Assembly: GCA_010093995.1 (NCBI GenBank)
Contig: ML992508.1
Location: 282,506-346,505, forward strand
Origin: Elsinoe ampelina
Lineage: Eukaryota
Length of the DNA: 64,000 bases
Reading direction: 5' to 3'
The notes under the pieces: model-generated
The model's input: the letters and a program-made list of their open reading frames with translations, nothing else
What the model was told of the DNA's origin: nothing
Databases searched by the model: none
Shown here: one piece after another, positions 1 to 64,000 of the stretch
Position numbering within the stretch: the stretch's first letter is position 1
Layout: each line of letters begins with the position of its first letter
Program-made: the position numbers and the translations under genes

Positions 1-2
1 GC

Positions 3-527
3 TTCGACCGCTTCACCAGCGCCGAGTCCCTCCCAGCAACAGACTACACCTGCCGGAAATGCGACGCCCAACAAGCGGCCACCAAACGCCTGAGCCTCGC
101 TCGTCTCCCGCCCGTCCTCCCCGTGCATCTGAAACGCTTCAGCCACTCCAAGAACAGCGGGCAGGGCATTAAACTCGACACCAAAGTCCGCTTCGGGACG
201 AGCGTGGATCTCTCCGCTTACATTCGGGGCAATGTAGGGAAGAAAGACACGGCGAAGGAGAAGAAGGAGAAGGACAAGGACAAGGATAAAGACAAGGGCG
301 ATAAAGATGAAACCGAGGACAAGAAAGGCAACAGACCCATCTACGAACTCAGCTCGGTCATCGTGCACAAGGGCAAGATGGACAGTGGGCACTATATTAG
401 TTTCTCGAGGGTGTACGACGAGTGGTTCATGTTTGACGATTCGAAAGTGGTGCTGGTCGACGAGAACGAAGTGTTGGCGTCCGAGGCGTATATGTTGTTT
501 TATGTGGTGAGGGATATTGATGTTTAG
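3..527 (+). CDS. UBP8: Ubiquitin C-terminal hydrolase (USP family, UBP8/USP22-like), 3' part; 5' end lies outside the window
   Basis: Frame is open from base 3: FDRFTSAESL...YTCRKC...VHLKRF, then the His-box YELSSVIVHKGKMDSGHY and WFMFDDSKV...AYMLFY. Orthologue assignment is by resemblance only. Confidence 0.8.
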   Translation, partial: FDRFTSAESLPATDYTCRKCDAQQAATKRLSLARLPPVLPVHLKRFSHSKNSGQGIKLDTKVRFGTSVDLSAYIRGNVGKKDTAKEKKEKDKDKDKDKGDKDETEDKKGNRPIYELSSVIVHKGKMDSGHYISFSRVYDEWFMFDDSKVVLVDENEVLASEAYMLFYVVRDIDV

Positions 528-660
528 TCCTCGGTCGCACAGGCCAGGGGTTTTCTGGGAGGGGAGTGAGGGCAGGGCAAAGGGCAGTTTACGCATTTTA
601 CGATCAAGCCTTGATGGCAACTCCTTGTTTCTATACAGTGCGTGGATAAAGGTTTCTTCT

Positions 661-2083
661 CTACTGGTCGTCGATGACGTGCAGGTACTTTTTCTCTTCA
701 CGCTTCTCGCGCTCTGTCATGGGTGGGAGGTCGTAGTAGGCTGAGCTGCGGTAGCCTTGCTGTTTGAGTTGTCAGTGCGTGATTGCACGTGAGATCGTGA
801 CTGGGTTTACGTACGAGGTATTTAAAGGTGAAGCGGGCAAGATCACCCGGCTCAATGTCGAGGTCGGCGAAGGTCTTGGCCTTCGGATCAATGACCTGGT
901 CAAGGAACTCACGGACGACTTGGTCCCTGCTGGTCGTGGGCCACCAAAGAGCCTTATTGAGTACGTCGGCCAAGGGTGCCATGATCTGTCGCGGCACGTT
1001 GATGTGTCTCCTCTGCTTCATGATTTCGCGCTCCACGAGTTCGCGGATATGCGCCATACTGTAGACCTTGGGGCCGTACAGTTCGTATGTCTCACCAGCG
1101 GTGCTGTCGTCGTAGAGCATTTTCTCGAGCGCCTCACCAACATCGATGACGTGGACTGGCGCAAACCTCTCTTGGAAGTTGTTGGATGTGAGAAGGTTGC
1201 CAGGTTTGGCGAGACGGTGAAGGAGACGATCCTCGAAGCCGAACATTGGTGCTGGTCGAACAAGGGTAGTCTCTGGGAACACATCTCGGACAACTTGCTC
1301 GCCTCGGGCTTTGGTTCGGTAGAATGCTGATGGTGAATCGGTGAGGGCGGAATGTGATGAGACATGCACGAAGCGGTCGACATCGTATTTCGCAACAGCC
1401 TCTGCGATCTTGTGCGCGCCATCCACATGTACATCCTCGAAGTCGAAGTTCTTCGTTTCGTAGTCACGGCCAATGAGGTTGTAGACGATGTCCGAGTGTC
1501 GTACGGACTCTTCTATCGATGCAGTGTTGCGGAGATCATATTCCTGGTGTGGTCAGCACATATTCAGTACCTGTTGGGCACATAGCGCACAATAAAAACC
1601 ACCCGACCCAGATCGCCCGACACCTTTAAGTGCCTCTTTGCCATCTCCTCTCGAAAGGGAACCACGACTGTGCATCCTGATCTTGCTATCGCCTTGTCAG
1701 ATCTTGTATTTCCCACTTCTCGCTTGCCTCATACCGAGCCTGTTGACAATATACCGTCCTAGAAACCCCGTAGCGCCAAAGACCGTAGCTGTGTGTCCTA
1801 TTCGCATGTTATTTTTGTGCTTGGTTCGTTGTGCCTTCGGAGACCATACCACCCAGTGAAGATCTGTTCAACTGTCAGAAGAGCTTTGAGGAACACACTG
1901 AGAAATTTCTCACCTTCCACCAGAGATCCTGATAATTGGCTTGCCTGTCCTTGTGATCGCAATGTCCTGAACGGATCGCTTGCTAGTTGTCGACAGGTTT
2001 CGTGAGGCATTGGCGAGTGAGGGAGCTCCGGAGCGACACAAGTGTCGGTGGAGTGCGACACTTGAAGCTCCCAGTCCCGCCAT
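661..2083 (-). CDS. NADH:ubiquinone oxidoreductase 39/40-kDa subunit (NDUFA9-like, atypical SDR), multi-exon
   Basis: ATG at 2083 gives a mitochondrial-presequence-like N-terminus followed by DIAITRTGKPIIR. Later exons encode TATVFGATGFLGRYIVNRL, RFVHVS, VRPAPMFGFEDR and YELYGP. The last exon GYRSSAYYDLPP...YLHVIDDQ* ends at 661. Confidence 0.92.
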
Positions 2084-2438
2084 GATTGTCGTAGAAGCAA
2101 GCGCAAGGAATACGAGGTTGTCTGGCGTAGTGTCGGAAGAGATGAGGTCGTTGGCTTGTCGTTGCTGCCACCCGCGGGCAAACTTCGGCAGCTAAATGGA
2201 GCAAATCCGATTCGTCAATGGGACCAGCTTCATCACTTTTCACGTCACCACAATCTGCACCTGGTAGTTATTCCATCCAACTTACTACCAGAAAGTTGCA
2301 AAGCAAAGGCTCGTCTTCATATGTCAATATATATACTCGTTTGGTTGCCGTCATAAATACTACCACAAATCTCGGGCTGGTAGTTTCCAGACCCATTGCA
2401 CTACCAGGCCGCAGCCCCCCTGGATCTCGCGCTTGGTA

Positions 2439-3404
2439 CTACCAGGGGCTCCTCCAGTAGAGCTCATACCAATCATCACGCTGTGCCAGAGTCGCCCTGA
2501 CCAGCTCCATGGACTCCACACTGTTCCCGCTGGTGTCAACCTGATCCGATGTTAGCAAAGCTTGGCTCACAGACTGACTGGATGCGCCTCACCGTCATGA
2601 TCTTTCCCTCAAGCTGGTAGTACGCCACGATCGGCCCAAGCTTGTCCTTGAACTCGGCGAACCTTTTGTCGAACAACGCCTCTGTGTCATCTCTGCCCTC
2701 GAGTCTACGGGTGAGATACCTCCTCTTGGCCTCATCCTCTGGGCAGTCGAAAAGCAGCACGAACTTGGGATCCCCGATCTGCAATCAATCTTAGCGGAAA
2801 CCTCCAAATGAGCTGTAGCAACTCACGGCCTTCTCTACCGCAATGACCTGGTTGATGTCGCGGGGGAACCCGTCAATGATGAAACGGTGACGACCCTTTT
2901 CTTTGTGGGTGTCCATGTGCTTGGCGAGGATGGCTGCCAGAATCTCGGCTGGGATGAGTTCCGCTATGTTGATGCACATGGTGGCAGTCCAGTCCAGCAA
3001 GGCGTCTCTCTTCTTGACTGCCTCACGCAGGATGTCGCCGACAGATAAATGGACGAAGTCGTACTCGGAGGACATGTTGAGGCACAAAGTTCCCTTCCCT
3101 GATCCTGGAGCTCCTATCGGCCTTCATCAGTCATCTATGCTAGATGTCAGGATTTTAGCTCACCAATCACGAAGACGATATAATCTTCAATGTGAAAATC
3201 CAGCTTGATACTCGGCATTTCGACCGTCTCAATCTCGTTCTTCTTCGGAGACATGATTTTCTTGGCCTGCTTGAAGTACTGCTCGATATTAGCCATGTTT
3301 CCGATGTGTTTGGTCACAATCGCAGCAGTGATACCAGTGGCAGCGGTCGATCTGAGAGGTTTCGAAGTGAAGCAAGTGAAGGCAATCATTTTCACAAAGC
3401 ACAT
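2439..3404 (-). CDS. Nucleoside monophosphate kinase, adenylate kinase family (divergent UMP-CMP kinase-like), 4 exons
   Basis: Removing GT-AG introns 3114-3163, 2779-2826 and 2541-2592 gives P-loop VFVIGAPGSGKGT, YDFVHLSVGDILRE, FIIDGFPR and VLLFDCPE..AKRRYLTRRLEGRDD...KRF. Stop at 2439-2441. Start is uncertain (ATG at 3404, 3389, 3296 or 3254). Confidence 0.9.
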
Positions 3405-3454
3405 GCTTGCCGCCTACTTTGGGGTCGACCTTTGTCGACATTCACATGCTCGAC

Positions 3455-3461
3455 TATAAAA
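3455..3461 (+). promoter_or_regulatory. TATA box (TATAAAA) in the short divergent kinase/viperin intergenic region
   Basis: Canonical TATAAAA about 115 bp upstream of the viperin ATG (3576), followed by a CA/CT-rich leader. Confidence 0.5.
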
Positions 3462-3575
3462 GACCGCCCGACTCCGACCCCTGACCTTCCTTGCCTCAAA
3501 CATATCACACAGACAGCAGTCACACACAAGATCTTCTCTTCACAGCATTTTGGATACAATTCGGACAACAACATC

Positions 3576-4595
3576 ATGCTCCTCACCTTCGCCACGTATG
3601 TGGCCGACCATGTCTGGCTGCAGGTCATTCTCGCTGTCCTGGTCGCCGTCATCACGACCCTGCCCCTGGTCCCAGCTCTTCGCATCTTGGCCGAGGACTT
3701 GACCACCACTCGCCCCATCAGTGTCAACTACCACTTCACCCGCCTCTGCAACAAGTCCTGTGGCTTTTGCTTCCACACCGCCCTGACCTCTCATCGCGAG
3801 ACCTCTGATCGTGCAAAGGCCGCTCTCCATCTGCTCAAGAAGGTTGGTATGCGCAAGCTCAACTTTGCAGGAGGAGAACCTTTTCTGGCCGCCTCGTTCT
3901 TGGGCGAGATGGTCGACTTTGCCAAGCAGACTCTTCGCCTTGAATCAGTTTCCATCGTCAGCAATGGATCCTTGATCACCGAGAAGTGGATGTCTCAGCA
4001 TGCTCACAACCTCGACATCCTTGCAGTCAGCTGTGACTCTTTCGACGAGGAAGTCAACATCGCCATTGGTCGTGGGTCTGGAGATCAGGTCACAAAGCTC
4101 TACCAGATCAAGGAGTGGTGCGTCAAGTTCGGTGTCAAGTTCAAGATCAACACCGTCGTCTGCGCACTCAACAAGGACCAGGACATGAATCATCATATCC
4201 AGCAGCTTGAGCCCTTTCGCTGGAAGTGCTTCCAAGTCCTCGAAGTCAAGGGAGAGAACGATGGCAACGACACTCTCCGCTCTGTCGACCGCTTCTTGAT
4301 CACTGATGAAGACTATGCCAGCTTCTGTAAGCGTCACAACCAGCAACCATCCTTCGTGCCAGAAAGCAACAAGGTCATGGCTAAGAGCTACCTCATCCTC
4401 GACGAGTACCTTCGCTTCCTCGATCGTGACGGGAGATCTCCAAGCGGCTGTATCCTGGATGTCGGCGTCAAGAAGGCTTTGGACAGTGTTTTCTGGGATC
4501 AAAAGAGCTTCGTCGAGAGGGGTGGAGTTTTCGACTGGACCAGGGAGGAGACCGGTTGCAAGAATGACGCTGCCGCCAAGGAGCTCGAATGGTAA
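3576..4595 (+). CDS. RSAD2: Viperin / RSAD2-like radical SAM enzyme (ddhNTP synthase family), 339 aa, intronless
   Basis: SVNYHFTRLCNKSCGFCFHTA (CxxxCxxC), NFAGGEPFL, SIVSNGSLI, AVSCDSFDE, FKINTVV, RWKCFQVL, VPESN..M..SYLILDEYLRFLD, ILDVGV, RGGVFDW and a terminal Trp (LEW*) all match viperin hallmarks. Hydrophobic N-terminal segment. ATG at 3576 in ATCATG context. Confidence 0.96.
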   Translation: MLLTFATYVADHVWLQVILAVLVAVITTLPLVPALRILAEDLTTTRPISVNYHFTRLCNKSCGFCFHTALTSHRETSDRAKAALHLLKKVGMRKLNFAGGEPFLAASFLGEMVDFAKQTLRLESVSIVSNGSLITEKWMSQHAHNLDILAVSCDSFDEEVNIAIGRGSGDQVTKLYQIKEWCVKFGVKFKINTVVCALNKDQDMNHHIQQLEPFRWKCFQVLEVKGENDGNDTLRSVDRFLITDEDYASFCKRHNQQPSFVPESNKVMAKSYLILDEYLRFLDRDGRSPSGCILDVGVKKALDSVFWDQKSFVERGGVFDWTREETGCKNDAAAKELEW

Positions 4596-5487
4596 TTGCG
4601 AGGCAAGCGGGCCGGGGAGATTATCGGACGGACTGCTATCTTCAAGTGGATCGCCTCAACCAGAACTCACGGGATGAGGAGGATATCACAGCGCCATCTC
4701 CTGGTGGTCGCTCTTGAGTTGCTGCATACACTACAATCGTGAGACACTTTCCCATTTCTTGATACCGCAGAAAGATCCCATTCCCTCATTTGCATCTTTG
4801 CGATACCTTGTCAACTTAAAACAGCGATAGTCTTCGACACATGACATGTGATTACCGTCGTCGGCCTATGACATGTGCCTCTCTACTGCCCTCACATAGA
4901 GGGTTTATATACATTGTTGACGGCCCTGTCTGTCAGCAAACCACTTGAATGACCGGACGGTCAGTCTAACGGTTAAGAGCTGCTTCGTAAACCAGGTCCA
5001 CGACCGAGTTTCGATCAGCGACGACATTCCACTGAGAATTGTCCCTCTGGTTCGAGTCCTGACGATGGTATGCGAGCGACGGCGATAATTGAATCGTCGG
5101 ACTAGTATGGTACCAGATCTCGCCTCTTAAACAACCCCCCAGAGTAAGACAAAGTCGCAAGGAGTGTTCGAACTGATCTTTTTGCATTTTGGTGAGGTGA
5201 GGTGGATGTGAGAATCGCTGTGACTAGGTGGTGGGAGAGCATGTGATGGCAGATGCTAGCTCATTTCTGGCGAGACTGCCAACGAGACAATTGTGTCCGC
5301 TTTCCGCTTGCTGGCATTCTCGTGGGCCATGTTATTGACGACCTTTCTCTATGTTAGATCTGCATTCATCTCTTCCTTTTTACTTCACACTTCACATACC
5401 TCAAACCCTTCCATCGATCATTAACCAAACACTCCTCGCACACGAAAATCGGTCACTGCAATCACAAACTCCATAGCTACGAGCGAT

Positions 5488-6819
5488 ATGTCGAAACCCC
5501 TGCAGAAAGCGTTTGAAATCGAGCGTAAGTTTCCCTGCCTCTCACCTTTGTTTTCCATGAATGCCGGCTCGCCACCATTCGCTGCCCTTCGCCGTCTGCC
5601 AGACCAACGATTCACGGACACTTATCTGGACTCATGTGGACGCCTCATGGCCGAAGGAATATACATTCGCCGCCGCAACGGAGACTACGAAGCCAAGGTT
5701 TCACTTGGTGGCACTTTCACAAAGTCCCAATTTCAGGAGATCGATGGCAAGGATGACGTTGAGCTGTACCTGAAAAAGCATGGAATCAAGATTGGCGATC
5801 TAGCCAGTATTGCCAGGTTCAGCACTCACAGAATGGCTTGGATCGCCGACGAAGAGTTCCTGGTGGTGATGGACAAGACGTGCTTCGGACATCAAGTCGG
5901 TGAGGTTGAGTACATGGGAGATATGGTACGTGCGACATCCGCATCCTTCACATTCGACGCTGACCACCTGCAGGAGGCATCTACCAGCAACAAGGTCAGC
6001 AGCAACTCCAGCGCGACATCCGAACATATGCCCGATGCCTCCCCCGCCTCCTCACTCGCCGTCTTCCTCGACGACACCCTCAGCAAAGTCGTCGGCTTCC
6101 TCCTCACCACCTTCACCTCCGACATCCACCCCGCCTGTCCCACCCCTTCTCCCAAGCGTCTACCCAGCAACCCCGCCACAGTCTCCCCCACCACCAACCC
6201 AGACAACACGGACAGCGACAACACCCGCGAGGCGCCCTCTCCCCAGCGCACCACCCACTCAAACATCCACCCAACCACCATCTCGACCTCCCTCCTCACC
6301 GAATTCTCCAGCCACATCCAAGACGCTACCCCCTCCCTCACCTCCAACAACACCTCCCCTCCCTCCTCCCGCCCTCACGCCCCCACCCACCCTCACTCCC
6401 AGCCGACCTCCCCCCTCACCTCATCGGAGAAGGCCCACCTCGCACTCGCCGCCCAGAAGATCGACGCCTTCATGTCCCGCTACGCCTGGGCTTTCAACCC
6501 GGGTAGTCCCCGCACCGATCCTACCGGCGTTGATCCAGTGAGCAGCGCTGCCCGCCTGGCCACCACTTTCGACAGCGGACAATGGGAGGAAGGGCAAGTG
6601 GTGGGGAAACTCACGGCTTATTTCAGGAGGTACGGGGTCCCCGAGGGATGGGGGAGGGGTCGTGCTTCGGTGGGTGTCTCGCTGGGTGATGCATCGGGGA
6701 GCGAGATGGGGTGTGAGAAGCGAGGTCGGTTGGTAAAGGGGAGGGGGGAAGGGATAGATGGTGGTCGTAAAGAGGTGGTGGGGACCGGGTGGTGTGGGGT
6801 TATGGATTATGGGTTGTGA
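5488..6819 (+). CDS. CYTH / triphosphate-tunnel metalloenzyme, thiamine-triphosphatase-like, with a long low-complexity insertion
   Basis: N-terminal ExExK motif (FEIERKF), FTDTYLD...L...GIYIRRRNG.YEAK, F.T.R..W, VVMDKTCFGHQVGEVE, then KIDAFMSRYAWAF and VGKLTAYF after an S/P/T/H-rich insert. Confidence 0.85.
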   Translation: MSKPLQKAFEIERKFPCLSPLFSMNAGSPPFAALRRLPDQRFTDTYLDSCGRLMAEGIYIRRRNGDYEAKVSLGGTFTKSQFQEIDGKDDVELYLKKHGIKIGDLASIARFSTHRMAWIADEEFLVVMDKTCFGHQVGEVEYMGDMVRATSASFTFDADHLQEASTSNKVSSNSSATSEHMPDASPASSLAVFLDDTLSKVVGFLLTTFTSDIHPACPTPSPKRLPSNPATVSPTTNPDNTDSDNTREAPSPQRTTHSNIHPTTISTSLLTEFSSHIQDATPSLTSNNTSPPSSRPHAPTHPHSQPTSPLTSSEKAHLALAAQKIDAFMSRYAWAFNPGSPRTDPTGVDPVSSAARLATTFDSGQWEEGQVVGKLTAYFRRYGVPEGWGRGRASVGVSLGDASGSEMGCEKRGRLVKGRGEGIDGGRKEVVGTGWCGVMDYGL

Positions 6820-7451
6820 TTCTTCACTCACTTGGGGCATAGCAGGGGGCGGGACCGCAAAGGACGGGGGAGCAAGTTTCGGCGTTCTGGTAGGAGTGTG
6901 GTGCTCAAGCAGGTTGGGGGTTGGGGGTCGAAGGTATGATCCCGGAGTATGGTTATAGGCTTTTCGCGGCGGGTAGTGGTGATGGAAGCTGGTAGTACGT
7001 CCTGCCTGGTAGTTCGGCTTGAGCGAGGGTTTGGGAGCTGGGATATCAAGCTGGTTCCTCACGATTGTACGATATGCTGGTAGTTGCTGATAGAGAAGCT
7101 GTCCTCCCGTCTGGTAGGAACAATCCAGCGATAGCCTCGAATGGGAATAGTCAAACACCGTATGAGAAAGTCCGGACTGCTACCAGTAGTACCACGAGGC
7201 TCTGTGCGAATGCCCATCCGCATCGAGATTTCAACCACACCTTGAATGACTTGCGCGGGCATAATTTCAAGATCAAAGAGTTCATTAATCCCCTCCGGCT
7301 ATCATCTCAGGCGACCTCTAGCGCCTCATACACAAGCAGCACGGAGCCGATAACAATGATATCCTGTACATATGCCCGTGCTCTGTGCTTTCCCTTCTCT
7401 ATCCCTCATCTATCCCCTGTTTCCTTTCTTTCCCCTGCCTATGCTCCAAGG

Positions 7452-10400
7452 CTACCTATTCGACAGCCCCTCAAACATATTCTCGCCTTCATCCCAGCCC
7501 TCGTCATCATCGTCAAACGGCTGCTGGTTCTTGCCATACCCTAAGAAGTCCGTCTCGTATTGCTGCTGCTGTCCACCAGATGCACCTGGATTACCACCTC
7601 CGTACCCCCCCTGACCTTGTCCGTGTCCATTCATGCCGTTACTTTGCCCGTAGCCTTGACCTGAGTATGGGCCCTCGGGAGAGCGGCGGCCAGCGAGAGA
7701 GCCTGTCTCGGCTGCCTGTTGTTGATCTTGAGAGCCTTCGAGGCGTGCCTGTTGCTGGAGAATGTCAGTGACTGTCACACGTAAGGGAACTAATGAGACT
7801 CACCTCCTGCCAACGCTGGTACTGGACAAACTCCTCGGCCTGTCTATCCTCATTGGACTTGGCCCGCTTTTCTTCTCGTTGAGATTGCTGAGCCTGCTGT
7901 TGCTGCTTCTGTCCCTTGAGCTGCATTTGAGGGTGCATCATTTGTACTTTGGCAAGGTAGCTATACATGAAGTTGCTCAGTAATACTTGGCTGTACAAGG
8001 CGCGCTTGGGGTTGGCGAGCTTGATGTGAGCCATGCGATAGATGGCACGTTCTTCGAGTATGGAGAAGCGGGTCCAGTTATAGTCGATGTCTGGCTTGAG
8101 AACGCGTGGAGGAGGCTCTGGGGACAAGCTGCGTTGTGAGTTGCGTTTCTTCTCGTCCGCTGCGGAGCCGGAAGACTTGTTCCGCTTACCGCCACCGAAG
8201 AGAGCGGAGAGTAGGCCGTCTTTTTGCTTGGTCGTGGGCTCATCTTTGGATTTCCGGGAGGTCTTGGCACGCTCCTCTTCGAGCTTGATATCCTCGCGAT
8301 TAAGTACTAGGCTTTCTCGTCCTCGCGACGGAGCAGCAGAGTCGATAGAGGTCTGAAGCACGTCGAGCCGGGTCTTGTCTGCCGAGGATGCGGCGAGCTT
8401 GCTGCTCACTTTAGGCCGCCGGAGCTTGTCCTTGTCTCGCTCCTTGTCCTCTCGTTCCTTGAGCTTGGCGGCTTCGCGCTCTCTTTCCTTTTCCCGTTCG
8501 CGCTCACGAGCTGCCTCCTTTACAGCTTCACGATCAGACTTGTCAAGCTGCTTGTCTTTGTCCTTTTCCCCACCAGTAAGCCATCCCCAAGACGTCTTCC
8601 GGCCAGCTTTCGAGTCGGCTTTCTTAGAGTCATAGGTTGGCACCTGGGTAAGCTCGTCAGTACGAGAGCCACCACTACCCGGCCACAGTGATGGATGCGA
8701 GGATAAATCGTCCAGAGTGGAACTCTTCTTTTCTTCCGAGTTGAGACGAGATCGAGCGCTTTGTACGAGAGGACCTTGAGGTCGAGGGGCTGGCTGCGCT
8801 GGCTGCTGTATAGAAGATTTGCGTTCGGGGAATATGTGCTGTGGTGCTGGCTCAGGTGGTGGGGGCGTTTCTATTATGTGCGGAACAGGTGCATTAGGAC
8901 CCGGCAATTGCGCTGTCGTCCATCCTCCTCCTGTGGCAAGTCGCGAATGGAATTGGTTAGTTCGTGGCTCATTTGAATGCTCTGATTGAGGTCGTTGCTC
9001 TTCTGGCGTTGGTGATTTCCGGATTTGAGGCACGTGATCTTCCGACACTGTTGATGGACCAAGCTGAGGTCGCGTGCGTCGACCGGGTCTCGAAAAGTTC
9101 TCTGCAGGTTCGGAGGCTGATGAGGCGACTGGATCTGTCCGCACCCGCGAAAGACCAGGCACCGGCTCATCCGCGCCCAGTACAGGCGATTGGGCAGGTG
9201 AATCGTCGAGGTCATTATGTCTTCCAACCGCTCTTCTGGACGCTGGTGTCCTTTCGCCCTTTCGTAGACTTCCTCGCCGGTATGCTGTCCTTGTTGACCG
9301 CTTCAACCCGCCCGGAAGACCTGGTATCATCGGCATATCATCTCCAGCAGGTACTCCAATTGCTGAATCCTGGCTCTTTCTCACAGTATCGATGCTCAAC
9401 TTTCGCATTAGGCTTGACGGATCGTTGACCAGATTCTCCAGCTCGGCCAAGTTGGCTACCGTCTCGTGCTGACCACTTTCTGACCGTTGTCTTTCCAGCC
9501 GCTCGGCACCATCCTCATATCCTCTGTCATTATTAATCTGCCTTGATAGCATGCTCTTCTTCCTCTTGATCCCGCCAGAAGTCTGTCGCTCGAGTCCGAC
9601 TGGAGATAACGATTGACCCTCGTCGGATAATCTCTTGAGACGTTCCACCCTATCCTCCACAAAAGTCTTGAACTCCTTTGGTGCCAATTCGGGATGTAAT
9701 CGTGCCGGAACCCAAAACAGCTTTGACGGGTCATCCTCGTCGGCGGTAGGCGAAGGTGGTAATGCTGGTATGCCGAACCCTCCTCCAAATGCCGGCAAAT
9801 CGGGATCGGCCATATCAACATTCATGGACATTCGGCGGATTGCTTGGAGATTGCTGAGCTCCTGAGCGACGGCGGCCGGGCTGGATTCGTAGTCGATATC
9901 ATTGAGCGGGAATTGCTGTGTCGCTGTGTTGTCCGACGAAGACGATCTACTCAGCGTCGGAGGTGGTGATATCGGTGCTCCGTCTCCATGACCCAGACTG
10001 GACTTTCTCATGGGTTCCGCGCTCTTACTGCTTTCTCCCCTCACTTGTATCCGGTCCTGCATGGATGCGAGCTGATTTGGTGATCTCGGCGGGCTTGTTC
10101 GCTTTGTGTCGAAATAATTAGCACCCTCGTATGCCTCTTTCGGAGTCGTCAAGAAACTGAGCGGTCTCGTCTTGCCGGTCTGCTGTTGAGGGCTCGGGTA
10201 GTCGTCATCATCACTGCCATACATTCCTCCGATAGCCTCTGTGACATGATGATTCGTGTCGCTGATGGATATTTGAGGAGCATGACCGCGGCGGGAGGGA
10301 TGTCGTTCCGAGCCCAACGGCCTTGTTGTGGTTGTGGACTGGGCGGAGTTAGTTTTGGTCCCGTGGTCAAGTTTGCGCGACCACACCGCAGCCATGAGGG

Positions 10401-10457
10401 GAGTGTTGGCGGTGTATTTGATTCAGGCGGCTCTGGGATAGGTGGACGTACCTGCAT
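7452..10457 (-). CDS. ZDS1: Zds1-like protein (PP2A-Cdc55 regulator) with Zds_C domain
   Basis: Zds_C motif RFSILEERAIYRMAHIKLANPKRALYSQVLLSNFMYSYL and LFWVPARLHPELAPKEF. A 2-codon first exon (MQ, 10452-10457) precedes intron 10339-10451 (GTACGT...ACTAAC...CAG). A second intron near 7755-7803 leads to the final exon ending at 7452. Confidence 0.9.
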
Positions 10458-10782
10458 ATCAGAAAGAGTCGCTGGTTGGTCGAAGGGCGGTCATTCAGGC
10501 TGAGCGGCGTGATGTTGCTCCTTTCGAGCGGGCTCACCACCCAGGACCATCTGGCGCCGCTATAAAGATGCTGATGATTGGTGAATGTGCGCGGGATGTC
10601 GTACAGAAGGGGTCCGAGGCGGTATCTTTGTCGTAGGCAGTGTATTCGAGATAATCAGCGGCACTTGGTCAAGTTGGAATCGCGAAGTTGGACAGCCTCA
10701 GACCAATGAGAGCGAAGAGACCAATAAGAAGCCAATCGGAGCCGGTTTCTTGGCATGCATAGCCTCTTTTCTAGCTGTTCTG

Positions 10783-13659
10783 GGGCGCGTTCGGTTGGAG
10801 GAGGTTGCTCTTTTGAAAAGAGGCCGATTTGGCTTTTTTAGCGTTGATTCAAGAGGTTGCTGTTGTAAAAGAGGCTCTTCGATAGCGCGTTTAGTAGATT
10901 AAAAAGAAGAGGCTACCTCTTTTAGAAGGTGGCTGTGCATAGAGGAGTTATAATTTTGCTTAAAGATTGTTAACGTACATAAACTCTATATCTAATTACT
11001 TACTATTATAGCCTCTAACACCCTTAATAAAGTAGCAGAGATTGCTACTACTATACTAACTTAATCGGAGGTGCTTTAGATACCTCCTCTATCTTAATTA
11101 CTAGTAAAGGGGAAGTAGCCTACTAATATTAATTAGACTAAAGAAATAGTAGAGGTTACTCTATACTCTCTCCTTAACTTTTTTAACACTAGTAGCCGTG
11201 CTAGAGGAGTCTTTTAGCTAGAGGCTTAGACCGGAGCAACTAAGGCAGTAAAAGAGGTTACTAGTACTTAAGCTAAGAGGCTTAATAAAAGCAAATTAAA
11301 GCTTAAAATTAACACTTATAAGAATGCCTTAAGGTGCTAGTAAATACTAGAGAATAACTCTAGATAGAAGAAGACTAAAGCTAGCCTTATAATAGCTAAC
11401 TCTAAAGTTATAGATAACTATTTTAAAGCTTATAAGGAGGTAAAGATATTTAGATATAGGCTAATACCTTATTATAACCTCCTTAGTACTATCTTTAGTA
11501 ATGTTACTACTACTAGAGCATTTACTTAAGGCATTTAAGATATTACTATCAACTCTTAATTATTAAATTATCTAGCTAACTCTCCTTCTCCCTCTCTATC
11601 TCTAGCTCCTTTAAGAGCTAGTACGCCTATATAATTAATAAGGAAGCGTATAAGTAAGGTTTGTAATTTAACACTAAGTAGAATCTAGCAGAGATTAAAT
11701 AGTACTAATAAGGTAGTAAGTAGTATTAAAAAGGTAGCTAAGTAGTTAAGCTAGATAAATAACTATTTAGAGTAAAGTAGTACTACTATAGTTAGTAAGG
11801 GAGTAATTAATCTACTATTTACTAAGTTTAAATATCTTACTACTAATTATACTATTATAGTTACTAAGTTACTAGAGACTCTAGTAAAGGCTAGGCTCTT
11901 TTCTATAGCCTTAAAGTAGTAGTATATAGCTATTATAAAGTAAGCACTTTAGAAAGAAGAACTACTAATCGATAAGAAGCTACTAGACTAGCTAGATAGA
12001 AGTAAAATTAAGATAGAAGAAGTTAAGGTTAAGGTTAAGAAGAAGATTAAAATTTGTAGCACTACTAACTAAAGCTAGAGATAGAGATTAATAAAGAAAT
12101 ATATAAAGGGACACTCTTTAAGAAAGAAAAATATCTCTATATCTATTCTATACTATTAGTAGTATTTTTTACTCTCCTCTAATGTCTTTAAGCCTATACT
12201 AGCTCTAATTACTATATTAGGCTAGTGCATATTTAATATTAACCTCCTCTTCTCTTTATCTCTTCTTAATAATTATACTATATCTACATAGCTATTATAT
12301 TATACTTCTTTATTATTACTAGATTATTATTCCCCTTAATAGTATTATTACTATCTTCTATAGTAACTACTATTGTCCTTAAAGCCTCCTTAGAGAGATT
12401 AAGCTCCTTAAGGCCGCTATAAAGATTAATCTAATTATAAAGGCTAGTAAGTATATATACTAGCTTAACTTAAGTATCTATACTAAATTCTCTTATAGTA
12501 TTAAATATCTACTACTACCTCTTAAAAACTCTAAAGGTTCTTTTAATAATATTATATAAGGCTAAGTGCCTTAGATTAAATAGCTCCTTAGAGTTCTCTA
12601 GCTTATTTACTACTTTATATTAGTCTTAGAGGTAGTACCTTATATCTCGATAAGGTATAAGAAGATCTAGCATATTTAAATATCTAGTATTACTAAGGAA
12701 GTAATAGCCTTCTAGCGCTCTAAAACTATTAACTTCTCGTATAAAGGTAAGTACTTAACTATTATAAATAGAGCTCTTTTATCTAGCTAATATATAGGTA
12801 AAATTACTATTAAAATTACACACCGCTAGCATATTCTAAGATAGCTAGCCTTTTTAATTTCTCTAAGCTTATAACTTACTAAGTATATAAGTATAAATAT
12901 AAGATCTATCTAGTGCTTCTATATAACTAGTAAATTAATAATATTTGCTCTTAATCTTCTCTAGCTAGAGATTGCCTTTATCTTCTAGTAAAGTAATAAC
13001 CTCTTAGTAGATCAAAATTAGTACCTCTAGCACTTAGTAGAAGACAGTAGAGATAGTAGCTTTAGAGTAATAAAACTAGTCTTGTATATTACTAAAGAAG
13101 GCGCTATAGCTATATATCTTTAAGAAGATTAAGAGCTTCTACTCTACTAAGATATTATAGCTAGCCTTTAGTAGCTTATCTCTTTATAACTTCTCTACTA
13201 AAGGTATAAAGCTTAAAGGCTATAATTGAGTTAAGTAGTATAATTAGTAAGTATCTAGTAACACCTCCTTTGTTAATCTTTTACTATTAATAGAGGTAAT
13301 AGATCCTTCTAGCCTTACTCTAGAAGGCTAGTAGTTATTATACTAATTACTAGCAGTAGTAGTAGTAGCACTAGCACCTTTAATTATAGCTTAAAGGAGT
13401 TATTTATCTATAGATAAAATAGTTTATAAGAGTATAGAGAGTATAGAGAGTATAGCCTCCCTTAAAAAAGGAAAGTTAGAGTAAACACTCGAGAAAGAGG
13501 CTAGCTATACCGGATAAGGGCAATTACGCGAAGAGGCACTTCTTTTTTAAAGAGTTAGTGCTAAAAAAGAGCCTCCACCAAACGCGTAGCCTCTTTTTCA
13601 ATCTACCGGCCTTAAATCACGCCAAAAGAGGCCGTTTTCAAGCTCCACCGAACGCGCCC
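10783..13659. mobile_element. Full-length PIF/Harbinger DNA transposon, RIP-inactivated
   Basis: TIRs GGGCGCGTTCGGT (from 10783) and ACCGAACGCGCCC (to 13659), with 3-bp TSD CTG at 10780-10782 and 13660-13662. Interior is AT-rich with TpA excess. Minus-strand transposase remnant LIPYRDIRYYL*...ENSKELFNLRHLALYNIIKRTFRVFKR at about 12505-12720; plus-strand Myb/SANT-like remnant at about 11210-11450. Confidence 0.9.
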
Positions 13660-14026
13660 CTGGAACCCGATGATGAATTGACACAAAACACCCTTGAATC
13701 ACTCTATCTCTTTGCTGTCCGTCAAACCCTACCCGTCATACCTTTTCCAGACTCGACGTGGGCAGGGGCATGTGCCTCATCGAGTCAATGCCCAATACCG
13801 GCTGCAGATCAATATAGATGAAGCAAAGCCACTGGTCAAACCATGGATCAGCCAATCACTTGTCGCAGCATCGGCACCTGTAACACGCATCGACACAAGC
13901 AGAGAGACATGGAGGATATTTTGTAATCTTCATTGATACCACTTCGTTCACTACTGAAAGCTACAAAGAACAGGTTAACCCCAGCAAGGTCGATCACCGA
14001 CCAGCAGATTGCAGAGTCGCCTTTGA

Positions 14027-14599
14027 TCAGTTCCAGTCGTCGTTGACATCCCTGATACAACCTCTCCTGATACCAAACGACACAATGGTCCTCTGAATAC
14101 ACTGAACACCCTTCAGGTGCATCTTGCCTGCGATCCTGACGATGCGCGACTCACGAGTGGCCAACCCACGAGAGTCCACACCAGGCCACTTACCAACGTC
14201 GGCAAGCTCGACCGAGATCAACTTGCCTGGGCAGTCCTTGTCGACTCTGTACTTGAACTCGTCCATGACGTCTCTCACGTGGAAGTCGCCGTTGTAGTGG
14301 GCGCGGATGCGGAATCTGTCGATGCGGTCGGGTTCGTGGGGGTTGTCGGTTTCTTCCTCGTAGCCATCGATCAGGCACTTGAAGTACTTGTCCTGGTGCC
14401 AGGAGACGTGGGTGATGCCGCGGGAGCCTCCACGGGTGTCGAGATGATTGGCGGGCATGGATTCACCAGTGGCGACGGCAGCTCCAGCCCAGGTCGCTGT
14501 TGGGAAGTACGACCAGCTGTACGGGCGGCCGGTGGAAGTGGTAGAGGCGGTGTAGTTAGATGTAGCCGCCAAAGGGGCGACGACAGTGCTGAGCTTCAT
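14027..14599 (-). CDS. Small secreted-type protein, paralogue 1 of a 4-Cys tandem family (190 aa)
   Basis: MKLSTVVAPLAAT start resembles the neighbours' signal peptides. Shares the W....F.C / F......CPG / CI.....FG...C pattern with the three upstream genes. Confidence 0.7.
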   Translation of the reverse strand: MKLSTVVAPLAATSNYTASTTSTGRPYSWSYFPTATWAGAAVATGESMPANHLDTRGGSRGITHVSWHQDKYFKCLIDGYEEETDNPHEPDRIDRFRIRAHYNGDFHVRDVMDEFKYRVDKDCPGKLISVELADVGKWPGVDSRGLATRESRIVRIAGKMHLKGVQCIQRTIVSFGIRRGCIRDVNDDWN

Positions 14600-14602
14600 G
14601 TT

Positions 14603-14798
14603 GACTTGGTGTGGTCGGACTTGGTGTGGTTGGACTTGGTGTGGTTGGACTTGGTGTGGTTGGACTTGGTCTGGTTGGACTTGGTCTGGTGGGACTTGGT
14701 CTGGTTGGACTTGGTCTGGTGGGACTTGGTCTGGTTGGACTTGGTCTGGTGGGACTTGGTCTGGTGGGACTTGGTCTGGCTGTGCTTGGTCTGGTGTG
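14603..14798. repeat. 15-bp minisatellite, about 13 copies (GACTTGGTSTGGTKG)
   Basis: Tandem array read directly; translates as PDQVP/PDQVQ/PHQVQ repeats on the minus strand. Confidence 0.95.
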
Positions 14799-15226
14799 GG
14801 AAGGTAAGATAGTGTGGATGGTAGGAGGGATTCTGTGGGCATGCGCATGCGGCTTATATATACTGCTTGGGAGGAAAGGGGAGGGCGGTATCATCACGGT
14901 AAGTTTTCAAGGCTTTCTTCTGTTCTGTTTTTGTTATTCGCAGCTTCTCGTCAATTTTCATTCTCCGAAAACCGTAAAAGTTTTCAACAGGTCACAGAGT
15001 GAATTTCGAGGAACAAAGCAATTATTCGAGAAATCAGAATTCATTCTCTCGCCGGCAACACAAAACCGCAGTGCGCAGTCATCGACAGTCTCGTCATGAT
15101 CAGAGGCGGTAGACTGCTAAGATTCATGGTATCCGACTGCGCCACTCCAAAAAAGAAAAACTTCCTTTGCGACCAGCGCCGTGGCCTTTCGCACCCCAGT
15201 AGGACGAGACAGCTTCCGAACCGTCT

Positions 15227-15721
15227 CTACCTGAGTGTAACCTCACACTTCCTCTTGACGATGCCGAAATCCTTGATGGCACTGTTGAGGCATGTGGTGC
15301 TGTTGTCCGCCTTGGACCCGGTCAAGACCAGCCTGGATACAGGCACTTTGCCTACGTCCCTGCCGATAACATGAATATCGCCAGTGCCAATGATGTTCTT
15401 GATCTCGCCCGGGCAGATCTCCTCGAGCTTGGACTTGAAGTTGTCCTTGGCCTCGGTCAGGTTGGCTTGTCGAGGCACTGCGACACGCAGGTTGAACAAG
15501 AATGTTGCGTTCCAGAACGATCCGTTGTGGGGGTGGTACGGGTGGACGCGACAGCGGAAGAGGCGGTTGTCGTACCAGGCGGTAGCATCGGGCGCGGCAC
15601 TGATTGCGTCGTTGGGCGTGGTCGTCGGGTGAGGAATGAAGGTGAAGCCCGAGGCGGATGGGGTGCCGCTGGCGTGCACTGTGGCAGCCACAAGTGGCGC
15701 AAGGAACAAGGCGGACTTCAT
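15227..15721 (-). CDS. Small secreted protein, paralogue 2 of the 4-Cys family (164 aa), candidate effector
   Basis: Signal peptide MKSALFLAPLVAATVHA; WYDNRLFRC, ANLTEAKDNF...EICPG, CLNSAIKDFG...C; TATA at about 15843-15848. Confidence 0.8.
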   Translation of the reverse strand: MKSALFLAPLVAATVHASGTPSASGFTFIPHPTTTPNDAISAAPDATAWYDNRLFRCRVHPYHPHNGSFWNATFLFNLRVAVPRQANLTEAKDNFKSKLEEICPGEIKNIIGTGDIHVIGRDVGKVPVSRLVLTGSKADNSTTCLNSAIKDFGIVKRKCEVTLR

Positions 15722-16530
15722 CCTGTGGTTTCTGGTAGGGTCTTACCGATCGTGGTAGGTCGAGCTTGGTTTCTGGTAGGATTGCGAGATTGGTAGGATG
15801 TGCGAGGTAGCTGGTAGGACGCGAGAGAGGCGAGGAGGTGGATTTATAGATCATTTGTGCGAGAGGTTTTCTGACTACGTGGCAGGAGACATTGTGCAGC
15901 AACCCAGAAATGGTGCTATGCCATGAATGTGAGTCTGCCAGCGACGAAGCTTTGAAAAGAACACAATATCAACCCTTGATTGCTGCGATCTTTGTAAGAT
16001 ACTCGCGGCCCTACGCCTATAGGTGGACCACGTGCTGCGATTTGGCATAGGCGTGACCCGACGTGGTGTCGGACTTCCTCCACTACGCGTAATGCCTTCA
16101 CATGGCAAGAAAGCTAGAACCGGGCCAGGCCATGCTCTGCAAGCCCTACCTTGCCACGGCACCGGACTTCACATTCGAGGACCAGACGTTATCAAGCTCG
16201 GCGCTGAGTTTTTCGGCGCATGCCTGCCTAGGTCAACTCCCAGCCTGGCATCTCAACGTCAGTCACGACGGGCGTCTTGCCTTGGCCACCCGCTGAGGAC
16301 AGCCCTTCGGCGAATCAGCCAAAGGGGTATCGTGTGGCAATCACAGTAGACAAGGAGTCAAAGTGTACGACAAGTTATTGCAGACACGACATTCATTAGG
16401 AGCCTACTTGCTCTCTATGACGCTGATGGAACCCGCATCACACACCACGTTGCTGTCCAGGACCACACACCTCACGTACACCGAAACCCATTTCGCCCAT
16501 GGCCCTGTACCGTCCCGGAGAACGACTACA

Positions 16531-17163
16531 CTAATGTACAGATGGCCTGCAATTCCAATGAACCCCATAAGAATGAATGGCCTCATTCAAGCATTCCGGC
16601 TCTTCGCCAGCCATGACGCCGTGCATCTCCATACGCGTCGACCTCCTGCGACGATGATGAGTCGGAGTCGGCTCAGGCGGGTGCGAGTAAGAAGAGGCGG
16701 CAGAAGTAGTGTGGTGGTGGTGATGCCGGATACTGTGAATGCTGTGAACGCGATGTTCACCATCGGCCCCATAAGGATGAGGAGGACCAAGACGATGGTG
16801 GGAGTGGTGCAGAATGGTGTGGTTCCCGCCGGCCACGTACTCCAGCTTGCCCGGGCAGATCTTCTCCATCTTCGAGACGAAGTCGATCTTCGCGAGCGTC
16901 AGGTTGGTGCGTCTCGGGACGCTGACGATCATTCGGAAGCCCAGCCTTGTGTGGTTGTCTTTGGGCTCGACGGGCTTGTAGCGGCAGTAGTGGTGGTGCC
17001 TGTACCAGTGGATGGTGTGGTTGGATTGGGTATCGTTGGCATTATGGGGGTGGTTAGGGGTGTAGATAGGGTGGGGAAAGTTTGCGAGCCCGTCATTGGG
17101 TGGAGGCAAGATTGCCTGGACCGCGGTAGCCAGGAGAGGCGTGAGGAGTGCAGCGACCTTCAT
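16531..17163 (-). CDS. Small secreted protein, paralogue 3 of the 4-Cys family with His-rich insertion (210 aa)
   Basis: Signal peptide MKVAALLTPLLATAVQA; TNLTLAKIDF...KICPGKL, CLNEAIHSYGVHWNC. Confidence 0.8.
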   Translation of the reverse strand: MKVAALLTPLLATAVQAILPPPNDGLANFPHPIYTPNHPHNANDTQSNHTIHWYRHHHYCRYKPVEPKDNHTRLGFRMIVSVPRRTNLTLAKIDFVSKMEKICPGKLEYVAGGNHTILHHSHHRLGPPHPYGADGEHRVHSIHSIRHHHHHTTSAASSYSHPPEPTPTHHRRRRSTRMEMHGVMAGEEPECLNEAIHSYGVHWNCRPSVH

Positions 17164-17694
17164 GATGGTGTGGTAGGCGGCTTCTGGTAAGCATGAGTGA
17201 TATCCGGTAGGAAGTGCTGATGCTTAAGAGGACTTACTGTATGACGGTAGGATAGGTCGACTTCTGAGTATCGACCGAAGAGGACGTGTGTGATGAGGTA
17301 GGACGTATGCAGGATGATCGGGTAGGGGGGACTTTTTATGCTCCTGGGGGAAAATCTCTTCTCGCTGACTACGTGGCAGGAAGAGGACAGCGCTGTAAGA
17401 TTGCACCGAAGAAAGACAATTACTAACACTACTGGTCATGATGGTAAGCCAGATTCTTCATCTCCATACAATTGTCGAAGCATCGCAGCATTAAGGTTGC
17501 CGACGAACACACTCAGAGCACCACAAAGCACCAAATCTTTTTATCCTACACTTTGCGCATTTCAAATTCTTCCCAAATATTGTACAACACTCCAGCAAAA
17601 GAAAGCACCATATGGAAAGTCTGTATCAATTCGAGAGGCATACGGAATTACCACGCCTCGTCTCTCCCCTCGCCCTCTGATCACCAGAGACCTC

Positions 17695-18201
17695 CTACTC
17701 CAGCAACCCACCCACATAACAATTCCCCCAATCCACGCCGAAAGCTTTCATAGTCCACTGAATACACCTCGGCCCGGAATAAGTCACCGACCCAGACAAA
17801 TTCAGCACCCCGACGGACCCATTCCCTTTCCATGACCCAGCAGACTTCCCCCCATCATTAACATAAAGCTTGCACCCAATACACTCTTCCCCCAATACTC
17901 TCGCAAACTCCTCCGCCGCGAGAGTTAGATTCGTGTCGGGTGAGACATTGGCTTTGATCCCGAAACTGGTGGCCCCGATGGCGATGACGTCTGCTGGGAA
18001 GGTCGTGATGTGGCAGGCGAAGCTGGTGTCGTTGATCCAGCGTGTGCGGACGGTGTGGGTGTGGTCGTGGAGTCGGTGGAGGCCGGTGGGTTCGGGGACG
18101 GGGACTTCGAGGGGAGTGGGATGCGTGGTGTTGAGGGGAGTTGGGGGGAGGGCGTGGGCTATGGTGGCGAGGAGGGGGGCGAGGAGGTGCATGGGCTTCA
18201 T
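17695..18201 (-). CDS. Small secreted protein, paralogue 4 of the 4-Cys family (168 aa)
   Basis: Signal peptide MKPMHLLAPLLATIAHA (ACAATG context at 18201); WINDTSFAC, TNLTLAAEEF...EECIG, CIQWTMKAFGVDWGNC. Confidence 0.8.
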   Translation of the reverse strand: MKPMHLLAPLLATIAHALPPTPLNTTHPTPLEVPVPEPTGLHRLHDHTHTVRTRWINDTSFACHITTFPADVIAIGATSFGIKANVSPDTNLTLAAEEFARVLGEECIGCKLYVNDGGKSAGSWKGNGSVGVLNLSGSVTYSGPRCIQWTMKAFGVDWGNCYVGGLLE

Positions 18202-18687
18202 TGTGGTTGTGGTGGTGAAGTGAGGTGCTTGACGGGTGCATGGTATGGGAGGGGCCACGTATTTGTATTTCCTCGAGCAGTCTTCTTGTGTAGATAGTGA
18301 CGAGGGTGAATCATACAACACACTACTTGAGGTGATGCTTTGTCCGCGTCCCAACTTTGCTCATGGAAATGCCACCAAGGTCGAACAGTATTGAGGACAC
18401 GACAACCACAGCTCGATGGCGTGAGCGCAGAATTGCTTTTGCTTCTTTGCCTCTTCATTCATGTCTTCCGGAAGCAAAAGTGAGACCGGCAGACTAATAT
18501 GAGAGACCTGACCTGACTCTACCGAGAGAGCACTTCCTGCCTATCTTGTCACTCAATGACTCGATCCATGTGGCTAGTTGACCACCACAGTCACCACACA
18601 TCAACCGTGATCAGTCGCCAGGGGTGCAAGACATCATGTAGATCGTTATCATTCAACCCAAACCCAACTCCGTGCTATGATCCCAAA

Positions 18688-20085
18688 CTAAGTATAAGCC
18701 GCACTAGAACAAGTAAACGCCCCCCTGACATCCCCCTTCTGATACTGCTCGATGATATCCGTCACACTAGCATAAGTGCCACCAACCAACACCACAATCC
18801 CAATTACCAAACACAATGCATTCAACAACGACAACCAAATATTCCTCCTCTCATTCCACTTCCCTTCCTTGATGAGCTGGAACCAGAACAAGGCCGGGAA
18901 GTAGAACGTGAATCCGCTTATGAACAGGCTCGAGATGATGCCGAGCAAGGCGCTGAAGAAGGGAATGGCTTCGGCGATGACGAAGGCGATGACCGTGATG
19001 ACGGCGAGGAGGACGAGCCAGACGGCCCAACCGGCGGGTGTAGAGGTGAGTCGGATTTGAGAGTTCTTGAAGATGCGGTCGATGATGAAGCGGTTGACGA
19101 CGGTGGAGTTGATGCTTCCCGAGATGAAGATGACGGGAAGAGCGACGCCAAAGGCAATGCGGGATACGGTGGAGCCGGCGGAGAGGAGGGCCGGGCTGGC
19201 GACGTCTGGGCCGACGAAAGCGTAGATGAGACCGCCGGTGACGGTATAGATGAAGATCTCGATCAGGCCGAGTGCCCAGATTGATTTGACGTAGTCCGTT
19301 GGTGTGTGCAGTTCGGACATGAAGCTGAATTGGCAGACGGCGAAAGAGTAGGCGAAGACGATGTTGGTCACGGCAAGGAAGGCTGACGAGAAGGAGACAT
19401 CTTCGGGAGGCCAGGCAGACCAGGGGATCGAGGACAGGCCGCCGGGGGTGGATGCGCCTTCGATGCCGGTGGCGATGATGGTGATGAGGATGGCGGCGAT
19501 GATGGAGACAAAGTCAATGTAGCCTAGCCATGCGAATTCGGCAAAGGTTGGAGGGATGGCGAGAAGGAATAGAAGGACGGCGCTGACGACACCCCAGATC
19601 AAGGCGCAGAGGTCTAGTCGTCCAACGATGCGGACCAATGCGATGGTGCCGGTCAGAGTGTGGGAACCTACCAGAAGGACGAGAAGCAGGACGAACATGG
19701 CACTTGAGAGCTCGTAGCCAAACTTTCCCCAGATGAGTCGGACGGCATCGGAGTAGTGGTTGACGGCCGGGTACTTGAGCTTGACTTGTCCCACGACATG
19801 GCTAGTGTAGATGGCGATGAAACCGATGCTAACGGAGAGGATGACACCGGCTACCATGCCGACGGCAGCAAAGGCACTGGGGATACTGAGAGAGCCGAGA
19901 GCGATGGCTTCGACGATAAGACAGATGGTGAGTCTCTTCCAGCCAAGTTTTTTGAACTTTTCTTCGGCTTCATAGTTGGTCGTCTTTGGTTCGAGACCGT
20001 AGTCATAGCTCTTGTCGGTGTCGTAGGAGATGGGCGGACTGTTGCCGTTGCGGTATGTTGGGAGGTCTTCGTGAAGAGGTGCCAT
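18688..20085 (-). CDS. Amino acid transporter (AAAP/Aa_trans family, Mtr-like neutral amino acid permease)
   Basis: KLGWKRLTICLIVEAIALGSLSIPSAFA, FAYSFAVCQFSFMSE and about 11 hydrophobic segments; intronless; ATG at 20085. Confidence 0.9.
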   Translation of the reverse strand: MAPLHEDLPTYRNGNSPPISYDTDKSYDYGLEPKTTNYEAEEKFKKLGWKRLTICLIVEAIALGSLSIPSAFAAVGMVAGVILSVSIGFIAIYTSHVVGQVKLKYPAVNHYSDAVRLIWGKFGYELSSAMFVLLLVLLVGSHTLTGTIALVRIVGRLDLCALIWGVVSAVLLFLLAIPPTFAEFAWLGYIDFVSIIAAILITIIATGIEGASTPGGLSSIPWSAWPPEDVSFSSAFLAVTNIVFAYSFAVCQFSFMSELHTPTDYVKSIWALGLIEIFIYTVTGGLIYAFVGPDVASPALLSAGSTVSRIAFGVALPVIFISGSINSTVVNRFIIDRIFKNSQIRLTSTPAGWAVWLVLLAVITVIAFVIAEAIPFFSALLGIISSLFISGFTFYFPALFWFQLIKEGKWNERRNIWLSLLNALCLVIGIVVLVGGTYASVTDIIEQYQKGDVRGAFTCSSAAYT

Positions 20086-21338
20086 GTTGAAGTATGGATA
20101 GTTTGCAGAGGCCCAACCAGCTGTGTGGGAAAGGGCGTTGTCGGAGACGAAGATCACACCACTTGTCCGCGCTGCAGAGCAAGTGCGAAGGTGGAGGAGG
20201 AGAGAAAGGACGTGAGAAGTAGAGAAAGAGAGGACGGTATTACTTGAAGGAAATAAGAAGTAGGACTAGTGGGTGGAGCGGAGAGTTTTCATGACAGCAC
20301 GATACTTTTGGTGAACTGCACGCTGCCAGGTCTGAGCGTCGAAAGAGCATTGAGAAATGAAGAACAGGCCATGAATCATGCGGCCCTTATCTTCTAGCGT
20401 ACATGAGGAGAAAGAAGCAAGGCCGTTGCTACCCTGATTGCGTCTGTACGAGCTTGACTTTCTGGCGTTGAGAGGGCATCAAAATGTGGTCAGGATGGCG
20501 ATGACGTCGCGTCGCAGCGATTTCGGTCCGAACAAGGTTGCAGCATTGATGAACGCCTCTGTCTCAGAGTGACATGGTGATCTTGGGGTAGGGTGTTGCA
20601 TATGGGTTGTCCCTACGATCTTGTCAGTCACGAGTCGATCTTAGATCTTGTAGATATGCAGCCCTGTTGTCGTATGAAGCTTGTGATATCGGTGGCGCTG
20701 GCGCGGCGTTGCTTGGAGAAAGCTTCGCCCCGCTCTCTCACGAGACATAATTTTGCTCTTTCGAACCCACTTTGCTTCAACAACAATTCTCCCCAACCAT
20801 TTATTCAAGATAAGCTGGTAAGCATTCATTCGCTCCGGTATTAATGAAGTCCATGTCCAGCCCCGGATCACCCGGTACAGAGCGGGTGGGCAGTCCGGAT
20901 GCTTGACTGACAAAGCAATGGAAAGTCTGTGGAGCCCTTGAAGGGCGATCCCTTATACCTGCGGAGCCGCATTCGGCCCCAGTGCTGAATCGCGCTGCAA
21001 GAATCAACTGCCTGAGGCATTAGGAAATTGGCCCCGACGCATATTATGATTTTTGCAGCTATGGTATACTAATAATAACAACCTTACGTGGCTCCAGGGT
21101 CTAACGACAGATGAGAATACAGTCCGGTACAGTGAATCCTCTCCATCATATTGCTGCACACTGAATCGCATACCACCCTGCCAAGAACCCACCCGTCACC
21201 CCGCACTAACCCAATGCGACCTCCCAGAAAAAGTTCCCTCCTCTCACTGCTCTGTCTCTCTACAATCTCGCAAACCCAATCGACCACACCACCGCACAGT
21301 CTTCCACGCGGCACTCAACCTCGTAAGGACCACCCACA

Positions 21339-22085
21339 ATGTCCACCCTCCCACAATACAAACTCGACCTCCTCCGCCTCTGCCTCACCCACCGCATCCT
21401 CACCTTCGGCACCTTCACTCTCAAATCCGGCCGCACATCCCCCTACTTCTTCAACGCCGGCCTCTTCAACACCTCCTCGCTCCTCTCCGCCCTCTCCACC
21501 GCCTACGCCCAAACCATCGCCTCCGCGTTCCCTCCCACCTCCCCCTCCTCCTCCTCCTCCTCCCCACCATTCGACCTCCTCTTCGGCCCCGCCTACAAAG
21601 GCATCCCCCTCGCCTCCACCGTCCTCCTCTCTCTAGGCCACCTCGACGCCGCAACATACGGGGCCACATCCTACGCTTTCAACCGTAAAGAAGCAAAAGC
21701 GCACGGCGAAGGGGGGAATATAGTCGGGGCATCCCTCAAGGGGAAAAAGGTCCTCGTCATCGACGACGTCATCACCGCTGGCACCGCGATACGGGAGGCG
21801 GTGGAGATCATAAGGCGGGAGGGGGGCGAGGTGGTGGGGATTATTGTCGCGTTGGATAGGGGGGAGAAGGTGGCTAGTGAGGCGGAGAAGAGGGGGGAGA
21901 AGACGGACGGGAGGGAGGAGGAGGGGAGGTGTTCGACTGTTGAGATGGTGAGGAGGGAGGTGGGGGTTAGGGTCGAGGCGGTGTTGACGTTGGAGGATGT
22001 GATTCGGGGGTTGAAGGAGGCCGGGGGCGTGGGGGAGGAGGAGGTGAGGGGGATGGAGGAGTATAGGGGGAGATATGGTGCGTGA
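21339..22085 (+). CDS. URA5: Orotate phosphoribosyltransferase
   Basis: LTFGTFTLKSGRTSPYFFNAGLF, FGPAYKGIPLA, FNRKEAKAHGEGG and PRPP-binding VLVIDDVITAGTA. Confidence 0.97.
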   Translation: MSTLPQYKLDLLRLCLTHRILTFGTFTLKSGRTSPYFFNAGLFNTSSLLSALSTAYAQTIASAFPPTSPSSSSSSPPFDLLFGPAYKGIPLASTVLLSLGHLDAATYGATSYAFNRKEAKAHGEGGNIVGASLKGKKVLVIDDVITAGTAIREAVEIIRREGGEVVGIIVALDRGEKVASEAEKRGEKTDGREEEGRCSTVEMVRREVGVRVEAVLTLEDVIRGLKEAGGVGEEEVRGMEEYRGRYGA

Positions 22086-22300
22086 TCAAAAGGGGAGGGA
22101 ATAATGATTGATGATTTGGATTTCTGGCCGGGTGAAATACCGAAAAAGCTCGTGCCGGTTGTTTGGGCAGGCTGGGCTGAAAAGAATACTATATACAGAT
22201 AGATGGCGCTGAAAGTCCACTCAAAATCCTTGGTAGCATACAATGTCGTGATGTCGTTTCATGCATTTCTCAAAGCGCCCACAATACCCCTTAGCGCCAC

Positions 22301-24793
22301 TCACGATAAACTCCTCATTCCACCTTGCGCCAATCTCGCCGCAAGCACCGCCGCGTCAACCCCCTGGTCCCTGCTCGTCGCTCGTCGCTCAGGCAGCATG
22401 AACCGGTTCTCGTCGTCGAAATCGGACAGGCCAAAGTCATCAAACCCACTGTCTTGATGATTGATGCCCCTGAACCTTTGTCCGACCTCGGTCTCCATGT
22501 CGGGGAGGCCCGAGTCCTGGTGCTGCAAACCAAAGTCACCACGTTGAGAGAGCTGCGCCGATCGGGGATCGCTGACTTTCGAGGCGCTCCGTTGATCCTC
22601 GTCCAGAGCGGGAATGCTCAGAGGATGGTGGCTCGGGAGTCGGTCAACGCTGGATGGAGGAAGAGACATGGTCTTTGGGGACGAGACACGATCGGGGTCG
22701 CCGAGCTGAATCACCGCGACTGAGGGAGGCCCTTCTTGGGCAGGAGTCACAAAGTCATCCTCCACGCTGGTGTGGCTGCTACTCGGAGGAGGGTATCGCA
22801 CGGAGCTTCGCCCACGGTCATAACTGCGGCGAGAAGGGCGGAGGACGGCTTGGCCGGAAGGGGTCTGGTAGTAGTCCGACTCGGGGCCATCGGTCGCCAT
22901 GGCCATCTCTCGGTGCTGAGCAATGTCATCATGAGTGACGACGTGCGAAGGGTCCACTGCCTGAGAGCCATCGTGTGCATCGTCCTCGTTGTCGTCGGGA
23001 TCGGTTGCAGCACCTGCCTTGAACATAGCCGAGAGTACCAGTGCTGACTTGCGCTTGCGTGGGTCTGACTCCAGGCAGCTCTGGACAATCGAACGGTACC
23101 ACGCAGGAATGCTGGGATTGTCGAGTTCGTAGAGCTCCTCGTGTTCCAGACGATCGGGCTCATCGATTTGTTGTGCAAGTGCATACAGCACCATGCCCAG
23201 CTGATAGAGATCCGTCTTCGTGCTGATCATCATTGCGATTTTCTGCTTGCTGAGGATCATCTCCATAAGCTCTGGAGGCTCCCAGCCAATCGGACAACCT
23301 CGGCGGTTGAGGTCGATGATGTGAGCGTCATGTTGCTCGTCGATTACCACGTTACTCAGGGTGAAGTCGCCTTGGACAAATCCTGTCTCGTGAACAGCTG
23401 ATAGTGCCTCAATAATCTGGCCAGCCCACTTCTTCCGTCTCGACCACTTTAACGAGCCGTTGAATTCATAAATGAGCTCCGCGAGCGAGCCTCGAGATGC
23501 GAACGAAATGAGCAGCCCCTTGATGAGCTCGCCCGAATCGTCAGTGACGATACCCTGGAAGTCGATGACTCCCTTCTCTTCTCTCAGCATGTTCAATGCA
23601 TTCAGCTCATACATGAACTCATCAACGTTGTTCGGGCCAGGGATCTCCTTCTTCACACAGACCATGTCGCCAGCACGAACCTTGTAGACAAAGCCGGAAA
23701 GATGCGCATCGATGAGCACCTCGCTTTCCTTGAATCTCGGGACGCGGATGTGCTCAGCTTGGTCGATGAGAGGATAGTCGATAATCTCGTCAACATCTTC
23801 TGCAACGTAGATGTGTAAGCGATCATCATTTTCCGTCTTCAGCTTGAGATTAGTGACAGTGTCGAAGAATTTGATGTCGTCGAGTGAAACTCGAAGGGAC
23901 TCGTACACCCGCATATTCTTATCCCGCTGCAGTGTTAGTGTCCTGAGATCGTCCTCCATCGAATTGCGGCGGAGATGGCGATAATCCCAGGTGACAGTCA
24001 CTCGTCTCCAGAAGTTTGGCTTCTCCGCGTAAGTGATGAAGAGCTTCTCCTGTTTGCTGTCATCGCGGAACTGCATGCTAAGATTCAAGATCCACTTGGA
24101 GTCCAGCTCCTCGGACAGCTTCGCCTTGTCGATGGTTTCCGTGCTTGACGCTCTCGAGCTTGGCCGCCCATCGATGACATTTATGGGAAGCATGTCGAAC
24201 GGATCAGGATGGGATAGTATCTCTTCTTCAGGTTCGGCGTCCTCGGCAGTGTCGTCGAGTCTGAATCTTGAGAATTGATTTTGAACGTCTCTCGAATCTC
24301 GAAGAAGGGAGCTGCCTCCGTTTATCCTCTGGCGCGAGACCGAATTTGTCCTTGTGGTAGAGGATCCTCGACTGTTCTGTACCACCACCTGTCTCGTTTC
24401 GCTCACAGCTCGCTTGCGTGCATTGAGCTCGAGCTCATAGTGCGGTACAAGTGAAGGAGTGATTGGCCTCTCTTCACTCTTCAGCCGCCTGTGTCCTGGA
24501 GCTCGTGAACCCTCGCTTTTCCCTCTCCATTTCTGTGGTATCCGTCTCAGTAGACTGCGTCGTCTCGCCGATACTGTGGGTCCGATCGACGCCTGTGTAT
24601 CCTCTGTGATCTCCTCGTCATGTGTGTCGGGGAACTTTCCATCTTCATCACGGCGCTTCCTGGGGCTGAATCGTTGAATGTTCTGCAACAAGCTCCTGCG
24701 TCTGTGTCCTGCCCCGTCATACTGACTGTCCAGCTCTTTCGTAGTCCCTTCATTCACCCCGGTGGAGGTCGGTACAGGTACACCTTGTGGCAT
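22301..24793 (-). CDS. Protein-kinase-domain protein (atypical fungal kinase) with long disordered termini
   Basis: SGFVYKV...CVKKE, E(alphaC), catalytic loop VQGDFTLSNVV, IIDLN, GWEPPE, KTDLYQLGMVL and CL..DPRKR. Confidence 0.85.
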   Translation of the reverse strand: MPQGVPVPTSTGVNEGTTKELDSQYDGAGHRRRSLLQNIQRFSPRKRRDEDGKFPDTHDEEITEDTQASIGPTVSARRRSLLRRIPQKWRGKSEGSRAPGHRRLKSEERPITPSLVPHYELELNARKRAVSETRQVVVQNSRGSSTTRTNSVSRQRINGGSSLLRDSRDVQNQFSRFRLDDTAEDAEPEEEILSHPDPFDMLPINVIDGRPSSRASSTETIDKAKLSEELDSKWILNLSMQFRDDSKQEKLFITYAEKPNFWRRVTVTWDYRHLRRNSMEDDLRTLTLQRDKNMRVYESLRVSLDDIKFFDTVTNLKLKTENDDRLHIYVAEDVDEIIDYPLIDQAEHIRVPRFKESEVLIDAHLSGFVYKVRAGDMVCVKKEIPGPNNVDEFMYELNALNMLREEKGVIDFQGIVTDDSGELIKGLLISFASRGSLAELIYEFNGSLKWSRRKKWAGQIIEALSAVHETGFVQGDFTLSNVVIDEQHDAHIIDLNRRGCPIGWEPPELMEMILSKQKIAMMISTKTDLYQLGMVLYALAQQIDEPDRLEHEELYELDNPSIPAWYRSIVQSCLESDPRKRKSALVLSAMFKAGAATDPDDNEDDAHDGSQAVDPSHVVTHDDIAQHREMAMATDGPESDYYQTPSGQAVLRPSRRSYDRGRSSVRYPPPSSSHTSVEDDFVTPAQEGPPSVAVIQLGDPDRVSSPKTMSLPPSSVDRLPSHHPLSIPALDEDQRSASKVSDPRSAQLSQRGDFGLQHQDSGLPDMETEVGQRFRGINHQDSGFDDFGLSDFDDENRFMLPERRATSRDQGVDAAVLAARLAQGGMRSLS

Positions 24794-26005
24794 CCTCTAA
24801 GCAGCATGGGTAGTCCCGCTCCTTGGGTGATTCACAGGCGTCCTGCTACCGACAACACGTGCTTTCGAGATTTGGGTCGGGTAGTGGTACAGAATATAGC
24901 GAGTTATCAATTGTGCTCGGTGCGTCGGATTGACACGTTTGGTTTGCTACAAACGCGTTGTGCCGCGCCATTTGTGTAATCTACCAGCTGGGGAGCGGTG
25001 ACTGTAGATGGCTGCTTGTGGTCGATGTCATTCCCGGTTGTTCGAGTCAGAGGTCGGGTTTCACTTAAATCAAGATATGAGCAAATAGGTGATCAAAGAA
25101 GTGAGCGGTCAAGCCATTGGTGCCTTAGGCGTCATCATACGAATCCTTGCCTTGCCAGAGGATGCGGTGTGTTGGGCTGTGCAGAAATGGTGGCTGGGTA
25201 TCACGAATTGTTCCTTGCTTGACCGGGAAGATGGCGATTGCCTGCCACGCGGTATTTCGAAGACGCGAAGCTGAAGTACTCGCGCTGACGAAATTGAAGC
25301 GAGTATAGAGAAGGGCTGTCAAGCATGGTGATAGTAGAGCGGAAGGTGATCCAAATACAAAGGTAGCTATAGCTGAGAGAATGGTCACTGACGACTAAAG
25401 TGGCTAGACTAAATATCTTGGTGTCGTTCTCAGCACACTTCGAGACGCATCTTTGACTTCCAGTCCTTTCTTCCGCTTACCACACCAAGGATCGTAGCAT
25501 CGTGATCAAGGCATATACTTCTTCCTCGTGTGGCATATCGATTCTTGGTCGCATAAATCGTCGAGTCGTTGACATCACAACACATGAAGCCAGCCGTTGA
25601 GTCAGGCACTGAGGAGCCTGTCACAGGATGTGCCTATAGTTGAGATTATTGCATGACTTCTTCAAAGCGGAAGAGTAAAGCCGAAGCGTTCGACCGTTGC
25701 ATCGCCCATGGGATAGCCACGGCAACAGTACGACTAGTGGGTGGCTTTTCACCGGTAAGAATGAATCTTCTCTGGCGCTGCGAGGCATTGGGCCCACGTT
25801 CCTCTCTGCGCTCGGCAGATATAGCGTTTTCTGGCTCGCAAACTGATAAGGCACATGGTCTAAACGTTCGGCAAATCCGTACAGCAGTTCCAAACGACAC
25901 TTCGTGTCTATGCCTTGTGCCCGTCTCAAAGTGCGGCGGCTGCGCATCTTTACCTCGCACTTCAAACTCGACCGCCGCGCAAGTGGCGACGGATGGACGA
26001 CTGTC

Positions 26006-27230
26006 ATGGCACAATTCACCCGCGAGGAGGAAGCGGCACTTGCAGTCCTGCAGCATCTCGGTCGGACGCTGATTGCTCTCACGATGCTCACCCTTCTATT
26101 GCGGCTGGGGACCAGATTATTGATCCTACGGCGTATTGGATACGATGATCTCGCCATCATTCTTGCCAGCGTCGGTGTATCTCATTGAAGGCGGACCAAG
26201 CACTCACAACTTACAGGCCGCTGGTTGCGCTGGCTTGATATGCACATGGCTTGCGATCGAGCCTTTAGGCGCTCTATTTCATGGCGACAAGACACGGATG
26301 AAGCTGGGAATATCCGTGGGTACAAGGATCAAATGATATTGTCAGAACTGACATTGACAGTATGCTCTCGCATCATCCTTCCTGTACATCTGGATCATGA
26401 CATTGTTAAAGATATCCCTTGGATTCTTCTTCTACCGAATCTTCGCGACGCAACTAAAGCACAGAATCATCATCATTGTCACTGTGTTAGTTCCAACCCT
26501 GTTGGGCATCATCTACTTTGCCGTCTCGGCAAGCACATGCGGTCCAGTCGCTTACTTGTTCGGCCTTCGTGACTGCCCTATCTTTCCGGTCTACCGCAAC
26601 CTCGCGCGGGTCTGGGGCGCGCAGAACGTGGTTTCGGACCTGGTCTTTCCCATCTTGTCGATCAACGTTATACGCAAATCAGAGATGAAACGAATGACGA
26701 AAATCTTTGCTGGCATATTGGTCTGCATCGCGACTTTCGGAAGTGTAGCTTCCGTCATCAGACTTGCCGTACTTGCACCTTCGACCAAGCTATCGACCTT
26801 CACCAAAACGATCTACAGTGCTGTCTGGACACAACTTGAAGCAAGTGTCGGCATCATTTGCGCCAACATTGCCTGCCTGCGCCCACTCGGTCATGTGATG
26901 ATCGACTGTTACCAGAAGCGTTGGGGTCCACAAGTGACCTGGATGCCTAGGGTAGACCATTCGCGGACTGAAGAGACAATCTCCAAGAAGACGGCCACAA
27001 CCGTCGGGACCATAAGCGTAGCAACACTGTTGTTCCGTCTGAACAGCGTGTTTAGCGACAGTGTAGTGATGGACGTGCAACACGACTGGCGGGACGATCG
27101 AATATCCCAAGGACAAGAGCTTCAAGTGCCTGCTCAAGCTGTCCTTACCCAGCGAGTGAGCATGGTTGTTCCCCAGAAGCTCGGAGACAAGGACATCCAG
27201 ATACACACGCACAGTGTGGACGGACCATAG
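26006..27230 (+). CDS. PTH11-like / fungal rhodopsin-domain integral membrane protein, 3 exons
   Basis: LRLGTR...RIGYDD, LLKISLGFFFYRIF, SDLVFPIL, ASVIRL and W..LEASVGIICANIACLRPL. GT-AG introns near 26171-26217 and 26316-26360. Confidence 0.85.
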
Positions 27231-27605
27231 CATGACATGTAGTAACGGCAAAACACGAATTTCAACCACACAACCCTCTCCAACCTGCCACCTATAATGC
27301 CGTCTTAGCCATCCTGCCGCGCTGCAAAATCATCCTCGCCTGCTGTCTTGGGAGATTGAGGTTCCAAGCGCCTCGTCGACCCTTGACCCCGCGATTGGCG
27401 GAAAATCAACTCGTGGCTCCACGATTTTTTGCCCCGCAAGCAGGGCAAAGCATCCGGGGGCCAATTAATCCCTGCAAAGCATTTGCCGGGAAACAACCAA
27501 GATGCATGGATGCTGGGTAGTGTAGAAAATGGAAGTAGAAGTTCCGCAATATAATAAGACGACTGGGAGCCGCCCCTACCATGCGTGGCATCCTAGTCAC
27601 AAGAA

Positions 27606-28607
27606 ATGCGTGTCTCGTATACCGCCCTCTTGGGCCTTGTGTCCAGCGCCGCGCCGAACAGATATGTCCGCACCACTCCACCATCTGGCGCCGTCCTCGT
27701 CGACAGCACCGGTACCCAGCCAAGCAGTGTCCTGACTGTCGGCGCCGCCATCGCCCGTCTGGCCAACATCACCGATGCACAATCCATCTTCATCTACCCC
27801 GGCGTCTACCGCGAGCAAGTCTACATCCCCCCTCTCGCCGGGCCCCTCACCGTCCAAGGCTACACCTCCGACGCCCGCTCCTACTCTGACAACCAAGTCA
27901 CCATCACCTTCAACCTCTCCCGCACCACCCCCGGCCTCGCCAACAACGACGCCACCTCCACCGTCCGCCTGTGGACCAAAAACGTCAAACTCTACAACCT
28001 CAACATCGCCAACACCTTCGGCTCCGCGCCCACCAACGGCCAAGCCCTCGCCCTCTCCGCCCAAGCCACCAACCAGGGTTTCTACGGGTGCAACTTCACC
28101 GGCTACCAAGACACCATCTACGCCAACGAAGGCCGCCAGATCTACGCGCAATCCTTCATCGGCGGGGCCACCGACTTCATCTTCGGCCTGCGCGCAAGAG
28201 CCTGGTTCGAAGAAGTGGACATTGACGTTATCGGGCCGGGGTTCATCACCGCCAACGGTCGCGAGGCGGAGAACAACACCAGCTTCTACGTGTTCAACAA
28301 GGCGCGCATCGAGGGGAGTAGCGGGCCGAACTCGACGTACCTCGGGAGACCGTGGAGGCAGTTCAGCAGGGTGGTGTTTCAGAGGAGTTATATCAGTGAT
28401 GTGGTGCGGCCAGAGGGGTGGTCGAGGTGGGACGCGGTGCAGACGACGGCGAATGTGGTGTATAGGGAGTATAAGAATTATGGGCCCGGGGCGGGGACGG
28501 CGGCGAGGGCGAATTTTAGCTCGCAGGCGACGGAGCCGGTGAAGATTGCGGAGATTTTGGGGAAGAATTATGAGAAGGAGGTCTGGGTGGATAGGACTTA
28601 CCTCTAG
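27606..28607 (+). CDS. Pectin methylesterase (CE8), secreted
   Basis: Signal peptide; IYPGVYREQV, GQALAL, GYQDT, DFIFG and YLGRPW motifs. Confidence 0.96.
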   Translation: MRVSYTALLGLVSSAAPNRYVRTTPPSGAVLVDSTGTQPSSVLTVGAAIARLANITDAQSIFIYPGVYREQVYIPPLAGPLTVQGYTSDARSYSDNQVTITFNLSRTTPGLANNDATSTVRLWTKNVKLYNLNIANTFGSAPTNGQALALSAQATNQGFYGCNFTGYQDTIYANEGRQIYAQSFIGGATDFIFGLRARAWFEEVDIDVIGPGFITANGREAENNTSFYVFNKARIEGSSGPNSTYLGRPWRQFSRVVFQRSYISDVVRPEGWSRWDAVQTTANVVYREYKNYGPGAGTAARANFSSQATEPVKIAEILGKNYEKEVWVDRTYL

Positions 28608-29789
28608 TTGAACTGGGTTAGGGGGGGATGTATTAATGAAAATGCTCCCTATGGAAGAGGCATGGCTGCTCTGTTGCACGAGCTTGAAGCTGTCCCTGAT
28701 GCATTCCTTTGCACCTTGAGAAATGGCAGCAGGAAGTGCTGCAGATGAGTCCGACGTCCGGTTCAGATGGAGCTTGTTGCAGTGATGACGTTCCCTTGCC
28801 ATTCGAGATTCTTAGCTCTTGATTCTCGCGAGGACGCGCCAGTGTATCGCTCCTCCAGTCACTCTGTCAATCGAGTCGATCTGAAGTCCAGCTGTGAAGA
28901 ATGCTACGATAGAGAGGTAAGCATTGTGCAAGCCCCTTATAATCGACAGGGAGCAGCTTGTGGCTTGATCTGCTTGTGATCAGAGATAAAGACCAATGCT
29001 TGAGTTTGCGCAACGTCGATCCCTTACGCGGCTTGATCGAGGATGCTTTTCGCTAGGATGCGGCGATGAAAACATCTCGAGTGCCACCAAGCCGGTGCGC
29101 GATTGTAGTTGAAGATATGAAATGTCCTGCCCGAGCCATGTTCCCCATCGCCCGGCACCACCCAAGCCATGACGCCCCCATCTCGTACGGCCAGCTCCCA
29201 CCACGCAAAGCCATCTGAACCATTTCCCCTCCCCAAGAACGACGTTGGCGATCCACCAGAAAAACATGCCTTGGAAGAGCAAAACCAGCCGACACATCAA
29301 CGCCAGGGTCTCGCCAAGTCCCCACCTCGTCCCCCTATGACAGATGCAATTGGTCAGAGCCAACGCCGGTCGACGTTCTTATCAACCCTCCGAAGCCGGG
29401 GCACGATAACACTGCAGCGTTGCGCCCACGGTGGTTCTGAGCGCGGGGGAAGGGGCAGAGATACGGAATGGCTAGGGTTTGGGTGGTACTTATCTGCCAT
29501 TCAGCCATTGAAGATTGTTATAATACATGGAGGTCGCGTTCGTACGTTAGGTTGTTTTCGCGCTTCGCTGTTTCGTTGTCTCTACCTGGACGTTCCGGGA
29601 CCTTTTCGGGCTTGAAACGGCAAACCGCAAAGGACGATAACATCTGAAGCAAGACATTGGGTCTCTGCTGTGATCAATTCCTTTTGCATTGATATACTAC
29701 TTCGAATCTACATCCCCGATCAAAAATTTGGAAATTCGGTGGTTCTGGTAGTTCCTCCCCGCCACCGCCACCGCCACCCCCCTATCAAA

Positions 29790-31555
29790 ATGCCTTCCAC
29801 CGACGGCCTTCTCAGGCGCCTGGTAAGTCCTACAGGCCCTTCTGGTCGTCTACAAGCTCATCCCATCCCAGGAAACAAGTCATGAATCCGGCTTAAGCAG
29901 CAAACAACTTTTCCTCGTCAACTTCGATCTCAAGCCCGTCGAACCAGAGCGACGACAGTGGCGAGGCCGCAACTTCGTCGGTTTCTGGGTGTCCGATAGT
30001 GTGAACATTAACACTTGGATGATCGCGGCCTCATCTCTGGAGCAAGGACTCTCGTGGTGGCAGGCCTGGATCTGCGTGTGGGTGGGTTACAGTATCACGG
30101 CCATCTTCATCTGCATGACTGGCAGGATCGGTGCCATGTACCACATTGGGTTCCCAGTCGTTGCTCGGTCGAGCTTCGGGATATGGGGCTCTCTTTGGCC
30201 TGTGCTTAATCGCGCCGTCATGGCATGCATCTGGTATGGAGTCCAGTCCTGGATCGGAGGACAGTGTGTGTTCCTAATGATCGCCGCAATCTGGCCGTCC
30301 TTTTGGCAGCGTGAGTCGCTTAATGCCCCCATCGCCATGGGAGGTACCGTCAACTACTTCATTGGCTTCATCCTCTTCTGGTTGGGGTCGTTGCCTTTCA
30401 TCTGGTTTCCAGTACACAAGATCAGACACTTGTTCACTGTCAAGGCATACGTAGTCCCCGTGGCGGGTGTAGCTCTGATGATCTGGGCGCTGGTAAGAGC
30501 TGGTGGAGCTGGCCCAGTCGTCCGGCAGGGTGCCACTGCCTCTGGTTCAGCTCTGGCATGGGCTATCATTGCCGGTATCATGTCGGCAGTGTCCAATTTT
30601 GCGACGTTGATCGTGAATGTGAGTACGCCGTCAATAGTGTAGATCTTTGCTGATGTATTAGGACCCTGACTTCAGTCGTTTCGCCACTGAAACATCGGAT
30701 GCCTTTCTGCCTCAGCTCCTCTCAATCCCAATCTCGTTTGGTCTCACTTCTTTCGTTGGTATCATGGTGGGATCTGCCTCTGCAGTCATCTTCCCCAACA
30801 GCGGACCGACCTGGAATCCTCTGGAGCTGATGCGTAAGTTTCTCGATGGCGGTGACCTCTATCCTCTTGGGAGTTCAGGTGACAGGGCTGGCGTCTTCTT
30901 CATAGCAGCGGCCTTTGTCCTTGCGCAGTTGGGCACCAACATTGCCGCGAACTCGATCTCAGCTGGCACAGATCTGACTGCGCTATTCCCCCGGTTTATA
31001 AACATTCGGAGAGGTGGTTACATCTGTGCGCTTGTTGGCCTAGTCATCTGTCCATGGCAATTCCTCACAAGCGCAAGTAACTTCACCACGTATCTCTCCG
31101 CCTACTCGGTCTTTCTATCATCCATTGCCGGCCCAATGATCACGGACTACTTCCTGGTCCGGAAAGGCTACCTCCAGATCCGCGACTTGTACAGCGCCGA
31201 TCCCCATGGTCCATACTATGCAACATACGGCTGTCAGTGGCGTGGCTACGCAGCCTATATCTGCGGTATCTTGATCAACGTTGTGGGATTTGCAGGTGCA
31301 GTTGGAACAGAAGTGCCAATTGGAGCGACGTATGTGTACCGTCTGAACTTCTTCACTGGGTTCATCGTCTCGTCTGGCGTGTACTGGGGGCTCTGCACGG
31401 CTTTCCCTGTTCCTGCTTGCAGTCCTACTGGCAAGTGGCTTGAGATTGGCGGCGAGATTGAGGATGTCACGCTCGCAGAGGGCGCTGATCCAAAGGATTC
31501 GCCTCGTTTCTCCGACGAGGAGGGAAAGAAGAATTATACTACCACAGTTGTCTGA
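29790..31555 (+). CDS. NCS1-family nucleobase permease (Fur4/uracil-allantoin permease-like), 3 exons
   Basis: DLKPVEPERRQW...FWVSDSVNINTW, RSSFGIWG, NFATLIVN|DPDFSRFA, NIAANSISAGTD and INIRRGG...ICPW. Introns after 29822 and 30618. Confidence 0.92.
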
Positions 31556-32112
31556 TCTGGTAGGATCAGTCTGGCGGGCATGAGGATGATATTTATGATA
31601 GATAGACTGTCCTTGCAATTGGCTTGGTAGTTGAATGATACTATGACCGTTGACCTTGAGTGCCGGTTCGTTCCCACGGCGGTCGTTGTGGGGAGAAAGA
31701 AGAATCATATCACCACAGTTGTCTGTTCTGGCAGGATCTGTCAGGCGGGCATGGCGATGACATCTACAATAGATGGACAACGCGCCTTTGTAACTCGGTC
31801 TGGTAGTTGAATGTTACTTTGATCGTTAGAATTATACTACCACAGTTGTCTGTTCTGGTAGGATCTGTCAGGCGGGCATGGCGATGACATTTATAATAGA
31901 TGGACAACGCGCCTTTGTAACTCGGTCTGGTAGTTGAATGATACTTTGATCGTTAAATTTATACTACCACAGTTCTCTGATCTAGTGGGATCAGTCAGTT
32001 GGGCATGCAGATGACATTTATGATAGAGAGACTATCCTTGCAGATCGGCTTGGTAGTTACATGATACTATGATTGTTGACCTTGACTGCCTGTCCGTTCC
32101 CACGGCCGTTGC
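31525..32112. repeat. Imperfect tandem array of four units (about 127-171 bp) filling the convergent intergenic region
   Basis: Units begin GAATTATACTACCACAGTTGTCTG or a close variant at about 31531, 31702, 31829 and 31956. Units 2 and 3 are nearly identical. Confidence 0.9.
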
Positions 32113-34612
32113 TGCGAAGCTGATGTGCCTCGACGACGGCGCTCCGTGATGATATCCATGGTCCTTTGGCGTCGAAGTCGTCTCGTGGGATATGGTGTCC
32201 ATTTCAGGCTCCGCATCCTGGTCCGGGATACTCGTCCGCGCAGGTTGTCGAACAGATCGATCACTGTTTGGATTGTCCAGCGCACAGGATAGGTAAGCTT
32301 GCGCCATCTCCTGACGCTTTGTAGACCATCTGCGGCTTGCAGCTCGTCCAAGGTGTTCATGTGAGACTGCAACGCCCACTGTGTTCTTGTCAGCCGGTGC
32401 TAATGGGATGAAAAGCAGCACACCTACCTCTGATACGACATATACCAGGCCTGCACACATAGCAACACTGCCCACTACCGTCCCTTCCGCCCAGTATGCT
32501 AAGAGATTTGGGGTGTCCGTGATATCGTTTTGCGTAAAGTCAAAGTATCCGCCGATACCCAGCTCCCAAGAACTGGACAAGCACTCGCAGCGCTTGTAAA
32601 TGCCGAAGGTCTGCGAGACAACGATGTATATCAACCAGCACATGTTAAGGAATTCGCCAAGGATCAGAAACTTCTCCAATGTTTTGCGGAAAGCATAAGG
32701 CTCGAACCTCTCGTACTCTGACTCAAGGTAGTACGCTCTTGCCGCGGCATGCCTGGCATTTGTGTTGTACGAGTCTCGATTAAGCTCGCCATTTTTCCAG
32801 ATTTCGAATTGTGTGGTAGGATCTGCTTGCGCCGCGTAGGCCTGTGGGGGCATAGCAGGACTGGGGTTCCGCGAGGAATATGATGTTGTATCCTGGCTGA
32901 GCTCCCGTACATGAAGATACGCAGGTTTGGGACACGTCTGTAGCTCTAGCGACCGAGATGGACGGGCGGTTGTCGACGAGGTCCTTGGCCGGCCTGGTGG
33001 CAGTTTTGGAGACGGTGGCTTCGTTGAGGGAAACACTCTATGCCAGAGCGCAGGAATCTTTGTCCATTCGATCCACCAAATCAACAGCTCGGCCAGCATG
33101 AGTAGTACAGACATGACCACGAAGATCATGTAGCCGCCGCTTCTGCAGCCCAGACCGACGGTAGGTGTGTTGTAGGATATGATGAATGCACCGAAGCAAG
33201 TGCCACCAACGATGACAGAGGCACTCAGGATTTGCCAAAGCTCTCGAGGGTCATACCAGATCAGACCTTTTTCGGCACCAACATGACCAAGTACAAGATT
33301 TGCGCGAGCTTCTTTCTCATCGCGAAGCCAGTCTCGACCCTGTTCAGCGATGTAGATGTCCTCGATATCGGAGAGGATCGGATGAGCAGCTCCATAGTGC
33401 CAACGAACACGACCTTGACCAGCAAATCCATTGAAGAATCTAACTCCGTGCTTCGTGAGGGTCCTGCACAAGCGACGAATCTCCTCGAGACCTTTGTCTA
33501 TGTTGCGACCTGCTGGGTGTCCTACTAGATTCACATTACTGATGTTCCAGCCACGGGTTTGGGTGTCTTTGTATGCGGCAAAGATGTCTTCATCCAACAG
33601 GGCATTCGCAGTGGCGCGGACGAGGTCGTTCATATCCTGCATGGCTCCATCGGGATCCGTAGGGTTTCGGTCGACGATAGAGCAGAGGACGAGTACCGGC
33701 AGCCAAGCAAGGACCAGACCCAGGGCGAGGTCGTGAGCGACGGCATTCTCTCCCAGCTGACCAAAGGCTGATTGGATGGACAGACCCAGGGCGAAGAGAA
33801 ACCATCCCGTTGAGACGAAGACTGGAACGATACCTCTCCTTCTGCGAACTCGCAAATTGTGTGCCAGTTTGCGGCGCTCGTCTACTAGCTTCTTCTCGAC
33901 AAAATTGTTGCCGTTGCAATCGCAGGTAGCCTTCAAAGGCAGATCTTTGCTGAACAGCATGATTCGAAGCAAGCCCTCAGCAGCGCCTCCACCCCACAGT
34001 GGTTCCTCGTCAGGATTGTCGGATAACAGTCTCTTGAACCGGGACATCATGAATTGATTCATGGCACCCAGGATGAACAAGGAGTCTCGCATGTCGTAGA
34101 AGTCCTGCTTCTGACCATCGTCTGGTCCGGTAATCAGGGTGGACATGTCGACTGGATGTATTAGCCTAGTGGATTAAGCCTTAGATGCTTACATACCCAT
34201 TGCAGCACATTTCCCAAGCACTCTGACATTCCACAAGGTGTATGACAGAGATGCGATTGGGGAGCCTACCCATCTCGCGATGGCCTCAACAGTCTTCCAT
34301 GTCTTGTTTGACTCGAACGGAGCTTGCAATCTGTGATATCAGCCCTGATCGTACCTAGAACAATTTCACTCACAGGACACCTATAATCGGTAAGATCCAA
34401 GTCGTGATCGTATTCGAGGCATCGCCCCAGTCGTAGAATTGTGGTGTCGCGCCGCACAGAGCTTTGCATCCCTCGTAGGTGATTTGGCTCCGTGGATTTG
34501 GAGGTATGCCTACCGGTATGCCTCTATAAGCCCAGTTCAGTATCGTGGTGTTGCCTGCGTCGTAGCCCGCCTGAAATTCTGCATGGCAATGGGTGAAGTT
34601 CGTGCGGACCAT
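32067..34612 (-). CDS. Uncharacterised multi-pass membrane protein, multi-exon
   Basis: Long ORF 32032-34146 with several TM segments (VPVFVSTGWFLFALG, HDLALGLVLAWLP, TVGLGCRSGGY). Upstream exons start at ATG 34612; after an intron near 32381-32428 the last exon stops at 32067. Exon boundaries are approximate. Confidence 0.75.
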
Positions 34613-36144
34613 GGCTAGTTTGGCAATGGAAATTATAGTTCGATATCTTGATCCTCAAATTGAAGCTCATTAGTTTGACAAGTCACCGTCATGCAAGGCA
34701 AAGCGTCCGCGACCTCGAGCAAGGCGCCGGCGATCTGCTGGCTGCGGAAGTCAAGCAGGTGATTTGGAGATGAGCATGAACATGATCAAAGCTCACAAAC
34801 GATAGTTACTACCTGTCAATCATGTAGAAAATCGTTGCTACCTCCCTCATCACATGCGTGGCACGGTGGGTAAGCGCGCGACAACGACATGAGCGGCGTG
34901 GCGTCAGTAGTGTAGGCAATTCGGCGAAAACCCACATGCACGACAGACAGGCTGCAGATGTGGCGTTGGAGGGCGATTGTTGATAGGTCCGGGGATCATC
35001 GTGTGCTGGCCAGACCAAGAGAATAGCGTGGCGGTCTGCAAATGTCCAAGGAGCTCACCATTGCCTTTTTCTGGTGTGCGTGGAAAAATGATGATTTTGC
35101 AAGAATGAGACGCGAAACACTGCGCCCAAGACCATTCTGATTCTGCCTATTCGTCCGCGAAATTCCGCACTGCCAGTCAAGGGCACATCGCTCAAGAACG
35201 GTGAGACTCCGACACCGACTATGGACGTACAAGACCGAGCAGCATAGCTCTCTCAAGGTATCTGACATACGTTTGAAATCTTGCAAGTACCATCGAATCT
35301 AGTTCTTTCCGTCTGCGTTCCAGCATTATGGCCAGCGAATCTGCACTATCTTCCTCCTCTACTTTGAGCTCGTGGATTGAGCAGCTGCACAATCAGATTT
35401 TCACCCAACCCGACAACGGGATCATAACGTGCGCCTACAAACAGCTAGTTGCTCCTTTTACTGCCAGGTGGGTATCGCGCCGCAGAGCTCTGGCAAGATC
35501 GAGAGCCACAGCATGCTGACATCCCCTTTTTAGGATCAATCAAGACCAGTTTACCCGGCAGAAATATTCCATGCAAGTATCATTGCCTCGTACACAACGT
35601 AGGCAGGACTTCTGCCGCGATGACACCATGTGTATAGTTATTGAATTTTAGCTTGATATGAGATGACTATGTCAGTAACATTTCATACCAACATTATTTG
35701 CTGCGCATGATATAGACGTGCCTCCCATAGTGAGGTTGCAGTTTGTATGACTCGGTCAACATTCTGCTTGCCCACCGTGCGGACCCAACTTGTAAGGTTA
35801 TTGGTTTTTCGCACTTCTATAAAGTGACAGCTTCCGAGCCCAGGATCTTGGGTTCAACCATATCAAGGCGATCGGGAGGGGAACGCCTAGGGCTTTCCTC
35901 CACAAATCACGGGGGCCTTTCAGTTTAAAAGATACTCCGTCGAGGTTCCCCGCCGGCCCTCGTCTGTGAAATAACTTCCGCTCTCTTCTTGTGATACTCG
36001 ATCTTGCCGCCTTTTGGAAGGTCACGAACCATGTTCGGTACTAAATAAACCGACTTCGCAGTTCTGCGTAGGTTTTGAATGCAATAATAAGAGATTGTGG
36101 CCATCATGGTTGGTAGGTCATTTCTTCTCTTATTCCTTCCTATA

Positions 36145-37692
36145 ATGCTACCAGGATGGGCTCTCTTATGTTCGTTATTAGCGGCGGTCGTCGCAGCTAA
36201 TGTTACCGGAAGACAAGACAGGTTGTGCGTTGTTAAGTCGGGCGGTAGCAATGAGACAGACGATGCCCCTGCTATTCTCGAGGCTTTCGTGCAGTGCGGC
36301 AAGGATGCTACGGTGGTCTTTGAGCCCACTACCTACTATGTCAACTCGGTCCTGAACGTGACATGGTTGCAAAATGTCAATATCGACTTGCAAGGGACAC
36401 TTTCTGTAAGTTGTCAAACCTCACAATGACGACGGCATACTGATCATCTCCAGTGGGGGACAAACATAACGTATTGGCTCAAGAACTCGCTCCCTGTAGG
36501 TTATCAGAATCAATCCACTGCGTTCATCCTGGGCGGCGACAAAGTCACCATCGACGGACATGGACGAGGCACTTTCGATGGCAACGGGGACGTATGGTAT
36601 CGCTTCATTCGACAACAACCCAATACGTCCAACTATCCAGGTCGGCCACACGCCATCACCTTCAATGGCCTCACCAACTCCGTTGTCAAAGGAGTCAATT
36701 TCCTTCGGAGTCAGATGTGGTAAGTGTGAGATAGACAACATACAAGTGGCGACTACTGATCAAATTCGACAGGACAATGAGCATTATCCACAGCCATAAC
36801 AACGAGTTTGACAGCATCTTCGTCAACAACACCGGCAATTCTGCCCAGAGCTGTAAGTCGATGTAGACTGATGCAGTCAGAGGATACAGATACTGACCGG
36901 ACAAGCTAACACCGACGGTGCGGATACCTTCTTCTCTTCGAACATCAGGTTCAACAATTGGACCGTCTACAACGGAGACGACAGCATCTCGACGAAAGCA
37001 AATAGCACCGACATCAGCATCACCAACTCAAAGTTCTACAACGGGCTTGGTATCGCCCTAGGCAGTATCGGCCAATACAAGGGTAACTTTGAAACCATCG
37101 AAAGACTCCACATCGAGAACATCACATTTGTCAACACTCTGCACGCAGTAAATCATGACCCCTACTGGAGAAAAGACACCAGCTAATCCGCCAGATCTAC
37201 GTCAAAACCTGGACCAACGACCAAGTCGGCTACCCCCCCAACGGCGGCGGCGGCGGTCTCGGCTGTAAGCCCCCCCATTCCCCATCCCCTGCCCCTTCCC
37301 TACCCTCGCCCATCGCTAAGCCTCCCCAAGTCGCCTCGGACATCACCGCCCGCAACCTCGCCATCACCCGCTCCCGCGGCGGCGTCTTCACCGCCTCGCA
37401 ATGCACGCGCTTCTCCGGCGCCCCTGGCGTGGGCAACTGCACCAACTCGGCCTTCCAGATCCGAAACGTCGAGATACGGAACGCGACTGGGACGACGAAC
37501 AATAAGAATATCTTGAGTTTTCAGTGTAGTGCTGTGGCGCCGTGTACGAATATTGGGTTGTTTGATGTTGATATCAGGTTGGGGAATGGGACGATGGCGA
37601 GGGATTATTTGTGTGGGAATTTGGTGGGGCCGAGGGGGTTTGAGTGTACCGGGTTGCCGTGTGTGGGGGGGAGTGCGACGGGGGGGTGTTGA
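36145..37692 (+). CDS. Glycoside hydrolase family 28 (exo-polygalacturonase / exo-rhamnogalacturonase RgxB-like), multi-exon
   Basis: Signal peptide, DDAPAILEAF..C, DGNG..WY, NTDG, GDD, GLGIALGSIG, YVKTW and a Cys-rich C-terminus. Several short introns. Alternative ATG at 36106. Confidence 0.9.
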
Positions 37693-37858
37693 GGTGGTAG
37701 GGTAGGGTATGGGCAGATGGTGGGAGGTTTGGGATGGATGTGGGTTTATGCATCTTGGAATTGGACGGGACGGTCGTAGTACTCATCATAGTCTAATGGC
37801 TCTGTCTACAGAATGGGAGAATCAGAGACCGGCTTGGTCCATCCCAAGTGGCTCTGGC

Positions 37859-38788
37859 TCACTGACCTTCTGCTTTGCTCTTCAGCAGCGGCTCTATTTC
37901 ATCCTTTTTCTGCTTCAACTCATCCTCCAGGATTGGTCGTGGGATCTCCAATGCATCCAGCGTCCGAGTGTAAGTGATGCCTCCCATTCTCGCGATAGGT
38001 CGCAGAACTTCTGGGTCAATCAAGTTGCGGTCCTCATTGATGGCATCCTCCCTCACCCAGAAGTTGGTGCCTTCGATTACTGCTAGGGTACCAGTCTTCT
38101 TCCCAGGCGTGGATCTGCTTTCAAATTCCTGAGTGTTGAGAAGCTTGCCTTCGATGCTGAAAACCGCCTCCTTGACTCTTGAAGGCTTGACTGTCGTTGA
38201 TGGTGCCGGGTGGAGCCCCGTCACTGCCCATTCCGAAGTGCCATACGGAGTGTTGATGGCGGTTGCGTTTGCTGCTTCAACGAAGTGCTCGGAGATGATG
38301 TTGATGACGCACTCTCCCGTCTCCAGCAGGTTCTTCAAGGTATCTTTCGCGTTGGCCTTGCTGCTGGCGAATCCGATGGTGAAAACTGGAGGATCATGGT
38401 TGACTACCTGAGTGTAACTGAAGGGGGCCAGGTTGGTGCTCTCGCCGTCCTTTGAGGATGTGCTGATGAAACCAATGGGACGGGGGACAATACCCGATAT
38501 GAGAAGCTTGTAGTTGGCCACGGCTGGTCGTCCCTCTGCGTATGGGTTGATCTCCACATGGTCCTTCTTGAGGCTTTCGCCGCCGTCATTGGCCCCTGAT
38601 CCGTACTTCCAGCTTGGATCTTTGGTTTTGGTATATGTGAACTTCTTCGATTGGTCCCAATCGGGCCTCGACGCCTGGACTTTGCTAAAGTCTCCGTGAG
38701 GGTTTCGCTTCACGGATTTTTCTGCATCAAGGTGCTCTTCGTTTGGCAAGCTCGCCTTTGCTGATGAGTCGGCTGATGGGGGTGCCAT
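37859..38788 (-). CDS. Flavin reductase-like (FMN-binding split barrel) protein
   Basis: YKLLISGIVPRPIGFIST, NLAPFSY, KDTLKN..ETGECVINII and RPIARMGGITY. Start at 38788 or 38860. Confidence 0.9.
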   Translation of the reverse strand: MAPPSADSSAKASLPNEEHLDAEKSVKRNPHGDFSKVQASRPDWDQSKKFTYTKTKDPSWKYGSGANDGGESLKKDHVEINPYAEGRPAVANYKLLISGIVPRPIGFISTSSKDGESTNLAPFSYTQVVNHDPPVFTIGFASSKANAKDTLKNLLETGECVINIISEHFVEAANATAINTPYGTSEWAVTGLHPAPSTTVKPSRVKEAVFSIEGKLLNTQEFESRSTPGKKTGTLAVIEGTNFWVREDAINEDRNLIDPEVLRPIARMGGITYTRTLDALEIPRPILEDELKQKKDEIEPLLKSKAEGQ

Positions 38789-39069
38789 TGACCCCGATAA
38801 TTCAAGTGATCTGTGGGATGCGTGTCTAGGATCCTCGAAGTATATATGAGTATCGGGCAAAATACCTCATCATCGAAGGCCGTATCTACCCACGCTGCCG
38901 TTCATGACGTCGGGGCCGATTCACCCACTCTGCGGCACATTTCCGCTTCAGCGAGTGCGCCTACTCTATTCTTCCTTTCATCCCCTAATGCGGTGAAAAT
39001 TTTCAGTGACTTTTAGCGTCGGCCTCAGCCGCCTTCGATTTGTTAGTAATCAACACCAAAAAAGAAGGG

Positions 39070-41375
39070 ATCTGCAGTATTCTATAGTGACTAGCAGAAC
39101 CTCGTAAATAAAGCTAAAGAACTTAGTATAATAAGCTAATATTACTCTTATAAAGGTATAATAGCTTACTAATAGCTAATAAGAGTTACTTCTTATAATT
39201 ACCTCTTCCTCTAGCTCCTCCCTCTAGCTCTTATAATTCACCTCTAGTAGTTACTAGAGTCTCTTTTTAGCGTGTAGTAATAGAGGACTTTACTAGTTCT
39301 AATATTAAGAATAATATATACTTTATAGCGTATAAGGAGGCTAAGATAGCTAGAGCACCTATAGCTATAGAGGTACTAGCGCTAGCAGTTAAGGAGGAGA
39401 AGGAGAAGAAGGAGAAGGAGGCTAGTCCTATACTAGCGCTAGTAATAAGTAATAATTTACTAGGGGATAATTCTCTCTTTAAGCTAGTAAAACTTAACTA
39501 TTAAGATCGAGTAATTAAGCTACTACTAGAGTTAGATAAGGTTAACAAGAGTAACTAGCTAATTTGCCTATTCTAGTTGTTCTTTATAGACGAGTTATTT
39601 AAGTACCTTACTAATTATACTAATAGCTATACCTCTTTAAGAGGCGCTAGTAAATTAACTTCTATAGTAAAGAGACTATAACCTTAGAAGAAGATATTAA
39701 AGAGAGAGCTAATAATCTAGTTAGCTTAAATTATCTATTTTAGACTATACTAATAGTCGCTTATTACTAAGTATTAGAGTTATAATAATTAGAGGCTATA
39801 GTATCTTATTACTTAATATCTCTTACTTTAGTACTTCTAGTAATTAAAGCGCTTCTTCTACGTCTCTAATAAGCTTCTCTCTCTATCTTTAATATAGTAG
39901 TAATCTGTCTTTAACAAGGTAAAGAAGCTAGTAGAGTACCTCTTAGAGCACTAGTAATAGTATATTACTCTAGCCTTAGAGGTTATAATTAATAAGTCGA
40001 TAGTAAAGTTTAGTAGTCAATTATACTATACTTACCTAATAAAGAATAAGCTAATTATTAAAGGCTATAAGATACTTACTCTCTATAAGTATAGATATAC
40101 CTATACCTTTCTCTTTATAAGTAAATTATTGTCTTATTATAGCCTACTATTAATAAGGCTACTAGAGGTAAGTAGTATAGAACTATTATAAACTTTATAT
40201 ACTATAATTTACCTTATATACTAATTGCTAAGGATACTCTATCGGTTTGCTCTATTCTATAATAACCTCTTTAGTAATATACTACTCTTTATTATACTTT
40301 AATAACTAAGTGTTAGCGCTACTAGTATAGTAAGGCTAACCTCTAAGTTCTATCTAAAGGCATATAGTTAGATTAATAAGAAGAAGTTACGCCTTAAATA
40401 GGGCTAATTAAGTACAATTTTATCTTTATAAACGAGCGCTTAAATAACTACTTTACCTCTTTAGATAGAGGAGTTAGTTTACTCTATCCTCTAGTAAGAT
40501 TACCTTCTTATTTAATTTCTTACTACACTTTACAAACTACGCGAACTACTAGAAGCTATCCGCTACTAGCTAATAGTCTACTACTAAGATAAGTAGTTTA
40601 AAGAGTATATATAGAAGATATAGAGTAAGGTAGCTAAGAGGTTACTTTAGCTACTAGTAGTAGTAGTTAGCTATAACTATTTTATAGGCTTAGTAGATAT
40701 TACTAATTAATATAGAGCTACTTATTTGCTTTAACTAAAGGCCTTACAAAATTAGCTACTACTCTTCTTTTAGCTACTAGAGTGTTCTATTATTAACGCC
40801 TTCTAAATTAGTACTTAAATCTATAGAGATAGTTTAGAGTATAGTTACTACACTATCTATAGACTCTTCTACTATTAATTAGCTTAGTCTTTACTAGATA
40901 AGGGCATTAGATTAATAGAGGCTAAGTAGCCTCTAAACGTTATATAGTTATAAATAAAAGCTAGAGCGTAAGTTACTAGCAATAATTAATAGTTACACCG
41001 CTATAGTTATATAACAAAGAACACTAAGCTACTACTAGAGCGCCTTACTTAGCCTTACCTCTATTAAGTTACTAATGTATTAACTCTCTAACACTGCTAT
41101 TATTACTACTAGCTTAAAGCTTAAGGCTTAAAAGAGAAGATATACTAGACTTGTAAGAAGTGCTTAAGGTATAATAAACTACTCTATCTCTAAGACTAGT
41201 ACTTTAAGAAGTTTCACTAGTACTCCCTCTAGTAATGATAAATTATTCTTATTTCTATACCAATTAAAAGCGCTTAGCTTTAACTACAATCCGCTATTAC
41301 TCCGGCATTAATTAGTTATAGATTTATAAAGTTATTACACCTTGAATTATTAACGTTATTAAGCTTAAAGAGGTG
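39070..41375 (+). mobile_element. piggyBac-like DNA transposon remnant, RIP-inactivated; ends not resolved
   Basis: AT/TpA-rich block. Plus-strand remnants IKRFFYVS (~39844) and VIINKSIVKFSSQLYYTYLIKNKLIIKGYKILTL...YTYTF (~39982-40110) revert under RIP rules to the piggyBac-type motif VDESMVKF.GRS....MKNKPI.EGYKI. No matching TIR pair or TTAA TSD found. Confidence 0.8.
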
Positions 41376-42048
41376 AAGATTGCCGCCAAGAGCGTGATCA
41401 GCGCGATCGACGAGTGCTCCACTCACCAAAAACGCACGAGGGGATTCCGCTAATTTTCTGGATTACATGCCGAGCATATCGAGACTGACAGCAATCCATA
41501 AGCATGGGAGCGGATCCAGGATGACAATCGTGGGCCGATCTTGGCCCACTGATTAACGGTGCTTCGATATTGAAGTGCAATGCGAACAAGTTGTCGTCGC
41601 GCTATCCCAGCAATGCCCGCTCCGGTATTGGGAAGCACTTGAGGGAAAAGGAAACAGAATGACCCGTCGGCTCATTGCTCATGCTTAATGGTAATCATTT
41701 GATGAGCTAGCTTTGCAGGAGTGCGTTGGACAATTCGACAGCGAGGCTTTCGGTGACCAGTTGCCGCAACCTGATCCCGGGGCAACACAATCGATGCGGC
41801 GAATATGTTCTTCCCTCGACCATCAACGCATCTGATCAGTCTCAGATATGTCAATGTATCATCTGTTAAGGAGCGAAGAACCAAAGATGCGGCGAGTCAG
41901 TGGCGGTTGGCGGCGTGAGAAGGCTGTCTTGGCACTGGTTGACCCCCTCAAGCCTCCGATTCTACTTGAGCCTTCATTGTGATCCTTCCATGTCTTTGCT
42001 CGTCCAACTCGACCTTTGTCACTCCTTTCGTCTCCTAGTAGATGGGCC

Positions 42049-44162
42049 ATGGCCGCGCTGGTGAGCAAAAGAGCACAGGCGCGGAACGAGAAGGCTCTCC
42101 AGGAGCTCATCTCGTCTGTGCCTGGTAATGGCCAATGTGCCGACTGCGGAGCAAAGAATCCAGGTAAGTCACGCGCCTCTTTCAGCATGTAGTGATACTG
42201 ACAGACAACACAGGATGGGCGAGCTGGAGTGTGGGTCGCATCTCCGAATAACATCCAGGATAACCAATTGACTCGTGAACAGCTTGGAATCTTCCTCTGC
42301 GTGAGATGCGCATCACTACACCGGAAATTGGGGACACACATCTCAAAGGTCAAATCTTTGAGCATGGATAGCTGGAACGCGGAGCAGGTGGATGTGCGTG
42401 CTGCTCTACACATATTGGACTACAGCTCTAATCAGATCAGACCATGAAGCGAGTTGGTAACACGACCTCGAACCGAACATTCAATCCGAAGAATGTCAAA
42501 CCCTCGATACCGGTGGACGTGGACGAGGCGGACGGCGTCATGGAACGCTTCATACGGCAAAAGTACGAGCACAGAGCATTCATATCAGGCGCTCAACCAG
42601 CGAGACAACGGGCTGGCAGCCACTCTTCAGACGACGGACATCGACCACCACTTCCGCCAAAACCTGGCAAGAAGTTCGGCTTCGGTCTCCGCTCAACAAG
42701 CTCAGTGATACCACGCCGAGATAATGAGAAGTTCACACCGCCGCTGTCGCCCAGCTACACAGGTTCCAATGGTAGCGCTTCGCCCGCCAAGGCAAACAAG
42801 CAGTCCCGAGTCTTGGGATCTACAGTCGGCAACCAGGATGATGACTTCGATGCAAAGCTGGCGACACTGAGGGATATGGGATTCAAGGACACCCGGCGCA
42901 ATTCGACCATTCTGAAGAGCTTGGGTGGAAATGTTGATCGGACAGTCGAGGCTTTGGTCAGAATCGGGGAGACGAGCAAACCACCTTCTGGGACTATCAC
43001 ACCTGTTTCCGCTGGCAGTGCAGCAAATGGTCTTACGGTAGAGAAGCGAAGGACGAACGAGGGAAGCATGGGCAACCCATTCGATGCCTTGGACAATCAG
43101 CCACAGCAGACGCAACAGCGGTCGGTGACGATGCCGGTACAACAAGCTGCAGGAGCGCAGCAATTCATGCCTCAGCAAGCCTACAACCCATACCAACAAC
43201 CACAAGCCTACCCTTCCCAACAGGATCAGCTCTCACTACACACTGGATTTCAGAATCTCCAGGTGTCTCAGCCTAGCCAATACACCGCGTCCCCTGCAAC
43301 TAATTACGCTTCGAATCCTTTCCTACCTCAACCGCAGCAATCGCAGCAACCTCAAGCAGTCATGTCACCGTCTTTTCAAGCGCCGCAATACGATCAATCT
43401 CAGCAACCCGAACCCTCAAATCCGTTCTTACGACGAGTACAATCACAGACTTTCCAGCCCAACCCGTGGGGACAACAGATGGCACCCCAACGGACGCAGT
43501 CTCCGGCCGCCAATCCTTGGATGCCACAGCAGCAACAGCAATTTGTCCAGACCCCACAGGCACAATCGCCCATGGGATACTCACAAGCACAAGACGGCTT
43601 CTCTGCTCCCGCACAGCAGCCGCAAGCACAGCAAAGCCCCATGTACAGCGGCAACAACCCCTTCAACTCCCAACCAGGACTGCCACAATCAACCACCCCT
43701 TCCAACACCCAACAACAACCCTTCGAATCCCCTGCTGCATTCGCACCACAATCACCCTTCGGCTTCGCCCCCCAACAACCACAACAACCGCAACAACCGT
43801 ACTTCCAACAACCACAAGCCCAGCAATACTTTCCCCAACAACAAAATACCTATCCCCCTGCTTCCCAATCTCCCGCTCCAGCTCCATACCGGCACGACAA
43901 ATCCTCCATCCTAGCGTTATACAGCCAACCCCATCTCGCACCGTCAAGACCCCTGGGCTCTCTACCGGAAGATACATCCCAGCAGCCAGCACCGCAACGG
44001 AGCGTGACCATGCCGCATGGTATGTCTCTGGCAGGGGGCAATATGAATCCTTTCGCAGCGAATGGTGGCCAGCAGGGGTATGCCATGAACGGACAGCAGC
44101 AACCGCAGGCGTTAGCGGGTGCAGGGCAACCGGATGCATTCGGATGGTTGAATCAAGGGTAA
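42049..44162 (+). CDS. ArfGAP domain + UBA domain protein (Gts1/Ucp3-like), multi-exon
   Basis: PGNGQCADCGAKNPG|WASWS|LGIFLCVRCASLHRKLGTHISKVKSLSMDSW, FIRQKYE, UBA-like LRDMGF...GGNVDRTVEAL, NPF motifs and DKSSILALY. Confidence 0.92.
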
Positions 44163-45091
44163 TGGTGAGGAAGGGAGGTGGGGCAAAGCATCTACAGAGT
44201 AATCTAATTTTACAAGCTTTTATTTAGCGAGCCGAATATCGGACGGGAGATTTGGAGTGGTGTTTGATTGCATGCATGTGGTGAATGATGTCCCTGATCT
44301 GAATACGGTGCGGAAATTGGCACAGCCTTGGCAAAAGCTTCTACAACCTCGAACAGCTTCACATAAACCTCTCATGCAAACATGTCTTGGGTAGCACGAA
44401 TGCACCAGCAGTCACGGTCCATCATAGGTAGGCGTGACGCTGTGTGCGGAAAGCATCGCGATGATGCTATGAATAGTACTTGCCCTCCATCTCTGCATGA
44501 TCGTATGAGGAGCAGGCTCCGAGCAGCCAATCAGAGATCTCTGCCAAGGATCAATTCGCGGTAGGGAATAACAACACTCACTAGGTCAGAGGTGAATTGA
44601 AAATAGAGCTCCGAAGCTTTGTGAGCATACCATCATACAACACTCTCACTGACAATGCGAGCAAGACAAATGGCTATACTAGCAGCTCAACTTGAACGAG
44701 CGAGAATGTAGCGGATCTCTTGATTTAGTGAATATTTCATAGTATTGAACTGATGAGACCCCTCTAGAAGCAAAGCTGATGACTTCTACGACATCCTACC
44801 GCGCACTGGACATAGAGTTCAGCAACCCAGCCGAGTCTAGGTTGCACGATCAGCTCAGGACACACGCCCAAAGTCACTGCGACACAACCATGGTCACGAT
44901 ACATCTGATACAAGGGTACCAATTCCTGATTCCAAGACTTCTAGAAGCTTGAGGACCGAGTCTATTTAAAGGTCAAGTCCGTCTCTCACTGTGTTCATCA
45001 TCATCGTCATCTTCATTATCGTCATCTCCTTCTTTTTCTTTACATCACTCGTCAATCCTCCATTAACAACACCATCGAAACATCACCAACC

Positions 45092-45680
45092 ATGCGTCTC
45101 CTCGCTCCCCTCGTCGCCCTGGCTGTGGCCGTCTCAGCAATGCCTGTTGTGGACGTCCAACAACGCGATGTTGAAGTCAGCAGCGCAGGCAATCTGGCCC
45201 GAGACATCCCGAGGTATGGATCTCAATCTGCAATCGACTCGATGATATTAAAACATGCCAGTGGACCCATCAGCTCCGAGAGTGAAGGTTCTGGCACTCA
45301 AGCACTCGTCAAGTAAGTTGTGATTGTGTGTGTCAAGGTGATTCGTCATGTGCGAATCGCAGCTTATTAGGCGCGATGGCAATTACGGATTTACGTTCAC
45401 GAACGGCCTGAGGGGAGCCGTCCGTAATATTGGAGGCGTGACAATCTCCATCGCTTTTCAAAGAACCGGTAACTGGCTCGTCCATTTCCACAATACTTTG
45501 GAGCGAGAAGTCACTGTGTACATCAAGGATCTCAATTTGAACTTGGACATCTTGGCTCACCCGATCTCATCTGGATTGGACTACACACAGACTGTCGCCA
45601 GGGGCATCGTCGCTTATGGGGACAAGGCTCAATTCACATGGTTTTATACTGAAAAGAACCCTCCTAAGACTATTGTCTAA
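45092..45680 (+). CDS. Small secreted Cys-free protein with propeptide and Kex2 site, 3 exons
   Basis: Signal peptide MRLLAPLVALAVAVSA. Two GT-AG introns (~45214-45261 and ~45313-45370) join the frame to ...LVKR|DGNYGFTFTNG...KTIV*. TATTTAAA at about 44963. Confidence 0.75.
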
Positions 45681-45837
45681 TAGCGCGGGAGTTGTAAGGG
45701 TTTTTCTTCCAGTCACTTTCGAAGAGCAATAGATCGTTTTGTTTCCCTACTAGACACTATTGTCTAATAGCGCGGGAGTTGTAGGGTTGTTTTTCCAGTC
45801 ACTTTCGAAGAGCAATAGATCGTTTTGTTTCCCTACT
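45669..45837. repeat. Two-copy tandem duplication, 87-bp period, starting at the last codons of the secreted-protein gene
   Basis: ACTATTGTCTAATAGCGCGGGAGTTGTA...TTTCCCTACT at 45669 and 45756. Confidence 0.9.
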
Positions 45838-46041
45838 GAACACCTCCCTACACGTGAGTCTCCAACGTCCAACATTATTTTGGCTGAAACCTACATCTCA
45901 ACAGCCATCTCGCCGTGGATCATGACCCTCAAGGTCAGGCAGCATGGTGAACACAGACGATCAATTCGATTCTTTCAAACTATTGACAGGCTCTGTACCC
46001 GTACGAGCCACCCCTTGCATTAAATCCAACGCTGACGTACG

Positions 46042-46731
46042 TCAAATCATCATCTCATCATCGCCTTGACCCTGTACCTGGCGGTGCAAGTCTTGGAATC
46101 GCTCAAAGTCTCTCGCGGCCATGATGGCGCCGTATTGGTCTTCCATGCTCTGCTCGTAACTGGGCGGAGGTGATTCCCACAGCCCTTGGGTTTCCATGTA
46201 TATGACCTCTTTCTCCTTGACGGGCGTGTCTACGGTGTAGCCGCTCACCATATATGGTTCTGCCTCGTCCATCTTTTGAGAGGCGACGCAGCGTTGCTCT
46301 GCTAGCCGTCTTTCGACACGCAGTCTGGCGAGGACTTCTTCTTGTAGCAGGTTGGTGGAGACGAGTTCACCGTACTGGTATTGTATCGCTTCCTTGTCTC
46401 CGGCTCTGAGTGGTGCGGTTCGCCATAGCTCGAGCAGGCGTAGACGCTGGTCGACACCGGCTGTGTGGAAGAGGTCGAGCTGGCAGGGGAAGAGGAAGGC
46501 GGGGTCGATGTCGTTTTGACGAAGTGTGAACTCGATAGACGCTTCTGTGCCAGGGACAGGAACAGTCGAATACATCGGCTGGTTGTAGTGCGTGCTCGCG
46601 TATACCGTCGATTTCGAGCGGTCAGAGGGGAATGTGAATTGTTGTTGTGGGGTTGCGGGGTTGTGAGCGGCGAGACTCAAAGAGCGGGCGAAGAGGTCGA
46701 CGAGCTCTTCTTGGGAGCGCTGCAGGTCCAT
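46042..46731 (-). CDS. Hypothetical fungal protein (229 aa)
   Basis: Intact ATG-TGA ORF with natural composition (QLDLF....QRLRLLELWR, AEPYMVSGY); no function recognised. Confidence 0.7.
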   Translation of the reverse strand: MDLQRSQEELVDLFARSLSLAAHNPATPQQQFTFPSDRSKSTVYASTHYNQPMYSTVPVPGTEASIEFTLRQNDIDPAFLFPCQLDLFHTAGVDQRLRLLELWRTAPLRAGDKEAIQYQYGELVSTNLLQEEVLARLRVERRLAEQRCVASQKMDEAEPYMVSGYTVDTPVKEKEVIYMETQGLWESPPPSYEQSMEDQYGAIMAARDFERFQDLHRQVQGQGDDEMMI

Positions 46732-47493
46732 CGTTGAATATTCCTGCTGTATATGTTAGTCGCGTCGAAGGTATCCTGCCTCGAGTCTACCTCACTGAGA
46801 GGGTGGGACTGTTGGTGAATCGGAAGAGGAGCCGAGACCAGAAAAAGCCGCTGGAGAGGGAGACACTGGGTAGATTCTTGTATTTCGTCTATATCTGGCG
46901 GATCTATCAATGTTGACTATGCTATAGAAAGACCAGAAATTGAGAAAGTAAAGGTGGCAGGCGGCTTGTTGTATCAGGTAGAGGTATGCGTGTGATCTGC
47001 AACGAAGGGATGACTCGGATATTGGGCACCGTCCTCGAAAAGTGGGCCGACAATTTGACAGTCGTGTCGGGTGCACAAAGGACGTCTGGATGATGTGGGA
47101 TAATAAGTAGTAGAGGAACACTGCTTGTCGCGAAACGAGAAGGATGGATACCTACGATATGATGGTGCCAAAAGCCAGCTTTGTGTCTCGAAATCAACCA
47201 CGTGTGATCGACGTCAGACAAAGAACGGAAAGAGTCCGCGAGTCATTCGTCCGAAGGACCAAGATCTCGCAAGGACGGACCGTGATCCCGAAAGAGCTCC
47301 AGAGCTGGAAACGCGACGAGCGACACCTCAGCTTCACTGCCTGGATACAGAAACACAACATCATCCTCATCGACCTCCCGTCTTGCTTAACGTCAGCTCG
47401 TGAGCGCTCCGACATTTATTTCCTCTCCACTAGAGTCTATCTCACCACCGCCACCTGTTCCGGCCAGCTCCATATCATCCCTCACGTTCAAGC

Positions 47494-48486
47494 ATGGTAA
47501 ATACATTCATCCTATCACCTTTCAACATCTACTGATCTTTGTCGTAGACCTCCATAGGTACGGGTTACGACCTGTCCAACTCCATCTTCTCACCCGACGG
47601 TCGCAACTTCCAAGTCGAATACGCAGTCAAGGCGGTAGAGAATGGTGGCACTTCAGTCGGTATCCGATGCAAAGACGGCGTTGTCCTAGCGCTTGAGAAG
47701 CTCGTCACATCCAAGCTAGTAAAGCAGGGCGCAAACAAGCGAATCGCCACTGTGGATCAGAACATCGGCATCGTGAGTTGATAAATCTGGTGAACGGAGG
47801 ATGATTCGGCAGTACAGCTGACAATCGCCGAACAGGTTTCATCAGGTCTTCAACCAGACGGCAAGCACCTCGCATCGAGAGCGCGTGACGAAGCTGCGCA
47901 ATGGCGAAACATCTACAAAGCCCCTATCCCGACCTCATCACTCGCGAATCGTCTCGGCCAGTACGTTCAGATGCACACAGTCACGAATGCGGTCAGGCCG
48001 TTCGGCATCTCAGCAATCATTGGTGGTTGGGACTCAGAGCTAGATCTACCGGTCGACGGGCAGGTTGGGAGCGGGCCTTCGACCGGATCAGGAGGAAGGA
48101 CACAAGGTGCCAAGCAGGGTGGGCCATATCTGTACATGCTTGAACCAAGCGGACTATACTGGGGATACTACGGAGCAGCAGCTGGCAAGGGAAGGCAGGC
48201 GGCGAAGGCAGAGCTCGAGAAGTTGAAGCTCGGTGCTGGCACGGATGAATGCATCAGCTTGGAAGAGGGCGTCAAGGAAGCGGCGAGGATCATCTACGTT
48301 GCACATGAGGATAACAAGGACAAGGAATTCGAGCTGGAGATGACGTGGGTGAGCAATTCAAGTGGGCCGACGAAGGGGAGACATCAGCACGTACCGAAGG
48401 ACCTGCTGGAGGAGGCCGAGCGCCTGGCAAAGAAGGCACTGGAGGGAGATGACGACGATGAGGAAGAGGAGAAGATGCAGGAGTAG
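47494..48486 (+). CDS. PRE10: 20S proteasome subunit alpha-7 (PSMA3-like), 3 exons
   Basis: [71 protein letters not shown] and [11 protein letters not shown]. The first exon is only the ATG. Confidence 0.96.
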
Positions 48487-48601
48487 GTGGATCGTAGAGG
48501 GGAATCCTGGCGGATGGGAAATACAGTAGCAAGCTCAGGCTACTAAGATTGGTCCGAAAGGTCTATAGTCTATCTGAAATCCCACATCCCACCCAAGCAT
48601 A

Positions 48602-49339
48602 TCACGACTTAGGCACCTCCTCAGTCGCTTCATTCCCTTGCTTCGTCCCCTCCTGCTTCTCCACAGTCGGCCTAGGAAACTCACTATCCCTGATACTCGC
48701 CACCCCCTCCTCACTCCACCCCATCCCCCCCTTCCCCTCGGTCATCTTCGACTCCCTCAACCTCACCTCCCCCTCCCCATCCCACTCCTCGAACGTGAAA
48801 ATCCTATAATCAGCATTCGCATAATGCCTCCTACTCACCGCGGCCCTCAAAAACCCCGAATGCGACACGACAGCCACCACCCCTTCCTCCCTCTTATACA
48901 AATCCCTCAACACCATCTGACCCCTCTCCACCACCTTCTCCCTCGTAAAAGCATACACCGTCTCCGTCCCCTTGAACGGATACCCCGCCTCCAATCCCGA
49001 GAAATCCACCCCGGGGAACTTCTCCGCGAGAGCGCGGACGGGACTCCCCGTGTCGCACGGCTTATCCGAGTTTTCCTGCCAGAGAGCGTCGGTCTCGACG
49101 TTGACGCCGGCGCGGATGAGGAAGTCGAGGCCGATGAGGGTGGTTTGGACTGTGCGGACGAAGGGGGAGGTTATGATGGCGCGGACGCGGGAGGCGAGGG
49201 GGAGCGCGGAGAGGTGGGTGTGTAGCAGGCGGCATTGTTCCTCGCCTGTGGCGGTCAGGGGGGGGTCGGGGAGGGACCAGTTCCTTGTTGCGTTGTGTTC
49301 GGCTTCGCCGTGGCGGATGAGGATGATGGTTGGGGGCAT
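48602..49339 (-). CDS. Histidine phosphatase / phosphoglycerate mutase-like protein
   Basis: IILIRHGEAEHN, DPPLT..GEEQ, SPFVRTVQT, PCDTGS and VVSHSGFL. Confidence 0.9.
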   Translation of the reverse strand: MPPTIILIRHGEAEHNATRNWSLPDPPLTATGEEQCRLLHTHLSALPLASRVRAIITSPFVRTVQTTLIGLDFLIRAGVNVETDALWQENSDKPCDTGSPVRALAEKFPGVDFSGLEAGYPFKGTETVYAFTREKVVERGQMVLRDLYKREEGVVAVVSHSGFLRAAVSRRHYANADYRIFTFEEWDGEGEVRLRESKMTEGKGGMGWSEEGVASIRDSEFPRPTVEKQEGTKQGNEATEEVPKS

Positions 49340-49640
49340 GGTTGGGGAGGATGTGATGAAGGGTGTTGGTCGGGGGTTGCAGGTTCGTGTTGCGTGGGTG
49401 GATTTGCCACGGCGGTGGGCTTGGGTGACGTTCATCAGAAGTGAAGTGTCTGGGGCTGGTGTCACACGTGGAAGTCACATGATTGGTCATTTACTTGGCT
49501 AGTGAAGTGCAAAAGATCATGGTGTCCGTGAATGCCAGACTCGCTGGTAGCTTTTGTTGCTATATGCATATGAAGTGAAGGTATAGGTATCAGGTCCTGC
49601 GCTTGCCGTTTCACATACACTGCACAGACAAAGTATTGAT

Positions 49641-50324
<684 letters not shown>

Positions 50325-51283
50325 CTATGATGGAAGTGATTTTGGATTGATGGAAGTGATGGTGGCGGGAGAGAAGGGGAAACCAGAGACTTATACAGAA
50401 AGCACATTCTACTCCCTTACCCACGGCGGATGATTGTCCACGGTTCAAAAACGGATTATGGACTTGTTGTGGGTCTCCCGGATAAAACATAGAAGACGCC
50501 AGGGACCATAGATGATAGCCGCGAGAAGCACGTAAAACTTTGGACGTCCTGATTCGGGGAGGACAACGTCGTTTCTGTTCGAGCTTAGCGAATGTCTGTT
50601 CGCTGCTAACGAAGAGCGCAGGCTAGAATATCGAGACGCCGGCGTGTCAGATGACATGACCCTGACAATCACGGGAAAAGCCTTGCGACTTCAGGTGGTG
50701 GTGTTTCACATTGGCGCGACCCACCGCCAAGCACTTGCGCTGCTGTCAATGCGGTGTTCAGTCAGGGGCTATGGCGGTATTCCGTCTGTCCAGATTGTGC
50801 TGTAGACAGAGTTGATATTACTATGCCGTCAATTTGCTTAGCTGCAAGGTGTTCAAAGGTACAAGAATCCTCCGGATTGAAGGAAGTATAGCGGTGTGCC
50901 AAGGCGGAGATCCTTGGCACAAACCTTGTCTCCTGCACTCCACAAAAGTCAATGCACTCCGCAGATCACATCACTCAGCAGCATCTCACGTGTCTGCATG
51001 ATATTAGCCGTATATATTCTTCTATCCATATCACAACAAGTATCTCCGTCGCCAGCATCGCTGCCATCTTCGAATCGTGGACGGGCGGACGGGAAGCCCC
51101 ACACTCTGGGAGTGGCTGAATGTGCTGACGCCATCCATCCATCCAGGGATTTGTTCAAGGTACTGTCACTAATGCTGCCAACGAACAAAGGGTTCATACG
51201 GATAAATCAGTCTTGTCAGAGGCGCTGAGCCCATCAATTGCTTGTTTTTGAGTGTACGAGGTGTAGGACTTCATCCGGAGCTG

Positions 51284-52438
51284 ATGTCGGACATGTCACC
51301 GCCTCCTTTGTGCATAATTGGGGCAGGACTGGGAGGGCTCACTCTTGCAAGATCGTTACTGAAACGAGGAGTACCCGCTGTCATATACGACAGAAGTGCA
51401 TCTGCTCCTCGCCATGGGTACGGCATAACGCTCCACGCCTCAACATACAAGCCACTGGCCAAAGTCCTTGACCTAGATGCCACAACACTCCGTCAGAAGA
51501 CCGCCGTAGACGCCGCGATAGGAGGCTCAGGCATCATCGACCCCAAACATCTTGGCCAAGCACACAAGGACTCCTTCCGCGCCAACAGACAAAAACTCGA
51601 ACTCCTCCTCCGCCAAGGCCTCGACATCCGCTGGGAACACCAACTCGACCACATCTCCCCCTCCCCCGGCTCCCTCACCCTGCACTTCTCCAACACCACC
51701 ACCCTCACCGTCCCACACGTCATCGCCTCCGACGGCCCCCACTCGCGCGCCCGCCTCTCCCTCCTCCCATCCATCACCCCCACCGTGCACCCCACCGTCG
51801 CCCTGAACGGAAAACGCCGCATCCCCCTCCCGCTCTACACCGCGCTCTACGCCCCCCTCCTCACCAACAAAAACATCCTCTCCCTCCGCACAGGACCCAA
51901 CAACGCCCTCCTCACGATCCAAGTCAACGACCACGACCCCGACAAAGAAACCGTGAGCATAAGCTGGATCTACTCCCGCCCCGCCCAGGGCCTCCGCGCC
52001 GACCCCCTGCACCGCCCGCACCGCCCCAGCTCCGGCGCCGAGGACATTCCCGGGGACTTCTACGAGGAGATCCGCGACCTGGGACCGCTCGAGGGCCCGT
52101 TCGGGGATGTCTTTGACGCCGAGAAGTTGGGGGAGGAAAGGGTCTTGTCGTGGCTGATGCGCACTGTCGAGGTCCCGCTCCGGGAGGAGCTGAAGGGGGC
52201 AGGGGAGAGAGGGGTGTGGTTCGTCGGGGACGCGGTGCATGCTGAGCCGATATTGGGTGGGGAAGGGGCAAATGCGGCGATTGTGGACGGGGTGGAGTTG
52301 GGGGAGTGGATTGCGGAGTATGGGGTTGGGGAGATAGGGAAGTGGTGTGAAGGACGGTGGGAGGACTGGCGGCGTGGCGTGGAGAGGAGTAAAAGGGTGT
52401 TGGCGGAGATGCATAGCGTGGGTAAGGCGTCATTATAG
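51284..52438 (+). CDS. FAD-dependent monooxygenase
   Basis: IIGAGLGGLTLA (GxGxxG), IASDGPHSRAR (DG motif) and FVGDAVHAEPILGGEGANAAIVDG (GD motif). Confidence 0.9.
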   Translation: MSDMSPPPLCIIGAGLGGLTLARSLLKRGVPAVIYDRSASAPRHGYGITLHASTYKPLAKVLDLDATTLRQKTAVDAAIGGSGIIDPKHLGQAHKDSFRANRQKLELLLRQGLDIRWEHQLDHISPSPGSLTLHFSNTTTLTVPHVIASDGPHSRARLSLLPSITPTVHPTVALNGKRRIPLPLYTALYAPLLTNKNILSLRTGPNNALLTIQVNDHDPDKETVSISWIYSRPAQGLRADPLHRPHRPSSGAEDIPGDFYEEIRDLGPLEGPFGDVFDAEKLGEERVLSWLMRTVEVPLREELKGAGERGVWFVGDAVHAEPILGGEGANAAIVDGVELGEWIAEYGVGEIGKWCEGRWEDWRRGVERSKRVLAEMHSVGKASL

Positions 52439-52635
52439 ATGGAGGGATCATCCTTGTTGAAGATAGAAAGGTTGTCACGTGTAGCAATGGGGGAGAGTGT
52501 ACGTTATTCACGGTCAATTCTTGTTGCCTCGACTACTAGGGTTGACAAGTCTGTGAAGACCGCCACCATGGACGTCTAATCTAATAACACAAGCATGCGC
52601 TTGTCTTTTGGGCTGGTCTCCTAGCGATGGCCATA

Positions 52636-55600
52636 CTACTGCTTCACCATCTGCGCCCTCGGGCTGCCCTGGTGCGGCAGTCCAGGACTAGCCATGCCGC
52701 CATTGCTTGGTATCCTGGCCATCCCAGGTGCCGCATTCCTGCTCGATGGCCTCTGTTGATTGCCACCACCATTCATCCCGCTCAAACCGTTCATGCCGTT
52801 CATCTGACCCATGCCCATATTAACATTGTTCATATTCATGCCGGCCATATTTGGTATAACACCCTGCATGACAGGACTGACGTGCATGTTGACTGGGCTT
52901 TGAGTGTGTGCCGGACCAGCATGCTGAACGCGTGGAGATCCATTAGAACTCATGCCGGGTGTGGTCAGATTGGTCTGTTGCTGCTGCATCAGTTGTCGTC
53001 GCATCATCTGGCTGTACTGCTGCTGCTGAGATGGTGATGCTTGATTTTGACCATTGGCGACATTGTTGGTCTGCAGATTATTGAAGTTGTTCATCTGGCC
53101 ATTCAAATTTTGTCCATTCATCTGCCCATTCATTTGCCCGTTCTGCATGAAAGCCGCCTGATTCTGATCATAGGCGTTCATGTTTTGCTTGTTCATGTTG
53201 CCGTAATTGCCGCTGGCAGCATTGACGGCGTTCTGGCGGGCCGCAAATTGTTGCTTCATCTGCTCACCAGCTAGTTGGTCGATTTGCTGAGGGGTGAGGT
53301 TTGGGTTCTGCGACTGGAGGCGATGCTTGATCTGTGTGATGGCTGGGACATGTCCAGAAGAGAGTTGTTTGGGTTGCGATTGGTTGGGTGGTGGCATGTG
53401 TGGCGAGACTGACGCATTCCCGCCGTTGACCTGGCCAGACTGACCCTGCATGTTGTTCATGTTGGACTGACCAGAGTTTTGCTGCTGTTGTTGTTGCATT
53501 GCAGCGAGCATGGCCGCTTGATTGTTCGACATCTGACCATTCTGGCCCATACCATTCATCATCTGGTTACCACCTGGAGATAGCAGTTGTTGCTGCTGGT
53601 ACTGCTTCATCTGTTGAGCTGACAGTTGTGAGGCGTTCTTAATCTGCGATTGCATCGCCATACGAGTCATGGCTTCTTGCGACATCTGCATATTGCCGCC
53701 GGGACTGCGCATGTTGGACTGCATTGGTGCCTGGGGTACACCATTCTGCATACCCATGTTCGGTACTGCAAGGTGACCGTTCTGTGTTTGCATGGGCACA
53801 CCTGGCATGCCGTTGATCTGCCGCGCTTGTCCGGACATGTTCGCTTGAGCCATCATGTTAGGTACTTGCCCGTTCTGGCTCTGAGCCATTTGGGCATTCC
53901 CTTGTCGCTGTTGTGCAGCAGCCATAGCGGCTTGATTCGGATGCTGACCAGCGCGTTGCATTTGAGCTTGCTGGAAGATGTCAGTGAATTGTCAAATGAT
54001 ACGGGCGCTCTCGCTTGTCTTACCCTGTGTTGCAGAATGGCGGCCTCTCTTGCCTTTTCTTGACGGGCGGCCAGTTGCAAATCTCGCTGGTATCGCAACT
54101 CGCTGAACTCCTGCGGAGTCTGTATCTTTTGTGCCGGCTGATTGATCTCGACATGATTTTTGCGCATGTTGGCAGCCTTTTGAGCTTCTTGCTGTTTGTG
54201 GGCTTGCTGCTCACGCTTCCTAGCCAGCTTGCGCATCGAGTCGATGATGTGAAGGTATCTCCCAGTTCTCCGTCGCTCGACACGCACTGGCATGGTCCTA
54301 CGCCTCATAGGCGGCTGAGTTGGATTGGGATTCTGTGAGTGGAGTTGGACCTGTGCCTGATACTTTGCGTCAACCAGTCTTGCAGCGCCCTCGAGCCTCT
54401 GAACCCACGCCCGGAAGTAGTTGGTCTTTCGAAGCTCGACCGGAAGCGTCTCCAATTCCACCCAGCGCTCGAAGCACTCCCAGGGAGTACGACGATCGGC
54501 AGCGCCATGGAAGTGGGATGGCAGACGCATTTGATCCGAGATGAGGGACCAATTGAAAGTGTATTCCTTGGCGAGCTTTCGAAGCTTCTGATCGTCGTCC
54601 CATGTCCATTGTGATGCAAGTCGCCATTCGTAGAATTTCTCGGAGGGCATGTTGAACTCTGATGGAGGACGAAAGATATTGGTGGCGTGCAATCTGTCTT
54701 TGATGGGCTTGCTTTCCGTGTCGAACAGGGCAACGTCTGTCATCTCTGGTGGGAGACCGTCACCTTTGCTCGCTCTTTGACGCTTGGACTCTCGTTCATC
54801 TTGCGGGTATTCGTCTTCGTAGTCGAATCGGCTCCTTTTCCTTGGTGCCGGGTTTGTCTTTGCCAAGACTTTGCCAGTAATGTACTTGGATACTGAAGCC
54901 GGTTGCTGACGGGGAGATGCACTGCGCTGGCTACCATCATCTTCGAAAGGAAGGTAGAGAGGTAGATCCTGGATTGCTTTTGCAAAATCATCCGACTCTA
55001 GCATGTGCGATGTCAATTCAGACATTCCAGCTGCCGTGAAGAGAGAATCTGGAACAGCGGCGTAGCGAGGGGTTGGGGGCATGTCCTGATCCGATGATGG
55101 AGTTTGATCCTCCTTGCTTGAAGGCTCGAGGTCCGGGACAGATTCGTCCTGAGAGGTCCTCGCCTCGCCATTCTCCAGGCTCGTTGCAGCAGGTGATTGG
55201 GGAGCATCGTGGAATTCCTCCGAGCTCGCACTTGATGGAATCTTGGTGCGAACCTGCATGTCAAATCTGGCGGAAGGCTCTGCAGCCACCCACTCGGCGC
55301 ATTGATGTGCAAAGTATTTGGCAAGCCCTTTCTTCTCCTTTCGTTCCTGCCTGAAGTCGGTCCGCATCCACTTCATCTCTGACATTACGTGGTCCCAATG
55401 TGTGGTTGGAGCAGGTGGTTCCGGGCATGGCTGCATCTGCCGTAAGGACCAGTGGTTGGAGTACTGGAGACCATAAACCCGCTTAAGGAGGCGCTGATCC
55501 TGTCGCTCGCGGTAAGCAACGAACTGATCGCCAGTGCTGAGTGATTTGTTGGCCCGATGGAGTATATCTCCCAATCCGCGAGCATTAGGGGGTTCTTGTG

Positions 55601-56994
55601 CCTGGATGCGATAAAGCGGCTCGAGGTAGTCGCGTGATGGATCGTCGTTGGCGCCTCGAAGTGACGCGTACGCATCTTCATTAAGTGGTAAAGAAGAGTC
55701 AATACTTGTTGTGTCAGTGGTGAGGGTAAGGGGTGATTTAGTTGGAAGGGGTGGAGCAGGCATGGAATTTGAGTGTGGTCTTGAGGACGATGACGGTCGT
55801 GATGAAGGTGTATCCGAAGAGTATGGTTCGTGGTTGAGAGTAGGTGGCTTCCTTCGCGGTGTGCTCCTAGGTGACTCTTGTATGATCTCTGAGACCGACT
55901 TTTGCCGCATTGCCCCAGATGATACACGGGTTTGCATGCGCTGAGGCCGATCACTCGGGGTAGCGGGTTGTGCAGCCTTCGCAGGTTGTGATGACTTGGG
56001 AGCTGGGATGCTTGGTGACTCGGCCGCGACCGGCGCAGGGTGTGCTGGGACCTTGAAATCGATAGGTCCTGTCGGACCATCTGTTGTCCCAGTAGCAGGG
56101 CCCTGCTTATCGGAGAGGACAATATCGCCATCCCGGTCTTTCTGAACATCACTGGTAGAGTCTGGCGCTATCTGCGAAGAGCCAGTGGTGGGAATCACAG
56201 GCCGCCCTTCTAAATTGGTCGCTGGAGTTGTACCAGAGGGAAGAGCAGTAGCCTCGGATATTGCTGCAGTGGTCTTCGATACGGGCTCGGGTTGCTGAGC
56301 TTCTGCACGAGGTGATTGGGCATCTCTTTCGGCCCCTTGAGGTATGTCGAGTTCTGAGATGTCTTGAGACAGCTTCTGTGGTGTGTCGAGGGTAACATTT
56401 TGATCAAGCGGCGTCGACTCCTCTGCTTCTGGTACGACATTAAGCTTTTCCTGCTGGCTGATCGAGGTAGAAGGATCTTGCGCTGATGGACCAGCTCCCC
56501 AGGGCAGTGGAAATGCTTTAGAAAGCGCATCCTTGACGGTGTCGAAGGAGAAAGGGAAGGTGGAGTCCTGGAAGTAACGACCCCTGCGACAGCATTAGAG
56601 AATGCACAATTTGATGGCGACCGGAATCATGCTTACTTCTCCAGGTCATGATTGTCGAGTAGAGCAGCTTCCTCTGCGGTCAAAGGAGGCGGTGGGGATG
56701 CGTCAAAGTCGGTATAGAGGGCGGAAGGTAGGCCGACATGGTGTGTGAGAGCAGCTGTCACGGCGTTGAGCGCTCTCAGCCGCGACGAGCGTCGGCGTAG
56801 CGATGCCCTGCGACAACATGTCAGCATAGCTCGTCGACGACAACAGATAAAATCAAGCGGTCTTGAATTTCGGTTTCGCATCGATGTGAGGGTGAAATTG
56901 GCATCAAATGCGCCCGTAAAATAATTGCGGATACGTACTGTCTTTCATTTCGTCGTCGTTCGATTTGGCCATCCCGAAGCACTTGAATCGACAT
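52636..56994 (-). CDS. EAF1: NuA4 complex scaffold Eaf1/Vid21 (HSA + SANT/Myb domains, Q/N/M-rich tail), multi-exon
   Basis: HSA domain WSLRQ...EP....HWDHVMSEMKWMRTDFRQERK and SANT domain WTWDDDQKLRKLAKEYTFNWSLIS...RRTPWECFERW. 5' exons inferred from ATG 56994 and GT-AG introns. Confidence 0.88.
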
Positions 56995-57376
56995 GTGAGG
57001 GATCCTATCGCAGGTGAATAGTGATAGCCGTCATCGGAGAGTCAGATGAAGACTCTTTGATGGTTGTGAGAATTATACGAGATGAATCGAGGTTGTGGAC
57101 TCCGTCTACTGTGACAGTCTGTGAGAGCGACTGGGGAGCGTGAAGGCGCGGGAGCAGCAAAGCGTGTGGAGCGTCGAGCGTCGAGCGTCGGGCGCGTTCT
57201 CACAATCATCAATGAGAAAGTTTCACGTTCCCACTTTCGCCCGCAGGCTGCTCTTCCATTTTTCGCCGCTTCGGCCCGCGATCCGACATCACCTCTTCCA
57301 GAATTGGCCGAGCTACCAAAAATTCATCCATGTGGCTTTTCTCCTCTTGAGATAATCGTTTTCCTGGGAGGCCAAC

Positions 57377-58945
57377 ATGTCAGAATCGATCTTGAAGCGG
57401 AAACGACCTGGTGGTGATGTGATACGATATGACAAGCCAAAGAAGACGGTAAAGGTGCAAGCCGTCAATGATAAGCCATCTGGTTTGAAGAAAGCTCAAA
57501 AGGCACTGCCTGTATCCCACGCAAATGGCAAATCCAAGCCAGCAGCAGCCAGCACGACGTCGAATAAGACGAACTCTCCACCTTCGATCCAAATAGTCAC
57601 AGGGTCGTACGAGAGAGTGCTTCACGGCTTCATTGCCACCCTTCCCGACAAACTGCCCTCGTCGCCGTCGTCCTCAACTACAGAATTCCCCCAGGCTACC
57701 TTTAGCGACACCTTCCTCTTCTCGGCCCACTCCTCATCCGTCCGCTCCCTGGCGATCTCCCAACCTCAAGCATCTAAACGTATTCTTGCAACAGGATCCT
57801 CCGATGAGCGAATCAACCTCTACCAGCTATCGACCTCGGCCCCATCTCGATCAAAGTCTGGTCCGTCGAAACCAGACCTACCGTCATTGTCCGGCGCATC
57901 TGTCGTTGAGAACCCCCGAAATCGCGAGCTCGGCTCGCTGCTTCACCATTCTAGGACCATCACTTCGCTTCTCTTTCCCACAAAGTCAAAGCTCTTCTCC
58001 GCCGCCGAGGACAACACCATTGGCATTACCAGGACGAGAGACTGGACAACGCTTTCCACCATCAAAGCCCCAGTACCGAAGCCGTTCGGCCGTCCATCGG
58101 GAGATACAGCGGCGCCGGGCGAAGTGCCAAGTGGTGTCAATGACTTCGCCGTGCATCCTAGCATGAAGCTCATGCTGAGCGTTAGCAAAGGAGAGAAGTG
58201 CATGCGGTTATGGAACCTGGTTACTGGCAAGAAGGCCGGCGTGCTGAATTTCTCAAAGGAAGTGCTGATGCAAATTGGCGAGGGGAGATTCTCGACCGGC
58301 GAGGGCCGGAGGGTGTTGTGGCGGAACGACGGTGAAGGTTTCGTGGTCGTGTTTGAGAAGGGCGTAATCGTCTACGGTATGGAAAGCACACCAGAACGGA
58401 TCGTCAGGCTGCAGAGCGGCAAGATATGTCAGGCCCGCTTCGTTCCCGGCCAGGACAGTGTCCTGGCTGTCTCAACAGAAGATGGGAGGGTATTGTTCTA
58501 CGACGTAGGATCGAATGGCGATGAGGTTGACGAGAAGAGCTTGCCGCAGTGTCCCTGTATGGCCGAGATCCCGACGCTGGAAGCCAGATCATCGGGCAGG
58601 ATAAAGGACTTTGAGATTCTGGAGCTCCCAGAATCACATCAGAGCACACTCATCTTCATCACCGCAAGTAGCGATGGTGCCGCTCGTCTATGGGCCGTTG
58701 AAAAGTCATCACTAGATCCCCCAGTCGCCCCGAATGGTGTAGTCTCAGGCAAAGTTGATGCGATTGGCAAAGAAGTGAAGAGCGTAGGAGCTCTGATTGG
58801 TGTGCGCGAGACCGGCAATAGGCTGACCTGCATCGTGGCTTTCGTAATGGATGAGCCGACGACAGATGGCGCTGAGGAGAGCCAGCCTGCTGAAGGACTT
58901 GTCGTTCCCAATGGGGACCTAGATAGCGAAAGCGACGAAGAATGA
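57377..58945 (+). CDS. MAK11: WD40 60S biogenesis factor Mak11/PAK1IP1
   Basis: IQIVTGSYERVLHG, FLFSAHSSSVRSLA, ILATGSSDERINLY, AVHPSMKLMLSV...MRLWNLVTGKKA, RIKD and NRLTC. Confidence 0.92.
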   Translation: MSESILKRKRPGGDVIRYDKPKKTVKVQAVNDKPSGLKKAQKALPVSHANGKSKPAAASTTSNKTNSPPSIQIVTGSYERVLHGFIATLPDKLPSSPSSSTTEFPQATFSDTFLFSAHSSSVRSLAISQPQASKRILATGSSDERINLYQLSTSAPSRSKSGPSKPDLPSLSGASVVENPRNRELGSLLHHSRTITSLLFPTKSKLFSAAEDNTIGITRTRDWTTLSTIKAPVPKPFGRPSGDTAAPGEVPSGVNDFAVHPSMKLMLSVSKGEKCMRLWNLVTGKKAGVLNFSKEVLMQIGEGRFSTGEGRRVLWRNDGEGFVVVFEKGVIVYGMESTPERIVRLQSGKICQARFVPGQDSVLAVSTEDGRVLFYDVGSNGDEVDEKSLPQCPCMAEIPTLEARSSGRIKDFEILELPESHQSTLIFITASSDGAARLWAVEKSSLDPPVAPNGVVSGKVDAIGKEVKSVGALIGVRETGNRLTCIVAFVMDEPTTDGAEESQPAEGLVVPNGDLDSESDEE

Positions 58946-58985
58946 GACGATCGAATCGATGCTCCTAATATCCCACCGTCCCTCA

Positions 58986-60197
58986 TCACGCCGCCACCTT
59001 CGTGAGCACACAAAAGTAGATCGGGCCCCAGCCATGCCCTCCACCCTCGCCATGATCCGGCAAACATATCCTCCCCACCTCACACCTCTCACTCCACTCA
59101 TCCAACCCCTCTACCACCCCATCCATCTCCACCACCTCCACCCCAAACCCACTCTTCCCCTTCCCCACCTTCTCCATCACCCCCTTCACCACCCCCTCAT
59201 TCTCCAACCGATCAATCGAACAAGTCGAGTACACCACCCTCCCTCCCACCCTGCACACCCGCAAAGCATTCATGAGCAACTCCCCCTGCAAGCGAACAAT
59301 AGTCTTCTTCCCCGCCGTCCCCGTGCGAAAACCAAGCATATCCGCACTCACGCCCCCGGACCTCTGCGCATTGACGTGAGACTGCACCACATGCCGCTCC
59401 GAAGAACAAGGCGCATCGAGAAGGACCTTGTCGTACCCCCTGCCCNNNNNNNNNNNNNNNNNNNNNNNNNNNNNNNNNNNCCCCTCCCCCTCCCACCCCA
59501 TCGGCACCGGCGCTTTGGAGACAAACTCCCCTCCCGCGCCATCCAGCTTCAACGCCCTCACCTTCCCCTCCCCTAGTAGATTCGAGGGGAAGTACCCCTC
59601 CAGATTCCGCACCAGTCTCGCGTGCCGCGCGGGGTGGGGTTCATTGCTGTGCAACGCCCCGTCGCTGTGTGAGGGATGTGAAGGGGGAGCGAACAGCGTT
59701 TGCCCGATGAGGAGTGATTTCCCGCCTGGCGAGGCGCAGAGGTCGAGGATGCGGTCGCCTGGGTGGGGGGAGAGGAGGAGGACGGGGAGGAGGGAGGCGG
59801 CGTCGAGGTTGTAGTGTGAGGAGAGCGGGGTGGAGGGGGAGACGGTGGAGGGGAGGGGTTGGGGTTGTGGGAGGAGATGGGTGGTAGGGGCTGGGGAGGG
59901 GTTGTCGGATGAAGAGGGAGGGTGGGTGAAGACTCGGGAGTGTAAGGGGGTGGTGATGGGGTTGGTGGGCGTGGTGGTGGGAGGTGGTCTGGGGAGATCG
60001 AGAGGGCAGAGGTCGTCGAGTGGGTGAAACTCCTTGACGAAGGGGTTGATGACCATGGCGTACTTCACTGGTCGAGAGAGAGCGGCGAAGAGGGTAGTGT
60101 CCCATCGTGAAGAGCTCCATAGTGTTGGTGAGGAATAGTACTTGTGGAAAGCTTCGATGGCGGCATCAGATCTTTTCCGGTCTGTTTTGTTTACCAT
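58986..60197 (-). CDS. NOL1/NOP2/Sun RNA m5C methyltransferase; CDS spans an assembly gap
   Basis: LDAASLLPV, ILDLCASPGGKS, YDKVLLDAPCSSE, VVYSTCS...EN and GPIYFCVL. Start is uncertain. Confidence 0.88.
   Translation of the reverse strand: MVNKTDRKRSDAAIEAFHKYYSSPTLWSSSRWDTTLFAALSRPVKYAMVINPFVKEFHPLDDLCPLDLPRPPPTTTPTNPITTPLHSRVFTHPPSSSDNPSPAPTTHLLPQPQPLPSTVSPSTPLSSHYNLDAASLLPVLLLSPHPGDRILDLCASPGGKSLLIGQTLFAPPSHPSHSDGALHSNEPHPARHARLVRNLEGYFPSNLLGEGKVRALKLDGAGGEFVSKAPVPMGWEGEGXXXXXXXXXXXXGRGYDKVLLDAPCSSERHVVQSHVNAQRSGGVSADMLGFRTGTAGKKTIVRLQGELLMNALRVCRVGGRVVYSTCSIDRLENEGVVKGVMEKVGKGKSGFGVEVVEMDGVVEGLDEWSERCEVGRICLPDHGEGGGHGWGPIYFCVLTKVAA
59446..59480. other. Assembly gap (35 N) in a homopolymeric G/C-rich tract
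   Basis: Run of N flanked by C-rich sequence. Confidence 1.
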
Positions 60198-60557
60198 AAT
60201 GGGCAAACTAGCTCAGACTCTCTGGGGTTCTTGCTAATAGTCCATCGTAACCACCATGATATTTGCGCCACAGAAGTCTCAGTATGTGTGACCAGACGAG
60301 GATGGGCTTCGACGGACCAGAGGCGAAGATGTTTGTGTGAGCAAAAGCTTCGTGAAGAAATTGACCATCGATACTCGGCCAGTCCTCCAGATAGCCAACA
60401 CCAGTATCGGATAATTCAAAGACGTCAGTATTTTTTTGTCAAGTCATCATATGAATGCTTCTGGAGAAATGCACGATATAGCTAATCTAGAGTGTATATT
60501 CCACCCATCGAATGTCCCCTCCTCCCTAAGCCTTGATCCCCGCCAGGCAGGGGACCA

Positions 60558-61538
60558 TCACAGTTTGCCCTTGGGCACCGCCTTAGGCCGCATGATACTA
60601 GCCTGCGTCATACTAGCAACCATAACACCATTCTCATCCCAAAGCTGACTCTCCGAATACGTCCTGCCCACAGCCCCCGAAATCGTCTTCCACTCCCTCA
60701 AATGCCACTTCGTAAGATCAAGCTCATTAGTGAATATGCGCATAGAAAAGTCCAACGACGAACAAGCGCCAGCGTCGTCGAGGAACATGCGTTGATGTGT
60801 CAGGGGAATGAAAGACACCGCTCCGTCCATGATGAAAGCCAAGGTGGATGCATTATCTGCTCTTGATGGTAGAGATGTTCGACACCGCCACCAATCTGCC
60901 GAGGTCCGATCTGTCAAGGGGAGATGATCTTGCGTTGTCGGACTATCCTTGATCATGCCGCTCATGGTCTGGGCGACAATGCCTTCGTCGCAGGGCCGAC
61001 TGTCGAACATGCGAGACATGAGACCAAAGGACTTTGCGTGCAGAGCTGCCATCTGTGGGGTGATCTTGCCTTGCTTGAGCGCCTTTTCTCTACGAGTGGG
61101 GAAATCCGAGTATGATTCGGCGTCCTTGTACTTCTGAGACGGGGGCTTTGAGTAAGTGAAGAGAGATGCTGGCTCGATCTTTTGAAAGTCTAGCAGAGTG
61201 ACAAGACATGATCGATCTGATCCGTCGTTCTGCTTTTGACTGACGGTGACTAGTCTCGTAGTAAATGTGCGTGTGTTACGGATGTCCTGAACCCGGCAGA
61301 GGAGTTTGCGGTCTGTCAATGCCGGACCTAGATAATTGCCAGCCATGGAGTAAAGGCGGTGGCCTTCGGGCAGGTGTTGATGAGCCGCCATCGCTGCCAC
61401 ACCTAGGGCGCATCCTCCGTATGCGATAGCGCGAGCATTGCCCATTTCTTCAGGATTACTTTGAGATTCGAAGACTCCTGGCGAGATCTCTCTCGCGCCA
61501 ACCACATCCAAGATAGTTCTACTCGGAGGCTGCGCCAT
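60558..61538 (-). CDS. Acyl-CoA thioesterase II (double hotdog fold)
   Basis: AYGGCAL, YS..GNYLGPA, R.TRTF.TR.V...Q, SSLDFSMR and GRTYSESQLW...G.MVASMTQ. Confidence 0.9.
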   Translation of the reverse strand: MAQPPSRTILDVVGAREISPGVFESQSNPEEMGNARAIAYGGCALGVAAMAAHQHLPEGHRLYSMAGNYLGPALTDRKLLCRVQDIRNTRTFTTRLVTVSQKQNDGSDRSCLVTLLDFQKIEPASLFTYSKPPSQKYKDAESYSDFPTRREKALKQGKITPQMAALHAKSFGLMSRMFDSRPCDEGIVAQTMSGMIKDSPTTQDHLPLTDRTSADWWRCRTSLPSRADNASTLAFIMDGAVSFIPLTHQRMFLDDAGACSSLDFSMRIFTNELDLTKWHLREWKTISGAVGRTYSESQLWDENGVMVASMTQASIMRPKAVPKGKL

Positions 61539-62101
61539 CTTGAGGAATCAGGGCTGAAGTAGATGTGGGAGATCGGAAAACTTCCTCGTCGTTCAGTATT
61601 GGAAATAGTAGTATCGAGCGCGCTTCATACATGAGGTGCAGTTCACAAGTCTTGTATGGACGTCTGAAAGAAGAGCCTCGGCCGACTTGCAAGCCCAACG
61701 GCGGTGCAGTGAAAGAATGTGGTATAGTAATCACGCCACTGGTAATGCACTTTGTGGGGAGCGTTCACTCATCTTAGCTTTACGGTCAGAAATGCACAAG
61801 TGTAGACACTAATCCCAAGATACCAGGAGTCTTGCGTTATCTGTGATCAGTATGTCATTACCAAACGATGATAGATAATTTGTCCGCACATCAATTAGCC
61901 GAGGTACGGATCGCAAGTCACGTGCATGGTTCAGCCTACAGCATGACAGTGATACAGGTCAAATGCAGGTGAGGGCAGATCATGGTATGTTAGGGCTGTT
62001 ATGATGCCCGTTGTACATATATTCCATTCATCCAACCAATACCGGCCTGGTCATTACCCTATGTAGGGACTGCTATGTGTACAAAAATGAAACGCGATCA
62101 G

Positions 62102-63318
62102 TCAGTCTACTGGAAGTCCAATGAGAGCAGCATGAACCAAGTTCCTGTCCTTCGGTCCATGTGAGACTGACACCTCCACCGTACGCGTGATCGTGAACTG
62201 CTCCTGCCGAGCTGGTAGTATCTTCTCCTGGCTGGAGATGCTCGATGCATGGGTTCTGACTCTGGTCTTGTCGTAAGGTGAAGTGCTCGGCGCAAGTTCT
62301 GGGTCTCTTGAGTCTGTGACGTTGCGGCGCATTACGCTTGACAGGCCGTGTCGTTTGAACAGAGGTCGAAGAATTGGGATGGTCGAAGCAATGATGACAA
62401 TGTTGAGCTCCACGGAGACCCAAATTACGTACGGTATAAGGTCGTAGGTGTAGTCGACCCATTCGCTGAGTACTTTCGATTCGATTGTCTTCTTGATGGA
62501 AGCCACCATTGCACTCGAAGAAGTCAGTATCGCTGGTAGTGACTATGTATAGACGGGACATACAGGAAGCTAAGACATAGCAGCGCCATGAGACCAATCC
62601 GAGACCTCCAGGTGAGCTTGCTGAATGAAACTACCACGGCTGGTAGGACTGTAAGGAAGAGATCCGTAAGACTGTTGAGCGAGCCGGAGACATATCCCCA
62701 CCATGTCTGAATCCTTGGATCCCAGCACTTGGTCGGGACCTCCTGTATCTTCCATAACGTCCACAGTATATCAAGATCCTTGCCGCATTGAGAGTACATG
62801 ACCGCCACGGAAGCCACATTCACTACCACCTGTAGCACCATGAAGAAGTAGATGGGCCATCTCTTGATTCGGGGATTCTCGCCAGTGACCCAGAGAAGGA
62901 AGAAGCAAAAGGAAAGTCGTCCAGCCATGGGTGAAAGGAAGGCCCAGGCGAACGAGTAGAAGCCGACTCGCAGAGTGTTTGAGAGGTGGTCTGGATTCGC
63001 AGCGATGTAGTACATGTGTCGACCAAGTCCAGTCTTCTGTGAAGCAGTAATACAGACACCATGCATCACGCCCATCACCTGTCATGCGTTAGTGGTAGTT
63101 TATATGTCGAAGCTGCTTCTTCCTACCAAGGCGAGAATGATGAATACATCGTCCCAGAATATCTTCCTGGCGATTTTGATCTTGACAAAGAGTCTAGCCG
63201 CACAGAAGACTGTTGAAATAGCCAGCAGAACCCAGATAATTCTGACCAGTGCCGGCCCTTGGTCGACATCAGGGCCTCTGTCCAGCGAATCCAACGTGGG
63301 CTGTTCAGTGGTGGCCAT
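62102..63318 (-). CDS. PTH11-like / fungal rhodopsin-domain integral membrane protein, 3 exons
   Basis: ARLFVK.....FWDD, GLGRH, GRLSFCFFL, QC...CW, TDLFLTVLP and W.SVELNIVIIASTIPILRPLF. Introns near 63079-63126 and 62510-62564. Confidence 0.88.
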
Positions 63319-64000
63319 GGTGATGCAATGGAAGAGCTTGACTCGTCGGTATAGAAGGCCAAGCTGGCTCACCACTGTCGACTACACTAAAACACCATGG
63401 GACAGATTTCGAAGTCGAAAAGAGAAGAGAAGCAATATGTTGAATATGTCACACAACAAACCGTCTGGGCTGAAGAAGACTGTGAAACGGGAGACAGCAG
63501 GCCTACTTTGAATGATTCGGCGGCTACTCTGCGGCCGTGACTCGCGCCCCCCAGTAGATCCGTAGATGCCTTTACTTTTCCTTCTCATGAGCGGGGATCA
63601 GTACATGGCGGGATGTAACAGAAGTTACAGAACTATGGACCGCTCGACTAGGGCGGAACAGGGAACAGCTGGGCTGCGTGTGTTTGGTACCCCCAAGCCC
63701 ACGTAAAGAGCACACCATCCCGACCCAGGAAGCTGCAGCCACTACGCGTAGACTCTGTGATCCGAAACGATGCGATCGAAAGCCATCAATCCTGCACCAG
63801 CCTAGCGAAAACGGGAGGGCAGATAGATGAAAGAGGGGAGGAGCAAAAAGCAAGATGGCAACTGTGCACACTACTGCGCACCACACCGACGGCACCGGAC
63901 TGGTCGATTTTCGCCTCCTTTGCGCCCCTGGACCTGCCGACGAATCAGCATCCTGAACCACGGCCTTGGCTGAGAGTGTGATGGTCCTGTCAGTGTTCAC

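Follow-up and report, generated by a model that had tools for sequence, protein, structure and literature searches.

A THTPA-like CYTH gene as the recurrent third member of a kinase-viperin locus in filamentous ascomycetes

The three genes and their surroundings

Three genes occupy positions 2439-6819 of the 64,000-nucleotide stretch of Elsinoe ampelina DNA analysed here (the window), encoding a UMP/CMP-type kinase of 221 aa, a viperin of 339 aa and a CYTH protein of 443 aa. Judging from gene order and homologues in other genomes, this trio represents a viperin module of three genes that is conserved among filamentous ascomycetes, and its recurrence suggests that the CYTH enzyme processes the antiviral nucleotide made by viperin. 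A linkage of viperin to CMPK1-type kinase genes in fungi has been reported, with ddhUTP as the main product of the fungal viperins tested (Shomar et al., bioRxiv 10.1101/2023.09.13.557418). Since the kinase-viperin pairing in fungi was already published in 2023, the novelty is the third gene, encoding the CYTH protein. The initial annotation had interpreted the three genes as a candidate antiviral nucleotide module; the recurrence of the trio across distant fungi was supported by a proxy, but the kinase-viperin half of the interpretation was not new. Its statement that no CYTH partner of viperin had been described agrees with the literature searched, of incomplete coverage, in which no paper linking viperin to CYTH or THTPA was found.

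The kinase and viperin genes are arranged head-to-head, with the CYTH gene located downstream of viperin, and each gene was recovered where it had been annotated. The flanking genes were also as annotated, namely NDUFA9/NUEM on one side (match to 7zm7_E at 4.2e-109) and ZDS1 on the other (Zds_C domain at 1.2e-28). The 321-bp region between the start codons of the kinase and viperin gene models (3255..3575) is presumed to be a shared bidirectional promoter, and the 892-bp spacer between the viperin and CYTH gene models (4596..5487) is presumed to act as the CYTH promoter. No tRNA and no Rfam match at E<=1 were found in this spacer, which contains short repeats only, among them a tandem ATGACATGTG-containing pair at 4830-4877.

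The kinase gene is located on the reverse strand (2439..3254), and its coding sequence is the join of 3254..3164, 3113..2827, 2778..2593 and 2540..2439, with the stop codon at 2441-2439. The three introns (3163-3114, 50 nt; 2826-2779, 48 nt; 2592-2541, 52 nt) each have GT..AG ends, and splicing leaves a 666-nt open frame with a single terminal stop, in which the P-loop GAPGSGKGT straddles the junction of exons 1 and 2. The start was set at 3254 because the homologues P0381 and P0382 begin with MSP. The assignment to the UMP/CMP-kinase type of the adenylate kinase family was based on PF00406 (ADK) matches to both large exons (5.9e-23 and 3.5e-4), on uridylate kinase 1uky as the top solved-structure match of exon 2 in the PDB (2.4e-17), and on homologues including the Sphaceloma murrayae kinase P0382 (56% identity across 200 aa, reaching the C-terminus). 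No match to PF02223 was found for this kinase in Pfam. The annotated adenylate-kinase/UMP-CMP family was thus confirmed, but the kinase is of the CMPK1 type and not of the thymidylate-kinase type represented by vertebrate CMPK2; therefore, the pairing is analogous, not homologous, to RSAD2-CMPK2. The vertebrate pair is alike in that viperin lies head-to-head with a pyrimidine nucleotide kinase, and we know of no CYTH partner for it. The vertebrate kinase CMPK2 feeds the substrate of viperin (bioRxiv 10.1101/2023.09.13.557418).

Viperin, the radical-SAM ddhNTP synthase, is encoded by a single exon on the forward strand (3576..4595) and has a hydrophobic N-terminal segment, the cluster motif CNKSCGFC and a C-terminal LEW. 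It matched the viperin and viperin-like PDB chains 6b4c_A (1.1e-124) and 7n7i_A (1.3e-124), TIGR04278 at 3.1e-110 and NF038283 at 242 bits (cut-off 180), and its identity to 15 fungal viperins was 57-70%. The fungal system described by Shomar et al. is similar in that viperin is accompanied by a neighbouring UMP/CMP kinase of the adenylate-kinase family, and the window viperin is 58-64% identical to the aligned Trichoderma and Aspergillus homologues. In contrast, the main text of that report names no third partner and contains the word "phosphatase" 0 times, whereas here a THTPA-like CYTH protein is the recurrent third member.

The CYTH protein

The third gene (ORF of 443 aa, 5488..6819, forward strand) encodes a CYTH (triphosphate tunnel) protein which, on the evidence of its homologues, a family profile and the predicted fold, belongs to the THTPA branch of these enzymes with all catalytic residues kept. 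The 443-aa protein had no direct Pfam match; it had 228 relatives at E<=1e-3, and PF01928 was matched by 102 of the best 150. When a profile of the fungal family was compared with the PDB, THTPA chains only were found (3bhd, 3tvl, 5a64, 5a65 and 2jmu; 1.6e-21 to 1.5e-20). In the AF2 model, residues 11-140 had block pLDDT values of 88-97, and the top fold match was mouse THTPA 5a64_A (6.6e-10). The ExExK motif is found at the N-terminus as EIERK (residues 10-14), and the invariant residues E10, E12, K14, D44, Y46, D48, R61, R63, K70, E84, D129, E139 and E141 are kept.

The core barrel spans residues 8-146 (5509-5925), the closing helices residues 312-336 and 374-382 (6421-6495 and 6607-6633), and the protein ends in a conserved tail with the residues GVMDYGL (6796-6816). 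An Elsinoe-specific, S/T/P-rich insert of ~158 aa (5926..6399) separates the final strand of the barrel from the closing helix, and is predicted to be disordered, with pLDDT below 50 for residues 147-304 in the AF2 model. Among the 12 aligned homologues, E. batatas (P0370) and E. fawcettii (P0004) have this insert, S. murrayae (P0006) has a shorter form of it, and 8 others lack it. The first 48 nt of it (5926..5973) are in frame and are probably an intron, as indicated by the splice signals GTACGT ... CTGAC ... CAG and by the deposited model P0003, which lacks exactly the 16 residues encoded there. The DNA at 6001-6500 has a GC content of 0.65 and a GC skew of -0.60.

The 25-kDa mammalian THTPA, which provided the best fold matches, has in common with the fungal family the ExExK motif, the paired arginines, the catalytic Tyr/Lys positions, the acidic metal ligands and the C-terminal closing helix. 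In contrast to THTPA, the fungal CYTH genes adjoin those of viperin and a pyrimidine kinase, and the window protein carries the additional insert and the GVMDYGL tail. Furthermore, the position of Trp-53 in THTPA is occupied by Tyr in the window protein and by W in most fungal members, and THTPA lacks the short, basic, acid-free N-terminal extension of most fungal members.

Recurrence of the trio in other fungi

The annotation had anticipated that, in a genuine cluster, ADK and CYTH genes would recur beside viperin in distant orders. This was addressed by a proxy, consisting of accession and locus-tag order (assumed to follow gene order in the named genomes), small contigs carrying both viperin and CYTH, merged gene models and the DNA of one fetched locus, and the outcome was positive in three classes. 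The CYTH and viperin genes were 1 to 3 accession steps apart in 8 of the 9 named species compared (S. murrayae, R. mackenziei, T. virens, Periconia macrospinosa, P. nodorum, Phaeosphaeriaceae sp. PMI808, Podospora fimiseda and A. sclerotiicarbonarius), and the species belong to three classes, the Dothideomycetes, Eurotiomycetes and Sordariomycetes, and to six orders. All three genes have consecutive accessions in S. murrayae, and the kinase tag HBI52_232980 adjoins the viperin tag HBI52_232990 in P. nodorum. The CYTH and viperin genes were 15 accessions apart in Grosmannia clavigera, and viperin and a partial CYTH gene were on contigs of different size in Amniculicola lignicola. By equal contig size, 21 of 115 CYTH relatives matched one of the 120 viperins listed of 1940, and 10 of these 21 contigs were of at most 52 kb; the other 94, which had no contig match among those 120, were not counted as negative. 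In addition, merged gene models join viperin and CYTH in E. fawcettii P0004, ADK and CYTH in U. reesii P0028, and CYTH and viperin in Mycothermus P0232.

In the locus for which DNA was fetched (L005), the CYTH and kinase genes are on the same strand and viperin is divergent, all inside 3 kb, and the kinase and viperin are head-to-head here too, with a gap of ~220 bp. The flanks of this locus are unrelated to those of the window, and none of its 8 other ORFs of at least 110 aa had a Pfam match. The locus adjoins AT-rich DNA. The order is kinase, viperin, CYTH in the Elsinoaceae and CYTH, kinase, viperin elsewhere, with adjacency kept in both.

Possible role of the CYTH enzyme

We tentatively favour a role in which the CYTH enzyme would hydrolyse the viperin products ddhUTP/ddhCTP as a means of self-protection or shut-off. 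The kinase, divergent from viperin, would raise local UDP/CDP and hence UTP/CTP, which viperin would turn into the chain terminators ddhUTP/ddhCTP, active against RNA viruses. In the key step, the ddh-nucleotide would bind through its triphosphate in the THTPA-like tunnel, with its base stacked on the aromatic platform (mostly W in the family, Y in the window protein), and the enzyme would take off the terminal phosphate, as THTPA does from thiamine triphosphate. The pool of chain terminators might thereby be limited or ended and host polymerases, above all mitochondrial RNA polymerase, protected, or disposal begun. Human mitochondrial RNA polymerase misincorporates ddhCTP (PMC11982959), which would be a reason for a clearing enzyme. 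A gene for a product-destroying enzyme next to that for the producer seems to serve no purpose, except where the two enzymes act at different times or in different places. As a counterpoint, the characterised close relatives covered by the sources consulted are all specific for thiamine triphosphate, and the specificity Trp is kept in most fungal members.

In fungi, the genes of a small-molecule pathway typically form clusters of patchy distribution, as does the trio, and the cordycepin cluster likewise pairs a nucleotide kinase with a phosphohydrolase. These features would also fit a biosynthetic cluster in which the CYTH enzyme starts dephosphorylation to ddhU/ddhC, which exits the cell or spreads through the mycelium and is re-phosphorylated elsewhere or hits competitors. 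Cells given ddhC convert it to ddhCTP, which is active there (PMC11982959), and L005 resembles many fungal accessory clusters in adjoining AT-rich DNA. However, no transporter, further phosphatase or regulator is seen beside the trio, either in the window, in which NDUFA9 and ZDS1 border it, or among the eight ORFs of L005, and THTPA-type enzymes take one phosphate only, so that two further steps would require unlinked enzymes; we consider this alternative rather unlikely. It is still less likely that the CYTH substrate is something other than the viperin product, such as ordinary UTP/CTP (to adjust pool size or the ddhNTP:NTP ratio), 5'-triphosphate RNA ends or inorganic tripolyphosphate. The organic moiety of the substrate is not dictated by the tunnel residues alone, and CYTH/TTM enzymes comprise tripolyphosphatases, RNA triphosphatases and NTP-binding forms (PMC8615392), as do the fold matches. 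On the other hand, the THTPA branch, to which the family is nearest, recognises a heterocycle beside the triphosphate, the family keeps an aromatic residue at that position, and hydrolysis of the kinase's own output would oppose the kinase.

Linkage without common function, in which a housekeeping thiamine-triphosphatase or tripolyphosphatase stays near viperin by inherited synteny, is improbable. In its favour, the characterised enzymes most closely related to the CYTH protein are THTPA, the fungal proteins are called thiamine-triphosphatase in public records, and no CYTH neighbour was present at any of the 30 prokaryotic viperin loci sampled; therefore, CYTH is not a general partner of viperins. 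Against passive linkage, the adjacency persists over three classes despite rearranged gene order and differing flanks, while microsynteny at such distance is unusual in filamentous ascomycetes. Furthermore, well-sampled model species are missing from the named viperin and CYTH matches listed, which fits joint patchiness. A thiamine triphosphate cycle, with an adenylate-kinase-type enzyme making ThTP from ThDP, the CYTH enzyme removing it and viperin linked for another reason, is very unlikely. Of the two known routes to ThTP, one is through cytosolic adenylate kinase, and THTPA is the specific hydrolase (PMC8615392). The kinase and CYTH genes are adjacent on the same strand both in L005 and in the merged model of U. 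reesii. However, the kinase is nearest to UMP/CMP kinases, not AK1, both arrangements place it head-to-head with viperin, the ThTP-stacking tryptophan is a tyrosine in the window protein, and Shomar et al. (bioRxiv 10.1101/2023.09.13.557418) tie the kinase to the pyrimidine substrates of viperin.

A pyrimidine-type kinase is also combined with CYTH in Arabidopsis TTM1/TTM2, which have a uridine-kinase domain fused to the CYTH domain and are tied to pathogen resistance and senescence (PMC8615392). They differ from the fungal trio in that the kinase is fused, not neighbouring, and of another family, pyrophosphate activity is reported, and no viperin is involved. PDB 7z67, which bears on this TTM1/TTM2 comparison, was among the fold matches of the CYTH protein.

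Recurrence of the kinase, viperin and CYTH genes in fungi

The genes in the first 10,000 nucleotides of the window were listed from a six-frame translation and from the sequence itself, and both the gene models and the family matches bear out the proposal of the initial annotation that genes for a UMP-CMP/adenylate-kinase-family protein, a viperin and a CYTH protein lie between NDUFA9 and ZDS1. The kinase gene is on the minus strand (3254..3164, 3113..2827, 2778..2593, 2540..2439; 666 nt and 221 aa when spliced), and the single-exon viperin gene (3576-4595, 339 aa) and the CYTH open reading frame (5488-6819, 443 aa) are on the plus strand, so that 2439 and 6819 coincide exactly with the stop codons of the kinase and CYTH genes. 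On one side, the trio is flanked by the minus-strand gene for complex I subunit NDUFA9/NUEM (approximately 698-2100; 4.2e-109 to 7zm7_E) and, beyond it, by a ubiquitin hydrolase fragment listed without strand (3-527; PF00443, 2.7e-30), and on the other side by the minus-strand ZDS1 gene, running from 10422 downward (Zds_C, 1.2e-28). The GC content of the window is 0.50-0.58 except in two AT-rich blocks, at 10500-14000 (down to 0.29-0.33), which starts about 4 kb past the trio, and at 38000-42000 (0.36); these blocks may be degraded repeats.

Viperin is among the few immune enzymes common to bacteria, fungi and animals, and to our knowledge a nucleotide kinase is its sole known genetic partner. 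The linkage of viperin with CYTH and kinase genes in other fungi was followed with four proxies: the order of accessions or locus tags, which was assumed to equal genome order, shared contigs, merged gene models, and one DNA locus. By accession or locus-tag order, the CYTH gene was no more than three steps from viperin in eight of the nine species checked, which belong to the Dothideomycetes, Eurotiomycetes and Sordariomycetes. In Sphaceloma murrayae, the CYTH gene (PNS14669), viperin (PNS14670) and the kinase (PNS14671) are consecutive. The distance between the CYTH and viperin genes is two steps in Rhinocladiella mackenziei (Z518_04931 and _04933), Trichoderma virens (TrVFT333_004485 and _004483), Parastagonospora nodorum (SNOG_07908 and _07910), Periconia macrospinosa, Phaeosphaeriaceae sp. 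PMI808 and Podospora fimiseda, and three steps in Aspergillus sclerotiicarbonarius. There are counter-examples: in Grosmannia clavigera the two genes are 15 accessions apart, and in Amniculicola lignicola the contig with viperin differs in length from that with a partial CYTH gene. As for the kinase, the P. nodorum tag HBI52_232980 adjoins the viperin tag HBI52_232990, and the viperin and kinase accessions of Melanomma pulvis-pyrius are consecutive; the search with kinase exon 2, which was insensitive (25 matches among 266 candidates), leaves just four linked kinases that can be named.

With equal contig size as the criterion, 21 of 115 CYTH relatives were matched to the contig of one of 120 viperins, including the pair from the window itself, and ten of these shared contigs are 4,359-51,402 bp long. 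The 94 unmatched relatives say little, because the 120 viperins compared were taken out of 1940. Furthermore, neighbouring genes have been fused in deposited gene models, which requires that the parts be adjacent on the same strand: viperin and CYTH in E. fawcettii (P0004), ADK and CYTH in Uncinocarpus reesii (P0028), and CYTH and viperin in Mycothermus thermophilus (P0232).

The fourth proxy is L005, a locus of 12,960 nt outside the window, in which the CYTH (4633-4013) and kinase (5657-4977) genes are on the same strand and viperin (5878-7005) is on the opposite strand, with the ADK and radical SAM domains confirmed by Pfam and with the head-to-head layout of kinase and viperin seen in the window. 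No tblastn match for NDUFA9, ZDS1 or the hydrolase was obtained in the flanks of L005, which are thus unlike those of the window, and one side of the locus is AT-rich (19-36% GC). The 6.65-Mb record to which L005 belongs is filed as the chromosome of a bacterial (actinobacterial) MAG; the L005 viperin is 65% identical to the window viperin, its kinase is of the ADK type with introns, its CYTH gene is of the fungal type, and it contains AT-rich blocks. It looks like eukaryotic (fungal) DNA under a prokaryote label. At least two gene orders exist, kinase, viperin, CYTH in Elsinoaceae and CYTH, kinase, viperin in L005, the latter probably being the order in most species, and kinase and viperin are divergent in both. 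The recurrence of ADK and CYTH genes beside fungal viperins, observed by four proxies across three classes, favours the cluster that had been suggested from the window alone, and the kinase, viperin and CYTH genes probably constitute one functional unit.

As a control, 30 loci with full-length prokaryotic viperins were used; within 4.5 kb of viperin, a rough prediction of reading frames yielded 237 ORFs. An HMM of the fungal CYTH family detected nothing better than E=0.044 among these 237 ORFs, and Pfam detected CYTH at E<=1e-5 in none of 84 ORFs of 100-340 aa within 3 kb, viperin excluded, a size range that misses larger or fused CYTH proteins. A neighbour of the thymidylate-kinase type (PF02223) was found at four of the 30 loci. 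As far as tested, the link between viperin and a THTPA-like gene (THTPA being the 25-kDa thiamine triphosphatase) looks like a fungal feature. In a metagenome scan with the viperin, a single fungal-like contig, 1273 bp long and without flanks, was recovered together with three unrelated radical-SAM loci.

The kinase-viperin half of this neighbourhood is already known, since it was published by Shomar et al. (bioRxiv 10.1101/2023.09.13.557418), who described the kinases linked to fungal viperins as CMPK1-type and their association as convergent. The recurrent THTPA-like third gene beside viperin appears to be undescribed. The word "phosphatase" is absent from the main text of that preprint, and our searches found no literature linking viperin with a CYTH domain, a thiamine triphosphatase or a triphosphate tunnel, although a mention is possible in the fungal viperin analyses of Fenwick 2017 and Lachowicz 2021 or in the supplements of Shomar et al. 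No publication mentioning any of the six locus tags searched was found.

Family and fold of the CYTH protein

The N-terminus of the third protein carries the ExExK motif as EIERK (residues 10-14), at positions that are invariant in all 12 aligned homologues. Direct sequence searches gave no useful Pfam, NCBIfam or PDB match for this protein, and PF01928 had no match at E<=10, whether the query was the full ORF, its N-terminal 146 aa or its C-terminal portion. In the absence of a direct family match, the initial assignment to CYTH rested on a five-residue motif; it holds nevertheless, on the evidence of homologues, profile and predicted fold. Used as the query of an exhaustive HMMER search, the N-terminal 146 aa gave 228 relatives at E<=1e-3, and PF01928 was present at E<=0.001 in 102 of the best 150 of them, about 92 of which were at or above the gathering score. 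A profile of 40 fungal relatives reached E<=0.01 with five distinct PDB sequences, every one of them mammalian THTPA (1.6e-21 to 1.5e-20). The AlphaFold model of the third protein contains a tunnel barrel, with block pLDDT values of 88-97 over residues 11-140 and the closing helices, and Foldseek with this model returned THTPA as the top nine matches, followed by other triphosphate tunnel metalloenzymes. The model of the homologue P0005 is likewise a tunnel barrel (pLDDT 81.3), whose best fold match is THTPA 5a64_A (TM-score 0.73). The third protein is thus predicted to fold as an eight-stranded closed tunnel barrel with a lining of basic and acidic residues, and it has kept every residue that is invariant among the 12 homologues (E10, E12, K14, D44, Y46, D48, R61, R63, K70, E84, D129, E139 and E141).

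The Elsinoe-clade proteins differ from the rest of the family by an insert of about 158 aa (5926-6399 in the window), which is predicted to be disordered and has a high content of S, T and P; it includes one semi-conserved hydrophobic helix at residues of about 186-209. They differ also by their tail, GVMDYG followed by one or two residues (6796-6816 in the window), which is common to E. batatas, S. murrayae and another relative, and the C-terminal W.GVMDYG motif also occurs in a 256-aa relative without the insert. The deposited CYTH model begins at Met-24, by which the ExExK motif is lost, and splices out a probable in-frame intron of 48 nt (5926-5973). The motif is present in the E. batatas orthologue and in 11 other homologues, which makes 5488 the better start.

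Mammalian THTPA begins directly at the ExExK motif, whereas the fungal members have a short N-terminal stretch before it. Among 251 homologues taken, 194 had a Met start and the motif, with a median stretch of 12 aa in which L, R, A, S and T are abundant, and the stretch was no longer than 40 aa in 170 of these, 152 of which had no acidic residue in it. Judged by composition, these stretches resemble mitochondrial presequences; that of the window protein is only 8 aa long.

Possible roles of the CYTH enzyme

By homology, the kinase would make UDP and CDP, and viperin would make the chain-terminating nucleotides ddhUTP and ddhCTP (ddhNTP); the viperin of T. virens and a second fungal viperin, from Aspergillus, were reported to make mainly ddhUTP (Shomar et al., bioRxiv 10.1101/2023.09.13.557418). 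The CYTH enzyme would then hydrolyse the ddh-nucleoside triphosphate. Hydrolysis is proposed because the closest characterised relatives, the THTPA enzymes, cleave the terminal phosphate of a heterocycle-triphosphate according to a review (PMC8615392), because the tunnel residues are intact and the aromatic platform is kept, and because the gene is tied to viperin, the maker of such a triphosphate. A rationale for such an enzyme comes from the human mitochondrial RNA polymerase, which, according to one report (PMC11982959), readily misincorporates ddhCTP, with a fall in mitochondrial transcripts. We therefore tentatively favour the mechanism in which the CYTH enzyme hydrolyses the ddhUTP and ddhCTP made by viperin, with a likelihood somewhat short of even.

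That the neighbourhood is kept despite rearrangement and between different flanks argues for selection on linkage, and the alternative explanation, a passive synteny of the CYTH gene with viperin, is improbable. The trio could also be a route to a diffusible ddh-nucleoside, a reading that we consider unlikely. With regard to the substrate, Trp-53 of THTPA stacks on the thiazole ring and confers specificity for thiamine triphosphate (ThTP), as described in the review (PMC8615392). This position is Trp in seven of the 12 aligned homologues, whereas it is Tyr in the window protein and its Elsinoe-clade relatives (GIYIRRR). It is scarcely more probable than passive synteny that the CYTH enzyme acts on another triphosphate substrate, and a ThTP cycle formed by the kinase and the CYTH enzyme is very improbable.

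The hydrolysis of ddhNTP might be extended to relatives outside the fungi. The physiological role of the animal thiamine triphosphatase is still called a mystery. It is conceivable, but doubtful, that the whole THTPA family, the animal enzyme included, is an off-switch of the viperin pathway, that is, a dedicated ddhNTP triphosphatase that guards the polymerases of the cell itself, and most of all its mitochondrial RNA polymerase of the phage type, in which case the fungal N-terminal extensions would be mitochondrial targeting signals and ThTP a side substrate. A recurrent third partner, if true, would add control or disposal of the chain-terminating nucleotide to the viperin pathway, and would be the first genomic clue to how a ddhNTP-making cell spares its own polymerases. 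For the THTPA family, a functional puzzle for decades, it would also suggest a substrate that can be put to the test. Furthermore, the cluster marks fungi with an intact viperin system, a matter of interest for the biology of mycoviruses and for efforts to control plant-pathogenic fungi with viruses.

Kinase and viperin models, transcripts and spacers

The three kinase introns (50, 48 and 52 nt) are all GT..AG and contain CTAAC- or CTGAC-like branch sites, and the P-loop, GAPGSGKGT, spans the junction of exons 1 and 2 and is formed only once intron 1 is removed. The spliced protein can be aligned to the C-terminal end of the kinases of S. murrayae (56% identity) and Elsinoe australis (55%). 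The model deposited for E. ampelina is a partial one that continues through intron 3. Both the GxPGxGKGT P-loop and the ADK core (PF00406, 5.9e-23) are present. The TIGR01359 matches of exon 2 (4.4e-21) and exon 3 (1.4e-7) stay under the whole-protein cut-off because the exons were scanned singly, and the nearest solved relatives of exon 2 alone are uridylate kinase (1uky, 2.4e-17) and UMP-CMP kinase (1tev, 6.7e-13). The deposited partial kinase (P0379) contains PF00406, PF13671, PF13207 and PF13238 and lacks the long LID insert PF05191, which indicates the short form. The thymidylate-kinase core PF02223 was absent by Pfam from both exons scanned and from P0379; vertebrate CMPK2 belongs to the thymidylate-kinase family, whereas the window kinase is of the CMPK1/UMP-CMP type within the adenylate kinase family.

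The start codons of kinase and viperin are 321 bp apart, head-to-head on opposite strands. The kinase frame is open above the chosen start (3255-3404, minus strand), with in-frame ATGs at approximately 3404, 3389 and 3295, and among the additional residues S, T, A, K and R are abundant and none is acidic until near the chosen start, the downstream ATG at which the homologues begin. A longer isoform, possibly organelle-targeted, could be made from the upstream ATGs. Within this region, position 3301 is C in the window and G in sequencing runs X2 and X3, which is probably a strain difference.

Over residues 45-339, the viperin aligns with PDB chains annotated as viperin or viperin-like enzyme (1e-124); rodent RSAD2 is a further match (1e-96). 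It passes the NCBI viperin-family model NF038283 (242 bits, cut-off 180); its match to TIGR04278 (3.1e-110) scores 368 bits, short of the cut-off of 450 for that model. The radical-SAM motif CxxxCxxC is CNKSCGFC (residues 58-65) within the core domain PF04055 (3.2e-11), and the N-terminus carries a hydrophobic segment. The C-terminus, LEW, fits the tripeptide [LIM]-[DES]-[WF], by which the machinery of cytosolic Fe-S assembly is reported to be recruited for cluster delivery (10.1101/2023.05.19.541488). In Alternaria panax, the viperin model P0185 (405 aa) contains a C-terminal piece of an AAA_28-type P-loop domain (3.9e-9), a hint that viperin has another kinase-like neighbour there or that the model is a merged one.

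Contigs of four runs selected as presumed RNA, which give neither strand nor level, were aligned to the window; the introns of NDUFA9 and ZDS1 are joined in them, and thus these runs hold spliced RNA. The kinase was covered with all three introns retained, and in run X1 one contig, with adapter letters at both ends, extends from 2260 to 4744 across the kinase, the spacer and viperin. Antisense or read-through transcription, intron retention or an effect of the assembly could account for this cover. For the CYTH gene, 5406-6056 was uncovered in the four runs, and only small pieces of low depth were found, at 6141-6579.

The spacer between viperin and CYTH contains no tRNA and no Rfam match, and a tRNA-like stretch near 5040 was rejected as a tRNA by the tRNA scan. 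A motif comparison of both intergenic regions yielded short two-copy repeats only. One such element, of 21 nt and containing ATGACATGTG, occurs in two copies at 4830-4877, 27 nt apart and some 620 bp before the CYTH gene starts, and could be a candidate binding site or due to chance.

Follow-up and report, generated by a model that had tools for sequence, protein, structure and literature searches.

The closest described counterparts of the locus examined here are the vertebrate viperin region and a set of fungal viperins. In humans, RSAD2 (viperin) and CMPK2 share a promoter/enhancer from which they are transcribed in opposite directions (PMC12889620). For fungi, a literature search on viperin with a kinase returned the preprint of Shomar et al. 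alone (bioRxiv 10.1101/2023.09.13.557418), whose text places UTP-pocket fungal viperins no more than three genes away from a kinase of the CMPK1 type, calls this linkage convergent with the CMPK2 linkage, and proposes that it serves a UTP-specific viperin function; it also gives CMPK2 as raising viperin's substrate. That text contains neither "head-to-head" nor "promoter" (Fig. 4b and Supplementary Tables 5–6 could show either), and it mentions a triphosphatase/cyclase domain solely for four viperins that are fused to one, not as a common neighbor. The word "kinase" does not occur in Culbertson and Levin (PMC10732462), and the accessible parts of PMC5625025, PMC11218377, and PMC10913068 hold nothing further on gene orientation.

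The locus described here lies in Elsinoe ampelina, within a window of 64 kb (the whole stretch of DNA analyzed); NCBI assigns to this species a protein identical to exons 2–3 of the kinase described below. It shares with RSAD2-CMPK2 an adjacent, divergent viperin and NMP kinase, an arrangement that has a common regulatory region in vertebrates; it differs in that CMPK2 is thymidylate kinase-like, the vertebrate product is ddhCTP, and co-induction has been shown there (PMC12889620). The pairing of a fungal viperin with a non-CMPK2 kinase, read as convergence, was the inference of the original prediction and is already in print. What is added here is the conserved orientation, a third partner with a CYTH domain, and the claim that the kinase is a dedicated paralog, which it is not called in the available preprint text; Fig. 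4b and the Supplementary Tables may hold these as well. Overall, and with moderate confidence, we explain the locus best as an antiviral nucleotide cassette of three genes that has been conserved.

The viperin gene is a single exon encoding 339 aa (3576–4595, plus strand), identified by PDB match, family model, and alignment. Its closest solved structures are those of T. virens viperin (6B4C/7N7I, E 1e-124); it passes the NF038283 viperin model (242 bits against a cut-off of 180) and falls below the cut-off of the narrower TIGR04278 model (368 bits against 450). An N-terminal hydrophobic helix spans approximately residues 17–35, and the radical SAM CxxxCxxC motif (C58/C62/C65) is invariant in the alignment of fungal viperins. 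In the beta-8 loop, FLDR aligns with the T. virens FLDR, and Arg284 is invariant in all 25 aligned sequences; by matching of numbering, it would correspond to T. virens Arg257 and to the position of mouse Cys314. An arginine in this loop marks a UTP pocket in the scheme of Shomar et al. (10.1101/2023.09.13.557418), in which T. virens viperin and an Aspergillus homolog produce ddhUTP; the window viperin very probably does so too. A search of the E. ampelina genome found strong viperin matches only to the window copy. The protein ends in LEW (4584–4592), which fits the [LIM]-[DES]-[WF] cytosolic Fe–S loading signal described in PMC10245660; LEW or LDW ends 22 of the 25 aligned fungal viperins.

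The kinase gene is read from the minus strand in four exons separated by three GT..AG introns. Exon 1 extends at most over 3164–3404, with in-frame ATGs at 3404, 3389, 3296, 3254, and 3218, the true start probably being one of the last three; a C>G strain variant at 3301, present in three of four sequencing runs, falls in its nonconserved N-terminal extension. Intron 1 (3114–3163, 50 nt) lies within the P-loop, exon 2 (2827–3113; PF00406, E 6e-23) encodes the P-loop, the NMP-binding domain, and DGFPR, intron 2 (2826–2779, 48 nt) has a noncanonical branch site, and exon 3 (2593–2778), supported by the PF00406 match and by comparison with orthologs, encodes a short LID. Intron 3 (2592–2541, 52 nt) is followed by exon 4 (2439–2540), which ends in the stop codon TAG (2441–2439) and whose C-terminal residues agree with those of P0134 from E. 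batatas. The motifs named in the original prediction are all present (GxPGSGKGT, which is split by intron 1, HLSVGDILR, and DGFPR), though position 3114, given as the start of the feature, is merely the acceptor of intron 1, and the gene continues to 2439. The intron 1 position, judged by eye, coincides with an acceptor-type AG in 15 of the 19 related loci in which the P-loop motif was found, the motif not being found in 6 of the 25 loci examined.

The kinase belongs to the ADK family (PF00406), and its exon 2 finds yeast URA6 (uridylate kinase, 1UKY) as the best PDB match, followed by human CMPK1 (1TEV). No match to PF02223 (Thymidylate_kin) was detected in kinase exons 2–3 or in E. batatas P0134; PF02223 occurs in this genome at a single locus, on another contig, and a query from L069 (a metagenome locus discussed below) returned nothing from the genome. 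Because it is an ADK-family protein, with URA6/CMPK1 as best PDB matches and no thymidylate kinase match, the kinase is by family assignment not a CMPK2 ortholog, in agreement with the original prediction of a nonorthologous kinase. Nor is it the housekeeping copy: besides the window kinase, the genome holds a canonical URA6 and a pair of adenylate kinases with long LIDs (ADK1- and ADK2-type), which brings the other ADK-family loci to three. TIGR01359 (UMP-CMP kinase) is the highest-scoring family for both the window kinase (121 bits) and P0134 (124 bits) despite scores below its cut-off of 207.6, which the housekeeping URA6 exceeds (239.9 bits). The kinase resembles URA6/CMPK1 in its short LID, catalytic residues, and exon 2 matches, and differs from them in its sub-cut-off score.

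Aligned with the URA6 of its own genome, the window kinase is identical at 66 of 201 columns and retains 39 of the 72 URA6-invariant columns. The P-loop K/T, DxLR, DGFPR, Q, the LID arginines, and the short LID are kept, with a gap at one Asp column of the LID. Three columns invariant in URA6 are changed across the 31 viperin-linked kinases compared (A62 to V in 26, I90 to L in 27, and I172 to F in 27), and the window kinase, like most of these, carries Val at the Ala of SAG and Leu at the Ile of GxIVP. We take both positions, from work on adenylate and UMP-CMP kinases, to form part of the pyrimidine-NMP pocket. A pyrimidine preference is predicted, but only tentatively in view of the sub-cut-off TIGR01359 score and the altered NMP-pocket columns.

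A rapid tree search on 76 rows gave one branch that parts the 31 viperin-linked kinases from 24 URA6-like rows (SH-aLRT 89); long branches make the root unsafe. The window kinase lies on a long terminal branch inside a 33-row clade (support 97) with other ascomycete proteins; the tree omits L021 and L077 (<135 aa), L019, and L052. Because of the unsafe root, the claim is confined to the following: the kinase appears to be an old, dedicated, and diverged paralog of the short-LID URA6/CMPK1-like group. Over the compared region, it and the E. batatas protein are 93% identical.

Conservation of the pair was assessed in the best 80 of 248 metagenome viperin loci, which form 56 groups at 90% viperin identity; the loci were gathered with fungal viperin patterns, so unlinked kinase or CYTH copies are under-sampled. 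Among these best 80 loci, an ADK-type kinase lies beside viperin in 37 (36 of them head-to-head), corresponding to 25 of the 56 groups (24 head-to-head). Many of the remaining groups are short contigs: the kinase is present in 24 of the 31 groups whose contigs extend 1 kb or more upstream, and in 16 of the 19 full-flank groups, which have 2.5 kb of sequence on each side. Since the groups are related by descent, the head-to-head count reflects retention of one arrangement and not 24 origins. In four of five named fungi checked (Sphaceloma, Melanomma, Parastagonospora, and Trichoderma ceciliae), the kinase and viperin carry successive accession numbers; in Aspergillus coremiiformis, the numbers differ by three. 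The sole exception to the head-to-head order (L049:6689–7365) has its kinase on the strand of viperin, downstream of it, and lacks a CYTH gene within its flanks. Another locus (L041:4891–6054) has a viperin without kinase or CYTH and a C-5 cytosine methylase close behind; its compact layout resembles that of a prokaryote or a virus. L092 (OZ255840.1, 1647–4573) carries a fungal-type viperin, a head-to-head kinase, and a CYTH gene under the title of a bacterial MAG (Lapillicoccus sp.), and is probably mislabeled fungal DNA.

The third partner is a thiamine-triphosphatase-like CYTH gene with an open frame of 443 aa (5488–6819, plus strand), recognized by its match to CYTH genes near other viperins; a literature search for CYTH as a neighbor of viperin found no paper. 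In the best 80 of 248 loci, a CYTH gene is near viperin in 31 loci and 19 of 56 groups, including 15 of the 19 full-flank groups, 13 of which have the kinase as well. Its position and strand relative to viperin vary (upstream minus 8, upstream plus 5, downstream minus 4, downstream plus 2). When CYTH was instead the starting point, a search of another collection returned two loci, one with the complete trio, and the window copy was the only CYTH match found in this genome. In an alignment of 14 copies, E10, E12, and K14 (ExExK), Y46, and K70 are invariant, and the window copy keeps them all; the profile built from this alignment matches mammalian THTPA (E 9e-26). The likeness to THTPA (CYTH/TTM; 3TVL, 2JMU; PMC8615392) includes ExExK and Y46/K70 as the equivalent of the Tyr39/Lys65 dyad. 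True thiamine triphosphatase is marked by Trp53 and by a nearly absolute specificity for ThTP. The equivalent thiazole-stacking residue is tryptophan in 12 of the 14 CYTH copies and tyrosine in the window copy, which further differs from THTPA in being fungal and viperin-linked and in carrying a long insertion.

Recognition of the window copy itself is less direct. A Pfam scan of the protein returned no family, against matches to PF01928 in 9 of the 14 aligned relatives; a phmmer search of its N-terminal part against the PDB gave no match; and the atlas placed it at 0.91 to CYTH with a recognition value of 2211, below the tool's mark of 2300. A low-complexity Ser/Thr/Pro insertion of approximately 170–190 aa (5925–6420) is absent from the 13 relatives, and a probable in-frame intron of 48 nt is predicted near 5925, where the insertion begins.

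CYTH genes also accompany viperins of a different type. In L053:2929–3828, L066:3–548, and L069:2805–3923, CYTH is head-to-head with Cys/Lys-type (mouse-like) viperins, those of L053 and L069 being closest to mouse viperin and that of L066 being assigned by its loop motif. In L069, the CYTH gene lies upstream of viperin on the opposite strand, with a PF02223 kinase behind it. L053 has a GDPD phosphodiesterase immediately downstream, another possible nucleotide-handling partner. That CYTH accompanies both kinase families suggests replacement of the kinase inside an older cassette. The original prediction held that the architecture arose independently here; this is supported only in part, as the combination of viperin, CYTH, and PF02223 kinase in L069 points to an older cassette. 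In-place displacement of a CMPK2-type kinase by the fungal kinase, within an older viperin-kinase-CYTH cassette, would fit at least as well as assembly de novo and is the likelier of the two; we give it an even chance, on a base of one CMPK2-type locus and two CYTH-only loci of nonfungal type.

The geometry of the locus was largely as originally described. The CAT at 3402–3404 is a minus-strand kinase ATG, the viperin ATG is at 3576, and 171 bases separate them, giving a spacer of 3405–3575; this value is a minimum, reckoned from the first of five in-frame ATGs, for which the spacers are 171, 186, 279, 321, and 357 bp. The kinase orthologs of Elsinoe australis and Sphaceloma begin approximately 10 residues ahead of the P-loop strand, and that recorded for E. 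batatas begins at the equivalent of 3296, so a later start is likelier and the true ATG-to-ATG spacing is probably 279–357 bp. With 171–357 bp between their start codons, the divergent genes lie within the distance of about 1 kb that is used for bidirectional promoter pairs. The distance from the viperin ATG to the kinase P-loop motif (397 bp) is below the median of 542 bp for 16 other loci, but five of the 16 are shorter, so that the spacing is not extreme for the family.

A single TATAAAA does occur in the spacer, at 3455–3461, on the viperin strand and 121 bp upstream of the viperin ATG; no TATAWAW is found on the kinase-facing strand of the spacer. The 64 kb window holds three copies of TATAAAA in total, both strands counted, and shuffled spacers contained TATAAAA in 204 and TATAWAW in 624 of 10,000 trials, placing the element modestly above chance. 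As only 3 of 22 other loci have TATAWAW within 250 bp upstream of viperin, the TATA element is not a conserved feature. Spacer 6-mers recur in up to 15 of 22 loci against a shuffled maximum of 13, and no 7-mer or 8-mer exceeds the shuffles; with mononucleotide shuffles as a weak control, none is clearly above them and no common spacer motif is claimed. A sigma-70 promoter scan gave nothing, its consensus being bacterial and irrelevant for a fungus.

RNA contigs from four runs of three studies (four of nine listed runs) cover the kinase and viperin; the CYTH gene lies outside the compared stretch. The runs, whose records carry no RNA label, were judged to be RNA from three spliced joints in the neighboring gene and from near-empty flanks. 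That neighbor, a minus-strand gene with an NAD(P)-binding SDR fold, has three introns spliced in the contigs; it is presumably NDUFA9-like. It includes a 13-nt micro-exon between two introns (1798–1914) in all four runs. The contigs are strandless and lose rare forms, their depths cannot rank genes, and missing cover (as for pieces of viperin in run X6) is not evidence.

Cover over the kinase gene, spacer, and viperin is continuous and unspliced (2260–4759), beginning at 2260–2321 and ending at 4744–4759, with nearly empty flanks at 2128–2259 and beyond 4760. No spliced kinase joint appears in the contigs of any of the four runs: introns 1 and 2 are traversed unspliced in all four and intron 3 in three (in X3, two contigs meet at 2590–2591), and the spacer is spanned without a gap in three. 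Left unspliced, a kinase RNA would stop after 23–85 codons. The simplest reading of this cover is a plus-strand RNA that starts at the neighbor's promoter, lies antisense to the kinase, and continues into viperin, with the stretch without cover at the neighboring spliced gene's 5' end (2128–2259) as its candidate origin; such an RNA would hold 27 upstream ATGs before viperin. A contig of run X1 has putative adapter remnants of equal polarity at both ends; this would be a weak hint of plus-strand RNA if the library was of the dUTP type. Overlapping divergent RNAs with a poorly spliced kinase are the alternative to antisense transcription.

The original prediction had a bidirectional promoter driving both genes. 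Conserved divergent order favors common control, but the sampled material, which has no spliced kinase mRNA and a spacer bridged in three of four runs, gives no support to an active bidirectional promoter; antisense read-through fits the unspliced cover better, and silence of the kinase is unproven. The rival reading has a constitutive core promoter of approximately 171 bp driving both genes of a pair assembled de novo in fungi. The divergent order in 24 of 25 groups (from the best 80 of 248 loci) and the divergent human RSAD2/CMPK2 pair with its common promoter/enhancer (PMC12889620) argue for it, and the kinase-side end of the cover at 2260–2321 could be the kinase 3' end. We nonetheless regard it as unlikely: the lone TATA faces viperin, the gap-free spacer comes with no spliced kinase form, the unspliced RNA would terminate early, and the CYTH partner common to both kinase types points to an older cassette and not to assembly de novo.

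The three-gene antiviral cassette accommodates these observations as follows. A membrane-anchored viperin would use UTP, with CTP in trace amounts, and produce ddhUTP, a chain terminator, as its close characterized homologs suggest. The fast-evolving kinase, with its catalytic residues, would feed pyrimidine monophosphates toward the triphosphate pool, the role of CMPK2 in animals; that it serves the viperin pathway, most probably through substrate supply, we consider likely. The CYTH enzyme may take the gamma-phosphate off ddhUTP, which would switch viperin's action off, protect the cell itself, or recycle the product. This is the weakest step, and clearance of ddhNTP by CYTH has slightly less than an even chance. 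The observed head-to-head order would let one upstream region induce viperin and kinase together, and whether the two are co-induced in this manner upon infection we judge to be evenly balanced. In unchallenged cultures or tissues, where no spliced kinase mRNA is apparent, the kinase would probably be overlaid by plus-strand antisense or read-through RNA.

To our knowledge, fungi have no interferon. The fixed head-to-head order and unspliced kinase RNA make this a defined locus for antiviral induction in fungi, and the conserved third gene, with its intact triphosphate tunnel, offers a handle on a ddhNTP off-switch; the control of fungal viperin without interferon and the clearance of ddh-nucleotides are the questions on which the locus bears. 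A more far-reaching version holds jointly that the ancestral eukaryote viperin cassette comprised kinase, viperin, and a THTPA-like protein, with CYTH as ddhNTP eraser; that fungi swapped CMPK2 for a retooled URA6 paralog, while animal THTPA descends from the eraser and might hydrolyze ddhCTP; and that a long plus-strand RNA from the neighboring housekeeping promoter keeps the cassette off. Taken together, these propositions are improbable.

The changed pocket columns could be read differently, with kinase and CYTH acting on the product of viperin, in ddh-monophosphate salvage or phosphate cycling, and with a pocket adapted to the ddh sugar. The family-wide A62 to V, I90 to L, and I172 to F changes at URA6-invariant columns are consistent with this, as is a housekeeping URA6 that already supplies UDP. 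However, the statement that CMPK2 raises viperin's substrate (10.1101/2023.09.13.557418) argues for a role on the substrate side. A literature search on the roles of these pocket columns gave none, and we consider the product-side proposal quite unlikely.

Decay or silence of the kinase in this species, with the gene order as leftover microsynteny, would agree with the lack of spliced kinase RNA in all four runs, the noncanonical intron 2 branch site, and the long terminal branch. It is very unlikely given the intact frame and catalytic residues, the 93% identity to the E. batatas protein, and the conserved intron position, and contigs in any case lose rare forms. Least probable of all, to the point of being scarcely credible, is that kinase and CYTH handle thiamine triphosphate, which AK1 makes and THTPA breaks, with viperin linked for some other reason: THTPA provides the nearest solved structures to the CYTH family, AK1 synthesizes ThTP (PMC8615392), and the Trp53-equivalent is tryptophan in 12 of 14 copies, but this gives no reason for viperin linkage across two unrelated kinase families, and the window copy has tyrosine at the thiazole-stacking position.

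Elsewhere in the window, two AT-rich blocks (10000–14000 and 38000–42000) have a GC content of 0.33–0.43, against about 0.54, and are possibly mutated repeats.
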